Source: Octopus vulgaris (taxonomy: Eukaryota). From it: a stretch of DNA of 64,000 nucleotides. The DNA lies in the NCBI GenBank assembly GCA_951406725.2, contig OX597831.1, positions 10,354,001 through 10,418,000 on the forward strand. Reading direction: 5' to 3'. The notes below the pieces were generated by a model that did not search any database, was not told where the DNA came from, and saw nothing but the letters and a program-made list of their open reading frames with translations. Position numbers and translations under genes: made by a program. Each line of letters begins with the position of its first letter. Position 1 is the stretch's first letter. Below, one piece after another: positions 1 through 64,000 of this stretch.

Positions 1-213
1 CACGAACACGCATAAGCACACATACATACATGCACGCACACATACATACACGCACACATACAAGCACACACGCGCACCCGAGCACACATACACACTCACA
101 TACAGAATCACGCGCACACATTCGTCTGGCTACGTGAGATTCATTGATTAAAGAAAATGAGAAAGATCGAGATCAAAATAACTAGGTGACAAGTGTTTAA
201 TCTTGTCTCCGCT

Positions 214-219
214 GTAGTA

Positions 220-286
<67 letters not shown>

Positions 287-606
287 TAGTAGTGGTAGTA
301 GTAGTGGTAGTTGTTGTTGTTGCTATTGTTACTGTTGTTGCTGTTGTAGATGTGGATGTTGATGCCTGTAATGTCCATTCTCTGTGACATTACAGGGAAT
401 GTGAATGCTGTAAGTATGTGGTTGGTATTACTGTTGAATGATAGATAGCAAGGGAGAGCACGAGGTCCCTGAACGGGGATGGCGATGAGGATGATGACGA
501 GTAAGGAGAAAGAGGAGGAAGGAGAAGAGGAGGGAGGGAAGGGATTGGCGGGGAGAGGAGAGAGAGAGAGTATTATATTGGAGATGAGAATGGCAATGAT
601 GTAGAC

Positions 607-638
<32 letters not shown>

Positions 639-870
639 CGATGACGACCATGACAACGATAACGACGACGAATACGACGACAACGATGACGATGATGATG
701 ATGATGATGATGACGCCACGACCATGACGACGACGATGATGACATTTTGGTGGTAGTGTTGATGATGATGAAAACGATGATGATGATAAGGAGGATGATG
801 ATGAAAATGATGATGATGAAGATGATGTTGATGGTGGTGGTCGTAGTGGTGGTGTTGATTGTAGTGATAC
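214..870. repeat. Compound trinucleotide microsatellite (GTA/GTG/GTT, then GAT/GAC/GGT)
   Basis: Visible runs of (GTA)n at 214-310 and (GAT)n/(GAC)n at ~605-830; these explain the poly-Y/V/I/H/S ORFs. Confidence 0.95.
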
Positions 871-1560
871 GGTGATGGCATAGAATAAACAGCGAAGGAT
901 TAGTGAGACTAGTGGTGGTATCGTAGTTATTCTAATCATGCTACTTGAGATACTAGTGATGTAGCAAGGACGAAGATGGTAGTTGTGGTGGCGCAGGTCA
1001 AGATGGTCATTATAATAATGACCATTACAGTAACCAGTTTCAGCCCCGTCATGTAGCTTCCGGCAAGAATTCAGAGTTTTAGTATTAAAATACTTTGTCC
1101 ATTTAACATACTTCATGTATAACAAAATTTATTGAATTTAAATTCAAAGGATATTTGAAAGAATTCGAAAATTATTAACTTTACCTCTATTTTCATTTTC
1201 AGAATAGATATATATATATAGGATGATTTTAAATTAAATTATTGAAAATTGAAAGTAATAGATGTCTTTTAATATTGTTCAATAAAATGCTCTCTCTACT
1301 AAATTCACATGCTTTTAGCTGATATCTCCCACTATGTAGCTAGTTAAATTTTCTATCGTTATCATTATGGTGTGTCACTTTCATTATGTAGTTCAGTTTT
1401 CTTTGATAATCGTGTTTAGATGTTAAGAGCTTACTTCCCAACCACAGGGTTCCGGGCACTGCCGTACTGCCTGGCAGCTTGGTATTGGTAGAGCGTTTTC
1501 TACTATAAACTTAGACGTCTTGAAGCTTTGTAGTCCGTCGTGTGTGTATGTATATTTATA

Positions 1561-1595
<35 letters not shown>

Positions 1596-1597
<2 letters not shown>

Positions 1598-1749
1598 CAA
1601 ATATATACGTTTTTATTATTATTTTGCAATTTGTTTAATCATCGGTATATTACTGTTATTTTGATTTTGATATTTCTATTATATTAATTTTCTAGATGGT
1701 GTAATTTAATTGTCCATTTTGAATTGATAAAATGTGTGTTTTTCTAATT

Positions 1750-1836
<87 letters not shown>

Positions 1837-1904
1837 TTGTGAAATTTGATTTAGTATTTCTAAATTAAATTTATCCCTGTAATATTCCCTCAAATAATAA
1901 TAAT

Positions 1905-1905
<1 letters not shown>
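1596..1905. repeat. Dispersed TA-embedded repeat, copy 1 (copy 2 at 46960-47237)
   Basis: Both loci share the blocks ttaatcatcggtatatta, ttttctagatggtgtaatttaattg, cattttgaattgataaaa, ttttgtgaaatttgattt and atattccctcaaat, with a microsatellite at the same internal position. Confidence 0.85.
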
Positions 1906-1975
<70 letters not shown>

Positions 1976-2013
1976 TTTATAGTTTTCAAAGAAAGAGTGC
2001 ACTTGATATAAAT

Positions 2014-2408
2014 AGGGGGAAAGTAAAAAGAAACAAAGAAAATGCCCGCTAGGTATAAAAGTAATGTCTTTTGTTTCACACAAACAAAGATGTCTACATA
2101 CAAATAAATGATTTGAGGTGAAATTAAGAAGTATAAAAATCATTATCATGAGTCAATATAGAAAGTCATACGGGTTACTTCTTCGATGTTCACTGACATT
2201 GAATCAAAGTCATTAACTCAATGTCAGTGAACAGCTATGAAGAAACCGGTATGACTTTCTATATTGACTCATGATAATGATTTTTATAATTCTTAGTTCC
2301 ACCTCAAATTATTTATTTGTATGTGTACATCTTCGTTTTTTTTTATTAAAAGAAGCCATTGATTTTATACCTAGTTTGCAATTTCTTTGTTTCTTTTTAC
2401 TTTCCCCT
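2014..2408. mobile_element. Fold-back element (~190-bp arms, 15-nt loop) with hammerhead-like motif; Penelope-like remnant
   Basis: gttcactgacattga (2188-2202) is the reverse complement of tcaatgtcagtgaac (2218-2232), and the arms stay complementary out to ggggaaagtaaaaagaaac / gtttctttttactttcccc. Confidence 0.85.
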
Positions 2409-3519
2409 GTATGTATACATACATACATACATTCATACATATATACATACAGACATACATACATACATATATATATATATGTGTATCTGTATGCATATGT
2501 GTGTGTGGGCGTGGGTGTGTGTGTGTGTGTGTGTGATTCCGTGTTTGTTCCCAACCACGACTTGACAACCGGCGCTGGTTTCTGCATGTTCCCGTAACAG
2601 CGGTTCGGCCCAAACGGTCTTTAAATTAACAATCACGGCTTAAAATTAAAAAAAAAAAGCACTAGGGGTTGATTCGTTCAGTTGAAATTCTCGAAGGCGC
2701 AGCTTCGGCTTGGTCTTAGGCTAATCACTGAAATTAGTAAAAGAATATAAGAATAAAAGAATAAGTGCAGGTTAGCTGTAGCAGTTTCAGTCCCACTTTG
2801 CTGCATCATGCGCAAGCATCATCTACTCTAGCTCTAGTCTAACCCATGTATGATCGTGTGCGAATTTTTAAAAGGTAACTATGAGGAATCCCATCATATA
2901 TGCGTGTGTACGTCTGCATGTATTTATGTTTTTCTTTGTTTTTATGTTCACCCCACCACCACCATCACCACCATCTCAGGTTGACAACAAGTGTTTGTTC
3001 TGTTCCTTACCTTCTCGTAAGATAACGGCTGGGCAAAAGATTCTGATGTAATAATTAACCAAAATGTATTAGGATTCAATTTTAGCAAATAAATATTTCA
3101 TCGAAGTGCTCCAGCATGACCACAACACGCTGACTGGATCAAGTAAAAGATGAAAGATAAACTATATTAAGTTTGTTTAGGCTACCAACTCTGCTGACCA
3201 CAGCATATGATTACCAAGAGGAATACAATCCGCACCTTATTAACCTTTGTCTTCAAGTTATATTTACGTCGATATAATATAGGAAAATGCAGGCTTTTAA
3301 GAGAAACTCCCATAGGAAAGATTTTGAGTGAAGAATAAAACGGTATCAGACGTTTGAAAGGAAATCCGGGGAACATTGTTAGCTTTTACTTGCGCAGCTA
3401 ATCTTATGTTATTTCCTTCATGTAATCTTACTTGCTTCAGTCATCGGATTGCAGCCATGATGGGACATCGCATGGACCAGTTCAATCGAGCAGAACGCCT
3501 TCAGTATTTATTCATAATT

Positions 3520-3673
3520 CTTTTCTACTCTAGGCACAAGGCCCGAAATTTTTAGGGAGGGGGCCAGTCGATTAGATTGACCTCATTACGCAACCGGTAC
3601 TTAATTTATGAAGAAAGGCAAAGTCGACCTCGGCTAAATTTGAACTCATAACGTAGCTAGCGTTTCTGCCATC
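3520..3673 (-). mobile_element. SINE family B (Nin/Deu-like central domain), tail type 2, with TSD
   Basis: Contains aaggcaaagtcgacctcggc and tail ttcttttctactctaggcacaaggcccgaaa; flanked by tcagtatttattcataatt (3501-3519) and tcagtattgattcataatt (3674-3692). Confidence 0.8.
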
Positions 3674-3836
3674 TCAGTATTGATTCATAATTGCGGTACA
3701 TGTCCTTTTCATTCCTTTAGTTGAACCGTTTTACTCCGGAGAAATAAACAAATCAAACCCGATTGTCAAGTATTGATAGAGAATAACAACATCTCAAACG
3801 TAAAACACTTACGTATATATTCACGTGAGTATATAT

Positions 3837-4066
3837 ATTTCTTTACCACCCACAAGGGGCTAAACATAGAAAGGACAAACAAGGACAGACAAATGGGTCA
3901 AGTTGATTATATCGACCCCAGCGCGTGACTGGTACTTTATTTATAGACCCCGAAAGGATGAAAGGCAAAGTCGACCTCGGCGGAATTTGAACCCAGAACG
4001 TAACGGCTGACGAAATACGGCTACGCGTTTCGCCCGGCGTGCTAATGTTTCTGCCAGCTCGCCGCC
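3837..4066 (-). mobile_element. SINE family B, full length, tail type 1
   Basis: Reverse complement of ggcggcgagctggcagaaac..gttcaaattccgccgaggtcgactttgcctttcatcctttcggggtc..gccccttgtgggtggtaaagaaa; colinear with the copy at 60196-60426. Confidence 0.9.
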
Positions 4067-4233
4067 TTATACAGATTTTCAAGGTTGTGTAATTTTAGTC
4101 CATCAGAATCCTCCATTGCTGACATAATTTTCTTTTCTACTCTACTCAAAGTGGACCTCGGTGGAATTTGAACTCAGAGCGTTAAGACAGACGAAATACT
4201 GCTAAGCATTTCGCCCGGCGTGCTAACGTTTCT

Positions 4234-5894
4234 TCTTTCTTTATTACCCACTAGGGGCGACACAGAGGGGACACCACAAGACATTTGGGACATAGAACAT
4301 TATAATTAAAATTTATGAAGAATGAATTATTAACTGAAAAAATGATAATATGAAAGCGATGCTAACGGCCCCATCCGTTAGCATCACTTACCTGTCCTTT
4401 GGTTTTCACTGTCACTTAAATGTTCATTCCCAATACGAAGACCATCCATACCCATTCTTACTCCGAAATACTCCTCCATATTTTCCACGAATTCATCGCT
4501 CATTCTTGTGTCTTTCACCTCCCAATTCTCCCTTTCACACCTCAACATAAACTCATCTATTCTCTTCTTTTCAATCACAGCATACCTGGTCTCACCTATT
4601 TCATACCATTTATATTCTTCCATTACCCTTTTAACTTCTTTCTGTTCTGTCATAGTACAATTGTTCGGCCTGGGTTCGATTTCAGTCTCCTGTCTGTCCG
4701 CATTAACCTTTCTTTGCTTTCCCGCTGGAGGGGTGCGGGTGGGTTCACCGTCTGCAGGGGAAGGGCGGGACCCAGAGGGCGCGGGTGGTGTTGGGGTGGA
4801 TTGGCGCTCCATGCCACATTCCCCCCTCCCACTCTCCTCCTCCTCCTCCTCCTCCCAGCCCCACTCCACTCCTGCGAACTCCCTTCCTCTTCCACCGTCT
4901 CCCCCTCCTCCTCCCTCTGCGGCTCGGAATCCATTTCCTTCACTGGGGGAGGACAGCAGGCTCCTATGTGACCCCTCAGGCCACACCTGCAACAACGTGG
5001 AGCAACGCCCCCCACCCACACTCCCACGATCACGTCTCCCAATCCGATGCCCTCCGCCAGGTCCACCAGCACATCGTTCTCCGCCTGCACATCTAGTTCC
5101 ACTGTCACGCCCCTCCAGCCCTCGGTCCCAACCGAGGCATGGAGGATGTCCACTCCATCCTCGCGGCCGCCGACCACAGCCGCCACAATCCACTCGGCCT
5201 CAACGCTTGGGGGCACTCCCCCGACCCCCACTCTTGCAATTCCTCCATTCAGATATGTAGGCAAAAGCACTACCTTCTCGGACTTCACCGTCCTCGCCGC
5301 CATCTTCCTTGCTGCACTCTCACCTCTAAACTGCACCACCACAGCACCACACCTTGAACCCCTCGTCAGAAAACCAATCTCCTCCTCCGTTCCTCCCAGC
5401 GCCCCCTCCATCCACTCCATGTTCACCACCTCCATCCTCCTCCCTTCGCCCGCGAACACCCTGCATATGATGGTCCCTCCTTCGCACCACTCCTCACTCC
5501 TGGGTGTCGGTGCCAGCTCGACCACACCGCCCTCGCTCCCCATACATCTCTGGAATCCGGCAGCCCGGCCAAGCCCACCCCCTCTCCTCCGCCCTCCTGG
5601 TCACTCCGGCACAGGTAAGACCCAGTTTCCGGTCTATCCTCCCCACTGCCTCCTCCAACTCCTCCTCAGACGCAGACAAGTCTGATAGGGACTCAAAAAC
5701 TCCAGCCGCACCTCCCATCAGGGAGGGGCCGTCCACATCCTTCCGTCCGACAGACCGAAAACGGCCGCCCGAACAGAAACGCGAAACCGCATCAACAAAC
5801 GCACAAAACTCCACAATAACAACAACCCTCCCACTCACCCCCTGTTCCCCTTTACAAATTTTCACGAGCCGAAAAAAACACAACCGACGTCAAA
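4234..5894 (-). mobile_element. Non-autonomous non-LTR retroelement encoding ORF1 only (HAL1-like, L1/Tx1-type)
   Basis: Sharp GC-rich island. 18-bp TSD cggcgtgctaacgtttct (4216-4233) / cggcgtgctaaggtttct (5895-5912). 3' end carries AATAAA and an A-rich tail. Gag-like ORF present; no RT or endonuclease coding seen. Confidence 0.8.
4384..5718 (-). pseudogene. Gag/ORF1-like nucleic-acid-binding protein with CCHC zinc knuckle; probably two frameshifts
   Basis: CX2CX4HX4C (CCRCGLRGHIGACC) at 4953-4994, preceded by an RRM-like segment (ARVGVGGVPPSVEAEWIVAAV) typical of L1/Tx1 ORF1. Protein-like sequence switches between track ORFs 5494-5883, 4650-5543 and 4384-5193. Confidence 0.75.
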
Positions 5895-6878
5895 CGGCGT
5901 GCTAAGGTTTCTGCCAGCTCGCCGTCCTTCACGTGAGTATATACTTACGTGAATTTATACATATGTATATACTCACTTACGTATATACTCATGCATGCAT
6001 ACACATACATACATACAGGTATATGACGTGCTTCCATTAAATTCAAGGCATGGATTTAATGATCGGGGGTCTTCAGTGAACTACACTTGCCCGAAAGTAC
6101 CTACATGCATAACTTCAATAAATTATATTCTTTTTTCTCTCTTTTTTCCGTCTCAACAAGCGGTATATATATTGATTCTCTTTAGAAAATAGGAAAAATA
6201 CTTCGGAAAATTTCCTTTCGAATCTCTGCGGTCTGAGTTCAGTCTCGAGCAAAAGCAGTTTCTGCTTTCAAGCCTATCGAGATCGATATAAACATATTTC
6301 GAACCCAGGCTGGTTGATTGATAAAAATGAAAGAACGACAGACCGGTATCTTACAATTGTTTTTATCATCTCTTACCGCCTGAGTTCAAATCCTAACAAG
6401 GTCTTCCTTGGTTGTAGATATCGGTATACTTCGAACAACTGATATCCACATGGTTTTATGGTCTCTGGTTTCATTCCTTACTATTTTAAAAAAATTATAT
6501 AACAGGAAACTATTCTTGATGCTAAAATGGAACAGAGAAAGTGATTACAGAGAAACGCCTGTTTTTGTTACAATATCGATGAGGAAGGTAGAGTATCGAA
6601 CTTGCAGAATCATTAGCGTGCCGGACAAAATGCTTACCTGCGATTCGTCAGTCTTTAACTTATGTGTTCAAATTCGCTGACTGATTTCGGCTCTGATAAA
6701 ATAAGGACCAGTTGAGCACTGATGTTGATGCAATCAATCTGCCCTTTCCACCTGTCCTTGAGCTAAAATTTGAAACCGATATCAATGGAGAGAAGCGAGA
6801 GGAACGTAAAGGTATGGGGTTTGAATTTACGTATGGCAATAACGACGACGGCGATGAAATTGAGAAGTGGATGATTGT

Positions 6879-7049
6879 GGCGCAGGAGTGGCTCTGTGGT
6901 AAGTAGCTTGTTTACCAGCCACATGGTTCCGGGTTCAGTCCCACGGTGTGGCACCTTGGGCAAGTGTCTTCTACTATAGCCTCGGGCCGACCAAAGCCTT
7001 GTGAGTGGATTTGGTAGACGGAAACTGAAAGAAGCCCGTCGTGTATATG

Positions 7050-7097
<48 letters not shown>

Positions 7098-7315
7098 TGT
7101 GTGTGTGTGTGTTTGTTCCCTAGCATTGCTTGACAACCAATGCTGGTGTGTTTATGTCCCCGTCACCTAGCGGTTCGGTAAAAGAGACCGATAGAGTAAG
7201 TACTGGGCTTACAAAAGAATAAATCCCGGGGTCGAGTTGCTCGATTAAAGGCGGTGCTCCAGCATGGCCGCAGTCAAATGACTGAAACAAGTAAAAGAGA
7301 AAAAGAGTTAAAGAG
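6879..7315 (+). mobile_element. tRNA-derived SINE family A, full length (resembles octopus OR-type/CORE SINE)
   Basis: A-box-like tggctctgtggt, B-box-like gggttcagtccc, CORE-like ccttgggcaagtgtctt, internal (TA)n(TG)n, and tail ggtgctccagcatggccgcagtcaaatgactgaaacaagt(aaaagag)n. Confidence 0.9.
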
Positions 7316-8218
7316 CTTAAGCTGGTTGTACTTGTTTGATGGAGGATTATATTGACTGATTCATTTATATAGGGATTGGTAAAGGTAGATAGAATGGCTA
7401 CGATAATTCCAAGTGTCGGTGAAGATGTGATGAAAGTAATAGCAAACATTAATGTAATTACGATTATAAAGATAATGTTGAGGAGAAGGAGAAAAAGGAC
7501 ATGGGGTGGGGAATAAACCGGACGTCAAAATGGCGGTAAGGTAGGGTTTGCTGTTTCTGTGATGGCGAGGGTGTTTATTCATCGCACTTGCCGCAAAAGT
7601 ATAGATGTTCCGAAATATGTAATTAAACATAAATGAAATAGGAAATAATGATCCGCTAAATAGTAATTAAGATATATTAAACTGAATCAAAGTTGCGTCA
7701 CTAACATGTAAACATACCAATTATATGTAAATGCTTCAGTTTAATATAATTTCAGGAACATCACATAAAGAAGTAACAACCTTAAAGAAAAGACACCTCA
7801 ACAGAAAAATGCAAGCTATAGAAAATCGAACTGTAATAAATGGTAGCCAACATTCCCTCACAGCGATTCTTATTGACTTCACTCGCCTAAAATGATTGCA
7901 TAATATTTCTCTTGATATGTTCCGGCATAGCTTTGTGGTGAAGAAACTGGAGTTGCAAACGCCTTAATTTTCGGTTCAGTCCCTGGGCGAGGTAACTAGG
8001 ATAAATACCCTCTACTATCCTGACGTGTTCTGTGCTAATACGTACACAAACAGCTCTTTTCAGTGGCAAGGTTGAATGTTTCCGGTTTAGTTTCGGTTTA
8101 GATCATATAATATATTATTTTGCCTTTCGAAGTTGATAGTTGTCGCCTGTTTTTGAAAACACAGACACATACAAATACACACACATACACACACACACAC
8201 ATACAGAGAATATTTATA

Positions 8219-8453
8219 TAGGATGGCCCAAAAGTAGGTTTACGGTTATTCAAGTATCCCTTCCGCATTCATATATAAACAGTTTAGATCTTAATTGTAA
8301 AAAAAAAATTAAGCCATTATTCTATACTAATTTAGTTAATTTAGTCAAGTTCCCATTTCAGTTTGTCACATAGAAATTGAAATGAAATGAAATGTTTTGA
8401 AAGAAATATAACGTGCCTACCTGATAACTGTAAACCTGGTTTTGGCCAACCTG
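8219..8453. mobile_element. Tc1/mariner-type MITE
   Basis: Imperfect ~30-bp TIRs: taggatggcccaaaagtaggtttacggtta versus the reverse complement of taactgtaaacctggttttggccaacctg; TA on both flanks. Confidence 0.7.
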
Positions 8454-8526
8454 TATATATATATATATATATATATATATTCTAGTTACAAATACATATT
8501 TTAAAATTGACATATTTATAGCTGGG

Positions 8527-8572
<46 letters not shown>

Positions 8573-8589
8573 CAGACACATATGTATAT

Positions 8590-8667
<78 letters not shown>

Positions 8668-8669
<2 letters not shown>

Positions 8670-8883
8670 CATAGTGATGTAAATATGCCATTTGAATATG
8701 GCTAACCCTAAGGGTGGATGCTACTGTAGTTTTTAGCCCCAGGAAGACATGTCCTCCAGCTGGCTATAGACACACAGAAAGTGTGTCTATAGCCAGCTGG
8801 AGGAGATGTCTTCCTGGGGCTAAAAACTACAGTAGCATCCACCCTTAGGGGTTAGCCATATTCAAATGGCATATTTACATCAC

Positions 8884-8889
<6 letters not shown>
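8668..8889. mobile_element. Near-perfect fold-back element inside (TA)n
   Basis: Arms 8668-8775 and 8781-8889 differ by one substitution and one indel; 5-nt loop agaaa; long (TA)n on both sides. Confidence 0.9.
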
Positions 8890-8946
<57 letters not shown>

Positions 8947-9168
8947 TTACTTATATCCGCCCCAGCTACGCGAGACATGCCAATTTCAAAACGTAGTTTA
9001 TTTGTAACTATAGCGAAAATAATTTTTTTCGAAAAACATCCTCAACTCATTACTGATCTCATTTCTTATTCATCCTTTTAAATGCAACTTCGAAGACATA
9101 CAAACTTAAAAGTTAGGTTTCCTCTCTCTATCTATTAAAAAATAACCCTCTCTCACTCTCACTCTTTC

Positions 9169-9213
<45 letters not shown>

Positions 9214-9739
9214 ATATCTATCTATCTATCTATCTGCCAATACCATTCTGCTTCTTCATGTCAGTTTCCAGGAACTGGTGTCGCTAACGAATGACTAGCT
9301 AGTTGTAAGTACGTGATCATTTCACCTCAATGAAAAAGTAATAATTCTAAAAAAAGAATCAATTCCAGTATTCTCTCTCTTTGTTACATCAGACGTTTAG
9401 AAAGAAATTTATGCCGACGAAACAGAATTATTTTCTCCTTGATATTTTAAATTTATTGTTACATTACTGGACGTTTGGAATATCTGTTCCGGACAAGACG
9501 GGATTTCTCTCTTTTGGCTGGAATCTTTCGTTGCTTCGTTGAATTGTCTACTTATCTTCAGTTTTATTAAAGTGAACTCGCAACTAACACATGTTAACGC
9601 ACTCACACAAGCACCCATCCACACACCTTTTATAAAAAAAATTTTACAAAACAAAAAATGGTGGCTTGAAAGAAAAGAATTATAAATGGCGACAGACCAA
9701 CGTCAACAGGATCTAAGGAGTGTATTCCCAATTTCAGAT

Positions 9740-11630
9740 TAATCTCTATGAAAGTAATAAGTGCGAACCTAAATAAGTTATTTTGCTGGCCATATTCTTT
9801 ATTTAGTTTACAAAAAAATGTTTGGAGTGATAAAGGTTATGATGAATTAAATAATCTCCAGAGTACCATACTAAAACAGGAGTTTTTATATGTCTTGACA
9901 TATAAAATCTTTGATAAATCTTTAAACATTTGGGAAGGTTCGCATTGTACTTGCAATTAGATACGTATATAAAAAAACCCAGAAGAAACAACGGCGGAAT
10001 GGAGAAGTTAGACGAAACAGTTCCATTTTGCGGCGATTGATCAATGCAATTTTTTTTGTCGGTCACCAACAATTATCACTTCAGGGTCGTTTTGTATACA
10101 CCAATACAATATTTGCGGAGATTATAAAGAATTCTTTTATTTATTAAGTAAATATGATGAAAAATTAGCGAGCTAATTTGATAGAGTTTCTGTTGTCTCA
10201 GGACTCTCAAATAGAATTCAAAATATTTGATCGATGTAGTTCGAAAGGTTATGCTGAATGAAATGGAAAATGAACTGAAGCAGGCTACATTTCTAACTAT
10301 TTTTGTAGATGAAACATTCGATGTATTGAACTATTTACAACTATCAACTGGTTTGTGTTGATCGTGTTACTAAAGAACGATTTATCGGTTTTAATGATGT
10401 TAACGCAGGTCTTTCAGCAAATGCCTTACGGAACATGGTTTTAATTGCAATGAATGGTAAAAGTGTGGAAGCAAATTCATTGCATAAAATCTATGATGGT
10501 GTCGCTACAATGGCAGGAAAATTAAATCGTTTGCATCCAAATGTAAGAGAGAAATACGAATGTGCTATCGTTGTTCATTGTTGGATCATGTTCTAAATTT
10601 AGTTCTTTCATCTGCTTGCCCTGGGCTAACAAAATGATAAATATATTTCCTACAATAAATGGACAGAGTATATTTTTTATGATATCACCCAAAACACTTC
10701 ATGTATTACGTAACATACTCCTCACGTCTTGTTATTACTGAAAAAGAAAATTGAAATCTCATAATCAGTCATTTTGAAAATATTGAAAATCACAAAGCAA
10801 GGGATGAGACCACAGTAAATTGTGCAACTGAATTCTCACATAATTTAAAAGTTCCCAGATTTTTTATATTTTTATTAGAAATATCTAGTGACGTATTTCT
10901 TAAGACATTTAAATAAGACATATGATGTCTTATTCAAATCCTTAAGACTGAAAGTATTTGTAAGGACTAAAACGGTTTTGTAAGGAGAAACTAGATGAAA
11001 CTAGAACCGCTTCAGGATATTTTAAGAGGAGCAAATATGGAATCGATACCACAATCAAAATTAAGTTATCCAGGAATAAATCGGTTGACCCCACCCAGCA
11101 ACATTATAGGATGAAAGTCGGCAGTTTGCACCCTGACCCCGCGATACTCATTCTTTGAAGAACTGCCAGTCATGGAAGATTTCATTTTCAGCCATGGTGA
11201 AGATTATCGCAAGAAATATCCAGTGGAAGCTTTAGATTCTTTAAAAACAACTTACGGCCGTTTCTGTTTTGTTTACATACAACAATTAATGTTATATTTT
11301 CAGTGCAAAATTTTAATAAGCTAAGTGTGAATATCTAATACATTACATTTATGTCAATGATCTGGCTGAGCCTCAGCCAAATCTCTTTCATCTTTGCAAT
11401 TACTATTTTTTTTTTGTGGTGGGGGCGCAATTTCGTCTTAAAATGACTGTAGAGAGATAGGCTTCTGCATTGAAAGAAATTAAAACTTACGAAAGAAATA
11501 CAAGATAGAATAGAATTTCGGTGTTGGGCCTTTTGTCAATTGAAAACAAAATTACTTCAACAACTGATTAAAACAAAAGATTTCTATGAGAATGCACTCA
11601 TAGAAAGATGGAAGAGCTGAATTTATTCAT
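9740..11630 (+). pseudogene. Decayed hAT transposase (ZMYM1/DUF4371, Tip100-like)
   Basis: Ordered motifs: LFCWP..VWSDKGY (TTF-type Zn finger region); FLTIFVDETFDV (~10290-10325); KERFIGF; YDGVATMAG..AIVVHC/DHVLNLVL (10492-10610); C-terminal dimerisation motif TVER*ASALKEIKTYERNT..RISVLGLLSIEN (~11446-11547). Many stops and frameshifts. Confidence 0.85.
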
Positions 11631-11889
11631 CAATCAGGTTTCTAAATAATGCATTATCGTACATTTTTTAAAGACTTTAAACGCATGAAAACAGCGAGCT
11701 CCTATGGCCGTGTTATGAAACTGATTTGGTTAAACACCTTGATAATTGCTTCAGCTCAACCAATAAATATTGTATGACCAAAATTAAAAGTCAACACGCA
11801 GACACACACACACACACGCTATATATATATATACATATATATATACGCACACACACAAACACACACACACACACATATATATATATATT

Positions 11890-11920
<31 letters not shown>

Positions 11921-13238
11921 ACATGTATATATTATAATGGCGCATACTTTAGTGTGTCTTGTATATGTAGTTAGATATAAGACTGTCACTGGCGTGTATC
12001 GAGCTTCTTACGAAAGTACATACATCATCGTCTTTATTCCCCTTGAAATGTAAAACCTGACCTACGCGTCCTTTACTCATCTAAGGGATATTATTTATCC
12101 CCAAACATTGTCCCCAACAACTTTGAGGTCATAACCTCCTCTTACTTTTATGTTTCACTATATTTTCTGTTTATATTTAATATCCGATTTCCATTTATTT
12201 GTGTTAATGGATGGATATCACTATTTCAAATAACGAACTAAAAAGAAGGCATTACAATATATTTACATTGTCACTGTCTCTCAGCCCTTTCCTCTCTATC
12301 ATTTTCGCCATGTTTTCTCTCCCCCCTCTCTCTCTCTCACTTTGCTCCTCTATGTTTCTAAGATCCCTACCCGTTTTTCTTCTTTACTTTCTCCTTATTG
12401 TATTCCCTTTTACTTTTTTCTTTCATTTCTTCATTCCATCTTTCTTTCATTTTTTAACTGCACGCTTCTCTTTTCTCGCATATTTTTTCTCTTCACTCTT
12501 TCCCTTTCTCTTCTTTTTCTCTCTATCATCTTCCCTTTCGGCGTAGTTAAATCAGTCTATTCATCCATCCAATTTCAGGCACTTGTTGTCTCTAACCTAA
12601 TGCTATAAGGACCTCCCGAATGATCAGCCATGGCTTAGAGTCCTGTTTGCACGCGTAACTAAACATGCTGAGGTTAGCATATACGACAGTCGCGAAACGG
12701 ACGTAAAGAACATATAGAAACTACTGTTTATCACAAATTTTATTAATATTATATTTATCTTGTTAAGGGATCTTGAGAGATGGTGCAGCAAGCTCATTTA
12801 GTCTATTTACACCCTTTGTCTACACCGTGAAATTTTCTTCATAACAAAACTCGGTGAATGGCTTCTTTACAAATCCGGGCGTGCTTCTAGCATATTCGAA
12901 TTCCTAATAACATTGGATTATATCCAGTATACGTATACATGATATATTATATAGACATGCATATGACATCTATATGTGATATATACACGTGTATATGTGT
13001 GATAATATGTGTACTATTGGGTAAATATACGAGAGCGTTGGGTGTGTGATCTCTGTACTGTAATTCAATCTGCAAACTTCTAGATAACTGTCCAAGAATC
13101 GAAATCAAAATCTTACGATGATTAGTGCAACACTCAACCACCTACATCCCGCGCCGCCATATGATGTACGCACGTATATAGATATGTGCATGTAATTATA
13201 AATGTATTGATATCTATATGAACAGACACACATATACT

Positions 13239-13280
<42 letters not shown>

Positions 13281-13679
13281 TGTGTGTGTGCGTGTGTGTT
13301 TGCAGTCGTAGGAAGAAAGAGCGGCATTTGAAGTCCTTATAAAGTTTTATCTTCAATACACTCTTTCGACTTTATACACGGCCGTAATACAACAGACTTT
13401 TACTTTTGTAAGACACAGAATTCTGAGAACATTCATATTTCAGTAGAATGAAATGAAAATAAATAAGAAGATCCTCACACATATCAGTATATAAACATGC
13501 ACCCGTACATCCGTTCGTTACTACTTACTACATAATGAAACGTCAGTGAATGTGGACGAACAGACTCTTACCTATAGATCACTAATGTGTAGCTTACGAT
13601 TCAATGCCATTGTTAATTTTTCACACTTTATATATTTTTATAGTATGTCATAATCATAACATATTAATCTCTATATTTT

Positions 13680-13754
13680 CAGATATATACATATACATAC
13701 ATACATATATATATACATATACATATACATATATATATACATACATATATATAC

Positions 13755-13817
<63 letters not shown>

Positions 13818-14160
13818 ATATATACATATATATATATACATATATATACATATATATAATCTCTCATATCTATATATATATATATATATAATACACACAT
13901 ATATATACCACCATATATCCAGACTTTCATAAACGCATGCATATATATAAATATATGTGTGTGTGTTTAATTATATGTATGTATATATGTATATCTATCT
14001 ATCTATCTATATATAAACATAAATATATATGTATGTATGTATGTGTGCTCACATGATTAAATAAATATTTAATAATTATAATGTATATATACATATATAT
14101 ATGCATGTAGGTATGTATATAAGATTGTATGACCGTATGCATGTATTTACACATGTATGC
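13680..14160. repeat. Compound (TA)/(CA)/(TACA) microsatellite
   Basis: Directly visible. Confidence 0.9.
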
Positions 14161-14731
14161 ATCTACCAGCGTTTCTTCTTGCTATATTATACATTTCCAA
14201 TAAGGAGCTACAGGAAATGATTTATCTCGGAGCACGCAGGCGTTGGACTGCGTTACAATGGCTGCAGATATTCAAGTGGATCCTGCTTAGAAAACACTTC
14301 TTTTGTGATAACAACAATCAACTCTACAAGAAGTCTTATCGCAATATTAGTCTACTGATTTCCAAAGGTTTGCTATGAGTGCTTATTGCTACATGCCGTC
14401 ATTCATGATATCACGTGATGTATATCTACACGATTATCTTCTTTATATATTAATGTATAATCTATTTCCATTCTTCTCGTTCTATTTTCTTTCCCTAATT
14501 ATCCAAACCGACGCCCCATCTCTGTCTCTGTCTCTCTCTGTCTCTCTCTCTCTCGTTTCGTTCTTCTTACTCAACTCCCTCTCTCCCTTCCTGTCTCTCT
14601 GTTTGTCTCTCTCTCACTGTTTCTGTCTCTTTTGTAGTGTTTACACGCGCGCGCAGACACACATGCACAGACACACACACACGTATCTACACATGCCACT
14701 CATTCGCTTAGTCCATGTTTATACGTGTATA

Positions 14732-14767
<36 letters not shown>

Positions 14768-15514
14768 TTTTCATCTATTCAAACCTACAAATGCAAGTGC
14801 TCGCACACGCGCATGCATCCACACACACGTATGCATCCTGCACTTAGAAGTGACTGTAATATCAGAATATTCATTGTCAAAATATTATGCAAATTCTACA
14901 TACTTAATTTCTACAGACAGAGTAATTCTTTTTCCGACCTAAAAAAGAAATATCATAAGCATATCTTCAGACTCCCCGAGCTGTTTCGAATGTTGACTCC
15001 TCTCTCAGAATATGGAATACAGTAACACTCATATGCTGCTTGCAGACAGCGGGCACACAGCTGCACTAACCTCGCGTTTATTTCTGAAACAGCTGTAAGG
15101 AAATTTTATGAACATCCCGGTCTTTAGTGTATTACTTGCGTTGGAATTCGTTTACCTACAGCAGCACATATAGAGCCAATACTACGAATTTACCTTATGA
15201 CCGATCTTGGAGTATAGCACCAAATATTGCAACCGTTGCTAATGGATCTTAGTGGAAGATTTACACAAACGTTTGTGATTTATCGTCCTTAAATCCATTA
15301 TTTCTCATAATTCATGGAATAAGCTTGATCGATATATTGTCTATAGACAATCTCTATTGAGGCGCCTATAACAATCGCGCGTTTATTTTAGACATGAAGC
15401 CGATTCGAGTACTAAACACAAGTGTTTTTTTATCTGACGCCATACGATAAAAATTTTACCCACAATTATATACATGCATTATATATGTCCCATGGATGTT
15501 GTTATACATTGCTG

Positions 15515-15720
15515 AGCACGATGCGCTTTGCATCGTTTGAACTTTCATATGATGGCAGTCCGCTGGCTAGATGAGCAGGCCAAGGTGAACCATGATTGGA
15601 GGCCATGATTATACATTTGCAGCCGTGTGGACGGAAGCATGGTGAAATGAAGAGCTTTTCTCAAGAACACAATGCGCCGCAAAGTATTTCTGTGGAACCC
15701 ACTAAACACAAGGCCTCGAG
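15515..15720 (-). mobile_element. Degenerate tRNA-derived SINE fragment
   Basis: gtggacggaagcatggtgaaatgaagagcttttctcaagaacacaatgcgccgc resembles the reverse complement of a SINE central domain. Confidence 0.45.
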
Positions 15721-16288
15721 CCTTCACACACACACGCACATACGCACGCACATACGCACGCACACACACACGCACATACGCACGCACATACGCACGCACT
15801 CGCACACATGTATATGAATATATTTATGAATAGATGCTTGAAAGTGTGGAAGAGAGGACATAACTATTTAGGTGACGAAATGATTCCCGTGCACAGCGCC
15901 TCATGTTCGCTGTCCACCCTATTGACATAATTCAGAGATAAGCCGGGCCAAGATGTCCAGTGCCTATATGGATTGCAGGCTTATAGGTGTGGAAGCACCT
16001 TGATCTTATGCGCAACGCCATTAACGCCATTAACGACAAATCTTTTATATCCGAGTTAAGCGTTAACAAATGTTAAGGAGTACTTCATTCCCATTAGTCT
16101 TCCAGCACACCAAACACAGATTTGGAATTCCTTACGGCCCGTGCCCTACATTTGACAGCTGTTGTTATAAGTCCAGGGAAGCTGAGTGGAGGTCGTTGAC
16201 ATCCCGGCCATACAAAAAGCTGTACTTCTTCCTGTGTAACCAGCAGCGCTCATGATTGACTTCACAAGTGACCTAACATACGCACATT

Positions 16289-16294
<6 letters not shown>

Positions 16295-16319
<25 letters not shown>

Positions 16320-16433
16320 AGTTATCCGTAATAATGAAGGGTGAAATTAATTAATTTGGAATAATTATCAATTACACCAAGTAGTCTTCGGCATGTAAAA
16401 GCCTCATTCGAGGAAAATTTAAGTAATACTAAG

Positions 16434-16496
<63 letters not shown>

Positions 16497-16513
16497 GTAT
16501 ATGTATATATATG

Positions 16514-16566
<53 letters not shown>

Positions 16567-16813
16567 TATTGTGTCTGGGGAAAGTAATTCTCTTTTAGTG
16601 CCTTATTACTTAACACACTCCAGGTTTTTTTTTCCAATCATTCAATAAATTTTCTCAAATTTCCCTTGCGTCTTGCAAACGTTTCAGTAGTGGTTGACTC
16701 TGTCCGTTATCAGAGCCTCGTACATTTTGTTTATTTGTTTGTTTGTACGTCAGTATGCATGAGTATACAAATACGTATGAATGTATGTATGTATGTGCGT
16801 ATGCATATACATA

Positions 16814-16884
<71 letters not shown>

Positions 16885-17021
16885 GCAGAATAGTTGACAT
16901 AACATCTTAGCAGATTGGGCGGTTATTTACCAAATATTGTCAAAATATTTTCGTAGCTATTTCGCTTTCGAGTTTACTTTATTTTCTCCGAAATACCATT
17001 TCACTCGGCGCTTGTACGTTT

Positions 17022-17090
<69 letters not shown>

Positions 17091-17102
17091 ATGTATATAT
17101 AA

Positions 17103-17139
<37 letters not shown>

Positions 17140-17316
17140 TAGATACATACATACATATATATAAATACATACACATACATACATGTATATGTATGCATAT
17201 ACATTCGTTTGACACTACACAAGCACAAACTTCTCTCTCTCTCTCTCGAACACATACATACTGACACAAACACACGCACACGTCAACACACGTACATACA
17301 GATCACCAATATCCCC

Positions 17317-17358
<42 letters not shown>

Positions 17359-17360
17359 GA
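16295..17360. repeat. (TA)n-rich tract holding several short non-microsatellite inserts
   Basis: Unique segments at 16321-16440, 16565-16745 and 16881-17020, each bounded by (TA)n or related simple repeats. Confidence 0.8.
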
Positions 17361-17988
17361 TAAATACTCTCTGTCTTTTCATTCTTTCACCTCGTCTCCA
17401 TAATTTGCTGTTTCTAAAGTTTTAAAAACTAATAAATAAAACATGAGCCAATACAAGAGACCACTAGCGCATGCGCATAGCTTACGCCATTCATCACCAC
17501 ACACGTTTCGGTAATAAATCTACTTTATGAACAAAGTATTAAAATGAATTTCAAAGAATCTATTAGGATTTATTGCTTAGCTTATCTCAAAATTAGTAAG
17601 AATCGTCCTTTGGCTTTAGAAGTCTTTGACAGTTACATTGCACTTACTGGTAATGCCTAATTGAAGCTAGCTGCAGACAATCAACTAAAGACAAATAATT
17701 TAATTAGCATGTCAGTGAAAGAAGTTTACCAACTCGTAGTTCACTCAATAGTTTGACGTATATAAATGTTGTTACGGATAACCGTCGATGATATATCAAG
17801 AGGAAAAAAAAAACAACAAAATGTCTTCTCTCTCTTTCATTGTGTGAAATCTGTTACGTTTGTTTCAAAACTTTTATTATGCTGTCGTATCTTTTCAAGA
17901 AATAAACTGAGCTCCCTGAGGTTCGAGTATTTACTCAGGTTCCTTCTTTTGTGTCTTATATGTGCGTGCGGGTGCGTATGTATGTGTG

Positions 17989-18025
<37 letters not shown>

Positions 18026-18028
18026 ATG

Positions 18029-18077
<49 letters not shown>

Positions 18078-18082
18078 GTATG

Positions 18083-18133
<51 letters not shown>

Positions 18134-18134
18134 G

Positions 18135-18187
<53 letters not shown>

Positions 18188-19979
18188 TTGAAAAAATTAT
18201 TACCTTTGTATGTTATTTATTCCCATGCTGGCCACTTGATAATATCGATATTTAAATATCGATATTATCCTTATATATATATATATATATATATATGTCT
18301 TTGCGTGTTTTTGTATTTATGCGTGTATATATATAAATGTTTCTCGGTCTGTGGGTGCGTGAGTGTGCGCCTGTGCGTATATATACGGGTATGTATGTGC
18401 GCGTGTGTATGTATATATGTGTGTGTGTGTATCTGTGGGTGTGAGTGTGTGCCTGTATGTATGTATATGTGCCTGTACGTATGTGCGTGTTTGTGTGTAT
18501 ACGAGTGTGTATATATATATGCGTGTGTGTGTGTATGGATGTGCGTGTGAGTTTATGAGTGTGATTGTGTGGGAGTGTGTGCTATAACGCCCAAAGTGTG
18601 ACCGACTTCTAATGCCCTGCCGTATATTATGATTTGTTCCTTTGCCAAGGGGGACGGCTCGCAGGACCTTTAGCATCCTAAATATTATATCGATCTCCTC
18701 ATATAGTTGATTTAAAGGTGAATCTGACATTAACAAGTTCTGACAAATAAATTTTCCACAAACATCTCCAAATATATTGAACAGAGATAAAGAATCTGAA
18801 CGTTTAAATTTCGATGATAAATATTCGGTCATACAATTTTTTTTGTAGGTTGAAAGTAATGTTTAACTCAGGAATTATTTTATACGAAGAAGGCAACGTG
18901 GAAATAACGTCATGGCATGAATGAACTCTGGAGGTTTAATTCTAGTTTCTTATTTTAAAAGTACGTATCAACAAAGAATTGAAAAAAAAAAATATCCATT
19001 CGTTGCTGTCTTTACTTTTAAACATGCAGAAAAATCTTGATCAACCTACTATGGGTTTTTCTTTTCCTGAAAATTTGGTCATTCCTTGCACGGATAAAAG
19101 TTACATTCCGAGTCATATGACCATATAGAGTCATATGACCAGTGACGCCGGTCCATCCTCGGATAAACAAAACACAAAAGAAATGCATAGGCAATCGGCA
19201 ATGTTTATATTATTACAGTAGCTTTTATATCGTAATTTAATTTTTTTGTGCCACGCTACAGCAGACAGGCGAACAAATGTCTCTGTATTTGTAAATAACT
19301 CACAGGGTAGCGACTCACTTCAGTATTGATAAGCCATAATAATGACGAAATATCGATATTTACCATTCTCGGTGATTCCAAGGTAAGTCGTTTCACCTTC
19401 ACGGATAAACAAACCACACACACTGTGTGTTTTTTAGTGTGCGCGCTTGTAAAGACGTTCCTGTCCAATTTACGAAAGCTACACGTCATTACGGCGGTAT
19501 TGGCCAAGGGAAATTAACATCAGATCACATTCTTCAAAGTTACGGCTTATACCCCTAAGCTTTGTTACCGGTCCGATTTGCATGCACCTTTTATATATCA
19601 TTATTTTTGAAACATTTCAATTATAAGGACATTATAATGCTTTTTATTATCAACTGTTGCAATATCGATTTCTCCTTACCGTTATACAAAAACAATGGAC
19701 AATAATAAGGTTCTTGGGTGAACAGAATCGTTAGAACGTCAGAAAAAAAAAACCTTATTTCCACTTTGTATTTTCAAGTCCTGCTGAGAGAGACTTTACT
19801 TTCCACCATTTCCATTTCGGTGCGATAAACTACCTGTCATCAACTAGATACACTGGACCCAGGAAAAGTTCTGGCCTTAGGCCTAAATTAGAACAAATCT
19901 TTAATAAATCAATTACAGTTTGTCCGGTGTGCTAGGGCTCTAGGCGAGGTATTTTTATCCGGCTTGCTAACGACTATGC

Positions 19980-20632
19980 TAGACCAGTTATCAATAATAC
20001 TTTCCAATGTTGGACCAGCAATCCCGGTGCAGGGTGTAAGTCGATATATATGGACCCCATTTCCCAAATGGTACTTATTCTATCAACCCCGAAATAATGA
20101 AAGTAAATGTCGATGTCGGTGGAATTTGAGCTTAGAAATTAAAAGACGGATGAAATGCTGCCAAGTCTCTTGCCCAGGATGGTCATGAATCTGTCAGGTT
20201 GCCACCAATAATCGGTTTTTACTTATGGTTTTAAATTATAAGATAGGGTCGGCAGTTTTTGAAGGGATGGCGTGGTCGATTACATCGACCCCAGTTTTAA
20301 ATGATACTTATTTAATCAACCCGATAAGGATGAAAGTAAGGTCGACGTAGGAGAAATGTGAGCTCAGAACGCAAAAGGGACGAACTATCGCGAGGTATTT
20401 TGTTCGGTATGCTAACATTTATAACAGCTCACCGCATTAAATTAATTAATATTCTTTTCTACTTAAGGCACCAGGCCTGCAATTTGCGGGGAGGGGACAA
20501 GTCGATTACATCGACTCTGAAGGATGAAAGGCAAAGTCGACCACAGTAGAATTTAATCTGAGATCGTCAGGACGGAAGAAATGCCGCTAAGCATTCTCTC
20601 CGGGGTACAAACGATTCTGGCAGCTTGCCTCC
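19980..20632 (-). mobile_element. Cluster of three degenerate family B SINEs
   Basis: Three successive blocks resembling ggatgaaaggcaaagtcgac..gaatttgaactcag; the last copy is flanked by ttaaattaatta. Confidence 0.7.
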
Positions 20633-21407
20633 TTAAATTAATTATTAATAATACTAGTAAATTTTCAAAGTTTAAGTCTTTTTATCTCGGGTGATTATTT
20701 AAATAAATTACCATTGTTGCCAGCTTTCACTTAACTATTGTTTACATTTGTAGCAGCATTTTGTTTCCTAAAGATGGTAGCTTCAATCCGTTTTGAATAA
20801 AAGTATATTTTCAGTGGATGCTGCCAACTGTCAAAATCAACAATTTGAATTAAGTTTTTAAATATTAATTTTAATATAGCTTCAATATTATTCAATTAAA
20901 ATATATTGTTTTTGACAGTTAATTAGTGTGGTTAAAGGAAGTTTAACAGCCACGAATAATGCCTTGAATTCAAATAGAGAACATTTAAAACTAGAAACTT
21001 TTCGCAGGCCTTGGCGTCTGATCTTTTCATAGTATTTCTTATTCAGCTCGTGGCATGTAGCTTGTTCGCTTATTTAAACTTGCTGTTGCTATTTGCATTT
21101 GCTTTTGCATTATTGATCGATGTATCCTTCTATTTCTTTGTTATGATGTGGAAACAAGCTTTCGGCAATGTTTGATGTCTCTATTTTTGTTTTTGCTTTA
21201 ATTGTTCCTTTTCAATTTTATAATTCCTTGTTTGAATAGAAAGACAATCACAGTAGATTCCACAAATCTAACACTTTAAAGAATCACTAAAGAAAACATG
21301 TATATTATAACGTAGACTTAATTGGGAACGAAAAAGGAAGGAAACAATGAGATAAAAGCCCACAAATGCAATGTTGTGAATGAAAAGATAACTTTGAAAT
21401 TATTCGT

Positions 21408-21738
21408 GGCACACCGTCGGTTACGACGACGAGGTTTGCAGTTGATTCAATCAGCGGAACAGCCGGCTTGTGAAATTAACGTGCAAGTGGCTGAGCATTC
21501 CACAGACACGTACACCCTAAACGTAGTTCTCGGGGAGATTCAGCGTGCTACAGAGTGTGACAAGGCTGGTTTTTTGAAATACAAGAGAAACATGAAAGAG
21601 TGAGAGAAATTGTGGTCTAAGAGTACAGCAGTTTTCCCCCACTCCCCCACTGCTGAAGCCTCGTGGATCTTTAGATGTTTTCGCTCAATAAACACTCAAA
21701 ACGCCCGACCTGGGAATCGAAACCGCTTTCTCACGAAC
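21408..21738 (-). mobile_element. SINE family C with adjacent repeat segment
   Basis: ttttcgctcaataaacac..acgcccgacctgggaatcgaaaccgc is shared with the copies at 25596-25779 and 42200-42391. Confidence 0.7.
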
Positions 21739-22511
21739 GGTCACATTTAGCGGAAACAGAATCATGTCTACGCCTCCGTGCATATTCAGGCATCTGCTTC
21801 AGTATCTTTGGCTTGGTTTAATCTCATTCAGTTGCGCGTCTTTCTCTCTGCTTTTGTGCCTTTGCTGCTAAATCAAACATTTTCCACCGCATCTTATAAG
21901 TGAAAGTTCGTTAAAAACTTACTTAGCGTGCTAGAAATAGCAGCCATCACATAGTAATTATTGTAAGGCTTATAGCCTTCTTAGCAGCCATATCATTAAA
22001 ATCAGTTCTCCGTTAAAAAAAAAAATCAGCGGTATATTAAAGAATTTTCATTATATAAAAATATTCAATTAACGAACTCCGGAAATTGATAATATTTTTG
22101 AAATTGTGTCTCGTATTAAAGTTATACGGCTTTTTTTGTAAACATTTTCATCAATAAAAATTGAGGTGAGCGAGAATGATTGACTGTTACAAATGAAAAC
22201 GTCGAATGTTGCCTGCAACGAATTAATATATTTTTTATTATTACACACGAAAAAAGAATCTACTTCACAATATATGCAATAAATATTTGAATTTATGAAG
22301 AATTGGACGCAGTGAATGCAATGAATATTTAAGTTTACCAGAATTTGGAGTTAAGAAAATTGAATAAACTTCAGAAATCGTAATTACAGGAAATTTCTAA
22401 GAAAATGAATTTATAAAAATATTTCCAGGCGGTCAGGCTTTTAATATTGCTTTCTTTTAGTACTTTTCATAATTGTTACATACCTAATGAATAAACAGCT
22501 TCTCCATTATA

Positions 22512-22601
<90 letters not shown>

Positions 22602-22614
22602 GCATGTATATATA

Positions 22615-24060
22615 GATTCAGATGAATATGGTACTTAAGTCAAAGGCACCATAATTTTGTATGGTATTATCCATATAAATCAAATGGGGGTGATTATAAT
22701 CAAAATAAGCAACAAGTATATCCGAGGTAGAGCAGTACAATCGTTTCAAGCTACTTCATTTTATTAAACACTGAAAGTATTATATCAGTTTTAAAATGTC
22801 GAACAATATTCAGCCACTTATAGAATTTTCCAGTCAAACGGACAATGTACATTCTTATCTCTATTTCATTTGCCAACATTATAAAGAGGGTAGATATATA
22901 GACAGAGAGGTTGATTTCATGCTTAAGAACATGATAGTAGCAAATTCACTCTTTGACTGTAGATTTTATTATAGAGTTTATTTTTTTATTTAGATCTGTC
23001 AGTAGGGAGGGAGATTTTGTTTTTGGTTGGATGGAGATAAAGAATTTTTTCTATTTATAGATATAGGAATGGGTAGTACAAATGTCAAAACCATAAACCT
23101 ATTCCAATCACGAGGTATCCAGTTAAGACACATTTGAATGTATTTTAACAAAAAGTTAGTAGGTTGAAGTTAGAGGGGTAGGGGAACATAGACTACTAGT
23201 GCTCTAGAGGTTTTAATGTCTCTTACCATTTGACATCCAGATTCCATATTAAAAAATCTAAGTAAATATTCTTTAGACAATTTCCTAAAGAATTTCAATA
23301 AATATTTGTATCTTATATAGGGATAGAAAAAATATAGAAATCATTTTCTATTTATATAAATATATATATATATGTATATATATATAGCCATTTCTATTAA
23401 TATATAATCATAATTAGCTAGTAAATGGTGATTTTTTAATGAGTTGATTTAAAAGAAAATGTCGGGCATAATATTTGCTAACTGTGAAAAAAAAAATATT
23501 ATATTAGCACGTATCTCAGGAGTCAATAAGATATATCAAAAAGTAAGGGAAGGGAGGTAATCACGATAAACCAAGTAATTTCTCTAGATATATAGAATTT
23601 TTTGTAATTATTTCCTATTAATATATCTCTATTTCTATTAACATAGAGTCATAATTAGCTAGTAAATGGTGAATTGTTTTATTAATGAGTCGAATTAAAA
23701 AATATGTTAGACATAATATTTAATACCTGAGGAGAAAAACTTTAGCAATTTAGTAAATATATCAGGAGTCAATAAGATATATTAAAAAGTAATGGAAGGG
23801 AGGTAATCAAGATGAAACAAGTATATATAATATATATATATTATATATATATAAATATATATAATTTTTTTTCCATCTAATATAGGAGAGTAAAAAAAAA
23901 TCTAATTTCATTATATAATGAAATTCCGTAGGGATAACATTAAAAAGGGACTGAATCGCACTGTTAACATATGGGAGGCACAGTATTGACTTAGAAACCT
24001 TTAATAGACGAGGTAGAACATTACGATGGTTTAATGAAATACGATGTAGCAACCAACAAT
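22615..24060 (-). mobile_element. Highly decayed Penelope-like retroelement remnant (tentative)
   Basis: Starts directly after (TA)n, has a GAAACGATT hammerhead-like 3' half on the minus strand near 22740-22748, and an ORF fragment with ILCLPYV reminiscent of the post-RT region of Penelope ORFs. Confidence 0.35.
23389..23809. repeat. Diverged tandem duplication, period ~242 bp
   Basis: atttctattaa..tcataattagctagtaaatggtga..caggagtcaataagatatat..aaaaagtaa..gaagggaggtaatca occurs at 23389-23562 and 23631-23809. Confidence 0.85.
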
Positions 24061-25595
24061 TAATCAGAATGATTCCAGTTTGAGCAAATGCTAAAGTCCT
24101 AGAGTAATAAATGTAGTTTGAAAGTAATTGAGATTTGTAGTTTGTTTGTTCCTTGTCATTAGTTACCTATCCAGCGTTATAATTTGAAATATTTTGCTGG
24201 GTCTGGGCTATATTCCAATCATAATGCTTTAAAAGTATCAATTTTTCTTTAACCTAAAATGTATCGAACAAATATGTCATAATTTTTGCAAACCATTAAA
24301 TAACATTCCGTTGTAAAAATTCCAAATAATATCTTCATTACATTTTATAAAATAATGGATATTACTTAATACTTTTACGTTGAAAACAGAGATTTTACAC
24401 TAATTCCACACATTAGGGAATATATTATATATGTATATTTCATCTTGCATAAAGTTCGTTTCCAAAGTATTCTACAGAATTTTATATCAATTGGAATTGC
24501 ATCCCTCTCATCTAATTAAGCCCTTTGCAACATGTTTTGTTGTCTTTATTTTGAGGACAAATAAACATAATTATTATCAAAATCATCCATTTCATTTTTG
24601 ATATCATTATATTAAGTGCACTTCTCCAATGTTCGTTAACGGAATAGTTTTCCCGTGTCGATTAATTATAGTTTTTCTCATTAAATTTGCAATAAAAACC
24701 GATCCGTCATTTTGAAATTAGTATATTTCAGCTACTAATAAGATATGAAAGTAAGGACGCATTCAAATGCCTGGTATTTGATATACATACATACACAAAC
24801 ACAGATATGTGCGTGTGGCCGCAGAGATAGATACATATTATAAATAAATAAACGTATATATACACACACAAATATACATGTATACGTCTATACGTGTGTG
24901 TGTATGTGTATGCGGGTATGTGTGTATGTATGTATATGTTAAGTATACTTGTGTGCATATTGCGCATATGTCACAAGTGTTTGTGTGCTGCAACTTCCAC
25001 TACTGGTATACCCTCTACGGCTGCTCCTTCCATTGAAGAACAAGGGAAACCCACTCCCATTAAAGCTAAAATTTCTACATTTCTGCCCGACTGACTGAAT
25101 TCTTATTTATTTTGCAACTACTGCCCTGTTTGTGGCGTTGGTACAGGATCTACTCTGGACACTACTACCATTACTAGGACTAATAGTTCTACTATTTCCA
25201 TAATACGAATCAGTCCATCATACCAACCATGTTGTTAAGACGACCATCGCTTCAAAGACTCAAGGTATTACAATTAATAGTCACCAGCTTCTAGAACGAG
25301 ACCAATAGTCACAATCAATTGGCTTTTTCCAGAATTCTTGCAAATGTATAAAATACTAAAAAAGATCGATTTAATTTATATCATTTCATTCTCTTTTCTG
25401 TCTGCATGACTAGATTTTTGTAAAGAAGTGAAACCGAGTGCATGTTTAGGTAACAATGTAATTGTTCTCCTTTTTTTACTCCTCATCAATTTCTCAAGTT
25501 AAATGTTTATGTAAATATACTCGTATGTAAACACTTAAATCTTTTCATATATATATATATATATCACGTGATCACGTGACCGACCAGACCATCAG

Positions 25596-25779
25596 AAGAA
25601 AGAGTGGGAGAAAGAGTGGTGAAAGAGTACAGCAGGGATCACCACCCCCTGCCGGAGCCTCGTGGAGCTTTTAGGTGTTTTCGCTCAATAAACACACACA
25701 ACGCCCGGTCTGGGAATCGAAACCGCGATCCTCCGACCGCGAGTCCGCTGCCCTAACCACTGGGCCATTGCGCCTCCAC
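25596..25779 (-). mobile_element. tRNA-derived SINE family C, intact head
   Basis: Minus strand reads ggcgcaatggcccagtggttagggcagcggactcgcggtcggaggatcgcggtttcgattcccagacc, with A and B boxes. Confidence 0.85.
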
Positions 25780-25782
25780 ACA

Positions 25783-25821
<39 letters not shown>

Positions 25822-26043
25822 TTATATATATATATATGTACATATATGAGGAGCAACTTAGAGGTATTTAAACTAAACCCCCAAAAGGTTAGATGTATCC
25901 AAATGCACTCCTGGTAATTACCTCAGTAAGTATGGTCCTTCGTATAAGTTATAACGCAGCAGGTAATTTAAAAGGTAAACCGTATTTCTTATATATATAA
26001 ATATCTATCTATCTATCTATCTGTATATCTGTCTATCTATCTA

Positions 26044-26153
<110 letters not shown>

Positions 26154-26155
26154 CA

Positions 26156-26207
<52 letters not shown>

Positions 26208-26390
26208 GAAAAAAGCAACAAGAATGGATCAATATATCGATATATTGATCCATCTTGTTGCTTTTTTCCTATTTGTAATCACCCCACTTTGTCGTATGGT
26301 TAACACTATATAGATTTCCGGTGCATCCAAGTTAAGTACCCTATTCATGTGAATTCATTAGAACTCACTTGAATCTCAATTGCTTAAACC

Positions 26391-26426
<36 letters not shown>

Positions 26427-26429
<3 letters not shown>

Positions 26430-26562
26430 GGTCCCGGGTTGAGTCGGGGTTAACCACAGTAAATAAGGTACTCAATACATAGCAGAGTAAATTAATTCAT
26501 TATATAGAAGGAGCTTCTACAGGACTAGAACTATTTCATTCAAAAGAAATCATCAGGAAGCC
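26427..26562 (-). mobile_element. TA-embedded Penelope-like fragment with canonical hammerhead core
   Basis: Minus strand CTGATGA (26556-26550), then tttc-tttt-gaat, then GAAA (26537-26534); TA runs on both sides; stem I is weak. Confidence 0.5.
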
Positions 26563-27139
26563 ATATATATATGGGAGGGGTGCATGTGAGCATGTGTGTG
26601 TGTCTGACTTAGTGTGTGTATAACAAGACGCATGCGCGTGTAAGTGTTTAGAAATGCATGTGTGTTTGGATCGGCATGTGCATCCGCGTATACACATATA
26701 CATTTGAAGTTGTGTTGTTGCTTCAATATTTTGTGTGCTATCATGCGCATTCACATAGACAATCCACTAAAACCTTCCTAAGAACAAACTTGTTCTATTA
26801 TTTATTATATTTAATACAGTTTGTTTGAGGAAAGTATAACTGTTATTAATGATTGTTATTGATGCAAATATAGTATTATACGTTATTAATATGTCAGTTT
26901 ATCATGTTGCATAATTCATTGTTAATTTTCGAACAAGATATTAGTTTGTGCCACACGTTAAGCCTTTCAGTTACGCAGAAACAAATGCTTTTTAAATAAT
27001 TCACAACATGAACATTCAAAATGTTTTGATATATTGTTTATATAGTGTTTATAATTGTGCAAGCTTTCTTTAAACATGGAGTGAATCGCAGCCGAAATTA
27101 GTATGTCCTCCCTTTCATTGGCCTGTGCGATCACTATGT

Positions 27140-27309
27140 TACTAATATATGCACATTTGTTTTCTGTCCTTGTTTTTTCTGTGTCCCTTTCTGTAGAAGA
27201 GCGTAGGCTCGAAACGTAAAAGACTTTTTCTCTTCCAGAGCGTTATACTAATACATCTGTTTGTTTTGTACACAACCTGCCTTCGTCTTTTGTTTTTTTC
27301 GTAAACTCT

Positions 27310-27313
<4 letters not shown>
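27140..27313 (+). mobile_element. Penelope-like terminal repeat with minimal hammerhead-like motif (copy 1)
   Basis: cttt-CTGTAGA-a-GAGC-gtag-GCTC-GAAA-CG-TA-aaag at 27187-27222; element ends in (TA)n; an inverted homolog lies at 40700-40905. Confidence 0.7.
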
Positions 27314-27371
<58 letters not shown>

Positions 27372-28272
27372 GTGTGTGTGTGTGTGTATGTGTGTGTGCG
27401 TGTGAGTGTGTGTGTGTGAGAGAGTGTGTGAATGTGTGTGTGTGTGTGGATATCTAAGTGAAAGTTTTTGAGGTGCTTTTAAGCTAGCCTAAAGTAAGTT
27501 GTTTAACATAGTTGGTGGACGATCCGACTATAAATGTATCCAAATGATTTCATTTTTGTGCATTAATACATAAGCTAACGCCTTAAACATTTAGCTGTGT
27601 TGTTTCTAAGATAACCCTTCATTTTGTGGGTCGGGGTTTTCTAAGATAATCCTTCAAGCGCATTGCATTGTAATCGGTATCCTTTTGATGTAGTACCGAC
27701 GGCACTTCGTACATTGAGGTAATAGTAGTCGTTGACATGCTATAGAAAGAGTACTTTTTCTGGATGTTATAGGCCACAGTTAAAAACCGTTTGATTAGAG
27801 AACGGTTGGCATTTTGAACCATGGTCGTTAGGGTTGCACAGTCGGAAAGGAAATCAAAAACGTAAACTTGATGTATCTTTTGTACGTGTCGTTCGCCTAG
27901 GCTTTTAAACAAAATGACCAGTGTTCTTTGCACTGAATAACAGTAACATTCTTCCCTTTCCTAGGACTGCCGCATTAAATTGGCTACAAGCCATCACTTT
28001 ATCGGGCTCTTACAGCGTAACTCTCTATGGGCGATTCAGAAATGTAATATTTCTATTTCATTTTATATATCGAAAGATATTCAAAGAATGAAAGCAAATC
28101 AACCTCGGATTGATCGGAAACAAATATCTGGACACTTTCAGTTTTATATATATAGTTGAAAGTTTTATAAAAATAAAACACGAAGGCAGGTAAAGGAACA
28201 ACAAGCAAGTGTACAAGTTTGACGCTGGGGAAAATTGAGAAACTCCTTTACAGGGAAAGAATGGGAAAACAC

Positions 28273-28321
<49 letters not shown>

Positions 28322-31287
28322 ATAAATAAACATTTTAAAAAAATACATATTAAGTACAGGACATCACCAACGAGCGAAAGTTATGAAACACACAATGAGA
28401 GACAATCATGGGACAAAACTCCGAAAGCGTCTGACTCCTCCTCAGTCCTCGGGTGTTTATTACACCCTGTTTCATGCTTTTAATGACACGACAGGAAGAC
28501 TTCATAAGACAGCTGTATCCAGAAAAAAAAAAAAATTGTGGTGAGTTAAGGCTTCGAACGAACAAATGATTCCAGAGTGAACGTGCAGGTAAACGATCAA
28601 AGAAGGTAAACGTTTAGGGCCGTTAGGCAAAGTGAAATTGCAATGGGTAACGCATGGGAGAAATTTTCAAACGTTAAGTTTTTACAAAAAGAACAAAAGC
28701 GCACACTGCTATGGGACTGATATGAAAGCTACTCTTCTATTCGATACTTTGACCAAACTCAATGCAAATAGAAGAAATTGATTTTACGCCACAGAAGCAA
28801 AACAGAAGTCAACCAGTGCCTTCGCAAGTGCGATTCTCATAGCTTTTCCCAGCTTTTTTTTTTCTTAACGCTAATTAAATTGCGCCAGTGACAGAGTACA
28901 GTGCCACAAATAGGATAGAAATAGGATAGATATTAGTTGCCCTTTCAACCGTTTTCCTTTTGTTCCATTGAACTCTGAATTGTATAATAATGTATATTCC
29001 TATATGATTTGAAATAGTTTTCTAACAAACGCTTTATATAAGCAAAACGGGACCTTTGAATATGGAATTGGATCATGGATCGATAGGGAAGATTTATGAA
29101 TAGTGTGTATTTTTGTTTGAAACAATTCTAAAAATTACCAATAATAAAAGAAATTTCGCACATTTGTATAATTTGCTATTTGAAATGTGTAAAGCATTTT
29201 GGAAGCTCAGTGAGTTGTGATTTTGATTTTAGTTCCGTCCTGTGTTCTTCAGTACTTTTGAACAAAAAGGAATACAGCTAATGGGTTTTTTTTTTCTCTT
29301 CATACTAATTCCAATTTATTTTCCTTTAGAAGTAAGATCAGACACGAGAGAAAAGCATTGCACAATTCGATATTTCGTTTGCCATTCTTGGACAATTTAC
29401 AACATCACATCAGTATAGCGAGAGTATAATGCTTTTTTTTTTTAATTTGAAAATGGCATAAATTCGAAGCATTTTCGATTCTGTGATTGATCTTTGGCTT
29501 CATTGTTTGACTATTTCTGATTGAATAAAAACATTCGATTGTATGATTCTTTTTGATGCTTCTATACAAACACTCTTAATTTAAGGCAACGCATATATGA
29601 CACATTTAATGTTTAATTAAGATAGTAAATCAACTTTTAAAGACATTAAATCCATATGAACTCGAACCGGAGATGGCTAATTTTTGCCTGTATTTTACCC
29701 ATTCCATACTTTATCTAGAAGAGATGAATATATAAATTCGGAGAGATAAATATAGTTTCTCTTCATGTATTGCGATCAAGTAAAATGTGAGATCCTTCTT
29801 TTGGTGGTTCTGTAGCCTAAAAGCAAACAATTCATTTAATAGGTTTCACGTAAAGTGGTGATAATTAATTATATATAAGAAGACTTCTACATAGCAAAAG
29901 TCTTTAGAGAGAATGTCTTGTGTGTCTGAGTAATGAATATTTTATGTCTCAGTGAGAGGAAGAACGTATGGACGGCAATAAATGGATGCAAAGATTTGCT
30001 TCTATAAGAATTTGATTCATTCGCCAAATGTTGAAGAACGCAATGTTTTATAAGTGAGTTACTAGATCGAACAAAATGAAGATTGCCGATATACCGGGAA
30101 TTTAAGATATTTCACTGATGGGTTTTATCGATCAAAAGAATGATAGAATGGTTTTCGCATAACGCTTGCCTTAGATGTAGATGATCAAAGTATCCATTGC
30201 TATCCAGATATGCGCTAAGTTCCCTGTAGCCTTCTAGAGATCAGAATGTTACCTTCTATTTGTGATATTAACAATGTTTGTCTGAAATGAAGTTTTATGT
30301 TGCATGAACGAAATAGAATTCGATAATATTAAAGTCTGTTCCAAAATGTGACAGTTAAATGTGATTTAGTTTGCTTGAAATAATATTTGTATTACTGTAT
30401 TGTTAAACCGACATTCGAAAATATGACGAAGAGCATCACAGCTGAAATATAATTAAAGTGAATGGAGGAAGACAGTTTCATCTGCGTAAGAATGGTTTGA
30501 ATTAAAGGCAAATTTGAAATGTTGTATTAAAGTAGTTGGACACACCACTGATAGGAAATGACGCTTTAAAATTGTTCTTCGCTAGAGAATACTTTCTATT
30601 ATCACTTTTAAATCTATAGCGGAGCAAATAAGTACACCATGCTCTCTGCCAATTTATGTTCTGAGTTCATATGCTACTGATGTCGAGTTTGTCTTTCATC
30701 GTTTTGGAGTCGATAACTTTGGTACCAGTTTAGTACTGGGGTCGATGTAATCAAGTTACCCATTCCCCCGAAAATAGTTGTTCTTACGCCGAAATGTGAA
30801 ATTTTTCTTACATTGAGTTCAAATATTCGAAAACTACTTTTCTAAAATCATTTGTTGGCTCCAGCATAACGCGGTTCCCGTTGACATGAAACCAAATAGT
30901 TTTCAGGCTTGACCATCCAGTAATTTTTAGAGGAAGACGGTGTCTGAGACAGCATTATTTGATGTAACTATGCCTTAAGACGTGGTAAAGTGCAATATGA
31001 TGGAAATAAGATTTCTATTTCTGAAATATCAAGAAGTACGTAAATAATTTGATATTGAGAATCACAGATTAAGAATTTTAATTATAACATAAAATTAAAA
31101 GGAATACAATCATAAAATTTCGGTATACGATATCCAAAGGTGGAGGTTTAGTAGAATCGAAACAGCAAAATAATATTTTGACGTATTAGTTTGGTGTTCT
31201 GCGCCAGGAGTTCAAATCTTGGCCAAGTCAGCATTAGCTTTGATAATTTCAACGGTGATAAATAAATAACCAGTCATTTACTGGTTT

Positions 31288-31403
31288 CCTACGTTCAAAC
31301 CTCCTTCTTTCTTTCCTTTCCTGAGCGTCCACTAACTCTATATTTGTCCCACGTCCTCGCGTTGTGGCGTTTTCTCTTTCTGTTTTCATGTTTGGATTAA
31401 CTT
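31288..31403 (+). mobile_element. Short repeat fragment ending in (TA)n, similar in layout to the 27140 element's 3' part
   Basis: Similar architecture to 27215-27313 (pyrimidine run, gagcgt, ta.cac/tactaata, T-rich run, then (TA)n). Confidence 0.4.
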
Positions 31404-31425
31404 TATATATATATATATATATATA

Positions 31426-31800
31426 GGCGCAGGAGTGGTAAGTAGCTTGCTAAACAACCACATGGTACCGGGTTCAGTCCCACTGCGTGGCATCTTGGGC
31501 AAGTGTCTTCTGCTATAGCCCCGGGCCGACCAATGCCTTGTGAGTGGAATTGGTAGGCAGAAACGGAAAGAAGCCTGTCGTTTATATGTATATATATGTG
31601 TATGTGTGTGTATTTGTCCCCCTAGCGTTGCCTGACAACCGATGCTGATGTGTTTACGTCCCCGTCAATTAGCGGTTCGGCAACAGAGACCGATAGAATA
31701 AGTACTGGACTTACAAAGAATAAGTCCCGGGGTCGATTTGCTCGACTAAAGGCGGTGCTCCAGCATCGCCGCAGTCAAATGACTGAAACAAGTAAAAGAG
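31426..31800 (+). mobile_element. SINE family A, full length
   Basis: Colinear with 6879-7315. Confidence 0.9.
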
Positions 31801-31813
31801 TATATATACACAC

Positions 31814-32187
31814 ACAATTGCAGCGTGGAAGGTGTTTATAAGCCCTTTAAGAAACACACAAAAACCGTTAGATTCACTTCAACATGTAAATTTAATTTGT
31901 CGAAATATTTTCGTCGCTTTAAGACCGCGACCTGTTCACTGACAAAAATCCGTGCTGCATCTCGTTCCAGCACACGATCTCAGATCAAGTCACTCGCTGT
32001 GCACGTACATCTCCGTAATATATATATACATATATATATATATATATGTATATATTACGGAGATGTACATGCACAGCGAGTGACTTGATCTGAGATCGTG
32101 TGCTGGAACGAGATGCAGCACGGATTTTTGTCAGTGAACAGGTCGCGGTCTTAAAGCGACGAAAATATTTTGACAAATTAAATCTAC

Positions 32188-32190
<3 letters not shown>
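31814..32190. mobile_element. Rearranged fold-back Penelope-like element with two hammerhead motifs
   Basis: Arms 31883-32018 and 32055-32190 are reverse complements around a (TA)n centre; homologous to 50063-50400. Confidence 0.85.
32127..32177 (+). ncRNA. Minimal type I hammerhead ribozyme motif, G3:C8 core variant
   Basis: Stem I TTTGTCA/TGACAAA; core GTGAACA; extra G; stem II GTCGC-9 nt-GCGAC; GAAA; palindromic ATAT loop; UH = TT. Confidence 0.7.
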
Positions 32191-32224
<34 letters not shown>

Positions 32225-32439
32225 GATAGATAGATAGATATAGATATATATATATAGATATATATATATATATATATATATATACGATGCAGTTTCTGTC
32301 TACCAAATTCACGAACAAATAACTAATTCATGGGGAACTATAGTAAAAGTCTTTGCCAATGGTGCTGCATAAAGGATTGAAAACGAAACTACCTCACCGC
32401 TAAAACTTGCAATTTTTGCACCTATATATAATGGCAATA

Positions 32440-32730
32440 ATATTGATTCTAAAGTTTGGAACGATGCCAGTCATTTCGGAGATAAGGCGATGACATCGAC
32501 CTCACTTTTCAGCAGGTACTTAATTATCGATCTGAAAATGGTGGAATGAAAAGTCGACTTTGTTTGAATTTGAACTCACAACGTAGGGACGGACGACATA
32601 CCGCTTAGCATGCTAGCGAATCTGTCGACTCACCTCCCTTACATAAATAATCCTTTCTACTATAAGCACTAGGCCACCTTTTAACTCAGAACGTAACGGC
32701 TGACGAAAGCTTCTGCCAGCTCGGCGCCTT
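32440..32730 (-). mobile_element. Two degenerate family B SINE fragments
   Basis: aaaagtcgactttgtttgaatttgaactcacaacgta and aactcagaacgtaacggctgacgaa..ttctgccagctc. Confidence 0.65.
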
Positions 32731-33741
32731 CACCCTTACGTAAGTAATAATATTACGTTTATATGTATTCTGAAACTTCATGAGGCACATATTCTATACG
32801 AAGGTTATTCTGAAGAATAAGATCCAGATGTACAATTTTCTCTATAGCAAACCCATGAAATAGTTATTTAATCATAGCAGTCTAGACAGGTGAAATATGT
32901 TTCATTTACTATTTAAATTACAAAATTGACGTACATTCAGACATTGAAACTTTCTTGATAAAATATCGTGTTATTTATTTACAAAGATTTTTCTCTCCAA
33001 AATCCAATTCTAGCGGGATCGGCTTAACTTTTATTCTTTATTTTTTGATTTAATTAAATACGTAGCAATCATGTACTTGAGTTGATTCAATCGATTCTAA
33101 CCTGTCCCTGTGAATCTGAGACAGTGCCAACGCAACAAGAAATCACTGTTTAATCATATCGTTATTTGATACATTTTTATCGTTGTCCGTTATTCATTTG
33201 TGTGTCCTACATATGTTCTCTGTGAAATTCATTTTATTTGTCTCTCCGTTCTGATAGAATCATACGATGCTATTCCCACAACATGAGAAACGTGTACTAT
33301 GCTGCCCGTGGGGAAATCAGTTTTAATAAAAACGAGAGCGTGGCGAGCGCTTGAGAAAGCTGACGGAAATCTGAGAAAGTGACATGATTACTTTTTTTGG
33401 AAAAGCAGCAGTGATTTTGTTTTCTTTTGCGGGTATTTAAAAAAAAATATTTCTTGCAACACATGAAGAAATTCGTGACACACGTCAGAGATTAAGATGT
33501 GGTCAGTCGTCGTTTAATTTATGATTAATTTAGGAATGGTCTTTGAGAGGACATAATCTTACAGGTCCCTATTCATATCTTTCTTACAGTGTATTACAAA
33601 TTACTAGGAAACTATTGTTCATAACGAATACCGTGTGTTGGATGTCCCTGCATGGATACCTTTGCGTTTGTCTGAATTTAGATCTTTTGGAATTTTAATT
33701 TAGAATATCACCGGATTGAACCTGAAGATTATGATAAATAT

Positions 33742-33789
<48 letters not shown>

Positions 33790-33895
33790 ATAATAATAAT
33801 AATAATAATACTGCTACTACTACCACCACCACCACCACCACTACTACTACTACTAATAATAATAATAATGATAATAATACTGCTACTACTACCAA

Positions 33896-33928
<33 letters not shown>

Positions 33929-33965
33929 CACTACTACTACTACTACTACAACAACAACAACAAGG
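33742..33965. repeat. Compound (CTA)(TAA)(CCA)(CAA) microsatellite with a higher-order duplication
   Basis: The block (cta)n(taa)n-tactgctactactacca-(cca)n occurs twice. Confidence 0.9.
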
Positions 33966-36147
33966 ACGACAACTTTAGTTTTGAATCGACACCATTTCAT
34001 TGGCAGAACATCTGTTCTTCAACCCGATATAACAATAATTATTAGTTGCAAGCAACACAGAGCAAATTATTTAAATATTTTAACCAATTGCATCATAGAG
34101 ATGCATCTTAAGACTTTGTCTTTCTTTTACGTACCTAGGATGAATGAATATGTTACAGGCGTTTATTTTTGAAGCTAAACTTTCAAACAAATCTGTACAT
34201 AGAAATCAATAAAAAGAGCTGCAGCTCTCGTTGCTGATAAAAATAGGCTGAACTGGCATATGCTGTACAATATGCAATGAAACATATTACTCTGCATTCT
34301 TCATATTCCAATTTGAAATCTCCCTATCTATGGCTAAATTAGTTGTGATCTACATGCACTGAATCCACCAATATTTGGTGTATGAAACTGAATTCATTTA
34401 TGTTTAAGCAGTCAGGCCATAAACACATTACTGAACCGGTATGCGAACTATGATCCATTTCGTTTGTAATTCAATGCATTTTCGACTCAACCAGGTGAAA
34501 ATATTTCCATCTAAATGTAGAATTAGAGAGGAAGAATATATTTGTTACATTTAAGGAAAAATACATGCTCTTAAGCATTAAAAAAAAATCCTTGTTGAAT
34601 CAACATATCTGGAAAGCAACTCGCCAACTAATGAATTTATATAGAAAAACAATCCAAATATTTATTGCATCAATTTCTCTTTAATGGTAAAACTATAGAA
34701 TTAATCAAAACATTGTCTTTTGTTATGCTTTCTTTTTCTTTTTTCGCTTCTCTAAATTTGAAGTATTGCCATTAAAACTAAAATCATTTAAACTGTTTGT
34801 GTCGCTGCTAAATTGATTGCTTGGAGCTTTTACGTTTCCAAATAAATTTTCGGCACCAAAATCTTCGCGAAGGCACCTTTTAAATAATTACTAACTAATA
34901 ATTAGATGAAGTAAAGAGATGTCTTTCGTAAATTTCTTATAAAAATTCAAAAGAATTACAATGAGGAAAATCTCTTCACAAAATTCTAATTCGGTTAGAG
35001 ATAATGTGCAGTAAATCCGATAAATTTGGGAACATTACGACATAATCTCAGTGAAATATCATTAAAGGAAAGATTTGTAAAGGAAATCTCTAAAACTAAT
35101 GTTATAACTTAATACTATTAATTTTATCACTCTTCTACAATGGAGCCTTGGCGCTCTGGATTCACTTTGACACATTCTCGGCAAATTAACTGTGTCCAAT
35201 GATTGAAATATTTCTTAAATGTTGATGGATCACGTAGAATATAAACATCACTTTTTTGTTGTTTCAAGTTTTAACAATGAAATAAAACAAAATCAATGTG
35301 AGATTGTCAACTTCTTTTTTAATCAAGATAGTGCAAAGTATATTTATTTGAAAAATATTTCCACGATTTTCTTTTGATTTCTCAGAATTGGAATATTGAA
35401 ATTCAAATTTTGAACTTAATTAATTAACGCAAGGTATATTGTGGGGAATTTATATCTTCAGAAACTACGTTGTAGAATCTATATCTCGACCGATTTGTAT
35501 TCTGGGGATCCGAAGGAAAATGAGGATAATTTTCTAAATTTTTCGAAAGAAATAAGAAATTGAAAATTAAATCTGTGCTTCAATATTTAATTTGTTTTAT
35601 TTTTTCACGAACAATAATTTTCAGATTACTTTTATCTGGTGTTACATACAAATCAATAATTTTGCTATGAATTATGGAGCATGGTTATTGCACGTATTAT
35701 ATTTAAACCCAAGAACTTTTACCAACTGACATATTAGTGCTTGATAAACAACGCAAATAATTCGTTTGCTAACACCGCGATATGCCGATATGCCATTCAG
35801 AAAGATAAAAAAACAAAAATTCCAGGTGCAATTTGGCAGAACTGGAAATATAAGCATAAATGTGAATTTAGGCATAAAGTTAACTTTTCTAAGAATTGAG
35901 TTTAATCCTTTTGGTCAATAACTTCCACTAACTTTGACTAGCAGATATTTAATCAACAGCTGAGTGATGAAATGCATATGTGATCTGGTCAGGATTAAAT
36001 TCCGAACGAATGCAGTCGGAATAAATCCCGCGTATAACTCTTTTTTCAAATAGGAAATCTATATTGGTGAATTTTTAATTAGTATCAACTATCTTTTTAA
36101 AAACGAACTGATACCATCATTGGACGTTATGAATGAATAAAACAATT

Positions 36148-36180
<33 letters not shown>

Positions 36181-37544
36181 CAAACTTACTTTTACGCCTT
36201 TCACTCTTCACTCATTTATTTTTATATTCTCAAAATATTTTTGAATGTTGATGGTTTGGCATTCGCAAGGCATTGTCCCTCTAACACTCATAGAACGACC
36301 ACGTGGCACTTTTTGAATATATGGATTCTGTTTTCTAATGCCCACCACCTTAGAATAATCCTAATTTACGGTATTCCTATTAGCAAGGTGGTGATAGTTA
36401 CTTTTAGTGACGAACGTTGAGTATTAGTCTTGACGGGCGTCTTTCTTGGAGTTAGCCCGTAATCGAACCGGGTCCTTCGTTGATTTGTTTCTTTCTACTG
36501 CTCTAGTTACCATTTTATTGTAATTATGAATATAAAACTACCTGGTATCAAAAGTGGTCGTAGAGCGCTTCTTTCTCAGGGCTCGTCATTATGGTCGATA
36601 GTCCGTTGATGTTCGGCCTCTGAGATTAATGTCGATGTAATCAATACTGCAATGTTGGAGTAGCGACTGTTGGTGCCCTAAACACATTGACAAAACAACC
36701 TACTGTTTCTTTTGCGGTCTGCACAGCTTCTTCTTCACTTTATCGTAGCAGAAATCCCTAAACGAATTCTTACTTCAACATATACAGTAACGCGAATGTC
36801 AGTAAGCAGAGGCAACAGCATAAAACCCTTCTTTCAACACAACTAGCTATGGCATACAGTCATTGTAACTCATTGTGATCCACTAGAGTCATCAAGTTGT
36901 GAAACTCATGTGTGTTTATTTCAGGAATAATGTTTTCGTCGGTTCCGGCAAATAATAATATTTTTACGCATTATGGTCTACATCGAGGATTTCACTATTC
37001 GTAATAACATTTGTAAAAAGATATATTGCAATTATGCTCCCAACAATAAAAATATACAATTATTTTCCTTTGATAAAACAACTGTGAATGCTATTGTTTT
37101 CTTCCGAAATGCGCCGTTAGAATTCTTCACATCTATATTATTTCCTCTCCAAATAGCTATTAATTTTCGCTTGAAATATCTGCGTCTATGTATCTGTGAA
37201 TATGTAAATATTTGGTGTATATCAGCATGTGTGTTTGGTTGTGCTAAAACATTTATACTAATTATATTTGATCTCATTTATTTAACGTTCTTTTCCTTTC
37301 ACTTTATTTTTGCTACGGTTTGTGCGCATTCGGTGGTGGCTTTTATATGTATGTATCTTTATACCTGAAATGTTTGTCTAAAGGAATATTTTTCTTTTTC
37401 GGATCTCATTAACTATAACAACCTTATGTTTTAATGCTCTGAACGTGGAAGCAAATACAAAATCTTAAAATTAGTTCAGGGCCACTTCACTTGATGAAAT
37501 TCATACTATGGAAGAGTCACTTGGAAATCAGTCTCAACAAAATA

Positions 37545-37740
37545 ATGATTTCAAATTTTGGCCCGTCACCAGTAAATAGCCAAGAGAGGGGATAAGTCTA
37601 TCACATTGACCCCAGTCCTCAACTGGTACTTATTTTATGGACTCCGAATTGACGAAAGGCCAAGTCGAACTCAGCGGAATTAGTATTCAGAACGTAAGCA
37701 TTTTGCCCGGCGAGCTAACGATTCTGCCAGCTCGCCTCTT
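37545..37740 (-). mobile_element. SINE family B, degenerate
   Basis: gaccccagtcctcaactggtacttatttt..gaaaggccaagtcgaactcagcggaat..ttgcccggcgagctaacgattctgccagctcgcc. Confidence 0.75.
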
Positions 37741-37742
37741 TC

Positions 37743-37785
<43 letters not shown>

Positions 37786-40699
37786 TAAATCTCTCTAACT
37801 TATACACAATTCCCGCAATCTGTAGAAATTATTTGGACCCCCTTATTTGAGTGACGTTATATTTTATCGATCGTGAAGCGAAATCTAAGAGATTTGAACT
37901 CAGAACCTAAATGCTGCAAGTAAATATCATGCAGTCTCACGCTCTTCCGTTTGTGCAAATCAACCAACCAATCAATAATATTAATTATAGTAATGAATAT
38001 GCTTCCATCATTAACCTCGGGTGTTCAAAGAGGACAAGATGCTAAACATACAACAGCAATTGCTACGACACACATTTTTCCAGCCTCCTGGAACATAATC
38101 TGTAAAAGCCCGATCACACGTTCTCTCAGACCTAAACAAAATATTGTTGCGTAATGCTGTACTCAATTCCAATGGAATATTCTCTCTGCCTGATGTTTGT
38201 TGAAGAGACCATCAGGTAAAATCAGGCCCGTTTTTCAAGGAATATCGCTTTCTATTTTAGTCACTAGTTTAACTAACTAACTAACTAATAGTCTTCGGAG
38301 AGAACTCAATGAAATAAATTCAGTATTTTATCGGTATTTATGTAATTGACTATGGGAGTATAACATTTTACGTCGACCTTGGCGCCATTTGAACTCAGGT
38401 CCAAAAAGAGTATAAATAGAAATCACGTAATATCTTGCCTCCAAACGCTGCCATTTCATCCTTCTTTTTTCAAGGATAATTCTTTGACTACATAACTCTT
38501 CAATATAATGTAATTCCAAAATACAATCTCGGGTATATATCGGTAAACACGTATCATAATTAGATCAATTTTACATACATACAAAAACATCCATGTTTGA
38601 AATGTTTGTGAGTGTGTGTGTGTATATATATGTGTGCGGATGCGTGCCTGTGGGAACTCAGATGTATATATATGTAGATATATATGTATGTATGTATATG
38701 TATAAATAAATATATATATATATATATATATATTTATTTATTTATTTATCTATCTATCTATCTATCTATCTATATATATATATATATACACACATACATG
38801 TATATGTGTGTATGTTAGCATATACGTGTGTGTGTGTGTAGGGAAAGAGATTGAAAGATTAAATTACCACTCAGGGACAGAGTAATGCTGTATATATTTT
38901 ATATCTGCATGTAGGATCGAAATTTTATGACCTATAAAATGAAAAGAAACATCACGTGTGCAGACACGAAAGCAAATTGTTCCTCTTATTTGTTTAAATC
39001 TGTTTTCCATTGACGATAAAAATAAAATCGCAAAATGAAAAAGTGCAGAAAAACTCACAAACACTGCAAAGCAACATGGGCTTCAAGAAATTAAATTCCC
39101 TGTTAACCGATATATTGTGTTGAACACTAAGTGATATTTATTTGATTTATAGATGTTGCGGTTAATTAATGGTTGATATATTTCAGGAAGCTACGGGGGA
39201 CATCAGTAACATAATAGATGACATACAACATAGATTAACGGATGAAAATAGCTGAATAGGTAAACAACTGATGAGATTCTTATTATCAATCATAGTGAGA
39301 AAAAAAAAAGCAAGACGTTTTGTGGCTCGTGTAACTAAATGTAAATAGATTAGTTCAGATATGTTTTATGAAAATATATTTTTTAGCATAACTCAGTCGG
39401 AGAAAATAGCATTTTCCATCCGTGTAGCCGATGAGCTATCAGATTTTGTTCCTCGTTCACTTCTGCAGAAAGCTTAGGTTACTAGGGACGTAAACAAACC
39501 AACACTGGATGTCAATTGTTTATGGCAACAAACACAAACGCAAGGGTAAACACACACACACACACATATGCTCATGTATGTGCCTTTGTGTTTTTTCGTC
39601 AGTACGGCTTGAGAACTTGTGATCGTTTGCTTATTTCTTCATAGATTAGCCGTTGAGCACAAGAACAATAATATGAGTGACGAGGTTTTAAAAAATAAAA
39701 TGCGGGTCCAGTTTTGTTCAGGTATATTCCTCGAGGACGGTGCTCCGTTATAACTGTAGTGAAATCGCTGAAATGCATGAAAAAAAACAAAATATGATAA
39801 TTGAGGCAAATATTTTAAGCAAATATTTCTGTTTGACATATTCAATGTAAGTGTTGTGTATTTTTCAACCATATATTCCATGGCATAGGACGTCAGGTTT
39901 TTTGTTGGAAGGTCAATGGGTCATAAAATATAACCGAGGTTTTCAGGGTTATAACCTAAATAGATAACCTAAAATTCGATAGAACTTACTTTTATGTAGA
40001 TATGCACAACGCACCACAGGATGAAACCTCACTGAAGCCAGCAAAAACGCTTCCTCTTTGTCGTTGTTCGACCTATTAGAAATAACAACTAAGTTGCCCC
40101 CGTAAATTACACATTTTACGGATTTAAAAAAAGAACATGATAAAATAGATATATATTAGATATATATGAAACACTACAAACAAAAAAGATGATTGCTCAT
40201 AGATGGAATGCATTTAATCATAGATGGCTTTATTTAAAACAGGTCGAGTGATGTCGTAGAAATATTTATAAATATTAGATGTATGTGTACGATGTTTGTG
40301 TACGTATTGTCTTTACAGCACAGATAAAACTTCTGTCTTATGCATCTTTGTAATATTTTCATTGTCAAAGAATCATATATCAGACATTGATGACTGCATC
40401 TATGTGTAAGTCAGCACTATGGGTAGTTATATTTTACTTTAATTCTAATTGATTTATATTTCCATTTTACTCCTGCAACATCACTGTTGGTACTGCATGA
40501 ACACGGGTCAAACTAGTGTCGGGTATGATATGGTGATTAAACAGAAGAATTATTTGTTTCTCTGGAATGAGTCAAGTTGTGCAGACACGTCTGATGAAAC
40601 CCCAATAAGGCTCGAAAATCAATCAAAGTTGTTCTTCATATTTCCAATCTACAGAGAAGAGGCTATACTTACATTTGTATGTTTACTACACATGTCTAC

Positions 40700-40905
40700 A
40701 TATAGGGAGAGTTTACGAAAAACAAACAACAGACGAAGACAGGTGGTGTATAAAACAAACAGATGTATTAGTATAACGCTCAGGAGTAGAAAAGTCTTTT
40801 ACGTTTCGAGCCTATGCTCTTCTACAGAAAGGGACACGGAAAAAACAAGGAGAGAAACAAGGAGAGAAAAAATGTGTGTAGTGGCTAACGATCTATCATG
40901 GCGAT
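40700..40905 (-). mobile_element. Penelope-like terminal repeat with hammerhead-like motif (copy 2 of the 27140 family)
   Basis: Minus strand gtcccttt-CTGTAGA-a-GAGC-atag-GCTC-GAAA-CG-TA-aaagac at 40835-40794. Confidence 0.7.
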
Positions 40906-42039
40906 ACACTGTTTTATAAATCATCCATGAAAAGGTAATGCGATATTTGTCCTGAAGTCGTTCACCAATCTCCAAACTCTCCTGCTACACAGATATGCTG
41001 CATTCTCACTAGCATCTCTTACTGATCCCTACTGTAGACGCAGTCCCTCGGACATTGCCGTTCTCATCTCATATTTACTAACAACCATTCGTCTTCCCTC
41101 GCCTTGTTACATTGTCTGGTACGGTAGTACCCCCAGACACCGCGGAAACCACTGCACATGATGTCTTTATTTCCACAAGGTTTATGAACTCTAAAAATCT
41201 TTCTCTTCCAATGGATGTCGTAGATTAAGCGAACCACCATTACCCAAGAGGATCATCAACCGTGTCAAACTATCAGGTCTCTAAGAGGTTCCAAAAAACC
41301 ATAAGAACAGCTCACATCGCACGAGAAAATCATTAAAATATTCTGCTTGCAAATGTAGTTAGTTGCATTGGGAACATTAATTATCATATAGATGCGAAAT
41401 ATATTCAAGTGATGAAGAAGGAAAAAAAAACTCTAATGACGATGCAAATATTCAATTAATATAACGCTAACTTACGTGAATATAATTGCGATAATTAGCG
41501 GAGTTGAGATGTTGTCCCTGGTAACGACGATAGCAGTGGCGGCGGGAGGCTGGTAGTAATGGCGACGGTGGTGAAGTAGTGGTGATTCTAGTAGTAGAGT
41601 GGTCCCGGGCAAGGGTTCTGGTGTTTGTACTGGTAGGGATTGTTGTAAGTGTTGTTTTTGTTAAATTTGTAATGGATGTGCTGCTTATTGGTATAATAGA
41701 TGGCGTGGTGGTTGTTGAGTTGGAGATGGCAGATGTGGAGTGGCTTTAGAATGTATTATCGTTGCGGTAGTAATAAATGATGGCGCCGATGCTGGTTCTT
41801 CATGCTGCTGACGACACTAATAGCAGACTGCGAAGGGTTGTCGCAGTATTCATACGGTTATAAGTTGATGATCAGGATGAACATGCTTGTGGTGCTGGCG
41901 ATGACAGCCACGCTAATAAAGATGAGGGTTTCGACAAGGTCGGCCACGACGTCGATGATGATGATGATAATGTTGATGATGATAATGCTGCTGCTGGTAA
42001 TGTAGCTGCTGCTGTTGCTGTTGTTACTGTTGAACGTAG

Positions 42040-42391
42040 CGGTCTTCGTCCTGTAGTGGAAGAAGTCCGAATCGTGGTCCTTTGCTATTCGTAAGACCCG
42101 CAGAAGAGAAAGCAGGTCAACCCCCGACAGCGAGAGCATCGGCGGATGGATAAATTCGCATCCAGGCTCAGCGGTTGCGTAGGAAGTCGGGGACCAGAAA
42201 CAGGAAGAAAGAGTGAGAGTAAGTTGGAGCGAAAGAGTACAACAGGGGTCGCCACAACCCCCTGCCGGAGTCTCACGGAGCTTTTAGGTGTTTTCGTTCA
42301 ATAAATACACACAACGCCCGGTCTGGGAATCGAAACCACGATCCTCCGACCGCGAATCCGTTGCCCTAACCACTGGGCCATTGCGCCTCCA
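42040..42391 (-). mobile_element. SINE family C, long form
   Basis: 42200-42391 is nearly identical to 25596-25779; additional GC-rich body continues towards 42040. Confidence 0.8.
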
Positions 42392-42883
42392 CTGCTTCTG
42401 CTGCTGGTGATGATTATGATGATGATTATGATGATTACGAAGTGGATACTATTTGATAAATAATCTGCAAATGTTTGATATTGCTTGTTTGTTTGTAGTG
42501 TTACACATGGCTAATATTGTTTCATTTTAATTCCAGGCCATCCCTAGCCAAGCTACCCTATTCTCAGAACCTTTACAGATATAAACATCCTTTCGTTGTC
42601 TCCGATTTCACAGAGAACATCCGGGACAACACTCCCGAAATTCTTAATACAACATAGTTAAATTCCAAAAAGTAGATTATGCTTTGATTCAAAATTTATT
42701 TGCAATTTCAAACAGGTCGCATACATTGTAGATTTCCCTTATCGGATAGTAAATATGTATTGTGCTAATCCAGTACACATATTTTTAAGCTGTCGTTTAC
42801 GGATACATAAAGAATTGATATTCAATTACGCAATGATAATCTGTAGTAATGCTGATGTTCAGTGTTATACTGGAGATAATATG

Positions 42884-45086
42884 TATCTACTACACTGGTC
42901 AGGTTCTTGCCCTTTATTATATTCTACGTTATGAATGCTTAACGTGTATCCGAATAAGACTATTCATCTTAGTAAAGCCAATACACCTGGTTCATGTGAT
43001 ATCGCTGTAGGACAAGTCTCTTTCGTCATAGAATTATATTTTTTAATTAGGGTCTTCCATGAAATTTCATATTTTTTCTCAACCAGTCTCCTTCAAGGTT
43101 TGAATCCATTGAGTAAAAATGTATCACTCCTATCACTGTAATTTTTTGGTAAAATATATTCTTCCTTATATTCCCAAAATTTTCATTTTTTCCCTTTCAT
43201 ATTCACAAAAACATTTCTACCTCAGTCTACCTGTCATTATTTGGAACCATATTTTGTACTTTTAAATGTGTTTCTGAAAGTGATTTTTCTTGTTGTTTGT
43301 AATTGTTTAATTCCAGATAAGCCCTGAACAAGCTGCTGTGTAATTAAAAAAACTGGTTGGGCAAGGCTGGAATAATGCTGTAAAATGAAAGAAGCGTCTG
43401 TCTGTTGTGTTTGGGTTATGTTGTACAGCAGCCGTTTCGTCGCCATTTCGTTAAAGCATAATAGAATATGCCACGCTTCAATGTGTCCAACTACGCTTTG
43501 GTCTTGCTTTCCGTCACAGTAAGCTTTACATACCTTAGATTTGGGAACGAATATTCATTTAGTAACCAACGGCGATGTATAGGTAGAATTCTTAATGGGA
43601 AACGAGAAGTCGTACGGTGTCTGTCGTGGCTCTTTATATTCAGAGTTATTCATTGATAGGGTTAATTCAACACCCGGTTGAACATCACTCCTGACTCCTT
43701 GCATGATAATCAGAGAATTAGATGTATTCGAGATAGAAGCACTAACGTCCTAAGCAAAAAGATACCCGATCTTCCTGCACATGAATAAATAAAAGATAGC
43801 TGTAAAATTTATCTCCACAAGCGAAAACTTTAGAAATTAGATTCAAGTTTCACTTGCAGTTTATCTGGTGAAAGTTATGTCTTTCATGAACAGGCTTCGG
43901 CCTCTGGCAAGCAACAGGATAACATATATATAATATAATAATGTGTTGTAGTGACGCAATATATGTCTAGTCAGAAATGCGTCGAGGTTCTCGGCTCATA
44001 AAATTTGACATCGTCTTTTATCTTATCCGGCCACTGCTAATAAGAACGTAAATACATTGATATAAACTTCGTCTGTTTGTAAAAGCAAGAAAATGTAAAA
44101 TATAGAATTAAAAATTGCAGTCATTGGTTGGAATTGAAAATATCGCAGATGAATGGTGTTATCAGCTCATAAGTGTATTTCATAGAATTTATCATTATCA
44201 GCCAAGCAATTGTTCCTGTCCATTGAAAATAAAAATTATTAACTTGAAACAGGTTTCTCTCTGTACAACATGACGGACTCTGGCAATATATTTTGTAATC
44301 AAATATTTTGGTAAAAATAGCATTAACGTTGTTGGCTAAGAATCAGAATTAGAACTAGCTAATGGCATTGATTGTTATTATTCTTAAAACAGCCTTTCAA
44401 TCAAATAGAATAAAACGCATTCATAGCTCATTCTGATTTAATACTAGTTTCCAAGTTTAATTAAAGGAGAAGCAAATAAATTGTCCTACCGCATAAAATT
44501 TAATACCAGACGAGTTATAATTATATTCCGTTGTCATATATTAACCTGAGACACAAAACACACACACAAACACACACATACACCAATATATATAATGTAA
44601 GATGCCATTAATAGCTGTGCAATTATTAATGCCTCATAAGAGTGGACAAAAATAATAAATCCTAAAGATCGTAAGATTTTACAGATCCAAAAACACATTA
44701 AAAAGTACAAAATATGGTCCCAAATAATGACAGGTTGACTGAGGTAGAAATGTTTTTGTGAATATGAAAGGGGAAAAAATGAAAATTATGGGAATATAAA
44801 GAAGAATATATTTTACCAAAAAATTACAATGATAGGAATAATACATTTTTACACAATGGATTCAAATCTTGAAGGAGACTGGTTAGGAAAAAATATGAAC
44901 TTCCATGGAAAACCCTAATTAAAAAATATAATTCTATGACGAAAGAGACTTGTCCTACAGTGATATCACTTGAACCAGGTGTATTGACTTTACTAAGATG
45001 AATAGTCTTATTCGGATACACGTTGAGCATTCATAACTTAACTTAGAATATAATAAAGAGCAAGAGCGTGACCAGTGTAGTAGATA
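42884..45086. mobile_element. Non-autonomous element with ~390-bp terminal inverted repeats
   Basis: 42884-43273 and ~44690-45086 are diverged reverse complements; the paired track ORFs 42935+ and 45030- are near identical. Confidence 0.75.
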
Positions 45087-45829
45087 TCGTTATGTAGAGA
45101 CGAGTGTAGTAGATATCGTTATGTAAGAAGGCCACATGCAATAGGGTAGAGTCATCTGGTCAGCGACCACCCCCCAGTCAACATCGCAGCTCATATTGAA
45201 ATATTTTGGCGATCATGCTATTAAATGCGTGTTTCCATTCTTCATTTCTATACTAGATTGGAAAGGGTGAATCGAGAAAATAACTTTCAGATACTGAACA
45301 TTTCCTTGGATTGATATTAAATGGTTACTGTCGAATGCCAATGGCTTCAGAGACCATCGATTACAGGGGACAAATGTTGTATTTATGAATAAATGTTTTC
45401 TTTAGTTGAAGGTGTGCGTGTGTCGAGCGTAACCAGCTGAGCAGAAGCGCGTTCTTGCTTAGAAAACACACAAAACTGATAATAATGTATCTATACAATT
45501 GTTAAAATGTTGTCAATATTAGTAAAATACCCTGATCCATTCCAAGCACCATATATGTCGTTTCATAATGACGCCCGTTTTGAGCTGAAATGTTGCTAGT
45601 CGCACGCAATCAACTTTTGATGATAGAGATACAGAAACACCTCCCATCTTTTCTCTTGTGATATTACTTCACTTCAAGAGTCGTTACGTGAATTCACTTG
45701 GTGGGAAAAAAGTAACTGATGTGTCATTTTTTATTGGCGATGCAATTCATGCAGGAGAGTAAGTTTTTTCAATATTCAATATTTCAATATTTTAATATAT
45801 TATACATTTGCATAAGCATATAGAGAATT

Positions 45830-45867
<38 letters not shown>

Positions 45868-46668
45868 ACACCAAACATGCACGCAAACGAATAGACACAC
45901 ACTGTATGTTTTCTATAATATATTATTCATACGTTTATCTAAGACTCTACAAATATTCAAATGTAATCATTACTTTTTATTAGACTATTATATAATACTC
46001 AGTACTAATTTCTCGCTAATTCTGTATGCAATTTCTTCACAAAAATTAAGAAAAGAACATATATTAAAAATCTTTGTCATTTCCCAAGAAAGCTCGCCAA
46101 ACATCGTCATCGTTCGTATATTTTTCGAGGAAAAGTAACATATCTTCTAAAGTCAACCCAGTCCATAATTTACAGCATATCATAACCGAACAGATTAGCA
46201 AACACAGAATCATCCTTAATCCTCAAAGATAACCAAACACGCATCAAATTAATCATCCTTTACAAAATCCAGTTTCTTCCAATTCCTTTTCCCTTCGGAA
46301 AACATTTGATCAATAAAATTCAATTTTTAGGTTAATAAGAACTCCATATGTTTTCTTAGCCGACATCATGAACGCATTCCACTCGGCCGTTTAAGTGAAT
46401 CGATTGATTAACCCTTCTTTGACCATTTACGCAGTAAATTTCATTTCATGAATAAACTTACGGATTCTTAACCTGAAAAATTCAATCTCGAAAGCACGAC
46501 AGGGAAATTTAGCAAAACAAGAAAACATATCATATCTTCCTACTGAAATACTTCATCTTGAACGTTGCCAATTATAACATCAAAACATCCAATTTACTCA
46601 ACATCACTTCAAGAGTCATCCGCTTCTAATAGCTACACTTTAGGAAGCACTATGAATCTCATAAATAT

Positions 46669-46719
<51 letters not shown>

Positions 46720-46781
46720 TACACATACAGAAACACACACAAGCACACACACACCCCACACACACACACACACACACACAC

Positions 46782-46813
<32 letters not shown>

Positions 46814-46847
46814 CATATAAAATAATAAGTACATATTAGAGGGAAAC

Positions 46848-46896
<49 letters not shown>

Positions 46897-46959
46897 ACAT
46901 ATGATACAAGTCTATGGCATGTATCATATGCATCATATTAAAATTAAATAGCAATAATA

Positions 46960-47119
46960 TACCAAATATATACTATAATATAATATATTATTATTTTGCA
47001 ATTTACTTAATCATCGGTATATTAATGTTATTTTAATTTTAATGTTTCTATTATATGTAATTTTCTAGATGGTGTAATTTAATTGCTCATTTTGAATTGA
47101 TAAAAGATGTTTTTTTAAA

Positions 47120-47161
<42 letters not shown>

Positions 47162-47231
47162 CATTTTGTGAAATTTGATTTATTATTTCTAAATTGAATT
47201 ATTCCCTGTAAGTTAGGAATAATATTCCCTC

Positions 47232-47237
<6 letters not shown>
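46960..47237. repeat. Dispersed TA-embedded repeat, copy 2 (see 1596-1905)
   Basis: Same sequence blocks in the same orientation. Confidence 0.85.
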
Positions 47238-47285
<48 letters not shown>

Positions 47286-48000
47286 ATGAGGGAAGTAATC
47301 CGCATCCATTAAGCCAATATGCTATATGCTTAACACCTAAACATTTAGTTACACGTATTTAATGAAGACGATGCTGCGTTGCACCTCTTAAAATACTTTG
47401 GTATTTCGTTCAGAAAGGAACGAAAGAAGTTAGTACGGAGTTACTAAATATCTCCATGAAGATGTCAAGCCTTTAATATTGTTCTTAAATTCAACTTGGG
47501 ACAGCAACAAGTCAGCTTAACATTACATATAAAGACATCTGAGTTTCTAATACATGCCTTATATTGTCCACCTGTGCCCTCAAGTGAAATGGTTAACCCC
47601 AAAATAATAAAAGACATGTTAATGTACTACTAGCGTGGGTGTCAGCTTCAGGTTTTATGAGTATTAAATGGCGCATACGACACGTAATTCTTAAAATGAC
47701 GCGTCGTGGACAAAATCAATTAGAACCTTTACTCGATCACTCTCTCTCCCTTTCTCTCTCCGCCCCTTCTCTCGCTCTCCACACCGATTACTGTGAGTCA
47801 AATAACAGGTCAAATAATAGTCTCTCCGACAAGGAACAACACGATTACAGACATCTGCTTCATTATCAGAAGGCAGCTTATACACAATGTGAAGGAAATT
47901 ACATCGGTCCAATTATCGGTTCTGAGGAAGATAGGAAACATTGATACTGGAATTCTGGCTGCAAACTGCTTCCACGAAATTGTACCAATTACGCAGGTAA

Positions 48001-48066
<66 letters not shown>

Positions 48067-48088
48067 CTCTCTATATATATGTGTATAT

Positions 48089-48124
<36 letters not shown>

Positions 48125-48139
48125 CTATTTATCTGTCCG

Positions 48140-48203
<64 letters not shown>

Positions 48204-48575
48204 CCTATCTATTTTTCTATATATGTGTCTATGTATCTGTCTATCTGTTTGTCTATCTGTTCACCTATCTAATTATCTATCTATATACCTGTCTATCTAT
48301 TTACCTATTTATCTTTCTATTTATCAATCAATCGAACTAATACTATTATCTCTCTCCCGCATTTCTCTTGAGATCTGATCGTAATAGAAAATGGCTACTT
48401 CTCAATAGATGTGAAAGAATCATTTGAAAATTGTTATTAATTTATATGTAAATACACACACACACACACACACGAACACATATATGCGTGTCTATGTTTG
48501 TGAGCCTGCAAGTATGCAAGTATATATGCATTGATACATATACATATATGCACACACACACACATACACACACAC

Positions 48576-48610
<35 letters not shown>

Positions 48611-48681
48611 TGTACAAACACATACACACACGCACATATATATATATATATATATATACACCTGTTCATATATTCATATAT

Positions 48682-49046
48682 TCTTTTATTCTCTTATTAG
48701 TTTCAGTCATTTGACTGCGGCCATGCTGGAGCACCTCTTTTAGACGAGCAAATTGACCCCAAAACTTATTCTCTGTAGGCCCAGTACTTATTCTAGCGGT
48801 CTCTCTCATAAACTCACCAGCAACGCTTGTCACGCGATGTTGGGGGACAAACACAGACGCACAAACATATACATACATATATATCTATATACGACGGGCT
48901 TCTTTTAGTTTCCGTCTGCCACATCCACTCACAAGGCTTTGGTCGGCCCGAGGCTATAGTAGAAGACACTTGCCCAAATTGACCCGCAGTGGGACTGAAC
49001 TCGGAACCATGTGGTTAGTAAGCAAGCTACTTACCACACAGCCACT
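48682..49046 (-). mobile_element. SINE family A
   Basis: Reverse complement of the 6879-7315 pattern. Confidence 0.9.
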
Positions 49047-49436
49047 TAAATATATGTGTGTATGTGTGTGCGTGTGTTGATATAATACACACACACATAG
49101 ACACATATATGTAAGCACATGAATATAGGTTTCTACATTTCTGTATTAAAGATGTCCCAGGCAAAGGAGAATAAAAATAACAACAGAACATGGACCATCA
49201 AAGACTTCAAACGTAAAAAACCTATCATGATCCCAGCAAAAACCCCGGTACAAACACAATAGCAGACAAGTAAATAAAATTGCCTCCAGCCCTATCGATT
49301 TATGGCCTCAATTCCTCGAGTGAGATTGGATTCTACGATATTCATGTTGCTCTTACATGTAGAATCGTTAGAATTAAGTTTTCATGCTTATGTTGGAGAA
49401 CAAACGTTTTGTGTCCAACCTCTATCGCTATATCAG

Positions 49437-49494
<58 letters not shown>

Positions 49495-50062
49495 ATGTAC
49501 TGATCCGTGATAGAAAACTCAACATGTATTGTAACCTTTAAATAAATAATATATATAAATGTAATATATATATACAAATATAGAGAGGAGAGATAGAAAG
49601 AGGAAGTGTGTAAATGGGAAAGCAAAAGCTGTCTGCGTCTGCAGGAAAAGTAAGACAATACTGACGTCGGGAGTGCGGTAACGGACGTTTCGGAGAGGAT
49701 GTCCTTTAGTATCAAGACGAAGAAGATGAAAGAGAAAGTGTAAAAACTGTTTGTTTATTCTTACTGCACCTGAGAGAGAAAAAGTTTCGATACTCTTACG
49801 GCGCCTGAGAGAGAAAAAGTAAATGAACGCGAGAAAAGAGAAATACGCAGGAAGTTTATGAGAGAAAAATTGGGTGAAAATGGGAGAACGAATAAGAAAG
49901 AAATGAAAAATGGATGTGTAACTGACGACAGAGTAGAAGAAAAAACTTAAATGTGACAGGCGCTGAAGGAAAGAGCTCCGGTTATGACAGGGAACATTCA
50001 AAGGTAGAATCTAACTTATATTTTCACAATTAAATATTATTTTTTCATGAAAAGAAAACAAT

Positions 50063-50400
50063 AAAACAATTTCAGCGTGGAAGGTGTTTATGAGCCATTT
50101 ACGAAACACACTAAAACCATTAGATTCACTTCAACATTTAAATTTAATTTGTCAAAATATTTTTCTCGCTTTGAAACCGTGACCTGTTCACTGACAAAAT
50201 TTTGCGCTGCAGCAGGGAACAGGTCGCGGTCTGTAAGCGAGGAAACATATTTTGACAAATTAAATTTAAATGCTGAAGTGAATCTAATGGTTTTTGTGTA
50301 TTTCTTAAATGGCTTATAAACACCTTCCACGCTGAAATTGTTTTCGCTCTAGCACACGATCTCGGATCAGGTCACTCGCTATGCAAGTACATCTCCGTAA
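50063..50400. mobile_element. Inverted pair of Penelope-like terminal repeats, same family as 31814-32190; hammerheads decayed
   Basis: 50063-~50192 is the reverse complement of ~50213-50344; the right copy continues to gcaagtacatctccgtaa. Confidence 0.85.
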
Positions 50401-50599
50401 AAATAATAAAAGTTGTTTGTAATTCAACAATCGTTAATCGAGATATTTCTTGGTTGTTTTCTGTTATTTTTCTTCTGTTGATATTTTGTTTATTTCTATC
50501 AAGTTACTGTTTTTGTTAAGATCAAGGCATAACAAGCTGTGCTATGATCAGCTATTTTCCGTCGTATTCTTTTGGAGTATAGTCTATTTGTAAACAGCG

Positions 50600-50818
50600 T
50601 CGTGGCTGTGCAGGAAGACGCTTGCTTCTCAACTACACGGTCCCGGGTTCAGTCTCACTCCGTGGCATCTTGGGCAAGTGTCTTCTTCTATAGACTCAGA
50701 CCGACCAATGTATCTGTATGTGTGTGTATTCGTGTCTGCGTTTACGCACCACCACCACCACCACTTGACAACGGCTGTTGGTGTACTTACGTCCCTGCAA
50801 CTTAGCTGAGCGGCAAAC

Positions 50819-50860
<42 letters not shown>

Positions 50861-50975
50861 ATAAATGCCAGAGTTAAAAATTAAATTTAAGAACTTGGGT
50901 CGATTTGTTCGACTGAAATTCTTGAAGGCGTTGCCCCAGTATGGCCGAAATCAAATGACTGAAACAAGTAATAAA
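50600..50975 (+). mobile_element. SINE family A, degenerate
   Basis: gggttcagtctcactccgtggcatcttgggcaagtgtcttc..caaatgactgaaacaagt. Confidence 0.75.
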
Positions 50976-53650
50976 AAAAAAAAGGTATTCTATCTGTCTT
51001 TCTTTCTAATGTCAGTAGATTAAAACTGATAATTTTAGCATTTTTAGAGTGACAGTCCGCCACGGAAATACTTCTGGTTGGATTTTCAACAGGTCGTTAT
51101 ATTCGTGACTTGTACAACCGAAAGCCCTATATTCGCGACTTGTACAACCTAAATAAGGACCTCTTTGTTTAAATAATCATCCGTTTGTTTCTAATTTCAT
51201 CAAGGGTCTTGAGAGAAACCAATCACTTAATGAAACCCCGCCCCAGTTATTTCAAATAGGGAATGTGCATATAAGCATAGATTTTTTTTTGAAAAAAAAA
51301 ATGGCGAAATTTAATGAAATAGTTTTTGGCTAGTAAAGAATGATTTCACAAAAAAATGCTCTAAAAATTTACATTTAAAAAACTAAATGTTTTGAACGAG
51401 TTCTTGTGTAACAAACTTGGTTTGTAATCAGCCATAATTAACTACCTGAAAACTTTGCTACAAACTCTTTGAAAGGGAGTGTTTCTATGAAATCTAGATA
51501 ATGAATATAATGTAATTTATTTTATGAAACGTGGTTTTCTCTTTGTTTATTTTTTCTTACCTTTTCCTCATCACATTAACACTAAAAAGGAGTTCCTAAT
51601 TGAAAAGTGACTTTGCTTTTGTTTTTATTCGTTTCGATGTAAGCAAACATTTTAAATTGAAAGGAATTTATATCAATGACACGGCCTTATTAATTTGGAG
51701 AGAAACATTTCAGATATTCTACGGTAGTTCAGAATATTTCTTTAATGAATATAAAAATAACAAAACTTTAATGGCACGAAATATTACATAATCTAACTAA
51801 TATATGTCACCTTGTTAAGTTGTATGCTGCTGTGGCTGTTTATTGTTTTGACTCATTCTTGTTGAGAAACTTACGGTAGCTGGATCTCGACAACTATATG
51901 GCACTCATGTCTTGTCCTATCTAGTCAGACTGTACTTCTGTCTGTTCGTATATCACACTACATATTCAATTATAAAGTGATTCATTCTGTCAGGATATTT
52001 ATAACAGTCAGATCACATTGTACCGCCATGTGTGTGTTTGTTCTTGCCTTTTAAATTTTATTATGATAATCCTTTTTTTTTATTGATTATTAATTCAGAG
52101 GCTGGAACTCAAGCTACAAATCTACTACTCGGATACGGGTTGGTGCCAACGATGCATTCCCAGTCAGAACGAACATATGACACAAATTGGATACAAATGT
52201 GACCCATGTATATTTTCTTGGAATAATTTATAATTTATAGATATATTATACAATGGGTTTTTCCTCCTACAAACTGTCAGCGTACGATCTGGGAGCAATT
52301 CCGCTGCAGTGCATCTCAATTCGAGGTAGTACTGCGAGAGATTCGTTCACTGAAATAGATTAGAGCTATTCATCATATTTAAAGACAAGTTTGACCAAAC
52401 GTCACAAAGAATGTAATAGATATTACTCGGAAGTGTGTGTGTGTGTGAGGGGCATATATATGTACAGGTTTTGCGGGGGAACAATCAATGTTTTAACTAG
52501 TTTACAATTTTCCATTATGCGTACATCCAATATGATATCGCTGTTTTCGCAGGGGTATGTGTTATCTAGAGACGTGCCTTAAGAGCATATCGCTAATTTG
52601 ACCATTATATACGCTAACATATCGTGTTCTAAGTGCCCTACACTCTTTTCGATTTATACCCAGATATGAAATCGTGGCTTTATCTGATATGTACCATAAT
52701 ATGGATTATATACGAGTAGGATGTTGTAGTGACCATGCATTATAATTGTTCATGCCAAAATGGATTATTGTTTGTTTGTTTTTTAGCGAGTTACGCTATA
52801 TTAATATTTATGAATAAATCTAAAATTTACTGGTTTAGCTCGGTTTTACTACCCATCAATACATACAACGACAAAAATATATTCCATTTACAAGTGTTCA
52901 TTATAACGGTAACGTGTATAGTAGATTAATGATTTCATATTTATTCTTATGAGATTATTAGAAGCATAATTATGATGCAATATCTTGTCTCTGAATGGTC
53001 GCATAAGGTAAGGGCAATTAATTGCATTCATCTCGTTTCAAGGTGAGGAAGAGTTACATCTACAACATTTTCAAAACCTTCGAAATTTTAGGAAGGAAAA
53101 GGGAATGGAGTAGAGTCGGAAAATGTACCTGGATATCAGTTTGTTTTGTTTAGCCGGCAAAAGAATCAGATGTTCGAATCAGGACGAAGGATTCCTCTAA
53201 TCGTTTTCGACACGATTTTTATTGACGTAATTTCAGTCACAAGACTGCGTGTCATCTAAAGCTATATTGAAGATATATTTACGCATGCTATAGCGCAGAG
53301 AGTTTGGCATAAAACAACACAAACAGAACCATCCTTATACAATTTAATCTATGAATGCCTACCTTTTGAATAGTTGATCACTTCATTAGTCTAACTAACG
53401 CCAAGAAGTCTTGTCTTTCGTGACAAATGGTATTTCTTTTTTCTAATAAGTGTGATGTGTAGTCAAAGATAATGTCTTCTCTTGGCGCCCAAGACTAATG
53501 CAGATATCGAAATTTAACTTTTGCTGTACTGTAATCATGCTATTTGTCACAAAGTCCAACAACAGAAGGTCATGTCATTTTGAACTAAGGAATCCAACAC
53601 TTCATTTTTAATGAGTCATTCATTTAAGGTAGGAAAATAATACTCTTTAG

Positions 53651-53970
53651 TAATTTGGCTAATGCGTCAACGACGACGTGGGACCATGCACAGGCTAAGC
53701 CGTTATTACATGTGACAGATTTCAAAACTTTGGATATTAAGGATAGAGAGTTTCGTGGAAAATTACAGGAGTATTATAGTTATTCAAATGTAGACAAACT
53801 AAACGAGCACAAAACTCGCTTGAAGATGTTATTATTCGTTAGTCTGGAGGACGAAAGTACAAACGAACTTATAGAGAGTCTCCGTAACTTATGGACGGAA
53901 GAGAGGACAGTATATTCAAAAACAAGTCTCGGTGCGAATGCTTGCAGCAGAGAGGAACCCTCCGCTACAG
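53651..53970 (+). CDS. Probable internal coding exon, death-domain-like
   Basis: Acceptor tactctttag| and donor cag|gtacgc bound a 320-nt open, non-repetitive frame. NLANASTTTW..LHVTDFKTLD..LQEYYSY..TRLKMLLFVSLEDESTNELIESLRNL follows death-domain helix spacing by eye. Confidence 0.5.
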
Positions 53971-56435
53971 GTACGCAAGTATATGATGAGTACTGTACGA
54001 GAAAAACTCTGATTAATAATATTCTCTTCGTAACCATATCTAAATATTCAATTCCACGTTAGCCTCATAACGTTATGTCGGATGTCCTTCATTTTATTTT
54101 CCTTCATCTATACTAGATAATATTTGCTGTGAGTCAGAGTTAATATATCCTGCAAATCCAGTGATTATTTAGAGGGAGGAGTATTTTGAAAATTACAAAT
54201 ACACTTTTGTATTCCGCTAAAATTCTAGAACTGTTTTCTGTTTACCAGAAATTTTATTTCGCCTCAGAAACAATTCTAATTAATTTGAAACATTTAACAC
54301 TCAAGGCATTCGTATTAAACTTTTTATTCCCCTCGAATTTCTTCAAAGCCGGACCTTCTCAATAAGAATCACCCTAAAATTAATTATGTGAAAATGAGGT
54401 AGGGTTTTTAGAAAGGCTTTGTTTTCCTATTTCTACCATTTTATTTTGAAATTACAAATGTTCTGGTCGGTAGGATACAGGAATTTTGACGGACGTGTCC
54501 ACAGATAACACGCTGTCACAAGGTTTTACACGAAAGTTTAGGTCAATCAATCAATATTCAATATATACTACTGGCTGGTAACAGCATAATTGATTTCTTG
54601 ACTAAAATCGTGACCAGAATTTAACGTAGGAAGGGTGTTTTGGTGCAGTTTCTAGTGCCCTATTGGTTTGCTTCTCCCTAAAATAGATTAGAAAGTAGGC
54701 AAACTCGAACCCAGAGTGATATGCAGAAGCTGCATATTCAATGAATTTAATCGAGTAGGCTCGTCAGCTAAATGTTAAGTTTAGTAGAAATTATGAGTGT
54801 TATTCATTTAGCGGGTTGGGTAGATATTAAAAAGAAAAAGAATGCATAAAGTTTTACAATATTTATCAGATACCGCTGACGCAACAGCCATCATCATAAC
54901 CACAATTATAATAAAGATAAAACTGTTATTGAAAAATTCCACCATGGCTAACAGCTATCATACCACTCTCACCATAACAACCATTACAAAACCGACATTG
55001 TATTTAACCTTAACGAGTGTTATATTTGCTCAAAATTAAGGCTACAACTAATGATGCGGTGCAAAAGAAAAGCGAAAATTAATATATGTATTGCCAGAAG
55101 AAGGATTTGGCTTCCTCTGTTTGTTGAATGAAATCTGAATAATTAGAACGTCAAATAAATTGGAAATATTGCTTCTAATTGTCTTCTAAGTCCAGACGTA
55201 TTTTATACAATGCCTGAATATATAAATGAAGCGGCAGAGATAAATTAGAAAGTAAATGACACCGTCACTGACCCCCTGACCTTTCAATTAGTGACATGTG
55301 TTGCAAGATTTCCCCAAAATATCAGTAATCAATGCGATATCGTAATCGTTCTTGTTACGTTGTTGCAGTTAGATATATATATATATATAAAATTTTATAG
55401 TCACAAATTGTAACTAAGGGTGCTTCAACCCCCTTTGTTACAATTAGCGACGACAAAATGTATTCTTTATGGTGTGGTATTAGGCATAACTGGTTATATT
55501 AATTTATATATATATATATATATATATATAGATATATACAGGTTAGCTAATCAATTGTTTTTTTCTGATTTGTGGTGAGTAAATACTTGTTATAGAGTAA
55601 CTTATTCCGGGCAGTATTACAAGTTGTACAACGTCTTGTTTGTGCAGATGTTCTCTATGTTTCATGGCATTACGTAACTATAAAGAAGCACCAATTCAGA
55701 CACATACATATACCTATAACATATACCTATAAATTCAGACATATAAAAAAAAAATGCGAACACTTAGGTTGATATGCAAAAATAAATATAATTTCTATAA
55801 TTAAAAACGCGGTTGATTAGCAGAAGCTTTACAACGTGGAATAAAATTATATGCGGTAAATTCCCCAACGCCTCATTTAGAATCAAAAACTCAGATCGAT
55901 ATAAACAACTGCAGCCTCCTCTAGATCATTATTACTATCACATTCTCCTGGTAACGGACATTTCAAGACCTGGGTTATTATTCTGAATCATACATAATAT
56001 TTTGAATCAGGCTACGCGAGAACGATTGCCGTAATACCCGGGCGATATCGCACGTCTGCTCTATGTCGGATATTTTAGAATATCCGATATATTGGATATT
56101 TCATGTATCGTTATATTTACTTTTTATCAGTAGTAGATCTGTGGCCAAATTGGGGCATCGCCTTTATGTCCTTCACTGTTGCAGTATCGTGCTTATTATA
56201 TTAGTCTCTTTTGCAGAAGAGCTAATTTACAGGGACGTAAACACACCAACGCGACTTGCCAAACGGTCGGAGAGGTAAACGTAAATACAGCGATGCACAC
56301 ATATATATTTATATACATGTATATGTCTATGATACACACACACGCACGCACTTAGATGCACACAAATATATATCTATATCTTTATCTAAATCTATTTATC
56401 TGTGTATCTATCTCGGTGAGACCTCATATACTTTT

Positions 56436-56507
56436 GGTCTCATGGTGTAATGGTTAGCACTCTGGACTCTGAATCCAGCGATCCGAGTTCATGTCTCGGT
56501 GAGACCT
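56436..56507 (+). tRNA. trnQ-CTG: tRNA-Gln(CTG), possibly a retroposed copy
   Basis: 72-nt cloverleaf: acceptor GGTCTCA/TGAGACC, anticodon arm CTGGA-CTCTGAA-TCCAG (CTG at 56469-56471), T arm CCGAG-TTCATGT-CTCGG (A58 replaced by T), then trailer catatac and T6. Confidence 0.9.
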
Positions 56508-56514
56508 CATATAC

Positions 56515-56520
56515 TTTTTT
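56515..56520 (+). terminator. Pol III oligo-T terminator
   Basis: TTTTTT 7 nt after the tRNA discriminator base. Confidence 0.7.
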
Positions 56521-57625
56521 ATGGTGGTGCCCCACCATGGCCACAGCTCGTGAGATGAAACTAGATGAAAATGAAAAATGTATGTATGTATGTATGTATG
56601 TATGTATGTATGTATGTATGTATGTATGTATGTATGTATGTATGTATGTATGTATGTATGTATGTATGTATGTATGTATGTATGTATGCATGCATGCATG
56701 CATGCATGCATGTATCTATCTATCTATCTATCTATAATTAATAGGTATTCTTCCTTTGTTAATTGTGGTAAATAATTTCATTTACTAGTTTTATTCAATA
56801 AATGTATAACATATATAGATTTTTTTTTTCTTTTTTAAATATCATTAACTTACATTTGACATAACAATGGTAAGATATACTAGTATCGATAGGGGTAAAT
56901 TTCACAATAAATTAGAACATTCCCGTAAAGTTTATACAGATTGACTGTTTAATTTAATGTGTTTATAAAATAGTAGATAAGGCTTCCGTTATGTTTAGTA
57001 CTTTCTATATATATCGATATTGTATTTTTAGCTGTTTAATTTTATTAAGCTTTTTGAATTTTTAAAATTTTATTATTTTCTTAATTTTAAAACCTTTAAA
57101 AATTTATAAAAATATATTACGAAGTTATATATATATATATATTTTTTAGTTTTCATCTTATTTTTCATGAATATATCTTAGAATTTGTAGGATTAAATTG
57201 GATCCGTTAATAATAATAATAAGAAGAAAAATTGCCTAATGACGCACTGGGGGATTTATATATTAGATATAGCCAGCTAAAGCAAACCACCTGGGCAGAA
57301 ACATGTGTAGCGTTGATTAACATTATGTTCTTTCCTCACAGACTAATAGCAGGTAAGGTATATATATTTCTGAAAATATGTTTAAAAATTTTTTAATTAA
57401 TTCTATTGTACTTTATTCTTCTTGTATGTTATAGTAGGCTTTAAAATGCTTATATTATTAGATTAGTATTTTGAATATAATTTTCTATGTGTACTCCAGA
57501 AAATATGGTTGTCCTGAAATTGAAGTTGTGGTCCGGTTGGTAAAATCCAAAATTCGTAACAATATTATATACAGATCCCAGCATGGCCACAGCTCATTAG
57601 CTGAAACTGGAAAAATCAAATCAAA

Positions 57626-57676
<51 letters not shown>

Positions 57677-58050
57677 GAAGACAGAGATGCGGTGGGGAAA
57701 GAAAAGTATTTAACGTCAAACAATACAAACTCGTAACGCTATTGAAACGCATACATTAACGGGAATATGGAAAAATAAAGATAAATATCTCAGTAAATCA
57801 AAATTCCAATCGTTACACATCTTAAGTAAACATCAACACATCTTTATAAATAACTACGAAAGATGCCAACATATTTTCTGTTGACTTTGAATGGTGAAAC
57901 CGCATTGCCAAAAGTGCATCGCAAACAATTAGATTCTTATTTAGGCCTGGCACACACATCACCTGTTAGCAACTGAGGCTCGGCAGCATTTTATTTTCTC
58001 TACAACTACGTATCACATATAAGTGAAATTGTAACTTATATACACACACA

Positions 58051-58098
<48 letters not shown>

Positions 58099-58483
58099 AA
58101 CACACACACATACATACGAACACACGTACACACACACGTACAGATACAAGCATATATATTTTATTTTATAGAATTCGCACAGATATTGGGGACTTAGCAT
58201 GGAATGAGTTCTAATCCCCGAGGAAAAATCTAGAATTTAGATACAGTGTTTGAACGTCTCAAATGCGAATCTAAAATGTTGACAGTATAGAGTAAATGTT
58301 CAACCTCCTGGTATTTTACATTTGTTTTACTCATTGAAATGTGGCCATGCTGGGGCACCACATTGAACAAATGAGAAAATCTTCACTACTACTTATATGC
58401 TTTACTACTGGTATTTTCTTCTAACATACACTTTTACTGAAGTAATGATTAATGGGGATTGGTGTCATTTCCATTATAGCCAA

Positions 58484-58856
58484 TGACTGTGGCCATGCTG
58501 GAGCACCACCTTTAGTCGAACGAATCGATTACATGACTTATTCTTTGTAAGCCTGGCACTTATTCTATCGGTCTCTTTTGCCGAACCGCTAAGTTGCGGG
58601 GACGCAAACACACCAGCATCGGTTGTCAAGCGATGTTGGGGGGCCACATATACACAAACATATACACACACACATACATTTATATATATGTATACAACGG
58701 GCTTCTTTCAGTTTCCGTCTACCAAATCCACTCACAAGGCTTTGGTGAACCCGAGGCTATAGTAGAAGACACTCGCCCAAGCTGCCATGCAGTGGGACTG
58801 AACCCAGAACCATGTGGTTCGTAAGTAAGCTGCTTACCACACCCCCACTCTTACGC

Positions 58857-58857
<1 letters not shown>
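58484..58857 (-). mobile_element. SINE family A
   Basis: Reverse complement of the 6879-7315 pattern. Confidence 0.9.
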
Positions 58858-58895
<38 letters not shown>

Positions 58896-58986
58896 AATAT
58901 ATATATATATATGTGTGTGTGTGTGTATATATATATAAATATATATATAGTGAGATAGATAGATAGATGGATAGAGAGATATAATC

Positions 58987-59018
<32 letters not shown>

Positions 59019-60195
59019 TGAGAGAAAGAGATAGGTGGATAGTTGGATGAATGGATAGATCGGCATAAATCTGCTGCCAAATAGACTTACAGCAGACACA
59101 TCTAATTCTTGATGACCAAGAACATCGGTGAAGGAATTACGAAATGCCCACGCAACAAGGTGTTCCATCCTCTGCCTATTTTATCTCCCAGCCCATCTAT
59201 TCTTCTCTCGCTAGATCTATTTTCACTTACGTTCCATATTCCGTGCTACTAATTTCCCATTACTTGCAGTTGTTCAAACCTAATACTAACAACATCAGCC
59301 TAAGCAATCTGGGAATTAATGTCGATATCAAAAGACCGACCTTCTCCCGCATATGCACAAATATCAGACTAATTTTTAAAAATATAATTAACAGAAATAT
59401 CTATGGGGGCGATGTTAGTGGTGCTTGCTTTATTTACAGTTGGTGACATTCATCGTTAAAAGGAAAACAAAACACGAAAACCTTTAGTATCAGAAATGGC
59501 GCTCCCGTTATCTAAAATTTCTTTCAATAACCACAACTTGTTTATCAATTATTTACACCTTCATAATGTTTAATAAACAAGTAGATGTCGAACATTTAAT
59601 GGAATTCATAAACGTCTTTTAATGTGTTTACGTTTTAGAGAATTTCGTCATGCTAAATGAACATTTTTATTCCAAAGCATCTAAAAATCATTAATTTACA
59701 TGCAATATTTTGGAGACGTAATTGGAAAATGTCTACGGTTAATACATCTACGTTGGAACCATACGATCTGAGAGTACAGTATTTTTGCAGTATCTCTATC
59801 GATTTACTTGTTATTTCTTGATTATTTTTTGTAATGTATCGAGATATCCGGAATGAAAATGTAAAACAATTTTGAAACTATTTCTGTTGCATCTACAAGA
59901 AAAACAAAGCCATAATATTTTTAGGCTACGATTTAGTTATTGGTTGGTTTCATTTTTATAATTTTATGCTTAAGTTGTTTTATCTGAGTTCACTAGAAAG
60001 GAAAACATGTTCGGTCTCTCATTTGGCCAACATATTCTTGTTTCTTCTGTTTTTACTGTTATTGCTACAATACATTGAAAGACACTAATACAAAACGCTC
60101 TGCATCTGTCTCCATCCCGTATTTAATATGCATTCAAGGTTGTGTTATCAATTCTCCAAGGCGGTAAATAGACGTTTACCGCCTTGAACAAGAAA

Positions 60196-60426
60196 GGTGG
60201 CGAGCTGGCAGAAACGTTAGCACGTCGGGCGAAATGCGTAGCCGTATTTCGTCTGCCGCTACGTTCTCAGTTCAAATTCCGCCGAGGTCGTCTTAGCCTA
60301 TCATCCTTTCAAGATCGATAAATTAAGTACCAGTTACACACTGAGCTCGATGTGATCGACTTAATCCGTTTGTCCGATCGTGTTTGTCCCCTCTATGTTT
60401 AGCTCCTTGTGGATAGTAAAGAAATA
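60196..60426 (+). mobile_element. SINE family B, full length, tail type 1, with TSD
   Basis: Colinear with 3837-4066; TSD ggtaaatagacgtttac (60163-60179) / ggtaaatggacgtttac (60427-60443). Confidence 0.9.
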
Positions 60427-61136
60427 GGTAAATGGACGTTTACTGATATTTAACTGCTATGTCTGGTAGTTCGTGCAACTGATTTATTGGTCAGCCACTA
60501 GTACGGCCCGAATATTATTTATTTTCTATCTTTTATATACATCATTTCATAAACTTTAACTTGTAGAGGAGCCAACAAACTATATACACACGCTATAAGC
60601 TAAATTCAACAACATATGCAGACGATTTACTCAACAATTTTATAAAGCAAACACTGCTGAAAGTATTGAGAGATTTTCTGCCTTGAAATACTGTATAATT
60701 CGATATCTAAATATTTTAATATCTGACGGAAAATAACATCAGATACGGAAACAAATTAATGCTCTTCCTTTGGCTGCCTGCCTGGTACGTTACGGACTCA
60801 GCCATGTCCTTCGCCATATATTATGTCCAAATTGATCTCCTAAATGAAATCACAATTGTAATACTTAAGGAGTTAGAAAAGCTTCGTAAATTGATACTGC
60901 CTTTCGTGAATGTTGTTACGATGAGGGTAAAATTACTAACTGTTAAATGGACTACATGAATGTCTGCTCTTGATGTTAACAATTTCTGAACACTTACTAA
61001 ATACACACACACGCATATGTACGTAGCGAGAGAGAAAGAGAAAAGAGGTAGATAGATAGGTAGGTAGGTAGATAGATAGTAAGATACATACATACATACA
61101 TACATACCTACATACATACATACATACATACATACA

Positions 61137-61168
<32 letters not shown>

Positions 61169-61499
61169 ACATGCAGATGAAGTTTGACGTCTGGTAGGGC
61201 AGATGCCACCATTAACAAATTTAAAATTTCACCCTTTCATGTTTAAATGGAAACAATAACCAGTTATACATTGAGGTTGATCTAACACTACACGAAATTC
61301 ATAGATCTACCGATCTTCATAGAAATTATGTCCTTTCTATTTAATGTACCAGGAGGTTATTTCTTGCGTTCCATATCTCACCATTCAAAATTAATCATAT
61401 TAATGTTGACAGTTATACAGTATGAATGCTATTGACTAACGCGACGCAACTAAAGAATGAAGTAGACATCCATTATATAAGTTTCACTACCCACCCCGT

Positions 61500-61869
<370 letters not shown>

Positions 61870-62872
61870 ATATGTATATTTAAGTTTAATTAGGTTTTAT
61901 ATGAGGCCACAAATGGCTGCAGAAAGACATAAAGTTTTACTTCTGTCCAATATCTGATAAGTAAAAGAAAGAAAACAAAATGAATTTCACTTCCAGCATA
62001 GCAAAATTATCCGAATTGTTGATAGGAATCTTTTAAACCTGAATTGACATGTTATTAAGTGAAAAATTGTTAGAGTCATAACATTAAAATCTATCCGTAA
62101 TTTTACTGAAATGTATTTGGCTTGTGGTTTACCGATGCAAACACAGATAAACCATTCTATATATTTAAGCAACAATAACAGCAACAGCAACAACGACACT
62201 AAGATGATAAATAGGGATGCACGCATCTTATATGACACAAATATGCACACTCATTAAACTAATAAGATATTGCATATTATGTTATGCATATAGGTATACA
62301 TACATACTTATTAATTCATTCACATGCTGACAACAATAAATGGCTTATATACACTAATACGCACATGGAGTTGTGCATTAATTTTAAAGTTTGTTCCCTA
62401 GCATGACTAAATTGTAAAGCAATTATTTAGTATACTAGAATGATGTATCAACTTGAATTTCCCACTTGTATTTATCAAACGTTCTTTTCAATTGGTAGAC
62501 TGTATTTTAATACTTAACTTTGTATTGCTCTGAAGAGAAGATAATGGCGGACGTTATGTAGTGTTCCATGTTGTTTTAAAGTTTTCGGTATTTATTAACT
62601 TGCTGACGTTCCTGAATAAACCTGCGCCATTATAATATGAATAACTTCCATATTATTTGCAGGAAACCCAATGCTTCAGACGCTTGCTTTCATACATCTA
62701 ATAAGTAATACATATCTCATCAGTCTAATGGATTCATATTTATTAAACTTTGGTCTTGTCATCGATTTTGGATAGTTTGTCGACTAGAGCTTCGTTTTAA
62801 TGTCAGAAGGGTTGCTCGATTTTCCGCTATAGGTATAAGAACCATTTAGAAAAATAGAACGAGATCTTCTGG

Positions 62873-63020
62873 CAGTGTGGTAAATAGCTTCCTGATCAAC
62901 AACATGGTTCTGGTTTCAATCCCACTGCGTGGAATCTTGGGCGAGTGTCTTCTATTATAGACTCGGGCGGACCAAATCCTTGTGAGTGGATTTGGTTGAC
63001 GGAAACTGGAAGAAGACCGT

Positions 63021-63057
<37 letters not shown>

Positions 63058-63290
63058 GTGTGTGTGAGTGTGTTTGTGTTTGTGTGTGTGTGTGTGCCCC
63101 AACCACCTCTTGGCAACCGATGTTGGTGTGCTTATGTCCCCGTAACCTAACAGTTCGGCAAAGACACCGATAGAATAAGTACTTGATTTACAACAAATAA
63201 GTCCTGGGATCGATTCGTTCGACTTTTCAAGGCGGCGCTCCACTATGGCCTCGTCAAATAGCTGAAACAAATAAAAGTATAAAAGAATGA
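62873..63290 (+). mobile_element. SINE family A
   Basis: Colinear with 6879-7315. Confidence 0.85.
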
Positions 63291-63456
63291 AGAACGAAAG
63301 AAATTGAAAGCACAAACTGAATTTTATATAAACAGAGTCTATTGTGATGTGCGCGTTATATTTGAGGTAAAGTAGCTAAACTATAAGCGAGTATAAAGGG
63401 TAACCATCACAAGAAAGTTTATACAGTTCTATATTTAAGAGATGAGAAATTATGTA

Positions 63457-63674
63457 CATTATTTACATTATTTACATTTGACGGATATTTGTCCTCATCG
63501 TGTCTGTTGTTAATGCAACGTATATGTTGATATACCCTCCAGCCTTCATCGGGTGTCTGGTGATATTTCAAACTTCCTAAGGTTGTTTTCGATGTTATAT
63601 CAGCCGAAACGTTGTGTTAACAACAAAAAAAGATGAGGACAAATATCCGACAAATGTAAATAATGTAAATAATG
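63457..63674. mobile_element. Inverted pair of Penelope-like terminal fragments with complementary hammerhead remnants
   Basis: Arms 63457-63534 and 63597-63674. The minus strand has acac-CCGATGA-a-GGCTG; the plus copy has CAGCC-GAAA-CG-TT-GTGT. Confidence 0.75.
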
Positions 63675-64000
63675 AAGAAAGTTTATGCAAGTCAGTAATA
63701 TTCAAACGCCGATGGCAATTATGTTTGATAACACCGTGTTAAGATCTAAACAAAACAGGGTTATTTTATTAAGTGTACCGTCCATAAATTTCACAAGTCA
63801 CCTAAAATTTGGTTCCAGAACAACACGGCTCCTCCAAATTTCAAGCTCACAACATATAATAATATTAATACAATGTAATTAACTTCAACAGGTTCTGCCT
63901 TGTTCAAAATTATTCAGAAATAAATCCACGAAAATTGCACTGTTACACCAGAGCATGCAAGCATAACCTAGACATGTTTCTCCAAGAAATATCAACAGAG

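Follow-up and report, generated by a model that had tools for sequence, protein, structure and literature searches.

Octopus vulgaris harbors an element that codes for a LINE ORF1 protein alone and ends in the same sequence as certain SINEs of its neighborhood, which raises the question of which enzyme copies it and whether that enzyme also copies the SINEs. The window, i.e., the whole 64-kb stretch of DNA analyzed here, has a GC content of 35% and is rich in microsatellites and SINEs; the features discussed below are collected in Table 1. The earlier note on this DNA had called the element ORF1-only, and this is borne out: it specifies a type I ORF1 and lacks ORF2, for which there is no room because the ORF1 stop codon lies just 150 nt from the element end. 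These 150 nt of 3' UTR show no visible junction with other repeats. The element is a retrotransposed unit, bounded by an 18-nt target-site duplication whose two copies are identical at 17 of 18 positions. The family-B SINE head that precedes it starts at 5927 and, beyond the element, continues in register from 4233; the stretch of head at its 5' junction is thus target duplication, and a SINE-derived 5' end of the element is ruled out. With respect to the predicted stem-loop over the ORF1 stop codon, the 3' arm has 8 nt in common with the SINE-head target site, and the structure is bracketed by a consensus 5' splice site and a pyrimidine-AG 58 nt downstream; either may be due to chance. A scan of 3400-6100 against Rfam gave only chance microRNA-type matches below the gathering score.

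Table 1. Coordinates of the element, its host SINE, the tail-bearing SINEs and their flanking duplications (positions in the window)
Feature	Position	Strand	Remark
ORF1-only element	4234..5894	-	1,661 nt, 55% GC; no second copy in window
Shared 3' tail	4236..4273	-	38 nt; within element
Predicted 15-bp stem-loop	4354..4389	-	over ORF1 stop and start of 3' UTR; whole-UTR z -1.4
Likely C-terminal part of ORF1	4384..4800	-	another frame; ends with TGA 4386-4384; weak
ORF1 core frame	4911..5600	-	two RRM-like (ferredoxin-fold) domains, residues ~31-119 and ~118-198, then knuckle
Single CX2CX4HX4C knuckle	about 4953-4994	-	in ORF1 core frame
Possible N-terminus of ORF1	5601..5718	-	third frame, ATG at 5718; inferred only
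18-nt target-site duplication, 5' copy	5895..5912	-	inside family-B SINE head; 17/18
18-nt target-site duplication, 3' copy	4216..4233	-	begins 2 nt past tail
Host SINE, 5' part of head	5895..5927	-	upstream of element
Host SINE, remainder	4135..4233	-	internally deleted; different (second) tail type
Perfect 16-nt repeat, 5' copy	5928..5943	-	flanks host SINE, spacer and 3.8-kb SINE
Perfect 16-nt repeat, 3' copy	3820..3835	-	begins 2 nt past tail of 3.8-kb SINE
Full-length family-B SINE with shared tail (3838-3877)	3836..4068	-	likely 3' half of SINE dimer
Second full-length family-B SINE with shared tail (60385-60424)	60196..60426	+
17-nt duplication of 60-kb SINE, 5' copy	60163..60179	+	16 extra nt before head; 16/17
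17-nt duplication of 60-kb SINE, 3' copy	60427..60443	+	begins 2 nt past tail

The three strings that had been quoted as a shared tail are all present in the window: that of the element at 4236-4273 (minus, 38 nt) and those of the SINEs at 60385-60424 (plus) and 3838-3877 (minus), the last of which had been placed at 3837-3878. The claimed match between the element's 3' end and both SINE tails holds. In an alignment with one 2-nt gap, the element tail is identical to that of the 60-kb SINE in 32 of 40 columns and to that of the 3.8-kb SINE in 31 of 40; the two SINE tails agree with each other in 35 of 40, and in every one of the 5 columns in which they differ, the element agrees with one of the two. 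The local alignment scores obtained with the element's last 100 nt (55 and 57) were reached in none of 5,000 dinucleotide shuffles, whose scores have means of about 22 and maxima of 45 and 48. Against 2,556 tiles of 100 nt from the window, the element scores best, itself aside, with the two SINE tails (55 and 51); the next score is 44. Likewise, the last 60 nt of the element score 52 and 49 against the two tail-bearing SINEs, versus 10-21 against eight other family-B ends and one end from another SINE family. Similarity in the 32 nt upstream of the tail is not significant (1,167 and 218 of 5,000 shuffles), and the shared part is hence about 40 nt long. It is terminal in all three sequences, and in the element it holds CCC-N4-GGG and an AATAAA hexamer, with no poly(A) thereafter. 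The sample comprises one element copy and two tail-bearing SINE copies in the 64-kb window; a pattern search, with a pattern built from those same copies, returned these three matches and no fourth. The pattern had no match in prokaryotic genome contigs, and short motifs of the tail are absent from the supplement files of PMC4824008 and PMC11481361 and from files 1-12 of PMC10294476.

That the resemblance arose by chance, or by local duplication from the neighboring SINE 170 nt away, is extremely improbable. The tail is indeed short (40 nt) and of simple make-up, T/C-rich and then A-rich, and one of the SINE copies is adjacent, but no shuffle equaled the scores, the match is terminal in all three cases, and the flanking duplications lie in identical register (see below). 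Moreover, the SINE hosting the element ends in the second tail type and was hence not the donor of the element's tail; since the copy 56 kb away also matches as well as the adjacent one (32 versus 31 of 40), the tail is not a local duplication. The hairpin ascribed to the tail fares less well. The element and the 3.8-kb SINE both have CCC-N4-GGG literally, but the 60-kb SINE has TCC-N4-GGA, i.e., a compensatory C-G to U-A change. The 3-bp stem is thus kept in all three tails with one compensatory change, a degree of conservation as high in 155 of 500 shuffles; this lack of significance reflects the fact that there are only three sequences. The fold z-scores are -1.4, +0.6 and -0.5.

The earlier note had spoken of family-B SINEs, but the tail is seen in just two of the 11 aligned copies, the other nine having different ends (the alignment does not include further short fragments around 32.7 kb and 38.4 kb). 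All 11 have in common a head and a body of ~95 nt each, and diverge thereafter; by eye, two end in the shared tail, three, including the host of the element, in a second type, and six older ones in a third. Family B resembles, and may belong to, the MetaSINEs, a superfamily in which a 66-bp Meta-domain follows a tRNA-derived head. The several tails found on one family-B head and body correspond to the tail-exchange pattern of MetaSINEs, in which partner switching appears as one head and body with several tails (PMC4824008). A short-motif search of two supplement files of that study gave no match, and the SINE heads are not recognized as tRNA by ARAGORN. Family-B SINEs also form clusters, with two or three copies arranged head to tail on the same strand, at 19990-20640, 32435-32735 and 3512-5927 (all minus), which suggests either read-through multimers or insertion beside older copies. 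At 32675-32745 (minus), there is a head fragment like that of the shared-tail subfamily, with ACGT just upstream and its 3' part missing. The window also has a second SINE family, which is longer, contains an internal microsatellite and ends in an unrelated tail; its copies lie at 6874-7310 and near 31.4, 48.7, 58.5 and 62.9 kb.

Other repeats of the window include a tRNA-Gln(CTG) at 56436-56508, flanked within 56425-56520 (plus) by an 11-nt direct repeat, as for a putative retroposed tRNA copy with a target duplication. A near-perfect foldback of ~220 nt at 8668-8890, between two TA microsatellites, could be either a MITE-like element or an assembly artefact. The 283-nt inverted arms at 42915-43197 and 44768-45050, which are 92% complementary and lie 1,570 nt apart, are possibly the ends of a DNA transposon.

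Beyond the tail itself, the three shared-tail insertions have a common footprint: their duplications measure 18, 16 and 17 nt, the right copy starts at offset 2 in each, and none shows poly(A). These values come from a flanking-repeat search over 11 intervals, in which the tail-bearing insertions form a small sample (n=3). The longest flanking repeat of the seven intervals with other tails is 13 nt, and only three of 300 random intervals have a repeat reaching 16 nt. The 3.8-kb SINE taken alone has no flanking repeat, as it should if it is the 3' half of a dimer. At the other family-B copies, the missing duplications may be an age effect, given that these copies have decayed further and that their ends were placed manually. 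The common footprint of all three insertions makes it likely that one copying enzyme was borrowed by them. Of the features expected of a stringent LINE-SINE pair, the homologous terminal tail and the common footprint without poly(A) are present here, and the stem is kept in all three tails without reaching significance.

The target sites are alike in other ways. ACGT is present in all three shared-tail duplications and in 4% of the 17-mers of the window, and the chance that three random sites have a 4-mer in common is 0.0008 for one containing CG and 0.066 for any. Since the motif was noticed post hoc and does not occur in one register across the duplications, it offers only a hint of a possible target preference, a trait of many, though not all, Tx1 members. 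Strict targeting of SINE heads is ruled out, as one of the three insertions lies in a SINE head and two lie elsewhere; family-B SINEs make up ~4% of the window. The element end and the first target bases are both A/G-rich and alike, a likeness that would allow pairing at priming. The 5' duplication of the 60-kb SINE lies within an 11-bp inverted repeat (60143-60195, plus), and the 16 extra nt at its 5' junction possibly stem from a template jump or fold-back.

The 16-nt footprint belongs to a nested locus. The host SINE is followed by a 67-nt spacer and then by the full SINE at 4068-3836, and this entire block is enclosed by the perfect 16-nt repeat, which occurs only at these two positions and is likely the target duplication of a SINE-dimer insertion. 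The flanks on both sides of the block form one palindromic low-complexity patch. Without the element, the block measures 415 nt and has no run of four T, whereas the element has eight such runs; this pattern would fit Pol III read-through for the dimer and not across the element. Movement of the whole 2.1-kb block as one Pol III transcript is ruled out by the eight runs. From the 16-nt repeat around the block and the distribution of the T-runs, we infer the likely order of events: a read-through SINE dimer would have been inserted first, and the element then into its head.

The coding region of the element extends over three overlapping frames between 5718 and 4384, indicating that the gene has been frameshifted twice. 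A search of 1.84 billion representatives with its core gives 128 homologs at E<=0.001, of which the best is 51% identical; at identities below 50%, they form more than 100 clusters. Three dispersed repeats of the window are also matched by one of these homologs, and hence some of the homologs come from a closely related genome. These repeats (21445-21726, 25673-25738 and 42286-42351, plus) are translated inside the gene model P0055, which also contains LDL-receptor repeats and a related ORF1 fragment. The AlphaFold model of the core (40-row alignment; pLDDT 87, pTM 0.66) displays two alpha/beta domains and a knuckle. All nine Foldseek matches at E<=0.001 are tandem-RRM proteins, and VIA-align superimposes residues 31-119 on the La RRM (Z 9.0, rmsd 2.5, 81 aligned) and residues 118-198 on an ACT domain (Z 8.2, rmsd 2.2, 76 aligned). 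Thus, as modeled, the element protein is a type I ORF1 with two RRM-like folds and one CCHC knuckle, and is predicted to bind RNA. The knuckle is conserved in 16 of the 128 homologs, and none of these 16 has a second one in the 17-293 residues that follow.

The flanking frames are less clear: that at 4384-4800 shows a weak similarity to the closest homolog (21 of 66 residues identical, pairwise E 0.001), which a profile of eight homolog C-termini did not confirm beyond low complexity, and the candidate N-terminus at 5601-5718 has no similarity to the one homolog compared. Pairwise comparisons other than that of 4384-4800 were negative. In Pfam, the two element frames had no meaningful match, and Transposase_22, the type II ORF1, is not among the 25 families listed for the 40 aligned proteins. 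A word-index protein search recovered no match with the single ORF1 protein and one with the alignment; among proteins of 1,092-3,115 aa, it recovered no long fused homolog, which is weak evidence. None of 89 candidates in prokaryotic genome contigs was confirmed as an ORF1, a sequence search of solved structures yielded knuckles only, and a viral fold search yielded generic RRM proteins.

An ORF1 and a tail need not share an origin. One possibility is that the ORF1 element or its family acquired its 3' end from a SINE or an unrelated LINE, via template switching or recombination, and rides the enzyme of a clade other than that of its ORF1, e.g., RTE, a clade without its own ORF1. We consider this, the main rival reading, unlikely, although an identical footprint would be expected whichever donor gave the tail. 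The divergence between the element and SINE tails (5 events in 35 columns, P=0.13) is likewise within chance for a captured copy; a gap-free alignment (29/40 and 28/40), under which the excess divergence had a P of 0.001, was dropped in favor of the gapped one. ORF1s have also been shuffled between LINE lineages (PMC4120745), and RTE elements have expanded in cephalopods (PMC10294476). Against such a capture, the sharing stops ~40 nt from the end, within the subfamily-specific tail of the SINE, and the SINE body is absent from the element. Moreover, AATAAA is canonical in the element and occurs in variant forms in both SINE tails, and the 3' UTR lacks a visible junction that would mark a join to another repeat. 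We prefer the reading in which the tail is the element's own LINE-derived end.

With regard to the lineage of that LINE, we favor Tx1 as the likeliest parent of the element and tail, with somewhat better than even confidence, on account of the single knuckle, the long duplications and the very diverse ORF1 family; duplications of 16-18 nt are longer than usual for CR1. Type I ORF1s are known from I, Jockey, R1, Tad1, L2, CR1 and plant L1 elements, and Table 1 of the same study gives three CCHC knuckles for Jockey, CR1 and most L2 subgroups (PMC4120745); the element, with its one knuckle, departs from this pattern. For animals other than mammals, type I variants have been described as consistent with Tx1 (PMC5203782), and the RRM and CCHC domains of the element agree with Tx1 without being specific to it. 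In the L1/Tx1 tree of Octopus sinensis, there is a large species-rich cluster, and supplement files 4 and 12 of the same source, with columns told from the PDF layout, give 389 CR1, 255 RTE, 302 Tx1, 43 unplaced I-group and 0 Nimb elements (PMC10294476).

A somewhat unlikely, though serious, variant is that the pair is real but has a CR1 or I-group parent, the element being a derivative akin to Ag-Sponge or HeT-A; it overlaps our preferred explanation and differs only in the clade. The broad occurrence of type I ORF1s listed above would permit it, shared tails are routine in such LINEs, and the partners so far found for mollusc SINEs are CR1, CR1-Zenon, L2 and Nimb (PMC11481361). Octopus sinensis has both CR1 and the unplaced I-group clade (PMC10294476). 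Among the leads from a protein-language-model atlas, all of which are under 0.9 and do not separate the clades, DUF4780 (0.86) and PRE_C2HC (0.85) would point the same way; the others are RNA-binding domains of the ZCCHC3 type (one at 0.89, with 12-13% of members, and one at 0.82, with over 80%). With their links to Tx1 and to insect LINEs, these leads point both ways. However, besides the knuckle count and the duplication length, the element end lacks a tandem repeat, and the large octopus Tx1 radiation (PMC10294476) would fit a homolog family with so many clusters (more than 100 at identities below 50%). The clade was not placed by a tree of 37 ORF1 rows, which was built with a quick method, contains no named reference and omits three rows shorter than 150 aa. 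No autonomous LINE was seen in the window: of 362 other ORFs over 55 aa, 213 passed a complexity filter, and the 138 longest of these had no Pfam match at E<=1e-4.

Returning to the preferred reading, we consider it quite probable that one LINE enzyme recognizing a LINE-derived tail mobilizes both the ORF1-only element and the tail-swapped SINE subfamily. The ~40-nt tail would likely act as the recognition signal for the enzyme of an autonomous LINE as yet unseen. The element would have originated from such a LINE by loss of ORF2, with the 5' region, ORF1 and 3' end kept, and the family-B SINE would have acquired the 3' end of the same LINE family via tail exchange. The LINE enzyme would bind the tail sequence rather than poly(A), and nick a target tending to contain ACGT; reverse transcription would be primed at the tail end, and the second strand cut 16-18 nt away. 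By such target-primed reverse transcription, the LINE reverse transcriptase/endonuclease would copy the element and the SINE subfamily in trans. At this locus, it would have acted on the ~415-nt SINE dimer first and afterwards on the element, placing it in the head of the dimer. The bolder proposal, i.e., that an animal Tx1 lineage recognizes a tail instead of poly(A), serves a SINE and a half-element, and prefers ACGT targets that include the heads of its partner SINE, is tentative and falls a little short of an even prospect.

Shared LINE-SINE tails and ORF1-only LINEs are both already known, and with a CR1 or I-group parent, the present case would be a routine new pair. It is an animal Tx1/L1-type parent, if proven, that would make the tail sharing unusual. 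If true, an animal Tx1 pair would extend the strict, sequence-recognizing side by a deep branch, offer a compact test system in which a 40-nt signal is combined with a SINE and with a protein-coding half-element, and identify an enzyme responsible for part of a very large SINE expansion. Provisionally, neither an animal Tx1 tail pair nor this element was found in the literature covered, which excludes Repbase, Dfam, most subscription papers and the first descriptions of SINEs from octopus and squid; neither turned up in passages of PMC4758252, PMC5753468, PMC9115989, PMC8967140, PMC11203168 and PMC3787270.

The known ORF1-only non-autonomous LINEs are HAL1, derived from L1, HeT-A, from Jockey, and Ag-Sponge, from CR1 (PMC5786205, PMC5753468). 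Like them, the octopus element combines a LINE 5' region, ORF1 and 3' end with the lack of ORF2, and has a target-site duplication. Unlike them, it ends in a sequence-defined tail with no poly(A), has this tail in common with a SINE with a tRNA-like head, and is inserted in the head of that very SINE family. It also differs from HAL1 proper, which has the type II ORF1 of mammalian L1 (Transposase_22) and a poly(A) end, in that its ORF1 is of type I, with two RRM-like folds and one knuckle. The earlier note considered a sequence-specific tail in the L1 group notable; such tails are, however, known from the stringent L1-clade pairs of maize (LINE1-1_ZM with ZmSINE2/3) and Chlamydomonas (L1-1_CR with SINEX-3_CR) (PMC3747384), and it is the animal or Tx1 case that would be new. 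As in these pairs, about 40-80 terminal nt are shared and include a small hairpin with a compensatory change; they differ in that their autonomous partner is known, whereas here the genome is that of an animal, the partner is unseen and the hairpin, which is not significant, has only 3-4 bp.

The MetaSINEs and the conserved-domain SINEs of mollusks likewise join one head and body to alternative 3' tails (PMC4824008, PMC11481361, PMC4758252), but the partners reported for the latter, in bivalves, are CR1, CR1-Zenon, L2 and Nimb, and the main text of PMC11481361 does not name Tx1. The closest Tx1 parallel is the crocodilian SINEU, whose partnership with Tx1-Mar was deduced from the targets that the two have in common; a LINE with the 3' end of SINEU-1 was not found there, and all SINEU end in poly(A) (PMC4494074). 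Both cases would involve a SINE mobilized by a Tx1-type enzyme, with a 16-nt duplication, and Tx1 families that prefer another repeat as their target. They part at the 3' end: SINEU terminates in poly(A), whereas the octopus element and its SINEs terminate in a sequence-defined tail.

What the first reader, a model, noticed from the sequence alone, without database searches (positions are those of the whole stretch)
4234..5894. ORF1-only (HAL1-like) retroelement that inserts into the SINE family sharing its 3' tail
Seen: a 1661-bp element with an 18-bp TSD, a short 5' leader, a ~445-codon gag-like frame (CCHC knuckle, two inferred frameshifts), a ~150-nt 3' UTR, and no RT or endonuclease. The TSD is part of the family B SINE head (agaaacgttagcacgccg in SINE sense), and the element lies in the same orientation as the SINE. 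Known: HAL1 elements encode ORF1 only and borrow ORF2 in trans, and many Tx1-clade elements are sequence-specific for multicopy targets. Inference: a three-part system in which an autonomous Tx1/L1 mobilises both this ORF1-only element and a SINE, and the SINE spreads new target sites for them. I do not know of a description of this in cephalopods.
Basis: partly seen in the sequence, partly recalled or inferred. Interest (0 to 1): 0.85.

Follow-up and report, generated by a model that had tools for sequence, protein, structure and literature searches.

The report
RNA-edited half-LINE inside an octopus SINE
This is one copy of a large octopus jumping-gene family that kept only its RNA-binding gene and likely borrows a partner's enzyme; the family lands in the SINE only occasionally (far more often in a Helitron repeat and at its own front ends), and this copy carries about 150 A-to-G changes that were likely made by RNA editing before it was written into DNA.

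Summary
The element is real: 1661 bp, 17/18-bp target duplication in a SINE head, ORF1 with CCHC knuckle, no RT. It belongs to a family of hundreds of ORF1-only copies (64 other near-full copies in one capped search) whose ORF1 is under purifying selection (dN/dS 0.08-0.30) and which shares its 3' tail with the SINE and with APE-RT LINEs. SINE nucleotide 13 is a true hot spot (5 loci, at least 89-fold enriched) but a minor one: 1 of 51 tails on contigs C1-C2. The main sites are a non-autonomous Helitron (140 exact junctions) and the family's own 5' leaders, giving head-to-tail arrays of 11 or more units. Short-read contigs of other studies carry the Gs. Best reading: a HAL1-like partner of an L1/Tx1-group LINE, here a hyper-edited RNA fixed in inherited DNA. 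The scan noted both the arrays and such edited copies before on other DNA. New variant of known kinds.

The parts
4234..5894 (-). ORF1-only (HAL1-like) non-LTR element, full length
5737..5894 (-). 5' leader (158 nt); its GGTCGTG/T-run start is shared by ORF1-only units and a LINE and is itself an insertion site
4384..5736 (-). ORF1, about 449 codons, broken by three indels, start codon reads GTG; 68-72% identical to an intact 472-aa relative
4953..4994 (-). CX2CX4HX4C zinc knuckle, invariant in 8 of 8 aligned ORF1s including LINE ORF1s
4705..5850 (-). A>G hypermutated tract: 148 of 355 A sites changed, against 6 of 150 in the 3' remainder
4234..4383 (-). 3' UTR; last ~45 nt are the tail shared with SINE and LINEs
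5895..5923 (-). SINE head nt 2-30, holding the 5' copy of the target duplication (5895-5912); no A>G changes
4154..4233 (-). rest of the interrupted SINE (nt 13-92), beginning with the 3' copy of the target duplication (4216-4233)
3836..4063 (-). separate full-length copy of the same SINE family next door

Best explanation
The element is a full-length copy of an ORF1-only retrotransposon family that likely borrows endonuclease and reverse transcriptase from L1/Tx1-group LINEs through a shared 3' tail, and this copy's RNA was likely hyper-edited by ADAR before it was inserted at a minor hot spot in a SINE head. Shown: multicopy family with one fixed ORF1-to-tail structure; purifying selection on ORF1; ORF2-bearing LINEs and the SINE share the tail; 9-21-bp target duplications; recurrent sites in a Helitron, the family's own 5' leader, SINE nt 13, a Mariner and one further repeat; head-to-tail arrays; strand-specific A>G bursts with ADAR's neighbour order. 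Inferred: (1) ORF2 acts in trans by target-primed reverse transcription; (2) a loosely specific endonuclease re-cuts at or just upstream of the last insertion, so arrays grow at their 5' end; RNAs that begin in flanking target DNA would give the seamless, repeated 5' junctions; (3) long double-stranded RNA made of sense and antisense unit transcripts is deaminated by ADAR in the germ line and inosine is copied as G.
For: Family: 64 other copies cover at least 1,250 of 1,661 bases at 77-86%; about 160 forward-strand exact tails; intact 440-472-aa ORF1s; dN/dS 0.08-0.30 between unedited copies; ORF1 only 34-42% identical to the LINE ORF1 core, so an old lineage. Partner: 5.25-kb LINE with endonuclease, RT and zf-RVT, nearest solved relative human L1 ORF2p, E 1e-65, same tail, same Helitron site. 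Targets: 140 tail-Helitron and 59 tail-leader exact junctions, 0 in reversed controls; 16 filled Helitron hosts average 93.5% identity while young units on different contigs are identical, so insertion came after host spread; 5 loci at SINE nt 13 against 0.002-0.06 expected. Editing: 152 A>G, 9 G>A, 8 T>C, 9 C>T; 11 of 132 units flagged for A>G, 0 of 132 for each other transition; 5' neighbour T 0.38, A 0.30, C 0.14, G 0.05; 3' G 0.24, C 0.21, A 0.14, T 0.13, the order U>A>C>G and G>C>A>U of Eggington 2011; edited copies lie on both contig strands and share almost no other derived change; short-read contigs of two other studies match the edited tract.
Against: No functional test of trans-mobilisation; several LINE lineages share the tail, so the partner of this copy is not pinned down. 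The Helitron tree is star-like (2 of 35 branches supported), so some spread of filled Helitrons by rolling circle is not excluded. Many unit-unit and Helitron junctions lack a plain target duplication. No source of double-stranded RNA was tied to this copy: no inverted copy in the window. Porath 2017 reports a downstream A preference for invertebrate hyper-editing, whereas G and C lead here. LINE samples without editing are small (0 of 9 long copies, 0 of 29 3' ends). C-to-T decay of new CpGs may lower the 5'-C rate.
Confidence: 0.8

Rival explanations
1. One reading: a sequence-specific Tx1 system whose target is the SINE head, the SINE spreading new landing sites for the ORF1-only element.
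For: Five loci hold A/W-type units at exactly SINE nt 13, four with nearly the same 5' junction; these four are not one clade; a second ORF1-only family (E) sits there too; SINE-after-SINE junctions fall on nt 13 or 46 in 18 of 19 non-ascertained cases.
Against: 1 of 51 tails on C1-C2; 2 of 30 best 3'-end matches; 2 of 30 for family E and its parent LINE, both being the ascertained copies; 0 ORF2-bearing LINEs among 84 junctions; 84 junctions against 41,751 exact sites.
Confidence: 0.1
2. Arrays and shared junctions come from hitchhiking and recombination: one filled Helitron (or SINE dimer) was copied as a unit, and arrays grew by unequal exchange or by reverse-transcriptase template jumping rather than by repeated targeting.
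For: Many filled Helitrons share the same 5' junction and lack 11 host bases; runs of identical units in one array; unit-unit junctions often have no duplication.
Against: Hosts are far more diverged than their units; unit order differs between arrays; LINE and D units begin with a 12-14-bp copy of the Helitron site; truncated single copies have their own duplications.
Confidence: 0.25
3. The A>G burst is not ADAR's work but reverse-transcriptase misincorporation under skewed dNTP pools, a DNA-level mutator, or an assembly error.
For: No RNA-level editing was shown here; no duplex partner was found for this copy.
Against: RNA-strand-only A>G with a sharp 3' boundary; strong 5'-G avoidance, chi-square p 3e-35; flanking SINE halves unchanged; independent contigs carry the Gs; controls 0 of 138 SINEs, 0 of 37 Helitron pieces.
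Confidence: 0.1

Closest known systems
HAL1 (half-L1) of mammals (Kojima 2018, PMC5753468, passages; Bao and Jurka 2010 not held)
   Same: Non-autonomous, encodes ORF1 only, arose more than once (here lineages A/W/C, D and E; E still shows the deletion joint: 27 codons of ORF2 fused to the LINE 3' end).
   Different: CCHC-knuckle ORF1 rather than mammalian L1 ORF1p; defined non-poly(A) tail shared with a SINE; recurrent targets and long arrays.
Tx1-Mar and SINEU of crocodilians; Tx1 in Tx1D of Xenopus (Kojima 2015, PMC4494074, parts 2-3 and passages)
   Same: LINE and non-autonomous partners prefer fixed positions in a DNA transposon; tandem insertions around a duplication; both duplications and truncations of the target; 5' extensions from the target.
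   Different: Main host is a Helitron-type repeat; partners are ORF1-only elements; several unrelated targets; arrays of 11 or more coding units.
HeT-A/TART/TAHRE telomeric arrays of Drosophila (PMC5537684, passages)
   Same: Head-to-tail, one-way arrays mixing an ORF1-only element with ORF2-bearing partners.
   Different: Here interstitial, inside repeats, with target duplications; L1 group; no telomere role shown.
ADAR hyper-editing of repeat RNA (Porath 2017 PMC5625713; Eggington 2011 PMC3113232; Albertin 2022 PMC9068888; passages) and APOBEC-edited genomic retroelements (Knisbacher and Levanon PMC4866542; Zaranek 2010 PMC2873906; passages)
   Same: Dense one-type changes, upstream G depleted; edited elements fixed in a genome.
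   Different: Those papers, in the passages seen, treat A>G at RNA level and G>A at DNA level; here A>G is fixed in DNA of non-LTR copies. A>G-hypermutated avian retroviral proviruses are a precedent (recalled, not read).

Membership tests
HAL1-like ORF1-only non-LTR element | Encodes ORF1 only, no ORF2 | tested here: met
HAL1-like ORF1-only non-LTR element | Amplified as a family with one ORF1-3'UTR structure and retrotransposition marks (5' truncation, target duplications) | tested here: met
HAL1-like ORF1-only non-LTR element | ORF1 homologous to that of an autonomous L1-group LINE and kept by selection | tested here: met
   34-42% core identity, invariant columns, dN/dS 0.08-0.30
HAL1-like ORF1-only non-LTR element | Mobilised in trans by ORF2 of the partner | not testable with these tools
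   inferred from shared tail and shared sites
Mammalian HAL1 proper | Descent from mammalian L1 (coiled coil-RRM-CTD ORF1p; feature recalled) | tested here: not met
   ORF1 has a CCHC knuckle and no match to L1 ORF1p chains by profile; a parallel origin
L1 group (L1/Tx1) for the partner LINE | ORF2 with APE endonuclease, RT and C-terminal zinc motif, nearest to L1 | tested here: met
Tx1 clade | RT phylogeny groups with reference Tx1 elements | not testable with these tools
   no named Tx1 references were returned
Tx1 clade | ORF1 of RRM-like domains plus CCHC knuckle (feature recalled) | tested here: inconclusive
   Atlas look-alikes 0.90-0.93 with CCHC, ZCCHC3 RNA-binding and RRM families; ferredoxin-like fold at residues 180-264, best Z 7.6, ACT and RRM rows tied, model pLDDT 50
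Target-specific for the SINE (Kojima's rule: more than 20% of flanks) | SINE in more than 20% of flanks | tested here: not met
   1 of 51, 2 of 30
Helitron (host repeat) | 5' TC, 3' hairpin and CTAG, between A and T, no duplication | tested here: met
   CTAG then T in 17 of 17 copies with the hairpin motif; ATCT start in 19 of 21 shown; no RepHel gene, so non-autonomous
ADAR hyper-editing signature | Clustered, strand-specific A>G with 5' U>A>C>G | tested here: met
ADAR hyper-editing signature | Identified double-stranded RNA substrate and RNA-level editing | tested here: inconclusive
   inverted units exist at two other loci but none is tied to this copy; contigs cannot show editing

The most novel reading that the evidence does not exclude
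Octopus carries a guild of ORF1-only retroelements that inherit their landing site from flanking DNA carried in their RNA, stack into self-extending arrays in Helitrons, SINEs and Mariners, and whose germ-line transcripts are hyper-edited by ADAR often enough (about 1 copy in 12) that RNA editing is a regular source of heritable mutation; edited, ORF1-dead RNAs still jump, and may seed further copies.
Probability: 0.35. Interest if true: 0.82.

Novelty: new variant of a known kind. Interest (0 to 1): 0.64.

Why it matters
It gives a dated DNA record of ADAR acting on retrotransposon RNA in a cephalopod germ line, which makes the proposed defence role of cephalopod editing (Albertin 2022) testable: edited fraction, edited intervals and fate of edited copies can be counted. 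It also shows ORF1-only parasites arising repeatedly from one LINE group outside mammals, under long selection on ORF1, and offers a natural series for how loose target preference, co-transcribed flanks and self-insertion build arrays. The SINE-as-target idea alone would be a smaller point.

Tried and rejected
SINE as the family's target: rejected on counts. A SINE-specific autonomous parent: the two 'LINE' ends at the SINE site proved to be ORF1-only family E, and its parent LINE lands elsewhere. SINE head carried as a 5' tag to other sites: the junction pattern gave 3 exact copies, all inside SINEs, and 1 chance match. A strict endonuclease consensus: none seen by eye among duplications. tRNA origin of the SINE: no Rfam or ARAGORN match; it rests on recall of octopus SINE papers. 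Pfam on window frames: nothing significant. Foldseek: no match at E 0.001. Protein search found only 5 close proteins, all named Octopus by their source; 368 distant representatives, 25 scanned, mostly CCHC only. No RNA holder listed for the window stretch; four guessed-RNA contig sets cover a young unit but show no A>G excess, which contigs cannot reveal. LINE ORF1 control (8 copies) was too small to score. Ten literature searches found no description of cephalopod ORF1-only elements or of ADAR-edited non-LTR copies fixed in DNA; subscription journals, Repbase Reports and the supplements of PMC13282606 (not opened) may hold one.

Full report
Observation. The element lies at 4234-5894 on the minus strand between two 18-bp copies of SINE nt 13-30 that differ at one base. 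It has a 158-nt leader, an ORF1 of about 449 codons broken by three indels, a CCHC knuckle and a 150-nt 3' UTR. No RT or endonuclease is present. The genome (G000, 2.8 Gb) is an octopus by the source names of the nearest proteins.

It is a family. A capped DNA search (34 of 630 candidate regions scored) gave 113 matches, of which 64 besides the window cover at least 1,250 bases at 77-86% identity. A 3'-UTR-plus-tail pattern has 160 forward-strand matches; the reverse count is inflated by repeated end points. Many units have an intact 440-472-aa ORF1. Between unedited copies dN/dS of the ORF1 core is 0.08-0.30 (11 copies chosen to span the tree). The core is only 34-42% identical to the ORF1 of the LINEs found beside it, so this is an old ORF1-only lineage. 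Lineages D and E are further ORF1-only types; E keeps 27 codons of ORF2 joined to a LINE 3' end. ORF1 look-alikes carry CCHC and RRM-type families; the model (mean pLDDT 50) has a ferredoxin-like domain at 180-264 with no decisive match.

Partners. Arrays end in a 5.25-kb LINE with endonuclease, RT and zf-RVT, nearest in the PDB to human L1 ORF2p. It, a second LINE lineage, the SINE and all ORF1-only types share about 40 nt of tail. Trans-mobilisation is inferred from this and from shared sites. L1 versus Tx1 could not be decided.

Targets. Tail followed by SINE nt 13 occurs 84 times exactly. Of these, 82 were read (77 SINE, 1 deleted SINE, 4 ORF1-only) and 2 were known ORF1-only copies (window, L164): 78 SINE, 6 ORF1-only, no ORF2-bearing LINE. 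With inexact junctions, A/W-type units occupy this site at 5 loci (window, L145, L147, L164, L245). With 41,751 exact SINE heads, or ten times that, 0.002-0.06 are expected, an 89-fold excess at least (the window itself is one of the five). The four in the tree are not a clade. So the site is a real hot spot. It is minor: of 51 distinct tails listed for contigs C1 and C2, tallied by eye, 21 abut a unit's own leader, 6 the Helitron, 3 another repeat, 1 the SINE and 20 other DNA; 2 of the 30 best 3'-end matches are in the SINE. The main host is a 1.1-kb non-autonomous Helitron-type repeat (1,065 candidates; ends): 7 of 30 copies are filled (the query came from a filled copy), and 140 exact tail-Helitron junctions exist, of the first 100 listed 55 with the LINE tail, 41 with the unit-type tail and 4 D-type (by eye). 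Tail-leader junctions number 59. Sixteen filled hosts average 93.5% identity and form no clade in any of 200 bootstrap trees, though the tree is poorly resolved, while young units on different contigs are identical: insertion came after the hosts spread. Arrays mix subfamilies in different orders and reach 11 or more units. Single and truncated copies have 9-21-bp duplications at diverse sites. Repeated seamless 5' junctions, apparent 11-bp losses and 19-68-bp host pieces between units fit RNAs that start in the flank and anneal by homology, as Kojima 2015 discusses for R2 and SINEU; this is inferred.

RNA editing. The window copy had a long, G-rich branch. Against close relatives it has 152 A>G among 513 A sites, with 9 G>A, 8 T>C and 9 C>T; 148 of 355 sites are changed in element nt 1-1190 and 6 of 150 beyond. 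The start codon is among the changed sites. Among held copies, 9 of 125 cores and 11 of 132 units show A>G bursts; none shows bursts of the other three transitions. A first pairwise scan also listed 10 G>A cases, all mirror images of the A>G copies. Neighbour rates are 5' T 0.38, A 0.30, C 0.14, G 0.05 and 3' G 0.24, C 0.21, A 0.14, T 0.13, the order in Eggington 2011 (PMC3113232, passages and Table 3); Porath 2017 (PMC5625713, passages) reports upstream G depletion in all animals but downstream A in invertebrates, which does not match here. Overlaps between edited copies are mostly 1.5-2 times uniform expectation with almost no other shared change, so the events are largely independent; L160 and L163 may share one. 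Controls: 0 of 138 SINEs, 0 of 29 LINE 3' ends, 0 of 31 C units, 0 of 37 Helitron pieces, 0 of 9 long LINE copies. These samples were gathered by similarity to the window copy, which favours edited relatives, so 8% may be high. Short-read contigs at single-copy depth from two other studies match the tract (465 nt with no other letter in X2; 305 nt with 3 in X4, another organism label), so it is genomic and inherited. The duplex that ADAR needs was not identified.

Comparison and novelty. It works like HAL1 (PMC5753468, passages) and like the Tx1-Mar/SINEU system (PMC4494074, parts 2-3 and passages), with arrays recalling HeT-A/TART (PMC5537684, passages). The octopus repeat annotation (PMC13282606, part 1 and passages) lists L1-Tx1 families without ORF1-only types, targets or editing. 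Albertin 2022 (PMC9068888, passages) calls a defence role of editing against repeats unexplored in cephalopods. Knisbacher and Levanon (PMC4866542), Zaranek 2010 (PMC2873906) and PMC5974252 (passages) cover G>A DNA editing or RNA-level A>G; PMC4758252 (passages) cites the octopus SINE paper. Ten searches found no print description of either feature in cephalopods; the library lacks most subscription papers. Earlier notes of this scan, looked up after my reading was fixed, describe the same arrays in this genome and another octopus, and edited copies in other genomes; they supplied two papers and are not counted as support.

Verdict. Observation confirmed; interpretation partly supported. New variant of known kinds; interest 0.64, carried by the edited copies and the array system more than by the SINE site.

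Noticed in passing
G000:C2:138.766-138.786 Mb (L239+L240): Array of at least 11 ORF1-only units followed by a LINE; 7 ORF1 cores identical; the array runs off the fetched stretch.
   Followed up: partly
L120:1800-2130 (Helitron-type repeat): By eye, the insertion site lies inside a decayed fragment of an ORF1 of this same LINE group that the Helitron seems to have captured.
   Followed up: no
SINE nt 46; e.g. L073, L083, L086: Second hot spot: 15 of 42 non-ascertained SINE tails are followed by SINE nt 46; could also be a dimeric SINE subfamily.
   Followed up: partly
L162:5966-6500, L167, L180, L068: A recurrent site near the end of a Mariner transposase frame takes ORF1-only insertions; two copies elsewhere (L159, L165) carry that site's sequence at their 5' end.
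   Followed up: partly
L234, L235, L236: Three copies of one old clade share the same 3' flank, an unidentified repeat or a 3' transduction.
   Followed up: partly
L233:360-2600 and L246:7050-9170: Family E: ORF1 plus 27 codons of ORF2 joined to a LINE 3' end; a separate origin of an ORF1-only element.
   Followed up: yes
L160 and L163: Two edited copies share 19 of 21-24 A>G sites in their overlap (5.9 expected), so one edited copy may have been propagated.
   Followed up: partly
L177 and L248: Inverted units within or beside arrays, possible sources of double-stranded RNA.
   Followed up: no
window 5291-5498: Contigs of runs X2, X3 and in part X4 carry a few more RNA-strand Gs than the assembly, so alleles of this insertion differ at edited sites.
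   Followed up: no
window 6874-7310, 31404-31802, 48680-49063, 58484-58881, 62870-63288: A second, ~400-bp dispersed repeat family in five copies; also a 400-bp inverted pair at 42884-43276 / 44688-45086 (92%).
   Followed up: no
window 56436-56508: ARAGORN calls a tRNA-Gln(CTG)-like gene.
   Followed up: no

What the first reader, a model, noticed from the sequence alone, without database searches (positions are those of the whole stretch)
56411..56580. tRNA-Gln chimera: duplicated 3' end, full tRNA with trailer, then a retroposon tail
Seen: tctcggtgagacctcatatactttt (56411-56435) exactly duplicates the tRNA 3' end plus trailer (56494-56518) and abuts the mature G1 with no 5' leader. After the terminator comes ggtggtgccccaccatggccacagctc..tgaaactag(atgaaa)n, a variant of the family A SINE tail (also seen near 57578-57610). 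There is no encoded CCA, and A58 is mutated. Inference: an RT primed on a LINE/SINE tail jumped to a 5'-processed, trailer-bearing pre-tRNA and then jumped again, or ran around a circularised pre-tRNA. This would be a snapshot of how a new SINE is assembled.
Basis: partly seen in the sequence, partly recalled or inferred. Interest (0 to 1): 0.7.

Follow-up and report, generated by a model that had tools for sequence, protein, structure and literature searches.

The report
LINE-captured pre-tRNA with doubled end
A copy of an unfinished glutamine tRNA is fused to the last 45 letters of a jumping gene (a LINE), one of at least 140 such fusions in this genome; it likely arose when the LINE's copying enzyme switched templates, likely misread a methylated tRNA base, and likely jumped once more to double the tRNA's end.

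Summary
Observation confirmed. The locus is a retrocopy of a 5'-processed, trailer-bearing pre-tRNA-Gln(CTG) fused to the last ~45 nt of a LINE's 3' UTR, not to a SINE-specific tail. It belongs to a genome-wide class: 142 pattern hits for tRNA end + trailer + T-run + tail and 29 U6 + tail hits, joined next to the LINE's terminal hairpin. Position 58 is changed in 7 of 64 other chimeras against 10 of 550 other A sites, and in 8 of 34 dispersed against 0 of 38 clustered tRNA-Lys copies, mostly to T. That fits fossil m1A58 misreading; here it is the only difference from a clustered gene. The direct 25-nt doubling is unique among 113 chimeras. U-tract-to-first-base joints also occur in a U6-U6 dimer and a tRNA-U6-U6 triple, so a second template jump is favoured (0.47) over re-copying of the cDNA (0.32) or a circular pre-tRNA (0.11). 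The copy is no SINE founder: single copy, T6 terminator before the tail, altered B box. No empty site was obtained. Earlier scan notes hold only tailless pre-tRNA retrocopies in other genomes. New variant of a known kind.

The parts
56411..56435 (+). Second, 5'-truncated copy of the pre-tRNA 3' end: tRNA positions 60-73, 7-nt trailer, T4; joined directly to G1
   Evidence: its first 3 letters also fit the upstream 4-nt microsatellite (microhomology)
56436..56507 (+). Full tRNA-Gln(CTG) body, no 5' leader, position 58 (56492) changed from A to T
   Evidence: single difference from the clustered gene in L219/L004
56508..56520 (+). 3' trailer (7 nt) and T6 Pol III terminator tract
   Evidence: related trailers in two C5 genes and three dispersed copies
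56521..56565 (+). Last ~45 nt of a LINE 3' UTR (two predicted hairpins), starting at the family's usual breakpoint
   Evidence: 91-92% identical to LINE ends L061 and L063; fold and breakpoints; LINE ORF with endonuclease and RT
56566..56577 (+). Short A-rich terminal repeat units of the LINE tail
   Evidence: same kind of end in other copies
56578..56735 (+). Tetranucleotide microsatellite following the tail
56403..56413 (+). Candidate target-site duplication, left copy (low complexity, not secure)
   Evidence: 11-nt match to 56711-56721
56711..56721 (+). Candidate target-site duplication, right copy (low complexity, not secure)
57577..57611 (+). Separate, more deeply truncated tail-only copy of the same LINE end; not part of the chimera

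Best explanation
The locus is a single-copy fusion of a trailer-bearing tRNA-Gln and a LINE 3' end, likely written in one retrotransposition event in which the LINE's reverse transcriptase likely switched to a 5'-processed pre-tRNA, likely misread m1A58 as T, and likely jumped once more from G1 onto a U-tract end of the same pre-tRNA species. Steps: (1) priming on the LINE 3' end in a microsatellite (inferred); (2) synthesis ends 2-5 nt past the terminal hairpin (breakpoint shown, cause inferred: a protein-protected short RNA or an RT stall); (3) switch to the oligo-U end of a nuclear pre-tRNA (class shown, jump versus prior RNA ligation inferred); (4) T put in at position 58 (excess shown, m1A cause inferred); (5) second end-to-end jump, same molecule or sister transcript, stopping 1-2 nt short of position 58 and joining the target through 3 nt of microhomology (inferred). 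The product is predicted to be a dead-on-arrival pseudogene. Confidence is about 0.93 for steps 1-3 and 0.47 for the whole chain with step 5.
For: Tail = LINE end: 12 of 30 tail copies carry at least 30 nt of LINE body, the ORF stop lies ~29 nt upstream, and a 956-aa ORF has zf-CCCH, endonuclease and RT domains. Class: 142 hits, 0 in the reversed control; 29 U6 + tail. Same trailers recur at dispersed places with unrelated flanks, and gene/retrocopy pairs exist (L018 with L019, L015 with L025, L005 with L006/L012/L038). Many heads are 5'-truncated. 8 of 14 dispersed Lys(TTT) copies viewed lack the intron that 5 of 5 clustered genes viewed carry. Position 58: 7 of 64 other chimeras changed (6 to T) versus 10 of 550 other A sites (3 to T), Fisher p=8e-4 and 7e-5; 8 of 34 dispersed versus 0 of 38 clustered Lys(TTT) copies, p=0.0015; in L149 both arms of an inverted self-copy carry T58. 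Step 5: the joint unites two natural RNA ends (U-tract and G1); the same kind of joint is in L208 (U6-U6 plus another tail) and L207 (pre-tRNA-Lys, U6 3' part, U6 from base 1); an R2-derived RT jumps serially end to end in vitro (10.1101/2021.04.30.442027, passages); m1A arrests RT one base 3' of the site and causes misreading (PMC4787781; PMC12140624).
Against: The direct doubling is 1 of 113 chimeras, and none of the 113 shows a different RNA's 3' end upstream (library limited to the ends in the set), nor do the 29 U6 chimeras by eye. Both copies share a trailer that no gene in the assembly has exactly, among at least 33 distinct Gln trailers, so a random second RNA is unlikely; a same-molecule jump needs the already copied 3' end to be freed. 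Three chimeras carry inverted self-copies, showing that re-copying of cDNA happens. The fragment start is also one of four places in the tRNA that match the target's 3 letters, and 5' truncations of 28 Glu chimeras do not pile up at positions 59-60. The tail has 3 differences in ~45 nt from L063 while the tRNA has only position 58. No secure TSD; no empty site.
Confidence: 0.47

Rival explanations
1. Same chimera, but the 25-nt piece is a templated insertion copied from the new cDNA while its 5' junction was being joined: the target end primed inside the cDNA by microhomology, copied to the T-run, let go and re-primed at the cDNA end (G1).
For: Explains perfect identity and the unique trailer without a second RNA; 3-nt microhomology at the left joint; 3 of 113 chimeras have inverted self-copies (L149, L191, L198); snap-back synthesis on cDNA is a described junction class for R2 (PMC11371274, passages).
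Against: The piece ends exactly in the U-tract and meets G1 with no shared letters; all self-copies seen elsewhere are inverted, none direct; U-tract-to-base-1 joints occur in L207 next to a different RNA.
Confidence: 0.32
3. An ordinary tRNA-tail retrocopy was later duplicated at DNA level (83-nt tandem copy, then loss of its first 58 nt).
For: Microsatellite-rich, unstable surroundings; tail more diverged than the tRNA part.
Against: Needs two events whose ends fall on the RNA's natural ends; no microhomology at the G1 joint.
Confidence: 0.07
4. A native tRNA gene with a local duplication and an unrelated LINE tail inserted at its terminator.
For: Near-perfect tRNA body; tail-only insertions are common (12 of 30 sampled); a few tails do sit behind tRNAs that have another tRNA close by (L097, L116).
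Against: No leader, T58, solitary position inside a microsatellite, whereas Gln genes sit in clusters with own leaders; truncated, intron-less and trailer-sharing members of the class.
Confidence: 0.03

Closest known systems
U6/LINE template-switch chimeras (U6-L1, U6-L2, U6-RTE; Doucet et al. 2015, PMC4476161, passages read)
   Same: Pol III RNA ending in oligo-U fused in sense to a 5'-truncated LINE end; occurs with several LINE clades; triple chimeras are mentioned there and double switching is offered as one explanation.
   Different: Here pre-tRNAs of many isotypes outnumber U6 (142 versus 29 pattern hits), the LINE part is a fixed ~45-nt end, and this locus repeats the same RNA's 3' end.
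tRNA/LINE-1 chimeras in primates (PMC11838501, passages read)
   Same: tRNA and LINE sequence inserted together.
   Different: Those are 21 loci, mostly tRNA halves in antisense orientation; here sense, from the trailer's U-tract, often full length, some with introns or short leaders.
tRNA-head/CR1-tail SINEs TguSINE1 and PittSINE (Suh et al. 2017, PMC5729268, passages read)
   Same: tRNA head on a hairpin-bearing LINE tail, origin proposed by template switching.
   Different: Those amplified as families; this copy is single, keeps a terminator before the tail and has an altered B box. The class looks like the one-off precursors that this model predicts.
R2 junction classes 'extra template' and 'snap-back', and serial jumping by BoMoC (PMC11371274; 10.1101/2021.04.30.442027; passages read)
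   Same: Natural counterparts of both classes are seen here (U6/pre-tRNA fusions; inverted self-copies).
   Different: Different LINE type (APE endonuclease), genomic fossils rather than engineered insertions; extra template there is almost always U6.
Tailless retropseudogenes (Noll et al. 2015, PMC5322556, passages read)
   Same: Nuclear pre-tRNA copied by LINE machinery.
   Different: Those are 3'-truncated, tail-less and flanked by TSDs; this one keeps the 3' end and has a LINE tail.

Membership tests
Small-RNA/LINE chimeric retrocopy (U6/L1 type) | Small RNA fused in sense to a 5'-truncated LINE 3' end | tested here: met
Small-RNA/LINE chimeric retrocopy (U6/L1 type) | Small-RNA part ends at transcript ends and shows RNA marks | tested here: met
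   starts at G1, ends in T-run, only change at position 58; class statistics
Small-RNA/LINE chimeric retrocopy (U6/L1 type) | One target-site duplication around the whole chimera | tested here: inconclusive
   11-nt low-complexity candidate only; none convincing in 32 other near-full-length copies
Small-RNA/LINE chimeric retrocopy (U6/L1 type) | Empty orthologous or allelic site | tested here: inconclusive
   one search covered only the upstream flank; no record reached the joint
tRNA-derived SINE | Amplified family with the same head and tail | tested here: not met
   single copy
tRNA-derived SINE | Pol III transcript can run from head into tail | tested here: not met
   T6 at 56515-56520 lies between them (terminator rule from established knowledge)
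tRNA-derived SINE | Intact A and B boxes | tested here: not met
   position 58, an invariant B-box base (established knowledge), is T
Functional tRNA-Gln gene | Cloverleaf with invariant residues | tested here: not met
   cloverleaf found but A58 lost
Functional tRNA-Gln gene | Expression | not tested
   no RNA reads laid
Circularly permuted tRNA gene | 3' half upstream of 5' half, processed through a circle into one tRNA | tested here: not met
   upstream piece is only positions 60-73 and is followed by a complete tRNA
Tailless retropseudogene | 3'-truncated, no tail | tested here: not met
   3' end, trailer and LINE tail present
CR1-group LINE (partner element) | APE endonuclease plus RT in one ORF, short hairpin-bearing 3' UTR | tested here: met
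CR1-group LINE (partner element) | RT phylogeny places it in the CR1 clade | not tested
   label rests on recalled protein motifs, no tree built

The most novel reading that the evidence does not exclude
This genome's LINE acts as a natural small-RNA sequencer: its RT runs off a hairpin-bounded 3' fragment, captures nuclear pre-tRNAs by their oligo-U ends and leaves m1A58 misreadings in the germline DNA, and this locus records a second pass round the very same pre-tRNA molecule, possibly a ligated circle, that was misread at m1A58 first and stopped there next. The class would be a fossil record of pre-tRNA processing order and a standing pool of SINE precursors.
Probability: 0.3. Interest if true: 0.78.

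Novelty: new variant of a known kind. Interest (0 to 1): 0.55.

Why it matters
The idea that SINEs are born when a LINE's RT switches from its own 3' end to a tRNA is old but rests mostly on finished SINE families. Here the one-off products are numerous, join at one defined place beside the LINE's hairpin, and can be sorted into those that keep a terminator (78 of 113) and those that might read through (35 of 113), which makes the model testable. The excess of changes at position 58 suggests that RNA methylation can be read from genomic retrocopies and that m1A58 is added before the 3' trailer is removed in germ cells. Practically, such copies are near-perfect tRNAs that gene finders count as genes.

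Tried and rejected
Empty site: public runs were found with the upstream flank (3 of 21 rows hold half or more of the words); laying four contig runs on the upstream flank gave no cover next to the joint; organism B holds a ~94% alike flank at 55867-56249 only. Nothing follows from that. Source gene: no exact trailer match elsewhere. Other trailer-to-first-base joints: Gln unique; general T-loop-anchored pattern 4 hits, control 2, none real; Glu/Asp 2 hits, both gene-like; a strict G-start pattern 3 hits, none real, and it could not have matched this locus; His/Gly 1 hit, no RNA piece upstream; pre-tRNA to U6 base 1, 0 hits. Lys/Thr, Arg and Leu/Ser 5' ends were not searched, so that part stays open. 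Truncation hot spot at 59-60: not seen in 28 Glu chimeras. I34 editing: four A34 copies viewed keep A. Jump versus RNA ligation at the tail joint: extra letters at U6 joints do not decide it, because a LINE variant (L074) has the same letters there. A true SINE with this tail: the tRNA-like head of L077 matches two loci at 94-95% that look like its source, not an amplified family. Whole-window repeat search was swamped by microsatellites. Earlier scan notes: none on this genome, none with all words.

Full report
Observation. The window is G000:C18:10354001-10418000 of a 2.8-Gb, microsatellite-rich animal genome; its repeats look octopus-like to me (recalled; no call names the organism). 56411-56435 equals 56494-56518 letter for letter and abuts G1 of a tRNA-Gln(CTG) at 56436-56507. 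The 25-mer occurs nowhere else in the assembly. The piece is tRNA positions 60-73, the 7-nt trailer and four T; the full copy has the same trailer and six T, then the tail. The tRNA body differs from a clustered gene on C5 (L219/L004) at one place only, position 58, A to T; G59 is a normal variant.

The tail is a LINE end. A 32-letter tail pattern has 3,444 exact hits. Of the first 30 by position on C1 (not a random sample), 12 carry at least 30 nt of a common upstream body, one carries 14 nt, and 17 lose similarity 2-5 nt upstream of the tail core; one of the 17 (L076) is a body-bearing copy with a local deletion. The other 16 are two U6 fusions, one intron-bearing pre-tRNA-Leu fusion, one tRNA-like head and 12 tail-only copies. 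The body encodes an RT whose stop lies ~29 nt before the tail core; a 956-aa ORF has a weak CCCH finger, an endonuclease domain and RT. I call it CR1-like from recalled motifs; no tree was built. The breakpoint lies just 5' of the first of two predicted hairpins (4-5 of 5 copies folded alike). Why synthesis ends there is inferred: a protein-protected short RNA or an RT stall.

The locus is one of a class. T-loop + trailer + T-run + tail gives 142 hits and 0 in the reversed control; some are not tRNAs or are older tails behind a gene array, and the strict pattern misses others. I read 91 of the 100 listed, then 15 more Glu and 7 more Gln loci, 113 in all. They cover many isotypes, including selenocysteine by eye; ARAGORN called 38 of the 60 loci given to it. 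Many are 5'-truncated, some keep introns or a few leader letters, the same trailers recur at scattered places with unrelated flanks, and gene/copy pairs can be named (L018 with L019, L015 with L025, L005 with L006, L012, L038). Among Lys(TTT), 5 of 5 clustered genes viewed have an intron and 8 of 14 dispersed copies viewed lack it. U6 + tail gives 29 hits. Pairs with the same trailer and joint carry different tail variants (L086/L110, L188/L192), so they are independent events, not an amplified family. Pre-tRNAs also sit in front of other tails and of whole SINEs.

Position 58. For 65 of the 91 loci, in ten groups of three or more (26 left out: singletons, pairs, one with an indel, non-tRNAs), position 58 is changed in 8 (7 to T) against 10 of 550 other A sites (3 to T); positions fixed by the pattern and position 59 were excluded and the reference is the group majority. 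Without this locus: 7 of 64, p=8e-4; A-to-T alone p=7e-5. An independent control: of 72 Lys(TTT) hits, 0 of 38 in the two gene clusters and 8 of 34 dispersed copies are changed, 7 to T, p=0.0015 (three of the eight are also in the first set). One of them, L224, ends in CCA and has a 15-nt flanking repeat. In L149 both arms of an inverted self-copy carry T58, so the change was present when the copy was made. m1A58 causes RT misreading and arrest one base 3' of the site (PMC4787781, passages), also for an R2-derived RT (PMC12140624, passages). The reading as a methylation fossil is inference; no RNA data were seen.

The doubled end. A direct copy of the element's own 3' end is found in 1 of 113 chimeras; three have inverted self-copies (L149, L191, L198), one more is doubtful (L197), and none has another RNA's end upstream, judged against the ends in the set. 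Searches for a T-run directly before base 1 found no second tRNA case for Gln, Glu/Asp or His/Gly; Lys/Thr, Arg and Leu/Ser were not searched. For U6, 2 of 5 loci are real serial joints: L208 is U6, T6, U6 from base 1, T7 and a different tail; L207 is pre-tRNA-Lys(CTT) with trailer, U6 29-end, then U6 1-41. U6 is capped (recalled), so these are more easily read as RT jumps than as ligations, and an R2-derived RT jumps serially end to end in vitro (10.1101/2021.04.30.442027, passages). For this locus the joint unites the RNA's two natural ends, and the piece stops within two bases of position 58 on a template whose first pass was misread there. Against: both copies share a trailer absent from every gene in the assembly out of at least 33 Gln trailers, so a chance second RNA is unlikely and the jump must be to the same molecule or a sister transcript; the start also fits 3-nt microhomology with the target, offered at four places in the tRNA; truncations of 28 Glu chimeras show no pile-up at 59-60; snap-back re-copying is a described class (PMC11371274, passages) and is seen here. 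My odds: second jump 0.47, cDNA re-copy 0.32, circle 0.11 (model in PMC3978253, passages), later duplication 0.07, native gene 0.03.

Not a SINE founder. The copy is single, a T6 terminator separates head and tail, and position 58 is a B-box base (established knowledge). In the class, 78 of 113 have four or more T at the joint and 35 have at most three (earlier T-runs not counted), so a minority could read through.

Open points. TSD: only a low-complexity 11-nt candidate. Empty site: not obtained. The tail has 3 differences in ~45 nt from L063, the tRNA only one; CpG decay and subfamily variants may explain part.

Literature. U6 fusions with L1, L2 and RTE, triple chimeras and the switch model of SINE birth are in PMC4476161 (passages); tRNA-head/CR1-tail SINEs in PMC5729268 (passages); tRNA/L1 chimeras, mostly antisense halves, in PMC11838501 (passages); tailless retrocopies in PMC5322556 (passages). 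An octopus repeat annotation lists recent CR1, U and U-L1 families but its first third, which I read, does not describe such chimeras (PMC13282606). Searches listed no paper on pre-tRNA/LINE-tail chimeras in cephalopods or on m1A58 misreadings fixed in genomic retrocopies; the library lacks most subscription papers and Repbase entries, and no supplements were read, so this is not proof of absence. Verdict: real, a new variant of a known kind; the class and its position-58 signal are more interesting than the single locus. Interest 0.55.

Noticed in passing
L207:1342-1546 (G000:C1:187.75 Mb): Triple chimera: pre-tRNA-Lys(CTT) with trailer, U6 from position 29 to its end, then U6 positions 1-41; no tail. 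Could be an internal start on U6, a jump to a U6 3' end, then a switch to a pre-tRNA.
   Followed up: partly
L208:1403-1660 (G000:C2:23.37 Mb): Head-to-tail U6 dimer followed by a different retroposon-like tail.
   Followed up: partly
L149, L191, L198: tRNA-tail chimeras with inverted self-copies (snap-back), folding back at the T arm or acceptor stem.
   Followed up: partly
L117 and L149: Both tRNA-Pro-like chimeras (typed by eye) begin at position 38, next to the usual m1G37 site, and both have T58; two cases only.
   Followed up: no
L224:1498-1573: Intron-less tRNA-Lys(TTT) copy ending in CCA, with T58 and a 15-nt flanking direct repeat: retrocopy of a mature tRNA by another route.
   Followed up: partly
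L108: Selenocysteine-tRNA-like head (by eye) with long trailer fused to the same LINE tail.
   Followed up: no
L006, L012, L021, L022, L031, L214, L227, L251: Pre-tRNA or U6 copies joined through their T-run to the first bases of whole SINEs.
   Followed up: no
L283, L284 (G000:C7:94.89 Mb) and L077: Two inverted copies of a divergent tRNA-like sequence that ARAGORN does not call, followed by T-runs; L077 looks like its retrocopy with the LINE tail.
   Followed up: partly
G000:C20:5232751-5237328: Five tRNA-Arg copies spaced ~1.1 kb apart, each followed by an old, diverged tail: an array amplified after a tail joined.
   Followed up: no
L254, L255, L269, L270 and others: U6 heads in the chimeras come from at least two or three U6 gene variants with recurring 5' differences.
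   Followed up: no
window 31882-32191: Perfectly abutting inverted repeat, 155-nt arms, 97% complementary; possibly another snap-back product.
   Followed up: no
window 42915-43197 and 44768-45050: Inverted repeat with 283-nt arms, 92% complementary, 1570 nt apart; transposon-like.
   Followed up: no
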